From Salisapilia sapeloensis CBS 127946 (lineage: Eukaryota; Protista; Oomycota), in contig JAADVB010000204.1 in assembly GCA_023334545.1 (NCBI GenBank), positions 1-34,936 of the forward strand: DNA of 34,936 bases. Reading direction: 5' to 3'. The number at the start of each line of letters is the position of its first letter. Position 1 is the first letter of the stretch. Below are positions 1 to 34,936 of the stretch, piece after piece. The position numbers and the translations under genes are program-made. The notes beneath the pieces are model-generated. The model was not told the DNA's origin. It saw only the letters and a program-made list of their open reading frames with translations, and did not search any database.

Positions 1-670
1 CATGCTCGCTGTATCATGATCTGTGTGAAAGCTGCAACATATAGATGAAGTTCTTGAATCGAACTAGACCTGGATAGATACACCCTTCGATACTTTCCAC
101 CTCCGTGGACTTCAATCAGGCCGATCCAAGAGGCATAATACCGATCACAGCTCGCACATGCTCATTATCATAATGTCTATAATTCCTCGCATAAGCCCCG
201 ATTGTCCTCGCAACGAACACGACCTTGTTTCGCTTTGGTAATTTCTGTCTTCGTCTTGGATGCAATCAGGAGAAAATCATCTTCGAGAAGACTTCAAGGC
301 ACGCCTGGTGCTCGAAATGTGCAAATTTGAAAAAGCGCGCGAAAGACTTGGTGAGCTCTTCACTTTATTTGCGCTATTGAGCTCTTCGCTATTATTTCGG
401 AACAGGAGTCGTACCGTGGTGGATGAAATAATTGGACGATATTTGTGACTCGCACTGTACGGCGTCCCACTGAAATGGCGAAGAGCTCAATAGCACAAAT
501 TCAGCGAATGCAACTTCAACATGAATGACTTCCGGCGATACACTGCGATTCACTCGACGCTACTCCCCGCCAAAGACCTGGCATTGATTCCTATCACAGT
601 GTTTACATGCTTGTTCAGAGAATGCCTGATGTCCGTGCTGCATACTCGATTATCTGCTCATCAAACACAG
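1..670 (-). pseudogene. Decayed tandem-repeat coding sequence of unknown family (about 2 partial units, period ~450 nt); paralogous to 33830-34700
   Basis: 244-660 aligns by eye with 34055-34465 in the same orientation. 138-215 aligns with 587-665. On the minus strand the two left units read RHYDNEHVRAVIGI and RHSLNKHVNTVIGI with six synonymous third-position changes. Several stops and frameshifts are present. Confidence 0.6.
367..500. repeat. 23-bp inverted repeat (367-389 / 478-500) with an 88-nt spacer
   Basis: atttgcgctattgagctcttcgc vs gcgaagagctcaatagcacaaat: 22 of 23 complementary. The one mismatch is a G-U pair on the minus strand. Confidence 0.9.
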
Positions 671-1157
671 TTTTAATGTGTAACTAAGTTCAGCTCACGA
701 ATGCAGTGAATCCTACATGGTTCACGAACTAAACAATATTTCAATCATGGTGTATTTACGCAATCATTTTCTTTTCTTGCTTACTTTTAATTATAGTGCC
801 AGGTTGAATTTTAGACACACTGGCAATTTGGCCTCAAATGGAACCCTGATTTCTTAGCTCCTTCCATCATGGTCATGATCTATGGAGATTGATTTGGAAA
901 CGGAAGGGGAAATTTCAAACACTGACATGAACATTCGAATGCTGTAGCTTGAGCGGTTATCAGGACTCGCATATTCTTTTAAATACAAATTCTCGCCATG
1001 GTTAGCGCACGGCGCTTCCACTTTATTGAAGTCATATTAGATCGAGAAGCGTGGAAGGCATATATTTGTAGTGATATGTAATTTATCGTAAAGCCATATC
1101 ATCTCTCAAGGGCTACAAAAGTCGAGTATAACACCAGACGTTTCAGTAGCACAGCGA

Positions 1158-3207
1158 TTAATGCAATAAGGATGTAATAGACTGTCCATAGTCAAACCTG
1201 GTTTGAAGATATATTACCACATCATATCCGATTCAACATCTTCTTATACCTACTTCAATGGTGTTACACTGTTCCTTTCCACTTCACTAAGACGTCGATG
1301 GGACAGTGAGTTCTTTCGAGGGGTTGCTGGCTTAATTTCACCCGTACAAATCATTTCCGCCGTAGTTTCTCTTCTTTTTGGAGTTTGCCGGATAAAACGT
1401 ACACCTCGAGGAGAGATCATGGCTCGCACAGTACGCGTCGTATTGGCTTTATCGAACGGAACATCTATAAAATGACAAGGTGCCTTACAAGGATATCCCG
1501 GTACTTGTGGAGTCTTCGTTGGAGCTACTTCAGAGCTTTCTCTTGAAGAGTTTACTTCATGACTTGCTTTTCGCGATACCAGATAAGAGTGTGCTGTGGA
1601 CGGCCGAGATACAAAAGCAAGTGATGGTCGCACGACCAATTCCTTCGAAGGATTTTCCGCTTGACCGACCAGGTAACCAGTAACCAATGGATCTGTTGTC
1701 ATCTTATCGGCACATTGCCGAGTTGCAGCCGATACAGAACCTCGTGCTCTTGTGGCTGGCCCGGAAGAAGGCCGCCTAGATGGTCGCCGCTGCTGCATAC
1801 TTGCTTCATCTTCATATATCATTCCATTCGTACTGGATGATAAAGAAGTGCTATCAGTAGAGTCTTGCGTAAAATCAACTAGAGAAACCATGTACATTAA
1901 GCGAGATACAAGATATATGTAATACAGAAAGTTCACCCTTTTGGTTAATATCGTTGACGTTCGCAGTGGACAAGAGAGTTGCTCTGCTCTTTCCTGGTGA
2001 TGCGCTCTGTGGTCTTTGTGGTTTAGAAGCGCTCATCACACCGATGTGATGGATAACAGGTCTTGACAAACGAGCGAAAACCTCGTCCTTTTCTACATGA
2101 TGAATCGTGGACCGGTGGCGTGCGGTATCATTCAATCCGGCTATCTCGAAACGCGAATATGAGTACGTGAAGTGCACCTTTCACTAGCAAAATGTACCAT
2201 TTAAATACTTCTTTTCCATGCCATCATGCACTCTTGTTTGCTTTCTGTTCCTGATATCCCTTTCAGCACTTACTGTAGATCTACGAGCTACATTTCCATC
2301 GACATTCCTCCTTGGGTTTGGACCATGCTTCATCTCCATGATCCTTTTAATATCATGTTCGGTCATCTTTTCTGCTCCCTTTGAAATGTCCATGGAACGG
2401 ACCTCGCTAATATCTTTCATCACGTATCTCCCGTTCAATTCCATCGTCAAGTTGGTAAGGATGCACGAGAGGAGGGCTATGTACTGTAAATGAGCTAAAC
2501 ACAAGGAGACTATAAGCTTTCAGAGAAGCTAGAGATACAATTGAGCACGTACGCTTTTGATACTTATGTCGTCTGCCCATAGTTCTATTCAGCAATGAAT
2601 TCAGCAATTTGCAAAGACGAACGGCAAAAGGTGGAGACTTACCGGCGAGTTCAATCATGGAAACGTGAAAGTAGCTGTAGTCCAAGTAATCTTTACCCTT
2701 CGTATCTCGTACCCAGTCCTCTCGAATCAATCTCTTCGATTCCACCAACTCGAATTTAGGCAGGATAAGTACGTGCAGTCTCAACATAAACACACTGTAC
2801 TCTTCGTACGAAAGTATATTGTCTCCCGTTGAAGCACATTGCCATAGCTTATTTGTAAGCGAAAGAATCACTTTATTTCGTTTCACATCGGCTCGCTTCT
2901 GAAGGCTTTCCTATTCCAAAGTAAGTACCAGATACCACGACGACGCAAAGTGTTTTCATGTCCAAAGTACCTTTGGGTAAGAGCTACATATCCTCTTGCT
3001 TGGAGACTTTGACTCGTTCGTGACAGGAGCAACATTAGCTCCATTGATAGTCTGGACATCTAGCACCGGTTGTCCAATGCTCGCCAATAGCGGCAACCTC
3101 TTTAGGTTAATGATTACTTTCACAGCACTCTTGAGACTGCATAGCTTTCGATAGTGTGTCTTCAAAGAAGCTAGCGGCTGATGCACATCGTCTTGTACAT
3201 CCATCAT
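1158..3207 (-). CDS. 7-exon hypothetical protein (~563 aa): EF-hand-like N-terminal helical domain, long low-complexity C-terminus
   Basis: GT-AG introns 2911-2970, 2585-2642, 2484-2552, 2141-2197, 1879-1936 and 1198-1253 join five ORF-track fragments in frame. It includes a 32-nt exon (2553-2584). The last exon is tentative; the alternative stop is at 1250. The segment ...GDNILSYEEYSVFMLRLH...EDWVRDTKGKDYLDYSYFHVSMIELAELW looks EF-hand-like. Confidence 0.7.
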
Positions 3208-3352
3208 CCAATAGCCTCTACGCCGACACTAGTTCCTCTAGGCGAAAGCCAGAAATAAATATATCGATAGCATCAAGAAACGAACAGTGTCGACTAGATA
3301 AACAACACAAGACGATCAGCGACACGATACAAAAAGATGCCATACATTTTCT

Positions 3353-5173
3353 TCAAAGAACCAAGGAACCATCTACTAGCACTCCATTCCGAGCATCATT
3401 TCGTGCCCTCTCCATTCGTTCACGCAGAAGACTCATTCGATTTAAAATCTTCCGTCGGTTCCGTTCACTCGATGTCGTATCGAGCTGAACCTGCGACAAA
3501 GTATACGCCTTTTGCCATTCCTGACATTCAATCAACGCCAGGACCAAGTTGTTCAAAATCGTTCGTTCCCGCTTCGAGTCGTTGATACTTCGTGTGATTT
3601 CAAGACATCGCTCGTAGCACTCGACCGCTTGCTGTGGTTCGCCACGGTCCAGGTAGACAGTACCGAGGTTACCAAGCGCACGAGCCTCAACTACCTTATC
3701 ATTATCCCGCTTCGCTGCTCTCTCGGCCGAAACAAAGTGAGAAACGGCGCCGTCCAGATCTTTCTTCTGATATAACTCCATCCCAGTATTCAATTCGTTT
3801 AGAGCCGAGACATCTGACAGATCCGTCTCGGTGTCAGGAATGTCATCCGTATCGTCTGATTGGAAAGACTGAGCTATATCATTGCTAGCAAACGCTCCAT
3901 ATACATCCTTGTCAGGGTGACCGTTCTCTTTTTCGATCCTTGGTATCGGCACGTTTGATGTTTCTACATTTCCTGCACCGATACTAGAGGTAATAGATTG
4001 GAAAGTAGCATACTCGTCCTCTGTCTGATTATTACTAGGAAAGCTACCAGGAGACGGATCATCTCGTTGGTTGGACAGTTGGAGGGTCGAGAAGGTGCTA
4101 TAGTCATCATCGATAGGATACGTTTCGTGTGTCTCGTTTGATGGAGCAAGCTGTTTTGCTGTTGTAAATGGAGATGTGATCGACTCGGGCGTGAAGCCAG
4201 AGTAAGTGTCATCAGCCACTGGCTCCGGTTGATGCACGACAGCTTTTGCTGGTGATGTGCTGGCATGAGAAAAGAGACCGCCGTCGGTATTGGATGTGGC
4301 GGGAGAAGACATGTCCATCGCTTCCGCACTAAACGTCGTGTACGTCTCACTCTGCTCTTCGACAATCGCACGCACTCTCGTCAGCTCTTCATTACACTGC
4401 TTCGACAGTGTCGATGGAACCTAGAGCATCAAGGCTATCAGTAACCAATATACGTATCTGTAGATAGAATGCACGCACTGGATGCTTGAGACGAGTGGCA
4501 CTACGATGGACAAACGACCGGATCGAATTGTAACTTCGATTCTTCGAGTCCGTCAGTCTATATCCCTGTGTCCCAATATTCTCTAGTAAACTATTCTTAA
4601 TCTCTCGCTTGCCAGCACTCGATCCAGCAGTCTTCGGATGGACTTTGACGTATGTAAGCGTGAACTTCGTCGGTCGAGACTCGCTAAAGCGAATGAGAAA
4701 GGCGCCGTCGCCATACCTTTCATCTGACAGTAATGACTCTGCTGCTGCTCGACTCATATCGCCGTGAAACCAAGGTGCTAACTCTCTCTTCACGTAGAGA
4801 CTGTCGACTACTTTACTAAGCGATAGCTCGATCGGACCGAAGCGAGCGATGAAATGACTAAACTGCAGCATACATTTAAATTTAAAAGAACATGGCTTGG
4901 TCTGAAGGTATAGCATAGACGTACATCTTCTCTCGTGATGCCAATGTGCTCTGATGGCGTGTAACTGCTTGGTACGGTTGGAATGATACAGTATCGAGCG
5001 ATAATACGTAGCTCTGCGATGGAAATGCAACTGCTTCTGGTGTCAAACATGCTGCATTTTTTCTCGAGTGCTGGTAAAAAGTCGGTAGTAAAAGGCACGA
5101 CGTCTCGTCCAGAACCAAAGCACTCGTACCACCACTTCCAAGCGTACTCCTCGCTTACTTCGCTACCGACCAT
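3353..5173 (-). CDS. SH2-domain + TPR adaptor protein (~566 aa, 3 exons)
   Basis: Introns 4863-4924 and 4421-4478 give one open frame. SH2 motifs: PWFHGDMSRAAAESLL and GAFLIRFSES. TPRs: EARALGNLGTVYLDRGEPQQAVECYERCLEI and ERTILNNLVLAL. Confidence 0.85.
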
Positions 5174-5226
5174 ATTCCGTTATGAATACATTTTGGCCAG
5201 TCGTATACCGCAATTAATAAAAATAG

Positions 5227-5234
5227 CCAATCAC
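5227..5234 (+). promoter_or_regulatory. CCAAT box in the divergent promoter between the SH2-TPR gene and the microprotein gene
   Basis: ccaatcac in a 278-bp head-to-head intergenic; short motif, chance occurrence possible. Confidence 0.3.
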
Positions 5235-5428
5235 AAGATAGTTTCTACCGCAATTAGAAATACTGCTCTCCTCCACCGCGCTCGAGAGCATCGACTACGG
5301 TAAGAGAATCATGCATAATGCTGGAAGGATGCCACAACGGTACTCTAGTAAAAAAGAGCTGCATTGATCATGTCTACCTCATCTGACTTGACATTCAACT
5401 GTTTGACTTGATCTTTGTATATAAAATT

Positions 5429-5442
5429 CCATTTCAACAATT
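5429..5442 (+). promoter_or_regulatory. Oomycete-type INR + FPR-like core promoter
   Basis: ccatttc (YCAYTYY) followed by caatt, about 10 nt upstream of the ATG at 5452. Confidence 0.45.
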
Positions 5443-5451
5443 GGAGCGAGA

Positions 5452-5725
5452 ATGGAACGAGGAGCGAGCGAGACGCCAGAGTGCAGCAGCACAGTCCGCC
5501 GCCGTGAACAAGGGTCGAGTCAAGAAGACAGTCACGACGGACAAGTGCAAGCACCTGAAAGGCGCGAGCACAACATCTTTGGCGGTACACTTGCTTCCTC
5601 TCCATGCCTCCTGACAAGCTAATTTTATCTCCACAACGCTAGATTCGAATCTGAACATGATCATGGCGTTCATGCTCCTACTCCACTTTATGCAGTACGC
5701 CATGCAACCTCGTTGCGGGTGCTAA
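5452..5725 (+). CDS. Spliced 71-aa tail-anchored microprotein ending in RCGC
   Basis: Exons 5452-5584 and 5643-5725, with a 58-nt intron gtacac...gctaat...cgctag. Protein: MERGASETPECSSTVRRREQGSSQEDSHDGQVQAPERREHNIFGDSNLNMIMAFMLLLHFMQYAMQPRCGC. INR-like motif upstream. Confidence 0.6.
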
Positions 5726-5811
5726 GTATCTCCTTGACCGCAGGACGGATCTTGAAAAGTCTTACTATATTTTTTCGCTTTCGGTAGGCAAGAAATATAT
5801 TGGAGAATCGT

Positions 5812-7025
5812 TTAAAAGCACTTGCGATCAAGGATCGCTTCATGATATTCTTCCCATTCTTGTTTCGTGATTTGGATGTCTCGAAAAGTAGATAGTGACG
5901 CAAAGAGCGAACCTCCGATCCATGCAGCGTGTTTCCGATGGGAATTGTAACCTCGCTCGCGTGCAAATGGGCTCGGCACGACTTTTGCATTGGCTTCCGG
6001 TTCGAGGGCTGTGAGTTCAGACTGGAAGCGATGGCAAAAGCCAGGCAGTATCGTCGTCCCACCTGCCACGACCACGGCTTTCCATAGATCCTTCTGTAGG
6101 TCATGGTCGCACATGCCGACGGACTCGGCCACGAGCTCATGGATTCCTTTATCCGGACGAGTGTGGCCGTAGTCTTCCGATAGAGCACTCTCAGATTGTG
6201 GCGTAGTAGGACGTGGGTGGAAGAGCTGCTCGCTACATACCGTCCTCGTCTTGTAGTCTACCTCCAGGACCGTTCCATCAGGCAATTCAAAAGGTTTCAT
6301 GTCCCCTTCATTCGACTGGTTCGAGTCTCCAGACACACCGCAGACACCCTCTTTGATGGCATGTACCGTTTGCATAGATATATTCCGCATGATCGTCGGG
6401 TGCTGACGAGCAAGGAGTTTGGATAGCTGAGCACTGATGTCCACACCTCCCGATGGACAGTGGAGAGCAGCGTGAGGCAGAGCGTAGCCTTCAAAGACAG
6501 GTATCGCGTGTCCAGAGCCATGACCTACTTCCGCCACAATACCTCTTGTGCGCCCAGACGCAAATAGCGAAAGCACACTTTGCTGCGTGAAGTAGAACCC
6601 ATTGACCTTGTGGCTTTCGAACAATAGCTGAGCCATTTGCTCCTGTTGCTTACGTGGTGCCATCGGAGAGCTCGTACACATGATCTATCAGCAATGTTGA
6701 TTACCAATGACACGTAGTAACGTAGAAAGTATCCTACCGGAATTGGCGTCGTCTCTGGATTCGCCTGTAGCTCGTGCGTGAATACGTACTCCCACAGTCG
6801 TTCGAGCGCATCCCAATCCTGAACGATGCCTCGTTCGATCGGATGTTTGAAGTCAGCAACTTGATACTGAAGACACTCACGCCCGATGTAATTCTGCTGA
6901 TCACCTCCGTGATCTGTACTATGGATGATCGTCGGGAGTATTGATCGTGGAGTATCTTCACCGGCGAGTCCGGCTTTCATGACACCTGAGCCATGGTCTA
7001 GCACTATAGCGTCGGCGTCCGCCAT
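5812..7025 (-). CDS. Divergent actin / actin-related protein (~386 aa, 2 exons)
   Basis: Intron 6685-6737. Motifs: AIVLDHGSGVMKAG, HPIERGIVQDWD, AIPVFEGYAL, VVVAGGTTILPGF, AAWIGGSLFAS, C-terminal RKCF. Confidence 0.9.
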
Positions 7026-7170
7026 ATAGCGACTGTTTAAGATAGAATCGGAATAACGGTTTTCATCGACTTAATCAGATCCTGCTACGCTTTCATGGCC
7101 ATACGGATGAGTGTATCCGCGGACTGTCCCAAGAGGGCACGCCATCTCTTCATTTGACATCTTCGTGAGC

Positions 7171-10100
7171 ATGAGCAAGTCACCAGGGACGGAATTCACT
7201 TCGCTCGAGTCACCGGCGCCACATGTAAAGACTGGTCCACGAGACAATCCGCTGGATAGAGCCAACTGGCTGCAAAAGGTCACGCTGCTATGGCTTGACG
7301 GAGTCATACGTGATGCACATGACCATGGCGTTAGCGAAGATAGGGGATACCGTCTTCCGAAAAATGATCGTGCAGATGTGCTCGCAGACCGATTCGATCG
7401 AGCGTATGCGCTCGAGCAGGAGCGATGCCGGTCGAGTAACAAGCAGCCGATGCTCTATCGTCCGCTCTTTTCTTCTGTCAAGGAGATTTTCTTCGTTGCC
7501 CTCGCGGCCTACCTCTTCAGCGCTGCTTTCACCGTCCTGCAGCCACTCGTGGTCAAGTCTCTCTTGCTGTATCTCCAGGACTCGGATAATATGTTTGGCA
7601 TCGTCTCCGGCTACGGCCTCGCGGCCTTCCTAGTAGCAACTGCTTTAGGCAATGTCACGGCGCTCGACTATGCACAGTTCTTGACCACGCGCATGGGTCT
7701 CAACCTCCGGACTATCGCGATTGACGCCATGTACCGCAAAATGCTGCGTCTTACCGCCGGTGCACGGCAGTCACTCACGTCTGGAGACATCCTGACACTC
7801 ACTGGTGTCGATTCGGAGCGTTTATTCGAAGCTGGACGCCTCGGGATGTTCAGCATTATGTCGCCACTCATCCTCATCACCGTCTGCATCCTCCTCGGCA
7901 TCGAGATGGGATGGCAAGTGGGCCTCGCAGCTTTTATCCTTTCATTCCTCATTCTCGCCTATGCTCTCCATACTTCTCGACAGATCGGTAGCTGCCGTCG
8001 ACTCATCCTAGAAGTCTCCGGGAAGCGTGTGAATATGCTGAACGAAGTCCTCCAAGGCGTACGTGTCGTGAAGATGTACGCCTGGGAAGACTCGGTGAAC
8101 GCACGTGTCCAGGAGCTTCGGAAGGAAGAGATCCGGTTGCTACGTATCTATGACTACCTCCGTGTCCGCAATGTCGTTCTCTTGTTTCTCGGTCATGTCC
8201 TCATGAACGCAGTCTGCTTCTTCGTCTATATTTTCCTCGGAAACACTCTCACCGTTCCTACCACGTTCTCCATGCTCACATTCTCTGGTGTCTGTCGTGT
8301 ACCTTTCAGTGTCTTCAGTAACGCCGTCGTGTACTGCTCTGAAGGCAATACGTCTCTCAGACGTATCTCTGCCTTCCTTGCCAAAGAAGAGCTCGATCGT
8401 GAAAACATGGAGCGATTGGAGCCGCAGGAACAAGGCGTAGACATTGAGATCCGAGACGGAGACTTTGACTGGGCAGAAGACAAGGGAGACACCGAACATA
8501 CAGACCGTCCGCTCTTATCCAACATCAACTTGTCGATTGAAAAAGGATCACTTACAGTCGTCGTCGGTGCCGTCGGTAGCGGCAAGTCGAGTCTCGTGAG
8601 TGCTATCTTGGGCGAAATGCATAAACGTAAAGGTACTTGCGCCGTCCGTGGCAGCGTCGCATACGCCAGTCAGCAGCCATGGATCCTACACAATAGCGTT
8701 CGGGAAAACATTACCTTTGGCACTACTTTCGATAAAACCTTATACCAGCGTGTCCTCTCAGCTTGTCAGCTCAAATCCGATCTGGCTGTCCTCCAGGATG
8801 GGGATCAGACCGAGATCGGTGAGCGAGGCATTAACTTGAGCGGTGGACAGAAGGCTCGCGTGACGCTCGCTCGTGTCATGTACCGAAAGGAAGCAGATAT
8901 TATGATTCTAGACGATCCGCTTAGTGCTCTAGATGTCCATGTGGCAAACTCGGTCTTCTTCGACGGTGTCATGGGTCTAGCGAAAGAGAAGACGTGTCTC
9001 TTAGTGCTGAATGCCCACTACCACTTGCTTCCACATGCTGATCGTATCTTGGTACTTGATGGCGGAGAGATTGTTGGCGACGGAACGTTTAATGAATTGA
9101 AAAACACATTTACATTCTTGGAAAGTGAACCACCGACAGAAGCAGAGGAGCAAGATCACGTGCGAGAACCGTCGCTGGACCACTCGTCTGGTCAACGCAA
9201 CAGCATCCGTAGCAGCATGCATTCGGAAACAGAGGACACGACACTTGATCTAGTCGACAACTCGGATGCCGTAAGTGCTGTGTCCGTGTTTTCTGAAGAC
9301 GAACATGAAGACAAGAAGCCGCAGAAGCTGTGGGTAGCTGAAGACCAGAAGAAGGGATCCATGGGGATGCGCATCTACACCCACTTCCTAGGTGAATCCG
9401 GACATAGCGGCGTCCTCGTCCTCATCCTCCTCTTAATCGCTTTCGGTTTGACGCAAGTGGTCATGACCGGAAGCGACTACTACGTCACGTTCTGGTCGGA
9501 AGGTATCATGGACGCTTTGAGTGACAAGACATTGCTTTACTACTACCTCGGCGTCGTTGGACTGACGATCATCATGACTGGTGTCAGAAGTATCTTTCTC
9601 ATGGAAGTCTTCATCCGATGCGGTCGAGCTCTCCACAACCGTTACTTCGTCAAAGTGCTACTAGCACCAGTGAATGCCTTCTTCGACGTGACACCTCTCG
9701 GTCGAATCCTCAATCGTTTCTCTCGTGACTTGGACCAACTCGACAGTCCGCTACCGTACTTTGCCCTCCAGCTCATCGCCTATGGCATGACTGTCCTCTC
9801 TGTCTTTGTCGTATGCGCCGTTTCGAGCTATTACACTCTTATCCTCTACGTCCCACTCGTCCTCGGTGCGTACTATGCGCAACGCTACTTCCAGAAGACT
9901 GCGAGAGACTTGAAAAGGATTGATGGTGTCACGCGATCTCCGTTCCTCAACCTCGTATCAGAGACGACTAGCGGTATTGAAAGCATTCGGTCGTTCGGCA
10001 TGACACGACAGTACGCTACACGTAGTCGCGAGCTATTAGATCATAACTCTTCCTTCTACTTTCTCTATCACATGGCCACGCGATGGTACTCGATGCGTGT

Positions 10101-11094
10101 CGACTGGGCTGTCGTGACGGTTGTCGTTGTCGTCAGCTTCACGACGATCGGACTGCAGGACTCGATCGGTGCTGGGTCCGCAGGCATCGCGCTATCCTAC
10201 GCCATCCAGCTCACGATGCTCTTCCAACGCGTCATGCTCCTCGCGAGTCAAGTAGAAAACTACATGACGTCGTACGAACGCATTTCGTTCTATGGCGAGC
10301 TGGATGAAGAAGGACATACGATGAAGCGCCAGGAGAAGTCTCCACCGTCGAACTGGCCAACGAAAGGCTCCGTCACGTTCGACACTGTCTCCATGCGCTA
10401 TCGACCTGGACTCGACCTCGTCCTCCAGAACGTCTCTTTCCACGTCCAGAGTGGACAAAAGATTGGTGTATGTGGACGAACAGGATCAGGGAAGAGTACA
10501 ATCATGAACGCACTCTTTCGTGTCGTGGAATGTTCGAGTGGTCGTATCCTAATTGACAATGTGGACATCTCGACACTATCGCTGCAGCAACTTCGATCGA
10601 ACCTCACGATCATCCCACAGGACCCTGTGCTCTTCAGCGGTACACTACGCTACAACCTCGATCCATTCGATGAACAGGACGATGCAGCCTTGTGGGATGT
10701 GTTGCGTAAAGTCCATTTAAAGGATGATGTCGATCGATGGGACGCTGGACTCGAGTACGAAGTCACGGAACAAGGAGATAACTTGTCCGTTGGTCAGAGA
10801 CAGCTCCTTTGCATCGCTCGAGCACTGCTCCGTCCATCTAAGATCATGGTGCTCGACGAAGCCACAGCCAACGTCGATCAGGAGCTCGATCGACGCATCC
10901 AACTAACCGTCAAGGAGAACTTTGCCGACCGGACGACACTGACGATCGCACATCGACTCGAGACAATCGCCGATAGTGATCTCATCCTTGTGCTAGACCA
11001 CGGACGTGTACAAGAGTACGATTCACCTAAGAACCTACTTCAGAAGCCTAATGGAGTGTTCGCCGCACTCATGGAAAGCGCTGCACAGCACTAG
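7171..11094 (+). CDS. ABC transporter, ABCC/MRP subfamily, full length (TMD-NBD-TMD-NBD, ~1307 aa), intronless
   Basis: Walker A GAVGSGKS and GRTGSGKS; signatures LSGGQ and LSVGQ; Walker B IMILDD and IMVLDE; ABCC hallmark GRILNRFSRD. First ATG is at 7171; the ORF track starts at a GTG at 7111. Confidence 0.95.
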   Translation: MSKSPGTEFTSLESPAPHVKTGPRDNPLDRANWLQKVTLLWLDGVIRDAHDHGVSEDRGYRLPKNDRADVLADRFDRAYALEQERCRSSNKQPMLYRPLFSSVKEIFFVALAAYLFSAAFTVLQPLVVKSLLLYLQDSDNMFGIVSGYGLAAFLVATALGNVTALDYAQFLTTRMGLNLRTIAIDAMYRKMLRLTAGARQSLTSGDILTLTGVDSERLFEAGRLGMFSIMSPLILITVCILLGIEMGWQVGLAAFILSFLILAYALHTSRQIGSCRRLILEVSGKRVNMLNEVLQGVRVVKMYAWEDSVNARVQELRKEEIRLLRIYDYLRVRNVVLLFLGHVLMNAVCFFVYIFLGNTLTVPTTFSMLTFSGVCRVPFSVFSNAVVYCSEGNTSLRRISAFLAKEELDRENMERLEPQEQGVDIEIRDGDFDWAEDKGDTEHTDRPLLSNINLSIEKGSLTVVVGAVGSGKSSLVSAILGEMHKRKGTCAVRGSVAYASQQPWILHNSVRENITFGTTFDKTLYQRVLSACQLKSDLAVLQDGDQTEIGERGINLSGGQKARVTLARVMYRKEADIMILDDPLSALDVHVANSVFFDGVMGLAKEKTCLLVLNAHYHLLPHADRILVLDGGEIVGDGTFNELKNTFTFLESEPPTEAEEQDHVREPSLDHSSGQRNSIRSSMHSETEDTTLDLVDNSDAVSAVSVFSEDEHEDKKPQKLWVAEDQKKGSMGMRIYTHFLGESGHSGVLVLILLLIAFGLTQVVMTGSDYYVTFWSEGIMDALSDKTLLYYYLGVVGLTIIMTGVRSIFLMEVFIRCGRALHNRYFVKVLLAPVNAFFDVTPLGRILNRFSRDLDQLDSPLPYFALQLIAYGMTVLSVFVVCAVSSYYTLILYVPLVLGAYYAQRYFQKTARDLKRIDGVTRSPFLNLVSETTSGIESIRSFGMTRQYATRSRELLDHNSSFYFLYHMATRWYSMRVDWAVVTVVVVVSFTTIGLQDSIGAGSAGIALSYAIQLTMLFQRVMLLASQVENYMTSYERISFYGELDEEGHTMKRQEKSPPSNWPTKGSVTFDTVSMRYRPGLDLVLQNVSFHVQSGQKIGVCGRTGSGKSTIMNALFRVVECSSGRILIDNVDISTLSLQQLRSNLTIIPQDPVLFSGTLRYNLDPFDEQDDAALWDVLRKVHLKDDVDRWDAGLEYEVTEQGDNLSVGQRQLLCIARALLRPSKIMVLDEATANVDQELDRRIQLTVKENFADRTTLTIAHRLETIADSDLILVLDHGRVQEYDSPKNLLQKPNGVFAALMESAAQH

Positions 11095-11157
11095 TACGAC
11101 ATACACAAACGAAACAAGAATTCAAAAGTTGCATTTGAAAGCAAACGTAGTTGGAAT

Positions 11158-13012
11158 CTATTGGTCCTTCTTACTGTCCGCGGGTTCTTCCTGCTCCTCA
11201 TCCTCTTCCTCGCTATCAGTCGAGTCCTCACCATTCATCACTTGTTCAAACAGCGTCGGCTCATTATCCAGCTCCAAGTCCTCTGGATGTGGCTCAAACG
11301 CCGGCAGATTCGCTTTCGGAACCACGTTAAACTAATACAAAACCTTAGTCATACGATAGCAAACATAGATACTAGACAAGAGGTACCTTGGCGAGTGCAC
11401 GCATGTCGACACCGACGTACGAGTCCGACTTGACAAAGATGTCGAGCTGGTACGTACCAGCCTTGGGTGGAGCTTGCAGCTGCAACTTGAGCTCTGCTTC
11501 CCGCTCCTGCGACGTGATCTTCCCAGACGAGTGCAAGTGGTTTGTCTTGGCGTCGCCTACGACGACGAACCAACGCTCCATCTTGGGGAACGGGAAGTGC
11601 GGCGCATACACGAGCTCACACGTATCTCCCTCCTGCACATTCTTCCGCGTCATCTTGACCGTCACGGTCATGATATCCCCTTCCGCGATTTCGTTCTCGT
11701 CTTCCACCTTGACTGTAATCGCGAGTTCGAGGTTTGGCATCTGCTTGAGCACTCGCTCGACGTCCTCCTTCTGGCTGTCAGTCAAGTCGTTCAGTCCCTT
11801 CCGCTCAGATGGCTCCATGTTAATGTACTGGTGCATGGATCGACAGGCGTTCTTGCCCGAGATGATGTGTCGCACCTCGTTCTCGGTCAAGTGCGGCAAT
11901 TGGAGGAACGGCGCGTCCTTGACCCACATGCCTTGCGTCAAGAACTGCTGCAGCTCGACGAGGTTGAGCGTCGTCTGGAGCCAGCCTTTCATGACCGAGA
12001 TCTCCATCATACCATCCACGAGTGACGGCACAGCCTGCTTGAGCATCGTGTCCAAGTCCTCGCGCAGTCCATCGCTTAGTGGAGCTTTGAGCAAGTGCGC
12101 GTGCAAGAGGATGTTGGCTTTGGCGATCGCCGGGTGGTTGTACTTTGGTTTGGCAATCATCTCCTGCGCTTTAAACTTCTTAAAGAGTGCCCCGAGCTCC
12201 TGTTCATCCGACGGTCGCTTCGGCAGCTCGCGGAATTCAGCCGAGCCGGCGAGAATCTCCGGTAGCATACGCGTATGCGCGTGCTCCGACATGGCAAAGT
12301 TGTAAAAGCCGTACGTGTCGTACATGATCATTGAGTCGCCATACTTTTTCGAGTGCGAGTACCATAACGCGACGCAGGAAGGGATGGCGACGACGAGCAC
12401 GATGAGGTAGACGAAGAGCACTAAGAGATGGTTCTCCGGGTCAAGTAAGAACGTCGGTAGACCGATAGATAGCTGAAGTGCCTGTCGTCCATCCGGATTA
12501 CCATACTTTTCATAGTTCTCCTTGGCAACTTCATCCGTCAGCGCTTCATACGCTTTCGCGACGAGCATGAACTTTTGTTCGGCGACACTGTCTCCTGGAT
12601 TCTTATCCGGGTGGAACTTGAGACTCTGTGTACGATAAGCACGTTTAATCTGTCGCTCCGTCGCATCGGATGCAATGTCGAGAATCTCAAACGGATCAAA
12701 GCTCTTAATCTCCGAGTTTTCACGTAGTAAAGTCGCCATTTGGACGAGTGCTACCCATAGACATACAAGGACAACGAGGTGAGCTACGAAACCTAACGTA
12801 AACACATTGCGTAGTCCAGTCTTTTGTTTCTGTAGATGCTGCAGCTTCTTGGCTTCACGCTCACAACGGACGCTCGACGTATCCACCAGTCGATGTTTCA
12901 AAAAGACACCATACACGATACGTCGCAACGCTAAGAACGTCATTGGCACGACGTATAGAGCACACATGCTCAATGCAAAGTAGTAGAACGCCGAGTCGTC
13001 GTACTCGAGCAT
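11158..13012 (-). CDS. SEC63: Translocon subunit SEC63 (J-domain, ~599 aa, 2 exons)
   Basis: Three TM segments, a J-domain with HPD (KFHPDKN), a Sec63/Brl domain, and intron 11332-11386 leading to an acidic C-terminal tail. Confidence 0.93.
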
Positions 13013-13047
13013 TGTCTTTCTCCGTCTGAATTATCTCTGGCAGCTCG

Positions 13048-13080
13048 TCCACGTGGAGCTCCTATCTCTCGTCTGATTGG
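13048..13080. promoter_or_regulatory. Palindrome tccacgtgga (E-box core) plus CCAAT box (ctgattgg) in the SEC63/HECT divergent promoter
   Basis: Perfect 10-bp palindrome at 13048-13057 and ctgattgg at 13073-13080 in a 162-bp intergenic. Confidence 0.35.
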
Positions 13081-13174
13081 TAGAAATGCTGAATAAAAAC
13101 CAACACAAACACTTTTGGGGACATCGACTTTTGTGGGAGAAGCCAGCGTCGACTGTATATTCGCCAGCTAGACG

Positions 13175-15320
13175 ATGGACGGAGGTGCGGTGTCTGCGAT
13201 TGTCCTCTCCATCTTCATCGTCGTCCTTGGTGTCGTCCTATGGTGTTTCTGTGGCGCGAAGAAGCCACGGACGTACGAACATCCACGACGATATCCGCAT
13301 GAACGACAGAGCGCCGAGGCATTCTTCGTGACGGAGAACCCAGATGTATACAGGGAAGAGCTCACGGACAGGTACTTTATCTCGCTCTTTGGCTTCTTTA
13401 GATGCATGCTGACGCGCATATAGCTTTGTCGAACACGCACTCTGGCGATGTGGCGTATGTCAATTCCGGAATCATCCAGAGCGACAAGCATGCGATTTAT
13501 GCCAGACACGACGTGGTCATGGCCGCGTCACGTTATCAACACAATCGAGCTGGTCTAAGAACAATAGTGTCAATCGCATAGGAGAACGTAGTGAATCTGG
13601 CCACTCACTTCCTCGTAAATCATCCGACGGATCGTCCAACTCATCGACGTCACCACGAGGCAAAGACATTCACACGACATCCAATAGCCATAATAGGAAG
13701 AATCCTGGACCCCTTAGTAAACTACAGCTAGCAGCTAGTCGTCGACAGCAGTGGAAACGCATGCCGACGACGGACGGACTGCATCGATGGGTTCGTCAGA
13801 AGATGAAAAAGTCTTCGAGCGAAAGACGGCGGCATGCACATGATAATAATACATCCACTAGACTCTCTTCCAGTACAAATTACTCCACTAGCTCTGCTGG
13901 AGGTAGGCTAGATGACCGAGAAAGTATGCTATCCACAGGCTACGTCCGAGTTCGTGATTCGAACGGCAAGCTCGTGCTCAACGAGTCGGACGCCGTCGCT
14001 ACAGACTTCCACTATCGCGTGAATGTCCTCAACCCGGCTGGATCTACGGCTTCGGAGCTCGTGATGAACCTCGAGTCTCTGCATAATAAACCATTTCCGG
14101 AGAAGATTCGATGGTTCTCCACGGAGCTCCATCGTCTATGGCTGCCATGGGAGTCCGGGCATGCAGAGCTCGTGATAAGACGGACGCACGTGCTACAGGA
14201 CTCATATCAGGTCGTTCTCGCCATGAAACCGTTCCAGCTGCGTCAACGCTGGCGCGTCATGTTTGTGGATGAACCAGGACTGGACGCTGGCGGTGTCATG
14301 CGCGAGTGGTTCATGCTCGTCTTTGCAGAGCTGTTCGATCCTGCGAATGGCATCTTCCAGTCGACAGTCGGCGACGAACGTAGCTACTGGATCAACCCGA
14401 ACTCGGCGTCGGAAGCGATTGATCATCTGTCCTACTACGAGTTCGCAGGCAGATTAATCGGCAAAGCGATCTTAGAAGAGCATCTCGTGCCAGTGCACTT
14501 GGCGCTACCGATGCTCAAGCACATTCTAGGTGTCCCGATCTCCTTCTCCGATCTCCAATTCCTGGATGATGAAATCTACACGAGTGCCATGACCGTGAAA
14601 CACATTGAAGACATTGAACCGCTTTGTCTCGACTTTACTGTCACGAGAATCGTGAATGGGAAGCCACAGGTACAGGAATTGATGGAAGGCGGGAGTGAGA
14701 TTGATGTGACGAGAGACAATAAGGACGAGTATCTCGAAGCACTCTTCCGATACTATGTCATGGACAGCGTATCTGAGCAGCTCCTAGCGTTCTTGGCTGC
14801 GCTCTATGATGTCGTACCGGAAGGTCTTTTGAAACTATTTGACTATCAAGAGCTCGAGCTGCTCATGTGCGGTGTACCGCACATCGATATGGATGACTGG
14901 CGAAAGCACTCGGACTTTCGCTTCTACACACCAGACGCACCGACCGAGTTGGAACTGCTGAATATGCAATGGCTGTGGGAGGTCATCACCGAGATGAAGG
15001 ACGAACAGCGCGTGCGTCTGCTCCAATTCGCCACCGGTACCAGTCGCGTACCAGCCCAAGGCTTTAAGGTACTGTATTTCGTGCCTGTATGTATTTGGAG
15101 AAGCGTACTAAGGTATATGCTGTAGGGTTTGATTAGCAGCGATGGACGGATTCGTAGGTTTAATGTTGCGTTTGTTGGTAAGAACCCGCCGTCACTCTAT
15201 CCGAAGGCGCATACGTGCTTCAATCGTCTCGACTTGCCCATCTACTCGTCCAAGAAAGTGCTAGCAGAGTACTTGCACCTGATCGTCCAAATGGACATTA
15301 CAGGCTTTACGATCGAATAG
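13175..15320 (+). CDS. HECT E3 ubiquitin ligase with N-terminal TM anchor and RanBP2/NZF-type zinc finger (~678 aa, 3 exons)
   Basis: Introns 13372-13423 and 15069-15125 join ORFs 13175, 13761 and 15129 in frame. Features: TM AIVLSIFIVVLGVVLWCFC; zinc finger WRCGVCQFRNHPERQACDLC; HECT motifs GLDAGGVMREWF, RLLQFATGTSRVP and catalytic AHTCFNRLDLP. Confidence 0.88.
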
Positions 15321-15380
15321 GCGATTGACTGCGTTCATATTTATGACAAACAAGTAGACGTTGATTGTACGTCTCGTGCT

Positions 15381-17442
15381 TCATCTAGCTCTAGTACAAT
15401 TGTCGTCTAGAGGGAGTTGGAGACTAGTAGGTAGTGACGTAGCTGGAGATCTAAGGAAATGAAATCAATGGGGTCAAACGTTAATCAAGTTCATGTCTAC
15501 TATACCTGTAGTCTTGGGATTTACAATGAGGGTCATGACACTTTTGAAAGAAGACTCGGGTTGCCATATCCACGACGAACATGATGTTGTTACTCTTGTG
15601 CTCTCGTCCGATGTTTTCACACCATCGATTCCCTTTCATGTGGAATACGATAGTTTTCGGTAGCTTTTGATCACTAGAGCTCTCGTCTTGGTCATAGAAC
15701 TCCTGGACGGATCGAATTGCCCCTTGCTTACCACCTCGAGTCGCTTGACGAAGGATAAACGTATCCAGTAGTGGAAACTTTGACTTTTCACTTTCCACCG
15801 GCTTCACGTCCGATGTCTTTGGACGATCGGAGAGACTACGGTTCGTGCTCACGACTTTCGAGTGGTCTCCACACTCAAGCAGACGGACACGAGAGACTCC
15901 ATCCGATGATTGGACTGCTTCTGCATTCGGAAACGGACACACGAGTGAATTGATAAAGTCTTGCTTATCTAGACCGAGGTCTGCTTGTGGAGCTACAGCG
16001 CTATTGAGAGGATGTAAGCGTAGGAAAGCGTGCTTCCGGTACTTGGAAGAACCGAGTACTCGGAACATGCGATTGCGAGTGTAGACACCAGTATCGATAA
16101 AGAGCTGCTTATCTTTCGTCTCGGCATCCGTGACGACCATAAATTCATTATCTGGGTCTGTTCCGATGTAGTTGTGGATCAGTTCACGTACAAACTAAGG
16201 CACATGCGTCGATTTTTAGGTCGTGACCAGCAGGTATGATAAAATGAAAGAGCTTACCGCTCCTACATGCAGGTTGTTTGTAAAGAGTGCTTCGTTCGGT
16301 AGATGTATCTGATCACTAGAGTAAGTTCATGACTAAAGAGATGATAAAGACTTTGTGCGCACGATCAAATGACGACTGAACTTGGCAGTCGTGGACGAAT
16401 CGAGCTGGATAAAGTGTTCTGGACGGACTGGTAGATGGTACTGGAATAGCATCTCCTCTTGGATAATCCCCACGAGACGGTGGAGTAGAGCGTCTCCATC
16501 CACATTCGGATTCAGCTCCTTCATAAACTCTGCTTTCGGACGTTAGACATCCATCTACTTTACTAGTAATAGACACATGTACCTAGATCGAAATACAGTC
16601 TGCATGGCACTCCCTCTCGTATGATCTCATATACATGCCGCTGGTCTGGTGGAGAGTCCAAATAGCCATCCCAGAAGGTGTCGAACGAGGTTACGAGAAA
16701 TCGACGGCGACCATCACTAGCACTCTCAAAGCTCATGACGTAAGGATACTCCATCTCTTTCTTACCGAGCTGCTTTCGAAAGGAGACGATCCGATCAGCA
16801 AACTCAAAGGCTTCACGCTGGCGTGGAAACGTACTTGAGATCGGAGCGGTGCCTTCGAGTTGGCAAAGATGAGAATGAGAAACACGAAACTTGAGTTTTT
16901 GATAGAACTCTTGCCATGCTGGAGATGCCGAGAACTGTGCTTTTGGCAAGCGGTCTTGAGATCCGTAGAATGTACTTACAGATAATGTCTTCCGCTTCTT
17001 TGCCACATGCGACTTGGAAGATAAAGCCACTAGGTCTTTCGCACCTTCCGACAGCGGCAAAGATGGAATGAACGCCACGGCATTGGAAAGCCATTGTGCT
17101 GCGATTTCATTTGACTCGATACGATCGGAATCGTTGGTAGATGTAGATAAATTAAAGAGAAAAGCGCATTCATCTCCATCCGGCATAGACTTGCGAAGTA
17201 AGATCGTAGTGGAAAAGATAGAAGGACTAGTAGACGTTAGCGATGATACACCAATGTATATGCATTTGAACGTACCTATACACATCGACGCACTGTAGCT
17301 GATCTTCTGGATACAGCCTTGTAGCTTCGAAAGTCTCCATTTGTATCGATCGGTATCCGTCGTCGTCCGTTAGTAGCTCAATTTGGACGTTTTCAGAGAC
17401 GCCTTGTAGCTCCGCCTCCTCCATATTGACAATCTCCTCCAT
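15381..17442 (-). CDS. PRIMPOL: PrimPol (CCDC111-type AEP primase-polymerase with UL52-like zinc finger), ~595 aa, 6 exons
   Basis: Introns 17227-17275, 16530-16582, 16309-16362, 16195-16257 and 15451-15505. Motif I RLYFDLE (split by an intron), motif II KFSRHL, motif III FIDTGVYTRNRMFR. Zinc finger RWCENIGREHKSN...QKCHDPHC. Exon 1 is less certain. Confidence 0.9.
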
Positions 17443-17533
17443 CCTCGTGGCTGTATCGCCTTGCCAAAAGCTACAGGACGCATAATAGACGCGTCGAGTG
17501 TTATACATACTTCTTGTCGCACGTGAAAAACGA

Positions 17534-18476
17534 ATGGGTAAGAAGAAGCGGCGCGACGATGGTGAAAGCAGTGCACCGATTATCTACTGCTACTACTGCG
17601 AACGTAAATTCAAGGACGAAAAGCTACTCATTCAGCACCAGAAAGCACGACATTTCAAATGCCAGACATGCCACAAGAAGCTTAGCACGGCCGGTGGCAT
17701 GGTCGTGCACGTGCTGCAAGTGCACAAGGAGACGCTAAAAACCGTGCCAAACGCTAAACCAGGTCGAGATAGTGCCGAGATAGAGATATATGGCATGGAA
17801 GGCATTCCAAATAACAGTAATTGGCACTTGACGCACACAATATCACCTAGCTACATGTACTGATCCTTTCGACGACCTGTAGACACCTATGGAGTGAAGA
17901 GACTCAAGACTGGAGCCGCGGTACCTCCTCCTCCAGCTCCAATGTACGGCGCAGCTCCAACTTACACAGCTCCACCACCGATGGCACCCGGGTATTGGCA
18001 ACCTCCGCCTCCAGTGGCAGGAAGAGCTTATCCCCCACCTGCCTATCCAGCGACCTCGTATGTACCTAGACCTGTATACCCTCCTCAGGGGTTCGTCCAG
18101 CCTCCTCCTCCACCGTACGATACTCTTGTAGCTCTTGGATCACCAAAGCTGATCGTTGTCGATAGGTATGCCCGACCTCCATCCGCATGGCCTACCGCCA
18201 CCTCTGCAGCACCAGTATATAGTCATCCACCACCTCCAAAGACCAGTGTTCAAGCGCCAGTGCCAAAAAAAACAAATCCAGTTACGAAGGAGACTGCCGG
18301 CAGCACAACAGAGTCTAGTAACCAGGATACCACAGAGCCAAAGGTAACCTTCCTTCTCTAGACAGCATACTCTCGTACTCAATCTTCTATCTACATATAA
18401 TTTAATCGGCTGATAGGATAGGAAGCAATCTGAACACGAGAAGGAACCGACGGACGGGACGAATCAAGCAGCTTAA
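17534..18476 (+). CDS. ZNF207: BuGZ/ZNF207-like (SUF4-like) C2H2 zinc-finger protein with Pro-rich tail (~250 aa)
   Basis: [46 protein letters not shown]...[10 protein letters not shown]...IYGMEGIP. Introns 17817-17882, 18115-18165 and 18344-18416. The last is tentative; the alternative stop is at 18361. Confidence 0.85.
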
Positions 18477-18629
18477 GAGAACCTTGTACCATGTACATCC
18501 ACTTGTTTCCACTTTTGTCTCTTTCCATCACGTCTGCTATATCCCAATGCAACATGTACTCCCCAAAATAATTTTCCTTTCCTTTCGTTCTCTACCTACT
18601 CTTGTGTCTATCTAGCTCTTCTCGGAGTG

Positions 18630-20873
18630 CTACATGTCTGCATATCCTCCATACTTGGAGCAATAGTTATGGAAATCTCCGCCGTTGCTTTGATTGCTAC
18701 CAGCCCTCCTCTCTTCACGACTAGAAGTCCTCTCGACTCGTCTCATCGTGTCTTCAGGCAGATCCAAACCTGCTTGACTCCAGTTCCGGCCAGAAGATGG
18801 CGGCGGCTGGAAATTCGTTCGAGCAGCAACTCGTGTACGTTCCTGGATCGTCGGATACTCTGGAGCGGATGTAGCGGATGATATGCTGCCATCCCGCTGG
18901 AAAGATGCGAGATCAAACGCACGAGTTGTCTTGGAATATCCCAGCTTCTCGCCTCGAGCACAACTGCCGATCGAATTACTAGATGCAGCCATCGTCGTCA
19001 AGAGATGATCAAAGTTTTCCTGATTAAACGACTTGGTCCGTCTCCTTCTTCTCGGCTCATGAAGACTCGTGGGGGGACTCTTGACAAACTCTCGTCCTTG
19101 TCTCTGATGCGCTGCCGCAGCCTGAGGAGAATCGTAGACTCGTAGGAAGAAATGAGATGGAGATGGATCCTCCGTCTCAATGTCCGTGCAAGCTCCGGAC
19201 GGACGAAGGCTTGGAGCGTTGTAATCGTCCGTGTGATGGCTTCTAAGGAAAGACCGACGAAGTAGTCGAATGTGCGTTCTCGTCTGATCACGACTGCTTC
19301 CGAGATTTACATCCACGTCCTCTGACTTGGTGTTCAGATCGACAAAGATACCTGTGAGACCCATGACGAGCACGAGGCTAGGCATCGTCAAAGGTGTGAT
19401 TATGAAGAGAGCAAGTGCTGGTAGTAGGATCATGACGAAGAGCAAGTACTGGTCCGAACTATTCGCGATAGCTGGTCCTTCCACGAGAGACATCCAGGTC
19501 AAGTAGAACGCTTGTCCGATCGTCGCGAACTGGAAGAGACGCAAGAGGAAGCGAGGACTGTGGAACCAGAAGCGGTCGTCATGGTGATGCAATTGGCTAT
19601 GGCACAGCACGGACATCTGCATACGGATGACCGCTCGTACTGCCGTCGCAACAGATTTGAAGCTCGGATGCTTCTTCTGACCTGTATGCTCACTCCGTTG
19701 CCTCGTGAATCGCTCCTGAATGTCGTTTATGGAGATTACACGCAAGCGGTCGTCTACGATGCCTTTCAGGATGTGCAGCACCTTAAAGAAGATGACTACG
19801 TTCGTAAAAAGGAGAAGGACACCGATGCCAATGAAGATATAGTGCTCATTGTCCGGATACAAGGACGGTAAAATGCAGATGACAAGCAACAAGAGCAATG
19901 CACTAGGATGCAGCTCCGAGATGTGGAAGAGTAGGTTGCGCATGCACAGGACGTGGTACTTGTCGTACGTCATGTCCGACCTCTTCTTCCTTTTCCGACT
20001 CGCGTCCACACCAAAGAGGCGTTCCACCTCCTCTGGGTTCTTGTAGATGTATCCTGATCGGTGCTGACAGATATTGTACGCTAATAGCTCGAAGCTCTTC
20101 CACAAGTTGTACTGCTTCTTCAGATTGAAACGAAAGCTCCAGCCTTCTCGCTGGTATCGTTGCAATAGCAAGCTGTACGCCTTGGACCCGAGAGCGAGGT
20201 CCATGCCGGACGCTTCACGCTTGAGTGCTGAGTTACGAGGACGCCTGTCAGATAAAGGTGGGACGTTTGGATCCTCATGCATCCACTGCATCCTGTTCGA
20301 GTATGGTGAATCCATGAGCTCCCTTCCACTGTCCGATTCAAAGCTACCTCGCACGTCATCATGGAAAAAGTTATTGTCCTCATCTTCCAATGGAGACGAC
20401 GGATCTTTACTGCGTATCTCCCACACTAGCTTCGGTACAACCGTACCAATGAAGAGTAGGAGGAGTACGATCAAAATGTAATACATCATCGTGAGGAAGA
20501 CTAGGTAATGGAAGAACTCGTATAGGTGCAGCTCAGCTGTAGATGACAGCGTGTCATCATCTCCGAGAGGCAACCTGGACATGGCACCACTTGTATTCAG
20601 TGTAAAGATGACCATCGAGATAAAGCCGAGGATCATGAGCTCTTCGAAGATACGGTTGACAATAAGTCCGAGCTGCGGGCATGAAATGGATTTGCGAATA
20701 TGTCGAATTAGATGATCAATCGCGACGGAGAGAATGACGATGACACCCAGGAGAAAGACAGCAGTAGGGAGGTTGTCATGTAGACAATAGGTATTCGCGA
20801 CGCCGAGGAACGCCACCGGATCCGCACACACACCACCTCCTTCTCCACCTCCAAGCTCTCGATCCACCTTCAT
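18630..20873 (-). CDS. MLO: MLO-like 7-TM protein (747 aa), intronless
   Basis: MLO hallmarks: EELMILGFISM, FKVLHIL, DDRFWFHSPRFLL and the TM7 segment IITPLTMPSLVLVMG. Seven hydrophobic segments and a long C-terminal tail. Confidence 0.75.
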   Translation of the reverse strand: MKVDRELGGGEGGGVCADPVAFLGVANTYCLHDNLPTAVFLLGVIVILSVAIDHLIRHIRKSISCPQLGLIVNRIFEELMILGFISMVIFTLNTSGAMSRLPLGDDDTLSSTAELHLYEFFHYLVFLTMMYYILIVLLLLFIGTVVPKLVWEIRSKDPSSPLEDEDNNFFHDDVRGSFESDSGRELMDSPYSNRMQWMHEDPNVPPLSDRRPRNSALKREASGMDLALGSKAYSLLLQRYQREGWSFRFNLKKQYNLWKSFELLAYNICQHRSGYIYKNPEEVERLFGVDASRKRKKRSDMTYDKYHVLCMRNLLFHISELHPSALLLLLVICILPSLYPDNEHYIFIGIGVLLLFTNVVIFFKVLHILKGIVDDRLRVISINDIQERFTRQRSEHTGQKKHPSFKSVATAVRAVIRMQMSVLCHSQLHHHDDRFWFHSPRFLLRLFQFATIGQAFYLTWMSLVEGPAIANSSDQYLLFVMILLPALALFIITPLTMPSLVLVMGLTGIFVDLNTKSEDVDVNLGSSRDQTRTHIRLLRRSFLRSHHTDDYNAPSLRPSGACTDIETEDPSPSHFFLRVYDSPQAAAAHQRQGREFVKSPPTSLHEPRRRRRTKSFNQENFDHLLTTMAASSNSIGSCARGEKLGYSKTTRAFDLASFQRDGSISSATSAPEYPTIQERTRVAARTNFQPPPSSGRNWSQAGLDLPEDTMRRVERTSSREERRAGSNQSNGGDFHNYCSKYGGYADM

Positions 20874-21039
20874 GCTAGTGAAGTTTCGGAAAATCGTTTT
20901 ATGAGATCTACTGAACGTCTACTTCTTGAAACGGTGGTAGACGATCGCCGACAGTCTGTCGATTCCCATACCCAGTAATGCATCCACAGTCCAGCCGAGC
21001 GGTGCGACTCTTCATCTGGATCGAGCGATACCTCCGATC

Positions 21040-21400
21040 ATGTCAGCACTAGACCGTAGTACAATATTCATCCTTGTTTCGATCCTTGCGAAAGCTACGG
21101 ATGCCCATGATATGCATGAGAATACGACAATAAACGATGATCATTTACTGGATGTCGACGACCAAATGTTCACGCCGAAAGTTATTCGTGGATACTTGAC
21201 TGCCGCTATTCTGACCATCAGTGTCGCCGTGTCTGCTGTCATCGGGTACATGCTCAAATCTCGATCTACGCACCAACGTACGGAGCAAGGTACTTGGACA
21301 TGATATATCTAATAAAACGAAGAAGAGAATCATTGCGTATATAGATGAGAAAGATGAGATGCTGTATTCACTCTTGCAACACGATTACTCGCCTGCGTAA
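21040..21400 (+). CDS. Small type-I membrane protein (101 aa, 2 exons)
   Basis: Signal-peptide-like MSALDRSTIFILVSILAKATDA; TM GYLTAAILTISVAVSAVIGYML followed by KSR; 55-nt intron 21290-21344; tail QDEKDEMLYSLLQHDYSPA. Confidence 0.7.
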
Positions 21401-21435
21401 TTGCCAGAACGCTTCTAAGGTTCAAATATACACGA

Positions 21436-22299
21436 CTATCCTTCCTTCTCGTCTGATATACCATACGCCCGCTTTGCATTCGCCACCACGACGTCGCACA
21501 GCTGACTCGCTGGCGTATGACGCAGTTGGGCTGCTTTGTACAGTGCCAATTGTACGAGAGCAGGCTCATTGATCCCTTCCGACAGCTGCATCTCGTCGAC
21601 ACGAATGCGATCGGCCAGCCCAAAGACTTGGATGGCATCCCGGACAGCCGTCTCCGATGGCGCTTGGTCCGGCGCATCCGTCTCTAAGAGCAGTGTTGCT
21701 TCCGGCACTCGGATGCAACTCTCAGCAGCTTTACCGTTCTGTAGCAGTTGCTTTACATTAAATGAAAAGTAGAGCTCCGTGTCGGTCCTCTTGCTCATCG
21801 ACAGGAACTGCTGCGTCATGTCCGGTGCACCGCCGTACGAATGCAACACGATATGTGGTGGCAACTGCCTATGTTTCTCTAGAGATGAACGCATCAGTTG
21901 TAGCAGCTTGCCATACTGGCCAACGCAATGAATGACACAAGTCCGACGCATGGTTGTGGCAAGCTCAAGCTGCTCTGAGAACACACTCGCCTGCACGTCT
22001 TTCGGTACTTGGTTACCACGAGCACTCTTGCACAGCCCAATCTCACCTAAACTAGCTTTCGGATGCATCTCTAACTTGTATCTAAGCTTATCTAGGTAGT
22101 CTCGCGGCGCCTGCGCCGCCCACCACGGATGCAGACCAAAGCACGGCACAACGGCATCATTTAAACTCGCTTCCAACTGCGCCCAGTCCTGCTCATGGCA
22201 TGCACAGCTTACGACGTGGAAGACACCTGCTAGTACCGCTCGACGCACCGCCTGCCGTCCACTACGCACGTCATGGACATGGGCATGGGCATCAATCAT
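21436..22299 (-). CDS. tatD: TatD-family metal-dependent DNase (287 aa)
   Basis: MIDAHAH, FGLHPWW, GEIGL, IHCV, LHSY and LLETDAPD motifs. First ATG is at 22299. Confidence 0.93.
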   Translation of the reverse strand: MIDAHAHVHDVRSGRQAVRRAVLAGVFHVVSCACHEQDWAQLEASLNDAVVPCFGLHPWWAAQAPRDYLDKLRYKLEMHPKASLGEIGLCKSARGNQVPKDVQASVFSEQLELATTMRRTCVIHCVGQYGKLLQLMRSSLEKHRQLPPHIVLHSYGGAPDMTQQFLSMSKRTDTELYFSFNVKQLLQNGKAAESCIRVPEATLLLETDAPDQAPSETAVRDAIQVFGLADRIRVDEMQLSEGINEPALVQLALYKAAQLRHTPASQLCDVVVANAKRAYGISDEKEG

Positions 22300-22516
22300 G
22301 TTTTTATATAATGCCACGCTCCGGCACTAATTCCATCATTCCTACGACCAGAAGGAGACTTGGAGTACCTACGTACTCGTCTATACTTGTTCTTTCAGAG
22401 CCTTTGATACGTTTGAACTCGTTCCTATCACTGCTTCTATATCTACGCACATCCTGTCGGTACGAGCGTAGTACAAGCCAGCTGACAGGCTCTTCCCAAG
22501 ACCCCCTTCTTCCCCA

Positions 22517-22523
22517 TCATTTC
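22517..22523 (+). promoter_or_regulatory. INR-like element upstream of the GPCR-TKL gene
   Basis: tcatttc (YCAYTYY), 22 nt before the ATG at 22546. Confidence 0.35.
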
Positions 22524-22545
22524 GTAACTCGTTTCGGCGCCAGCC

Positions 22546-25086
22546 ATGGAAGGTCAGGACACGCTATCTCGACGCCCGACGCATGACTCGAGCCTGCATT
22601 ATAACGACTTGTCACCTCCAAGCAGCAATGCAAGCTTCACGCTCCTCGAGACGGACGGATCGACCAACTTAATCTCCAGCAGTATGCCAGCGAGACCAGG
22701 TCAGCAGCGTCGGCAGCGTCCGCATACTGTCGGCTCCTTCACCATCGGTCGTCGAAGAGCACTTCCATCAGTCGAGAGTGAAGAAGACGATGAAGCAGGC
22801 GACCTCTTTCCCATGAACTCGAGAGTCTATACGAATCCGACCAACATCGTCCCTCCTGCTGCCCACGAGTCCATCGTCATGAGCGATCAGCAGCACCCTG
22901 TCGAGCTGTCTGTTTACCGCTCGACACCTGGTGGCAGCTCGCACTCTGTCAAGAGCAATCCTCGCTCTGTGGCGGGAGATAATCGCGATACGTTCGGAAG
23001 TCAAGAACAAAAGCCCAGCAGCCATCAAGGTCATTCCGGCCAGATCCCTCTGAACGCTGGCATAGATCAACCTTCGATGCTGGAAGAAGTAGACCGAGAA
23101 TCGTTGACGGACTCACGTCCGTCCACAGCCTTCTCCGTGCGTCTAAAGCACTCCACGGCATCGCTATGGGCTCGTTTGACAGTCACGTGGGACTCGTTCT
23201 TCTTGCTACTAACGCTCCTACTCGCACTCATCGGCTTAGCACTGGCGATCGTGCTGAGTGTCGTCCTCCATTCCATGTCCAACATCATCGTTCACGTCAA
23301 GTGCGTCATGACGTACAAGCCGCATGACTACGCCGAAGCGTCCATCACCATGTTGCTCTCGTTCTGGATCCCCACCTTCACCTACGTTGTCCTCTTCATC
23401 GTATCTATCTGGATCGGTGTCCTCTGCAGTCGCAGTCGTAAGCGAGTCCTCCAGAGCTCTCCAGCTTGTGCCAACGTCCCGGACTTGACCTCTGCCTTTA
23501 TGCTCCCTTGCTATGAGCCCATCTGGTACACCATCTCTGCTCTATCGCTACTCGGTATCATCGGCCATGCCGTTAGCTTCACCTTTGAAAGAACAGAGGA
23601 GCATGCAGACGAGTTTGCCAGCCTAACACTGGACAACTCTCAGGATAACCCTTGCGACACCCTCCAGCTGCCGTTAATATGGATCCTGCAGCTACTACCG
23701 ATGCTCATGGTCCAGCGCAGCGTCTCCCGCCAAGCTGTCCTTCGCTCCATTGCCTACTCTGGCTGCGTTGTCATCGTCATGCTTGTGTGTTTCCTAACTC
23801 TTTACCATTCGGGAGACAAAGCGCTGGACTTTGTCTCCTTTGGTGTTCACGTCCTCCTCGTCCTCTTCTACTGTTGGGCCAAGTGGTTCTTCCACGCTCG
23901 TTCAACCTTTGACTTCTTCTTCGTTGCTGCCATCATAAGCAGTTTGTCGAGTATCACCCTCCAGATCGTCACGTTCGTCCAGGACAATGAGACCGGAGGA
24001 TCTGCTATCTTACGCTCTTGTGTCCATGGCATCTACGCCCTCATCGTCGTCGCGCTCCTCGTCTCCATGCGTGCAGACACGAGGTACTGGCTCGGCTTTG
24101 ACGAGACGCCTCTCCATCGTCTAGATCAGATGCGTAGGTACATGCGCCACCTAGCAGAACGAGGCATGATCACCAACTTTTCCACACGCACGTCGGTCTA
24201 CGACGTCCATCGCATGATCGAAGACCATCGGCATAACGTCGTCGACATCTCCCGCCTGAATCTTCAATGCACTGTCGCGCAAGGAGCGACGTCGATCGTT
24301 CTCAAAGGAAAGATGCGATCCGATACGGATATTGCGCTCAAGATCTACACGAGTGTTCAAGTCACGGATGAGGAAGTAGAGCGCTTTTCACATGAAACGG
24401 CGCTTAATGTCCAGCTCTCTCATCCGAATGTGGTCAAGTTCTACGGATTATGTGTCGTCCCACCATCCATCTCTCTTGTCTTTGAGTTCTGCGAGTACGG
24501 AGGACTAGAATCTGTGCTCCTGACGCAAAAGAATAACTGGCACTTGTCCACGAAACTCAAGATGTGGCTTGATGCATGTCACGCCGTTGCGTACTTGCAT
24601 AGCTTCAACCCTCCGCTTCTCCATCGTGATATCAAGACTGACAATTTCCTCGTCGGTCACGAGTTTCTCGTGAAACTTGCGGACTTTGGAGAAGCCAATC
24701 TGCTCAAACCACGGACGGACGGGACGATGACGATCGTCGGGACCGTTGACTTCATGGCGCCTGAGATGATCTTAGGTGGAAAGACAGCCAGATATGGCAC
24801 GGCTGCAGACGTGTATAGCCTCATGATCACGTTGTGGCAGATCCTAGTGCCTGACAGGAGTCCGTGGGAACATAAGAGCCACTTGGAGGTGTACACGAGC
24901 GTCACGAAAGGCGAGCGACCTCCGATCTTACCCACGATTTCAGCTGGATGTGCCGAGATTCTCGAGATGGGTTGGTGCGCCAACCCGAGTAAGCGTGTGG
25001 CGGTCGAGGACATCATCCCAAAGGTCCATCAGCTTTGGCTCTTGTCGTTGCATCAGAAACCTCTTCGACGCACAGACGGCAAGTAG
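22546..25086 (+). CDS. Multi-pass membrane (GPCR-like) TKL protein kinase, 846 aa
   Basis: Disordered N-terminus, about 8 hydrophobic helices (aa ~220-510), then a kinase domain: ALKIY, HRDIKTDN, DFG, GTVDFMAPE, DVYS. Confidence 0.88.
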   Translation: MEGQDTLSRRPTHDSSLHYNDLSPPSSNASFTLLETDGSTNLISSSMPARPGQQRRQRPHTVGSFTIGRRRALPSVESEEDDEAGDLFPMNSRVYTNPTNIVPPAAHESIVMSDQQHPVELSVYRSTPGGSSHSVKSNPRSVAGDNRDTFGSQEQKPSSHQGHSGQIPLNAGIDQPSMLEEVDRESLTDSRPSTAFSVRLKHSTASLWARLTVTWDSFFLLLTLLLALIGLALAIVLSVVLHSMSNIIVHVKCVMTYKPHDYAEASITMLLSFWIPTFTYVVLFIVSIWIGVLCSRSRKRVLQSSPACANVPDLTSAFMLPCYEPIWYTISALSLLGIIGHAVSFTFERTEEHADEFASLTLDNSQDNPCDTLQLPLIWILQLLPMLMVQRSVSRQAVLRSIAYSGCVVIVMLVCFLTLYHSGDKALDFVSFGVHVLLVLFYCWAKWFFHARSTFDFFFVAAIISSLSSITLQIVTFVQDNETGGSAILRSCVHGIYALIVVALLVSMRADTRYWLGFDETPLHRLDQMRRYMRHLAERGMITNFSTRTSVYDVHRMIEDHRHNVVDISRLNLQCTVAQGATSIVLKGKMRSDTDIALKIYTSVQVTDEEVERFSHETALNVQLSHPNVVKFYGLCVVPPSISLVFEFCEYGGLESVLLTQKNNWHLSTKLKMWLDACHAVAYLHSFNPPLLHRDIKTDNFLVGHEFLVKLADFGEANLLKPRTDGTMTIVGTVDFMAPEMILGGKTARYGTAADVYSLMITLWQILVPDRSPWEHKSHLEVYTSVTKGERPPILPTISAGCAEILEMGWCANPSKRVAVEDIIPKVHQLWLLSLHQKPLRRTDGK

Positions 25087-25236
25087 CTCGATCGTAGGAG
25101 GAATAGCCATGGATATTATCTGCTACCACGCCTGTGGTCTCTTGAGGAGCGATAGCCATCGGTAACATCGTGCGTATCGAAAGTGGCAGTCGAGTGGATT
25201 TAAATATAAGTAGTTTGTCTGTATTCGTGCTTACAA

Positions 25237-28200
25237 CTATAGCTCCGTCAGCTCCAAGTCAGGTGTCGTGTCCGGCTCGGTACTCTTGGTCTTCTTGGAC
25301 GACTTGCGCTTCTCTTTCTTTTCCTTCTTGTGCTTCTTCTTCTTCTTGTCCTTGTCCTTGCCGTCGCCATCTTCTTTATCCTTATCCTTGCTCTTCTTTT
25401 TCTTCTTCTTCTCTTTCGGACTCTTTTCCTCGGACTGTGCCGCAGTGGCACGACGGCGAGCCAATTGCTCGCGCTGGGCTTGACGCTGCTTTTGCTGAAT
25501 CCTCTTCTTGCGCTCTCGCTCTTGCTCCTGCAGCACTTGCCAGTCAGAGCTCAAGCCAGTATCAGCATCAGTGCTTGACGGAGCCTTGACGAGCGCAGAT
25601 GAATGTACGCCATCTGGTTGCGAGTCTTCTACCTCTCCGTCTTGTTTCTCTGTCTGTGTAGCACTAGACGATTCGGTGCTATCAGGTGGTGATTCCGGAG
25701 TAAGCTGCGACTCTTCGGTTGTCGATTCCTCTGCTTGAGGAGAGCTTTCCTCTGACGTAGACTCCGGCATGGTGGTCGCAGATGGCTGTGGTTCATGCTC
25801 TTCCTGTGTCGTCATCTTAAACTCGACGCTGGGCTCTTCTGCATGATCTAACTCTTCATTGCTTTCGGCCTCGGATGGGTCCTTGTCGAAATCATGCGTA
25901 TTCATAAGAAGTGAGTCGAGCGCAACGTCGTTCGACAGACCAAACGTATCCAGGTCATCGTCATCCTCCGTTTCGTTTCCATCTGGTAGCAGTGATGGAC
26001 CTTGATGGGGCATCACTTCCACTTCTTGCTCTTCCACCAAAGGATCCTCCACAGCGCTCTCCTTTTCTTTCGTCTCAGGTGCAGTCTCATCCACGACAGA
26101 GCTGTCGACTTCAACAGAACTAGTTGGTGCTTCTGCCTCTTGGTCTGCAGCGTCTTCATCTCTACTCCCTTGCTCTCCACTGCCTTCGTCCTTGATCTTC
26201 TCATTGTCCGAAGCAACGGTTTCCGAGGGCACATGCTCCTGCTTGGCATTTCCACTACGATCCGCCACATCCTCTTCGTCGCTTTCATCCGCCAGCAACG
26301 AGTCAAAGTCGACTGTAGACGCAGGACCATCGACTTCATCGTCACTGTCGCCAAGCAGATCGTTCGAGCGTCGATAAAGAATCTTCATAGCCGCGCCTGG
26401 CTTCTCTGGATCCTGAGTCGATGGCGACAAAGCCTCCATATCGACTGAACTCTCGCTCTGTCTAGACTCATCCTCGACAAGGGTATCACTGTCCTCTTTT
26501 TCCTTGACCTCATCAGCGCCTTCCCTACCATACTCACTCTCTCGTTCAGCACCCGTACTTTTGTCTCTCGCATCGACATCACCCTCGATGGAAGCAACTA
26601 CTCCATCCTCCTCTTTATCACCCTGGTCGCTGACGTCTTCCTCTGGATCATACAAGGCAGAAATGTCGTCCTGCGAGTCATCAAACAACGCATCGATCGT
26701 ATCCTCTGATTCCTCCTCTTTCACTTCTTTCGGAGACTCGTGCTTCTCTTCCATCTCGTCTAAAGCACCATTGCTTCCTTCCTCTACCTTAGAAGTAGAC
26801 TTTACCTTTCCAAGAGTCTCCTTTGTCTTCTTACGCAACGACGGAAGCTCTTCTTCCTCTTCCACCGACGGATACTCCTCTTCCTCAACCTTTTTAGTAG
26901 ACTTCTGTCGAATAGATTCCTTACTCCTTCCACGTAACGACTGATAACCTTCTTCATCCGACGACTGACCCTCCTCTTCCTCTGGCAATGTCTCAAACAA
27001 ACTCTCATAGTTCTGTCCACGTAGCTCCGGTCCATCGTCTTCCGACTTGTCTTCATCAAAGAGACTAGCAAATGAATCTTTTCGTTTCTTCCTACCACCC
27101 TTCCCTCCACCTTTCTTCCTTTGCACAGTCAACCGTCGATACTCGGCTTCATCCTCCTCCTCTTCTTCTTCATCATTCTCAAAGATACTCGCCTTTCGCT
27201 GCTGGCTCTTCCTTCGTCTCGAATGCCGAGGTGCCGACCGCTTCGACAACATCTCTTTCAAAGCCTTCAACTCTCCTTCCATAGACGATATCTTATCCAC
27301 GATAAGCCTATCTCCATCGTCCTCCTCTGTCACCTGACTGCTCTCAGTGTACGCCGAATCCTCTATACTCCTCTCCTCTTCCATGTAGCTTCGAGACTCG
27401 ATTCGATGTCTCGGAGATCGAGACTTTCGAGGCGTATGTCTGCTATTTCTATCGACAGATGTCTGACCCATGGATGGAGGTCGTCGGAGAGGTTGATCAG
27501 CTGGAACGTACCCTCCTGACACTGCATCAAAGACATAATCGTGCGGCTTTTCAAACGATGCAAAGTAGTCGTCAATCGAATCCTCTCGTGTCTTTCGAGA
27601 CGACTGCGTATGACCAAACTCTTCCATGATATTCCCAGCCCCATGTCCGTCACCCATGTCACGGATACCAAACCGAGGTTCCATCCCACTAGGCAAGGCA
27701 TACGACGCCGTATTCATCGGCTGTGCATCTGACCAAGTCCTCTTGTCGTTCAACGGCCTCGACGTCGCGTCGGAAGTGAAGCTAGCGTTGAATCGGTCGC
27801 TCGGTTGAGAGTTGCGTTGTGCGGCCATAAGAGACGACGGTTCATTTCGATACGTGTCTGCTTGCCGGAATCGATCGAGACCATCGTCCAGACTCTTCTG
27901 GCTGCGGGAAGTCGCTGACACGGCGGAGAAAGAAGTATTCGCCCAAGGTCGAGACGCCATGGCGCTCTGCGGATCTCGAATGGCAGGATGAAGGTTATTC
28001 GTGGGAGACTCAAAGAGATCGTTGAACGTATCACGACGACCATGTCCGTCGATCTGAGTTGATCGATGGCTACGTGGGTTGGATAGATTCGTATCCGATA
28101 TATGTCTCCGCCATGCATCGGCACCATTCGTCGTCATCTGATAGTTCGGTGCTTTCGCATACGAGTCTCTAGGTAATGTGTAGTTACTGGAAACTTGGCT

Positions 28201-29993
28201 CTCAGACATACTCTTCCTAGACGGCAAGCTATCTCTGGATATAAGAGCTGAATGACTCGATGCCTCTGCTTGTCCTTCGCTAGAGGCAGGTATCACATCA
28301 CGGCAACGTCTCTCCTCTTCTTTACTACTCCCCCGTCGCACGGACACCATGGAGCCACTCCTAAATCCTCGCGTCGGCCTCGAAGAGTTTGTCTTTTTAC
28401 CTTTATTAAACCCTAAGAGACGCTTGACAGCTCCACCAAAGCCACCTTCCTTCTCCTCTTTCGAAGACTCGCTTGTAGATGGAGCAGAGGCTTCAGTCGG
28501 ATGGTCTACCATCGTATATGACTCGTCTTGTGGAGACAATTGTCGAGGTGCGACTGTCGGTGGTAGAACGGCTGACGGTCCGTCGCAGTTACGTGCTTCC
28601 TCTTGCGGCGAAGACTGTGGACGAGGAGTCGAGTCTCGATGCATCGCATCGTAGTACCCTGGCGTATCGTCCGCCACCACGTCATCTACATCCATGTCAT
28701 AGTACGTACGCATGGCATCCGTTGGTGCAGACGTCTTTGGCTGCATCGGCGCTGTGTCTGTCTCCTGTCTCTCTGTAGACGTATCCGCTTCCTGCTTCTT
28801 CTTTTTCGACTTGAACATGCCAATCACACTGTCACGCAGTGAGCTCTTCCGACCAGAGGACATATCTTGACTAGAGCTAGGTACAAGCTGCTGACTCGTA
28901 CCATCCTGGGTACTTTCCGTATCTCTCGACCGGTAGGACGCGTCCGGTGACGATGAAGGCATCGGCCTCTGCATCGACTCGGACTGACTATGTGCTACGG
29001 GCTCTTCATGACTGTACTCATCTACTTCCTCTTCATCACTTTCGTAGAGTCGATCAAGGTTTCCACCTCGCTGCGCTTCATACAGTCCACCTAGCTCTTC
29101 ATCCAAGTTTCCAAGAGACACTGGCTTGTGCTCTGCTTTAACTACTCGACCTTTCTCCTGTTTCCCTGCCTTCTTACCACTCTGCTTGCTACCATTCGAT
29201 CGATCCATGTCTGGTTCATCAAACCAACCGTCTTCGTCTTCCTCAAAGAGAGCATTCGCCTCTGGCTCTGCCTTGACTTTAGACTGCTCAGACGCCTGGA
29301 AACTATGCCTGTGCTCGTGCTCTCTTAATCGAGCAGCGTCCAACGTAGATGGCTGCTTCTGTGCCGTCGTGTGCTGGACGTCTCCCGACGGTGGCGTCGT
29401 CCAGTCGTTTGAAGTTACGGCACTAGCAAGACTGGCACGACGACTGTGGCTGTATGAGGCTCGAGAGACGATCTGACCGGCACAAGCAGAGCAAACTCGC
29501 TGCTTCTTTCTGCGTCCATGAAGCGCATGGAACGACGAGCAGTCCGAGCAGAGGACTCGACCACACATTCGACAATGATGTTTGCGCTTCACGACGGAAA
29601 ATTTAGAGCTGCACAGGAAGCAGTGGGTGACCCGACGCTCGTCCTCCCACTCGATGACTGTCTCCGACGGACGCTGCTTCCACGGACGACGATGGCGACG
29701 ATATGAGCTTTCGCTATTACGAGACGATGGTGTCATGGAATATTCCGAGTAGGAGAGAGCCACTGATTGGGATTCGGATGGAGGTGGATGAGATGGTGGG
29801 ATTGCACTAGACGTATCAGTCGAAGATCGGCGGGTGTTCTTGACCGGTCGAGGGGAGATGACGGCCGAAGGTTCATCAAAATCACCTTCTTCCTACGATT
29901 TTATACCATGTCAGTGCAATGAAATACTTTGCCAAGGAGATGTGATCTATATACATCTTCTGCGAAGAAAGGGTCGCTCATACTAGTCGGCAT
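25237..29993 (-). CDS. FYVE-domain protein with very long acidic disordered region and Lys-rich C-terminus (~1564 aa, 2 exons)
   Basis: FYVE: WEDE...CFLC...RKHHCRMCGRVLCSDC...RVCSAC. The frame stays open upstream of the ORF-track GTG to an acceptor at 29893. Intron 29893-29954 links it to an ATG exon (MPTSMSDPFFAED). Confidence 0.85.
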
Positions 29994-30344
29994 CGACCTC
30001 CAAGACTGCCAGTACGAGCAGAACGATAGTAATACTCCGTCCTAGAAAAACTAAACTTTATTGGGCGTGCTCGTATCGGAAAATTATGCCTATCTGACAC
30101 ATCGATGATGGGTACAAATTTCGTCAGCAGTCTTGTTTCATTCGCTCTTTGAGTTGATACATATCGAAGAGCCAGCCTTTCTCTACGTACATAATCCAAA
30201 TGTATTTCGGTGCGCAGCTGCAGGAGCAAATGGAAAAGCTTCTCACTTGGTCTTTGTATCCGACCACTTGACAGAAATACCTACGAGTAATAGACGAAGT
30301 AGTGGAATTCGTGAGCTGCATAAACGTATCAGCGCAAGAGAGAG

Positions 30345-31912
30345 ATGACCGAGGCAGAAGCACAGTGTCCTCCAGCCATGCATCCCAAGCGCGTGGAGAA
30401 ACGAGGACGCTTCACGATCACGGATATCACCCCTGGCTCACCCACGACGCCAGCCTTGTCGCCCACAGGTGACCATTCGCCACAGCCAGAGGCAGAGGAG
30501 CCGCATAGGAATGAACCAGAGACTCCAGTGCATTTGCCATCGACTCCCGGCATCGTCCCAGTGTGTATACTTGTCTTGCCACGCTGTATCACAAATGCAG
30601 TAACATGTATCCTAGAACCGAGTGCCACTCGAATGCTCCCCACGACTGTCACCTAAAAGATCTCCTAGTCCAGGCAATTCCATACCGGACATGTCACTGG
30701 ATGGCTCCCGTCACAGCCTTGACGAAAGTAGCAACGATCCACGGTACCTCCTTTTCATATAGATACCTTGCCGCCACGAAACTGACACGGTCCTCTTCCT
30801 CCGCCATAGCGTCAAGCGCAAAGGCCGGTTCACCATCATTGACCTGCCTGCTGATGCTACTCCGGAACATAGAGGCGAGTTGAAAGATGTAAGTGCCTTT
30901 ATTTGATGCAAACAGTCCATCTATCGTGATTGACTGAAACGTACTCCATTAGGGCGGCCAGCAATCCGCAACGACAGTCCCTCTGCCGCACAACCAGCCT
31001 CAGCCAGTGCGTGGTGCCAATCCGTCGATCCCACGCCCCACGAGCACCGCCAAGCCACGTCCGATGTCTAAACCTTCGATGGATAAGGACCGTATCCTTC
31101 GTCAGCACGAAAAGGGAAAAACTTTCACGTCAGCAGACTTTTGTCGACGTAGTCAGAGTCCTGTGCGAGATGGACATGACGCCGAGTCGTCCAACAATAT
31201 TCACATGAACGGCCATGCGCCATCTCTCCAACATCACGCGAAGAAACATTCTCGCCATCGCCAAAGAGCATCCATCTCGGCACTCCCAACAGGTTACCAC
31301 CACGGTACAGAGGGCATGACGTTTTCTTATGCATCCACAGCTTCACTATCGACTGAGGCATCCATGACAGCTGCCTCGACAAATGGTAACGGACTAACGT
31401 ACTCGTCTCCAGATGAACGAGATTCGAGACGACACAATTGCACCAAGTCCAAGACCGTCACGATCTCCGCAACACAGTACATGCAGCAGCAGCAATCCAT
31501 TGCGTACCTCATTCGTCAGCAGCATGAGCTCAAGCAGGTCATCAAGATCCTTCAGGATCAGCAGCAACAGCTGATGAGCATCCCGAGTCAGCTCCACGAC
31601 TTGCGTCTAGAAGCGGCGCAGTCTTCAAACACTCGAGACGAAGCGTCGAGAGACCTGCAGATCCAACTGGACGCTATGATGCGTGCGAATGAATCGATGC
31701 AGACGCTCTTGAACCAGTCTGAGTACGAAGCACAGGAACGATCGTTGGAAGTGCAGTACTTAAACGACGAGAACGAGGACTTGCGTCGACGTAGCGTCAT
31801 GTTCGAAACCAAGTATCTGGACGAACGAGAGCACTCGAGTAACCTCAAGGATGAGATTTTGAGATTACGAGCACACCATCAGGACAACAATGCGCATGGA
31901 TCGCACGATTGA
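30345..31912 (+). CDS. Disordered SP-rich protein with two RFxI motifs and a C-terminal coiled coil (~460 aa, 4 exons)
   Basis: Introns 30561-30615, 30744-30809 and 30889-30952 give one open frame. Motifs KRGRFTITDI and RKGRFTIIDL. Heptad-rich C-terminal ~130 aa. Confidence 0.75.
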
Positions 31913-31980
31913 GTACTTGCAAGTCATCAAATGCAAAAGTAGATAAATAAATGGGTAAATTCCAAGCCTTGGTTTGTCTT

Positions 31981-33540
31981 TTATACGTCACAAGTAGAAA
32001 CAAGCTTTCGCATGTCATTCACTTCGCTCGTCGCGACTTGTGTGGATGCGACGGACGTATCAGGTTTCCATACCAGCTCCTTTTGTGGATTTATAGACAG
32101 AAGGAAAGGAACGAGCTCCATCGTGACATCCTCTTGGTAAGAGACGACTTTGCCTGCTTTCCACTCGCTACTAACTGGTTGCCATGTATCCATGTCCAGT
32201 GTTAATGTCTTGTACGCAACCACGTCCCCGACACTCAGCTCTTGGATACCTGTTTCGTTGTCTCCCATGCAACTTGAATAGCTCTCTACTAAGGAAGATA
32301 TCGTCTACACCTCCGTGTTAATCTACACATCCAAGTAGCAGCACACGAGTATATATACCTTTTCCGTAGATGGAGCAGCGTCTTTACTTTCATTATCATG
32401 CATGGTAGAGATGACTTCATACGGACGCTTCCACATGTCCTCCCAGTTCTTTTTTGATTTCTTCTTAGGCCTCTCGGCTTCATTGGCTTCGTACCGTTCT
32501 CCACTGTCATCAAAGGTGGAATGCTTTGGATTGTTGCTTGCAATCCTTGGACCATACTTGCTCCATTGCTTCTGAACGACGGGCTCAGGTGTTACGGCAC
32601 TATTGCTACCACCATTGAAATGGACATGCCCTTTGGGTACTGCGTCCACCACTTCATTTGATAGTGGAATGTGACGTGTAGTGGGCTCCTTCGGAACTGA
32701 TGGAGCCGTCGAAGCTGCCTCATTAATGACTGTCTCTGCCGGGTTCTTCAATTGCGCTCTCTTCCGACGACGCTGTCGCTGGCGAGGTCGCCGTCTACGA
32801 CGTTCGTTTTTTTCGGCTGACTGTTGTACACCTTCGGGCGGTTTATTGTTCCCAGCAGGTGCTTTCTTTAACATCTTTTGGCTCGCTGCCTGTGAATCGC
32901 TGTCTTCGTCGCTCGAACTACTCTCGCTTTCACTACTGCTACTGCTACTGCTGCTACTACTGCTACTACTGCTACTACTACTAGAAGATTTGTTTGACTT
33001 GCTAGCGCCAGCCTTTTGGTTGCACTCCTTGAGCAGACATCCATTGTTTGGAGAGACATTCCGCTTGGACTTCTCTTTCTTCTCATTGGGCTTCGAGGTA
33101 GTCGATTCATTTCGTTTTTCAGCTTTTTTACAACCCTTGCTCTGATTCTTAATTGATGTATTTACTTCGTCTGACTCCGAAGAGCTTGATGAGGATGCGT
33201 TGGATACCAACTTTTTCTTTTTGGCTCGTTTTGGTGCTCGAATCCGTCGAGACGAAGACATTTTTAGCACTGAGCAATGCACTTCAAGTCGATCCCCATC
33301 ACGAAGCAACTGGACTTCTTGTGATGGCAATACTCGGAAGCTGTCTAGCACCAGATCCACACCTTGTGGACACCTCCGCCCCAAGTCAAAGTCCTGTAGA
33401 ACAGCATAGGCCACATCACCGACAATTCTCGCTCGCTCTGGAACGAGGTACCAGCATGCTGCAAACCCGTGGTTCTTTAGCATAACATCTGCAAGCTCAT
33501 CGCAAAATTCAATACGTAGTCGGCATCGTTGTCCAGCCAT
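31981..33540 (-). CDS. COIL: Coilin-like protein (~501 aa, 2 exons)
   Basis: N-domain RLRIEF...GFAACWYLVP...VGDVAYAVLQDFDL...LVLDSFRVLP...LLRDGDRLEV; Lys/Ser-rich middle; intron 32305-32358; C-terminal Tudor-like SVGDVVAYKTLTL...SEWKAGKVVS. Confidence 0.75.
32933..32983. repeat. Imperfect (CTA/CTG)n trinucleotide tract encoding poly-Ser in coilin
   Basis: 17 tandem CTA/CTG triplets, read as AGT/AGC codons on the minus strand. Confidence 0.9.
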
Positions 33541-33829
33541 TTTCCACTTCCACGCTTAGTTGTCATAAATTCGTGTCAGGCTAATTTGACATCACAACAT
33601 TGTGATATATGTCATAAACTAGTCTCCTAGGCTAATTTAATTCTATTTAGTAACCAGCTCGCAATGGCATTTGGTTGCTCCATCGGAATCAGTCGACGCC
33701 TTGTAGTCGACACTGCAGAGAAACATAGAGGTTTGCTTCTTATGTTCTTGATACATCGGTTGCTGCACTAGCATATGCAAGGCTTCCAGAAGACCGGACC
33801 GCATTTATTTTCATCTAGGCCATGTTCGC

Positions 33830-34700
33830 GCTGAATACCGATTTGGAAGAATTGGGGATTTACACTTTGCACTTCTGTTCACGATAATCCACTCGGGGAA
33901 TTCCGCGTTCGCTGAGCATAGCTGATTTTGTTTTACCATGTTGCATTGGAAACCCAACGTAGCACTACAGCACAACTTTCTTCCACTATATTAAATGCAT
34001 AAGCGAGTGTTCTGTGCTGCCCATGGGCATGCAAATTCATATTGTTGTTCTATCTCTGTCTTCGTCTTGGATGCAGTCAGGAAACGATCTTCGAGAAGAC
34101 TTCCAGTCACGCCTGGTGCTTGAGATGTGCAAATTTGAAAAAGCGTGCGAAACACTTAGTGAGCTCTTCGCTTAATTTGCGCTAGTTAGCTCTTCGCTAT
34201 TATTTCGGAGCAAGCGCAGGACAGTGGTGGACGGAATAATTGGGCGACATTTGCAACTCGCACTGTATCTGTTCCAGTAAAACAGCAAAGAGCTCAATGT
34301 TGCAAGTAAATCGAATGCAACTTCAACCTAAATGACTTCCGACGACCAACCACGATACACTCGACGCTACTCATAGCCATAACTTTGGTCATTAATTGCT
34401 GTTACAGCTTTTGTGCATTTACATCACGCGTATTATTCCTCGCACGATATCCGATTATCTGCTCAACGCACACGACCCTCGAGAACCCTGAATCGGTCTT
34501 TTGTATGCCCTTGGAAACCTGGAGGTCCGTTGGGCTCCAAATCTGCTGAAAATGCACACTGAACGAGGCTAACAGCGTTGTACCGATGACTAACTTTAGC
34601 TACTATGTGTAGATGTGGGTTCATTTGAAGTACCGAGATATGACGCTTATTGCGGAAGACAGACAATTATACAACGGACACGACATCGAATCAACTATAA
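33830..34700 (-). pseudogene. Decayed tandem-repeat coding sequence (up to 3 partial units), paralog of 1-670
   Basis: 34055-34465 matches 244-660. attcctcgca..ccgatt.tc..caacg.acacgacc at ~34435-34477 matches 182-224. Weaker extra units lie at ~33830-34010 and ~34480-34700. Stops and frameshifts are present; the boundaries are approximate. Confidence 0.55.
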
Positions 34701-34745
34701 TCGAATGGAGCTACAAAGTGTATATTACGCAGCAATTCTTTGGGC

Positions 34746-34936
34746 TTAGGCGAAATCCCGAGGTCCAAACTCGGACACGCTGTGGTCGTCCCACTCGTGC
34801 TCATCGTCTCCGATCAAGTACCGCTTCGGGTCGGCCGATAATGTCGTCTTGCCTGTGCCAGAGAGACCGAAGAAGATGGCCGTGTCGCCGGCCGGACCGA
34901 TGTTGGCAGACGCATGCATCGACATGATGCCATCCA
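34746..34936 (-). pseudogene. pckA: Fragment of ATP-dependent PEP carboxykinase, 5' part outside the window, 3' truncated
   Basis: Minus frame [53 protein letters not shown] contains the PEPCK kinase-1a and DDE motifs, followed by SEFGPRDFA* where FNFEGGCYAK is expected. Not in the ORF track. Confidence 0.8.

What the first reader, a model, noticed from the sequence alone, without database searches (positions are those of the whole stretch)
3890..4351. Five acidic Y-x-x-F motifs arrayed between the SH2 and TPR domains
Seen: SETYTTFS, DDTYSGFT, DDDYSTFS, EDEYATFQ and KDVYGAFA are spaced 46, 34, 30 and 37 aa apart in an otherwise unconserved linker, giving the consensus [DE]xY[STAG][TGA]F. Established: acidic residues before Tyr and a hydrophobic +3 residue are typical of tyrosine-kinase sites that dock SH2 domains. 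Inference: the protein carries both the reader and multiple ligands, allowing phospho-switched autoinhibition, oligomerisation or condensate formation. This would be a self-contained pTyr module outside animals and amoebae.
Basis: partly seen in the sequence, partly recalled or inferred. Interest (0 to 1): 0.8.

Follow-up and report, generated by a model that had tools for sequence, protein, structure and literature searches.

The report
Conserved tyrosine motif array in SH2-TPR adaptor
An oomycete gene encodes a protein with a phosphotyrosine-reader (SH2) domain, a floppy acidic linker carrying five tyrosine motifs conserved across stramenopiles, and a peptide-binding TPR domain; it looks like a phosphotyrosine docking scaffold in a lineage where such signalling has barely been studied, but phosphorylation has not been shown.

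Summary
The gene (minus strand, three exons, 566 aa) is confirmed by spliced RNA contigs. It encodes a Cbl/Shk-type EF-hand-like+SH2 head, a roughly 190-aa acidic disordered linker and a 3.5-repeat LGN/KLC-like TPR.

Five of the six linker tyrosines sit in [DE]-x-Y-[GSAT]-x-F, against 0.27 expected (p<0.0005). Each of the five aligns with a Tyr in nearly all of 20 orthologues, from Phytophthora to Saprolegnia. Y/F core identity is 0.89, against 0.14 for spacers and 0.53-0.58 for the folded domains.

The same Y-G/S-x-F motif recurs in the family's relative in Triparma (an ochrophyte). In Cantina the tyrosines sit instead in YxxLP. Position 0 is Tyr in 205 unique instances, with at most a handful of Phe.

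The SH2 keeps both phosphate-binding arginines. The family logo S-D-x-Y-G-S-F resembles the Src peptide EEIYGEF.

Best reading (about 0.45): a multi-site pTyr docking region on an SH2 adaptor. No phosphorylation or binding data exist. The main rival (about 0.25) is a phospho-independent Tyr-acidic motif read by the protein's own TPR or by another partner. This is a new variant of a known kind, of moderately high interest.

The parts
4925..5173 (-). Exon 1 (aa 1-83): N-terminal half of the EF-hand-like domain
   Evidence: ATG at 5173; RNA contigs reach 5161-5177 and join 4925 to 4862. It aligns with orthologue N-termini (BLAST from aa 2 or 14 onward). The orthologue model shows a helix-loop-helix pair here.
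4863..4924 (-). Intron 1, 62 nt, GTACGT...CAG, phase 0
   Evidence: Sequence, coordinates, skipped in RNA contigs of runs X1-X3.
4479..4862 (-). Exon 2 (aa 84-211): end of the EF-hand-like domain plus the SH2 domain (SH2 about nt 4479-4775; Arg121 alphaA2, Arg141 betaB5 in FLIRFSES)
   Evidence: Pfam SH2 E=1.1e-11; phmmer to SHP-2 and Grb2 SH2 with the FLVR Arg aligned; invariant W, R, R, S columns in orthologues.
4421..4478 (-). Intron 2, 58 nt, GTGCGT...TAG; joins the SH2 frame to the linker frame
   Evidence: skipped in RNA contigs of X1-X3 and in a fragment of X5.
3353..4420 (-). Exon 3 (aa 212-566 plus stop): post-SH2 helix, acidic disordered linker, TPR domain
   Evidence: ORF, RNA contigs, orthologue alignment.
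4328..4351 (-). Motif 1, SETYTTFS (Y238); in an orthologue it sits at the C-terminal end of the helix that follows the SH2
   Evidence: Tyr in 20 of 20 aligned orthologues, with the flank S-x-S-Y-[AST]-A-F-S-T-E. In the P0025 model the helix spans 212-239 and the Tyr is Y235.
4190..4213 (-). Motif 2, DDTYSGFT (Y284)
   Evidence: Aligned Tyr in 19 of 20 orthologues, with the flank [SD]-D-S-Y-[AS]-[SG]-F-[TS]-L-D.
4088..4111 (-). Motif 3, DDDYSTFS (Y318); F321-x-x-L324 also gives a LIR-like core
   Evidence: Aligned Tyr in 18 of 20 orthologues.
3998..4021 (-). Motif 4, EDEYATFQ (Y348)
   Evidence: Aligned Tyr in 17 of 20 orthologues (two are gaps in short gene models, one is lost), with the flank S-D-E-Y-A-[ST]-F.
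3887..3910 (-). Motif 5, KDVYGAFA (Y385), the one closest to the Src-type [IV]-Y-G-x-F pattern
   Evidence: Aligned Tyr in 19 of 20 orthologues, with the flank D-[VI]-Y-G-x-F-A-[SA]-L.
3419..3805 (-). TPR domain (aa about 417-545), 3.5 repeats plus a capping helix
   Evidence: Pfam TPR_12, TPR_1 and others. pLDDT above 90 in the orthologue model. Foldseek matches LGN/Pins, KLC and Hop TPR2A. Identity to orthologues 0.58.

Best explanation
The gene encodes a cytosolic adaptor found across stramenopiles. It has three parts: an EF-hand-like+SH2 head of the Cbl/Shk/STAT type, an acidic disordered linker, and a small peptide-binding TPR.

The five [DE]-x-Y-[GSAT]-x-F motifs in the linker are short linear motifs under strong purifying selection, and they specifically need tyrosine. 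The most likely mechanism is as follows. Tyrosine-kinase-type or dual-specificity kinases phosphorylate these tyrosines. The resulting pY-x-x-F sites then dock SH2 domains. Those could be the protein's own SH2, in cis or head-to-tail between molecules, or the SH2 domains of the few other SH2 proteins in the genome. The protein would then work as a switchable multi-site scaffold, like the p130Cas substrate domain or SLP-76/Gab-type docking proteins, with the TPR holding a further constitutive partner.

Shown here: the gene model and its transcript; the motifs, their enrichment, positional conservation and Tyr-specificity; a disordered linker; a canonical SH2 pocket and fold; a peptide-binding-type TPR.

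Inferred: phosphorylation, SH2 docking, and scaffold behaviour.
For: 1. Motif statistics. 5 of 6 linker Tyr are in YxxF against 0.27 expected. Across about 20 orthologues, 129 of 191 linker Tyr are in YxxF. The logo is S-D-x-Y-G-S-F-A-S.
2. Positional conservation. All five window motifs are conserved from Phytophthora, Pythium and Lagenidium to Saprolegnia and Aphanomyces. Y/F core identity is 0.89, spacers 0.14, SH2 0.53, TPR 0.58.
3. Tyr-specificity. In the pattern [DESN]-x-aromatic-[GAST]-x-hydrophobic, Tyr holds position 0 in 205 unique instances. Nearly all of the 18 Phe cases are the +3 Phe of a preceding motif. Position +3 does tolerate L, I and V. A purely hydrophobic anchor would be expected to swap Y and F.
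4. Deep relatives with the same architecture. Triparma (P0103: PYGSF twice, PYSQF) and P0154 keep Y-G/S-x-F. Cantina (P0139) keeps the repeated Tyr but in YxxLP, and P0056 in YxxxGF. So Tyr is the constant.
5. Reader domain. Arg alphaA2 and the FLxR Arg betaB5 are invariant and align with the pocket Arg of SHP-2. The orthologue model (pLDDT 88) matches the Cbl TKB, Dictyostelium STAT and Src SH2, and Dictyostelium ShkA-D and CblA.
6. Substrate-like context. Acidic -2/-3, Gly +1 and Phe +3 match the standard Src substrate peptide AEEEEIYGEFEAKKKKG (PMC5876402). Motif 5 is D-V-Y-G-A-F.
7. Writers plausibly exist. Phytophthora has two putative tyrosine kinases, 139 TKLs and dual-specificity phosphatases (PMC3019232). 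Unchecked scan notes report kinases with tyrosine-kinase-type catalytic loops and four more SH2 proteins in this genome.
8. The linker is predicted disordered (pLDDT about 35), strongly acidic (34 D/E against 8 K/R) and rich in Ser/Thr.
Against: There are no phosphoproteomic or binding data. No oomycete phosphoproteome was found in the searchable library.

AlphaFold2 of a full-length orthologue docks no motif onto the SH2 or the TPR.

PMC3019232 reports no orthologue of the two putative Phytophthora tyrosine kinases in the downy mildew Hyaloperonospora. Yet the downy mildews Peronospora effusa and P. farinosa keep the protein and its motifs. So those kinases cannot be the universal writers.

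The protein's own TPR is of a class (KLC, LGN, Hop) that binds acidic or aromatic peptides without phosphate, and it is co-inherited with the motifs just as the SH2 is.

Tyr-specific but phospho-independent motifs also exist; the KLC 'Y-acidic' motifs are one example (own knowledge).
Confidence: 0.45

Rival explanations
1. The motifs are a phospho-independent Tyr-acidic docking motif. The unmodified [DE]-x-Y-G-x-F peptides lie in the concave groove of a TPR, either the protein's own C-terminal TPR (giving autoinhibition or head-to-tail chains) or that of a partner. This would work as W-acidic and Y-acidic motifs bind kinesin light chain, or as the GoLoco and NuMA peptides bind LGN. The SH2 then has a separate job.
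For: The TPR is the best-conserved part of the protein (identity 0.58, many columns at 90% or more). Its closest structures are peptide-binding TPRs, namely LGN/Pins complexes, KLC1/2 and Hop TPR2A. The motif is acidic plus aromatic, like KLC ligands (own knowledge). The TPR is co-inherited with the motif array in Triparma and in P0154. A linker-only search finds the array only in this family, which fits an in-family reader.
Against: AlphaFold2 docks no motif in the TPR groove although the TPR itself has pLDDT above 90. The near-absolute exclusion of Phe and Trp at position 0 is unusual for a groove-filling aromatic. In Cantina and in P0056 the residues around Tyr change completely while the TPR signature RALGN persists.
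Confidence: 0.25
2. The motifs are a trafficking or autophagy signal, read either as YxxPhi by an AP mu subunit, as an acidic aromatic-G-x-Phi motif by an AP-1 gamma-ear/GAE domain, or as an Atg8-interacting (LIR) motif.
For: All five match Y-x-x-[LMVIF]. The overall shape, an acidic run followed by aromatic, small, x and hydrophobic residues, resembles the gamma-ear motif D-F-G-x-Phi (own knowledge). F(+3)-x-x-[LI](+6) gives LIR-like cores in window motifs 3 and 4. A hydrophobic residue at +6 is common in orthologues (L 28%, F 13%).
Against: The protein has no transmembrane segment (maximum Kyte-Doolittle 19-aa window 1.41), whereas YxxPhi signals act in the tails of membrane cargo. None of the motifs fits the GAE pattern as I recall it from ELM: position 0 is Tyr not Phe, and position +2 is mostly S or T rather than D, E, A or P. 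Canonical LIRs need L, I or V at +3 and disfavour Gly at +1, whereas here +3 is Phe in about 90% of instances and +1 is Gly in 66%. The linker has no companion endocytic motifs (DPF, NPF, FxDxF, WxxF). The +6 position is hydrophobic in only about half of the instances.
Confidence: 0.12
3. The motifs are generic aromatic 'stickers' in an acidic low-complexity region. They would drive phase separation without any dedicated reader domain.
For: The aromatic residues are evenly spaced (30-46 aa) in a disordered region. Saprolegnia-type repeats (SYGQF, AYGRF) recall the [GS]Y[GS] repeats of FUS-like domains (own knowledge).
Against: Stickers do not need a fixed D at -2, G at +1 and F at +3, nor motif-specific flanks kept at orthologous positions. 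The linker is strongly net-negative and poor in G, Q and N, unlike prion-like domains.
Confidence: 0.08

Closest known systems
Multi-tyrosine docking regions of animal adaptors (p130Cas substrate domain with 15 YxxP; SLP-76, BLNK, Gab, Shc)
   Same: A disordered region carries a repeated acidic Tyr-x-x-hydrophobic motif next to a modular interaction domain in a protein without catalytic activity. The motif context resembles a tyrosine-kinase optimum (EEIYGEF).
   Different: There is no sequence homology. The +3 residue is Phe rather than Pro, Leu or Asn. The partner domains are an EF-hand-like+SH2 head and a TPR. The lineage is stramenopiles. Phosphorylation is unproven.
Cbl TKB domain and Dictyostelium Shk kinase/CblA EF-hand+SH2 module
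   Same: The N-terminal 220 aa of the orthologue model superpose on the Cbl/Cbl-b TKB (E=2.7e-7, about 200-220 columns) and on ShkA-D and CblA (TM 0.5). Many wider relatives hit Pfam Cbl_N2+SH2. A conserved Tyr sits on or at the end of a helix just after the SH2, as Tyr371 does in the Cbl linker helix (own knowledge).
   Different: There is no RING, no kinase domain and no recognisable four-helix bundle. Pfam Cbl_N2 does not hit the window protein itself. What follows is a long Tyr-motif linker and a TPR.
STAT (linker domain + SH2 + tail phosphotyrosine)
   Same: An EF-hand-like linker domain plus SH2, followed shortly by a conserved Tyr (motif 1, about 30 aa after the SH2). Dictyostelium STAT is among the top structural hits (1uus and 1uur).
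   Different: There is no coiled-coil or DNA-binding domain. There are five or more tyrosines rather than one, and a C-terminal TPR.
Pex5 / kinesin light chain ligand systems (arrays of di-aromatic or aromatic-acidic motifs plus a TPR)
   Same: A disordered region with several spaced aromatic motifs sits in the same protein as a TPR (Pex5: WxxxF/Y repeats plus a TPR). KLC-type TPRs read acidic aromatic motifs (own knowledge; TPR fold match).
   Different: The motif is Y-x-x-F with strict Tyr. The TPR has only 3.5 repeats and is not Pex5-like. An SH2 is present.

Membership tests
SH2 domain (Pfam PF00017) | Profile match above the curated threshold | tested here: met
   45.1 bits against a cutoff of 21, E=1.1e-11, on exon 2. 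The match covers only the N-terminal 48 of 77 profile positions.
SH2 domain (Pfam PF00017) | Phosphate-binding arginines (alphaA2 and betaB5 of the FLVR motif) | tested here: met
   R121 and R141 (FLIRFSES). Both are invariant in the orthologues. R141 aligns with the FLVR Arg of SHP-2 and Grb2.
SH2 domain (Pfam PF00017) | SH2 fold (central sheet flanked by two helices) | tested here: met
   The AF2 model of the Pythium orthologue (pLDDT 88) has H120-127, three long strands and H194-200. Foldseek matches Src, SHP-2 and Cbl SH2. This was done on an orthologue, not on the window protein itself.
SH2 domain (Pfam PF00017) | Binds phosphotyrosine peptides | not testable with these tools
   Needs ITC or fluorescence polarisation with pY peptides.
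Cbl family (TKB-RING E3 ligases) | EF-hand-like domain packed against the SH2 | tested here: met
   Foldseek aligns about 200-220 columns to Cbl/Cbl-b. Wider relatives hit Cbl_N2. The window exon 1 alone gives no Pfam hit.
Cbl family (TKB-RING E3 ligases) | RING finger after the linker helix | tested here: not met
   No RING in Pfam. The sequence after the helix is a disordered linker and a TPR. It is therefore not a Cbl.
STAT | Coiled-coil and DNA-binding domains N-terminal of the linker-SH2 unit | tested here: not met
   Only about 110 aa precede the SH2, and all of them form the EF-hand-like domain.
TPR proteins | Tandem 34-aa helix-turn-helix repeats | tested here: met
   TPR_12, TPR_1, TPR_7 and others above cutoff. 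Seven helices with pLDDT above 90. Matches LGN, KLC and Hop.
Multi-site phosphotyrosine docking adaptor | Repeated Tyr motif in a disordered region, conserved as a motif while the spacers drift | tested here: met
Multi-site phosphotyrosine docking adaptor | The tyrosines are phosphorylated in vivo | not testable with these tools
   No oomycete phosphoproteome is held in the paper library.
Multi-site phosphotyrosine docking adaptor | Phosphorylated motifs recruit SH2 domains | not testable with these tools
   AF2 single-chain modelling of an orthologue shows no docking, but it cannot model phosphate.
YxxPhi mu-adaptin sorting signal | Located in the cytosolic tail of a membrane protein | tested here: not met
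   No hydrophobic segment (maximum KD window 1.41, inside a helix of the EF-hand-like domain).
LIR/AIM (Atg8-interacting motif) | Core [WFY]-x-x-[LIV] | tested here: not met
   Counting from Tyr, +3 is Phe in all five window motifs and in 129 of 144 family instances. Only the shifted F-x-x-[LI] reading fits, and only for window motifs 3 and 4.
AP-1 gamma-ear / GAE-binding motif | [DE][DES][DEGAS]-F-[SGAD]-[DEAP]-[LVIMFD] (ELM pattern, recalled from memory) | tested here: not met
   No match in the linker. Position 0 is always Tyr.

The most novel reading that the evidence does not exclude
Stramenopiles have an ancient phosphotyrosine scaffold of their own that evolved independently of the animal and amoebozoan toolkits. 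Tyrosine phosphorylation would then switch it between a closed state and head-to-tail polymers or condensates, which recruit the lineage's other SH2 proteins.
Probability: 0.2. Interest if true: 0.85.

Novelty: new variant of a known kind. Interest (0 to 1): 0.62.

Why it matters
Whether reader-based phosphotyrosine signalling operates outside Holozoa and Amoebozoa is an open question. Oomycetes have only a handful of SH2 proteins and two debated tyrosine kinases (PMC3019232).

This family offers a concrete test object, conserved across stramenopiles: a canonical SH2 fused to an array of strictly conserved, kinase-substrate-like tyrosines. If the tyrosines are phosphorylated, they give defined sites for phosphoproteomics, a bait for finding the kinases and phosphatases, and a genetic handle (Y-to-F) in organisms that include major crop and fish pathogens. 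If they are not, the family defines a new Tyr-specific linear motif, probably read by a TPR.

Tried and rejected
- Prokaryote-style ORF reading. The SH2 and the linker lie in different frames with a stop between them. A 58-nt intron resolves this, and RNA confirms it.
- Search for other proteins with the same motif array, using only the P. infestans linker as query. It returned orthologues only. The motif is therefore not obviously a widely used oomycete SLiM at that sensitivity. This is weak negative evidence.
- AlphaFold2 of a full-length orthologue, to see whether a motif docks on the SH2 or the TPR. The linker stays at pLDDT about 35 and undocked, so this is uninformative for either reader.
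- Phosphoproteome literature (four searches). No oomycete data set is held.
- The Liu et al. 2011 and Liu & Nash 2012 SH2-evolution papers are not held. I could not check whether they list this SH2-TPR architecture.
- Endocytic accessory motifs, the GAE pattern and a transmembrane segment are all absent.
- STAT and Cbl membership were rejected because there is no DNA-binding domain and no RING.
- The spliced window protein could not be passed by reference to the structure tools. Both models are therefore of orthologues: P0019 (Saprolegnia) and P0025 (Pythium).
Full report
**1. What is in the sequence**

The region lies on the minus strand of a eukaryotic, intron-containing gene. A straight translation breaks between the SH2 and the linker. 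Two short introns with GT...AG ends restore one frame. They are 62 nt (4863-4924) and 58 nt (4421-4478).

The model has three exons: 5173-4925, 4862-4479 and 4420-3353. It gives 566 aa. Contigs from three RNA runs are 100% identical to the window, span 3301-5177 and skip exactly these two introns. The SH2, linker and TPR are therefore one transcript. The spliced protein aligns end to end with a Phytophthora capsici protein (aa 2-549 against 1-661, E=1e-113).

Pfam finds SH2 on exon 2 (E=1.1e-11) and TPRs at the end of exon 3 (TPR_12, E=1.7e-10).

**2.

The tyrosines Y238, Y284, Y318, Y348 and Y385 sit in SETYTTFS, DDTYSGFT, DDDYSTFS, EDEYATFQ and KDVYGAFA.

- Five of the six linker tyrosines are in YxxF. 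Shuffling the linker gives 0.27 on average (p<=0.0005).
- In about 70,000 aa of six-frame translation of the whole window there are ten acidic-Y[GSAT]xF matches, and five of them are these.
- The linker is acidic (34 D/E against 8 K/R) and rich in Ser/Thr, with no Trp.

**3. Orthologues: motif kept, spacers not**

The protein belongs to a family annotated only as 'hypothetical' or 'SH2 domain-containing'. Members were found in Phytophthora, Peronospora, Pythium, Lagenidium, Aphanomyces, Saprolegnia and Thraustotheca. The window protein is about equally distant from all of them (33-38% identity over long alignments), so it comes from a divergent oomycete.

- Every orthologue's linker is full of the same motif: 5-9 YxxF each against 0.3-1.0 expected, all with p<=0.001.
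- Pooled over about 20 orthologues, 129 of 191 linker tyrosines are in YxxF.
- The logo is S(-3) D(-2) x Y G(+1, 66%) S(+2) F A/S S/A L/F.
- All five window tyrosines align with a Tyr in 17-20 of 20 orthologues. Motif-specific flanks such as S-x-S-Y-A-A-F-S-T-E-S and S-D-E-Y-A-S-F-A-N-L argue for true positional orthology rather than mere repeat matching.
- Identity to the window sequence is 0.89 for the Y/F core, 0.42 for positions -3 to +5, and 0.14 for the spacers. It is 0.53 for the SH2 and 0.58 for the TPR.
- Linker length ranges from about 190 to 470 aa.

**4. Tyrosine is the constant**

In the pattern [DESN]-x-aromatic-[GAST]-x-hydrophobic, Tyr holds position 0 in 205 unique instances. 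The 18 Phe instances are almost all the +3 Phe of a preceding motif, which leaves a handful at most. Position +3 does accept L, I and V.

The family reaches beyond oomycetes. The Triparma (Bolidophyceae) protein has PYGSF twice and PYSQF. A metagenomic relative (P0154) has YSTF and YGSF. The Cantina marsupialis relative has YDILP, YEALP and YSALP. P0056 has four Y-x-x-x-G-F. The Pteridomonas and Tribonema members have few linker tyrosines.

So Y-G/S-x-F predates the split between oomycetes and ochrophytes. Where the motif has changed, the tyrosine stayed.

**5. The flanking domains**

A 72-sequence alignment gave a confident model of the first 285 aa of the Pythium orthologue (pLDDT 88, pTM 0.78). 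It shows a helix-loop-helix pair domain, an SH2, and then a long helix (212-239) whose end carries motif 1 (Y235).

- Foldseek places the module with the Cbl/Cbl-b TKB domain (about 200-220 aligned columns), Dictyostelium STAT, and the Src and SHP-2 SH2 domains.
- In Swiss-Prot models it matches Dictyostelium ShkA-D and CblA (TM 0.5).
- The profile of this module finds about 1950 relatives. Many of them carry Pfam Cbl_N2+SH2.
- Both phosphate-binding arginines are invariant in the family (R121 and R141 in the window protein). R141 aligns with the FLVR arginine of SHP-2.

The C-terminal TPR is the best-predicted part (pLDDT above 90). It matches peptide-binding TPRs: LGN/Pins complexes, kinesin light chain and Hop TPR2A. 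The linker in the full-length Saprolegnia model is disordered (pLDDT about 35) and docks on neither domain.

**6. How it most likely works**

The combination points to tyrosine phosphorylation sites that become SH2 docking sites:
- strict Tyr at position 0;
- acidic residues at -2 and -3, Gly at +1 and Phe at +3, which is the pattern of the standard Src substrate peptide AEEEEIYGEFEAKKKKG (PMC5876402);
- disorder;
- a canonical SH2 in the same chain.

The architecture would then work like the p130Cas substrate domain or SLP-76/Gab-type docking proteins.

Plausible writers exist. Phytophthora has two putative tyrosine kinases, 139 TKLs and dual-specificity phosphatases, and only four SH2 proteins (PMC3019232). 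Unchecked notes of this scan list further SH2 proteins and kinases with tyrosine-kinase-type catalytic loops in the same genome.

I put this reading at about 0.45.

**7. Rivals**

- The strongest rival (about 0.25) is that the unphosphorylated acidic Tyr motif is read by a TPR, possibly the protein's own. KLC reads W-acidic and Y-acidic motifs, and LGN binds its own GoLoco region. The TPR is as faithfully co-inherited with the motif as the SH2 is.
- Trafficking or autophagy readings (about 0.12) fit poorly. There is no membrane anchor. There is no match to the GAE pattern as I recall it. Phe rather than L, I or V sits at the LIR position, and Gly is common at +1. No companion DPF, NPF or FxDxF motifs are present.
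- Generic aromatic stickers (about 0.08) do not explain the fixed D(-2), G(+1) and F(+3) or the motif-specific flanks.

One point counts against the main reading. The two putative Phytophthora tyrosine kinases have no orthologue in Hyaloperonospora (PMC3019232), yet downy mildews of the genus Peronospora keep the motifs. Other kinases would therefore have to act.

**8. What could not be done**

- No oomycete phosphoproteome is in the searchable library.
- The key SH2-evolution papers are not held.
- The spliced window protein could not be given to the structure tools, so the models are of orthologues.
- The tools cannot model phosphotyrosine or complexes.

**9. Verdict**

The reader domain and the ligand-like motifs are both real and canonical-looking, but phosphorylation, self-binding and condensates remain inference.

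It is not a member of the Cbl or STAT families (no RING, no DNA-binding domain), although its head is of their type. I class it as a new variant of a known kind, namely an SH2 adaptor with a multi-tyrosine docking region, in a lineage where this has not been described in the papers I could search.

Noticed in passing
window 1158-3207 (-): The gene just downstream of the SH2-TPR gene has a homologue that is fused to the N-terminus of the SH2-TPR protein in two Phytophthora gene models (P0023 and P0024). There it lies upstream on the same strand. The adjacency is conserved, but the order differs, or the Phytophthora models merge two genes.
   Followed up: partly
orthologue linkers (P0002, P0003, P0009, P0015, P0018, P0023 and others): A conserved L-G-P-P-P-P-P(P) stretch, a possible profilin, SH3, EVH1 or GYF ligand, sits between the Tyr motifs in Phytophthora and, in weaker form, in Saprolegniales. 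It is absent from the window protein.
   Followed up: no
window 4343-4411 (-), aa about 215-237: Motif 1 differs in kind from the other four. In the confident Pythium model it ends a long helix that directly follows the SH2 (H212-239, Y235). This recalls the regulatory Tyr371 on the Cbl linker helix and the tail Tyr of STATs.
   Followed up: partly
representative hits P0046-P0169: The EF-hand-like+SH2 module has about 1950 relatives in public data, with varied partners. Examples are Cbl_N2+SH2+PP2C phosphatase (P0060) and EVH1(PP4R3)+Cbl_N2+SH2 (P0063). This is a large, mostly unannotated set of protist SH2 proteins.
   Followed up: partly
window 3561-4858, runs X5 and X6: RNA runs of a second organism (coded B) hold fragments 95-99% identical to this gene, including the 58-nt splice joint. 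A close relative expresses the orthologue.
   Followed up: no
window 4091-4093 / 4082-4084 and 4001-4003 / 3992-3994 (-): The Phe at +3 together with Leu or Ile at +6 forms LIR-like F-x-x-[LI] cores in motifs 3 and 4 only. A hydrophobic residue at +6 occurs in about half of the family's motifs. The motif may therefore extend to Y-x-x-F-x-x-hydrophobic.
   Followed up: partly
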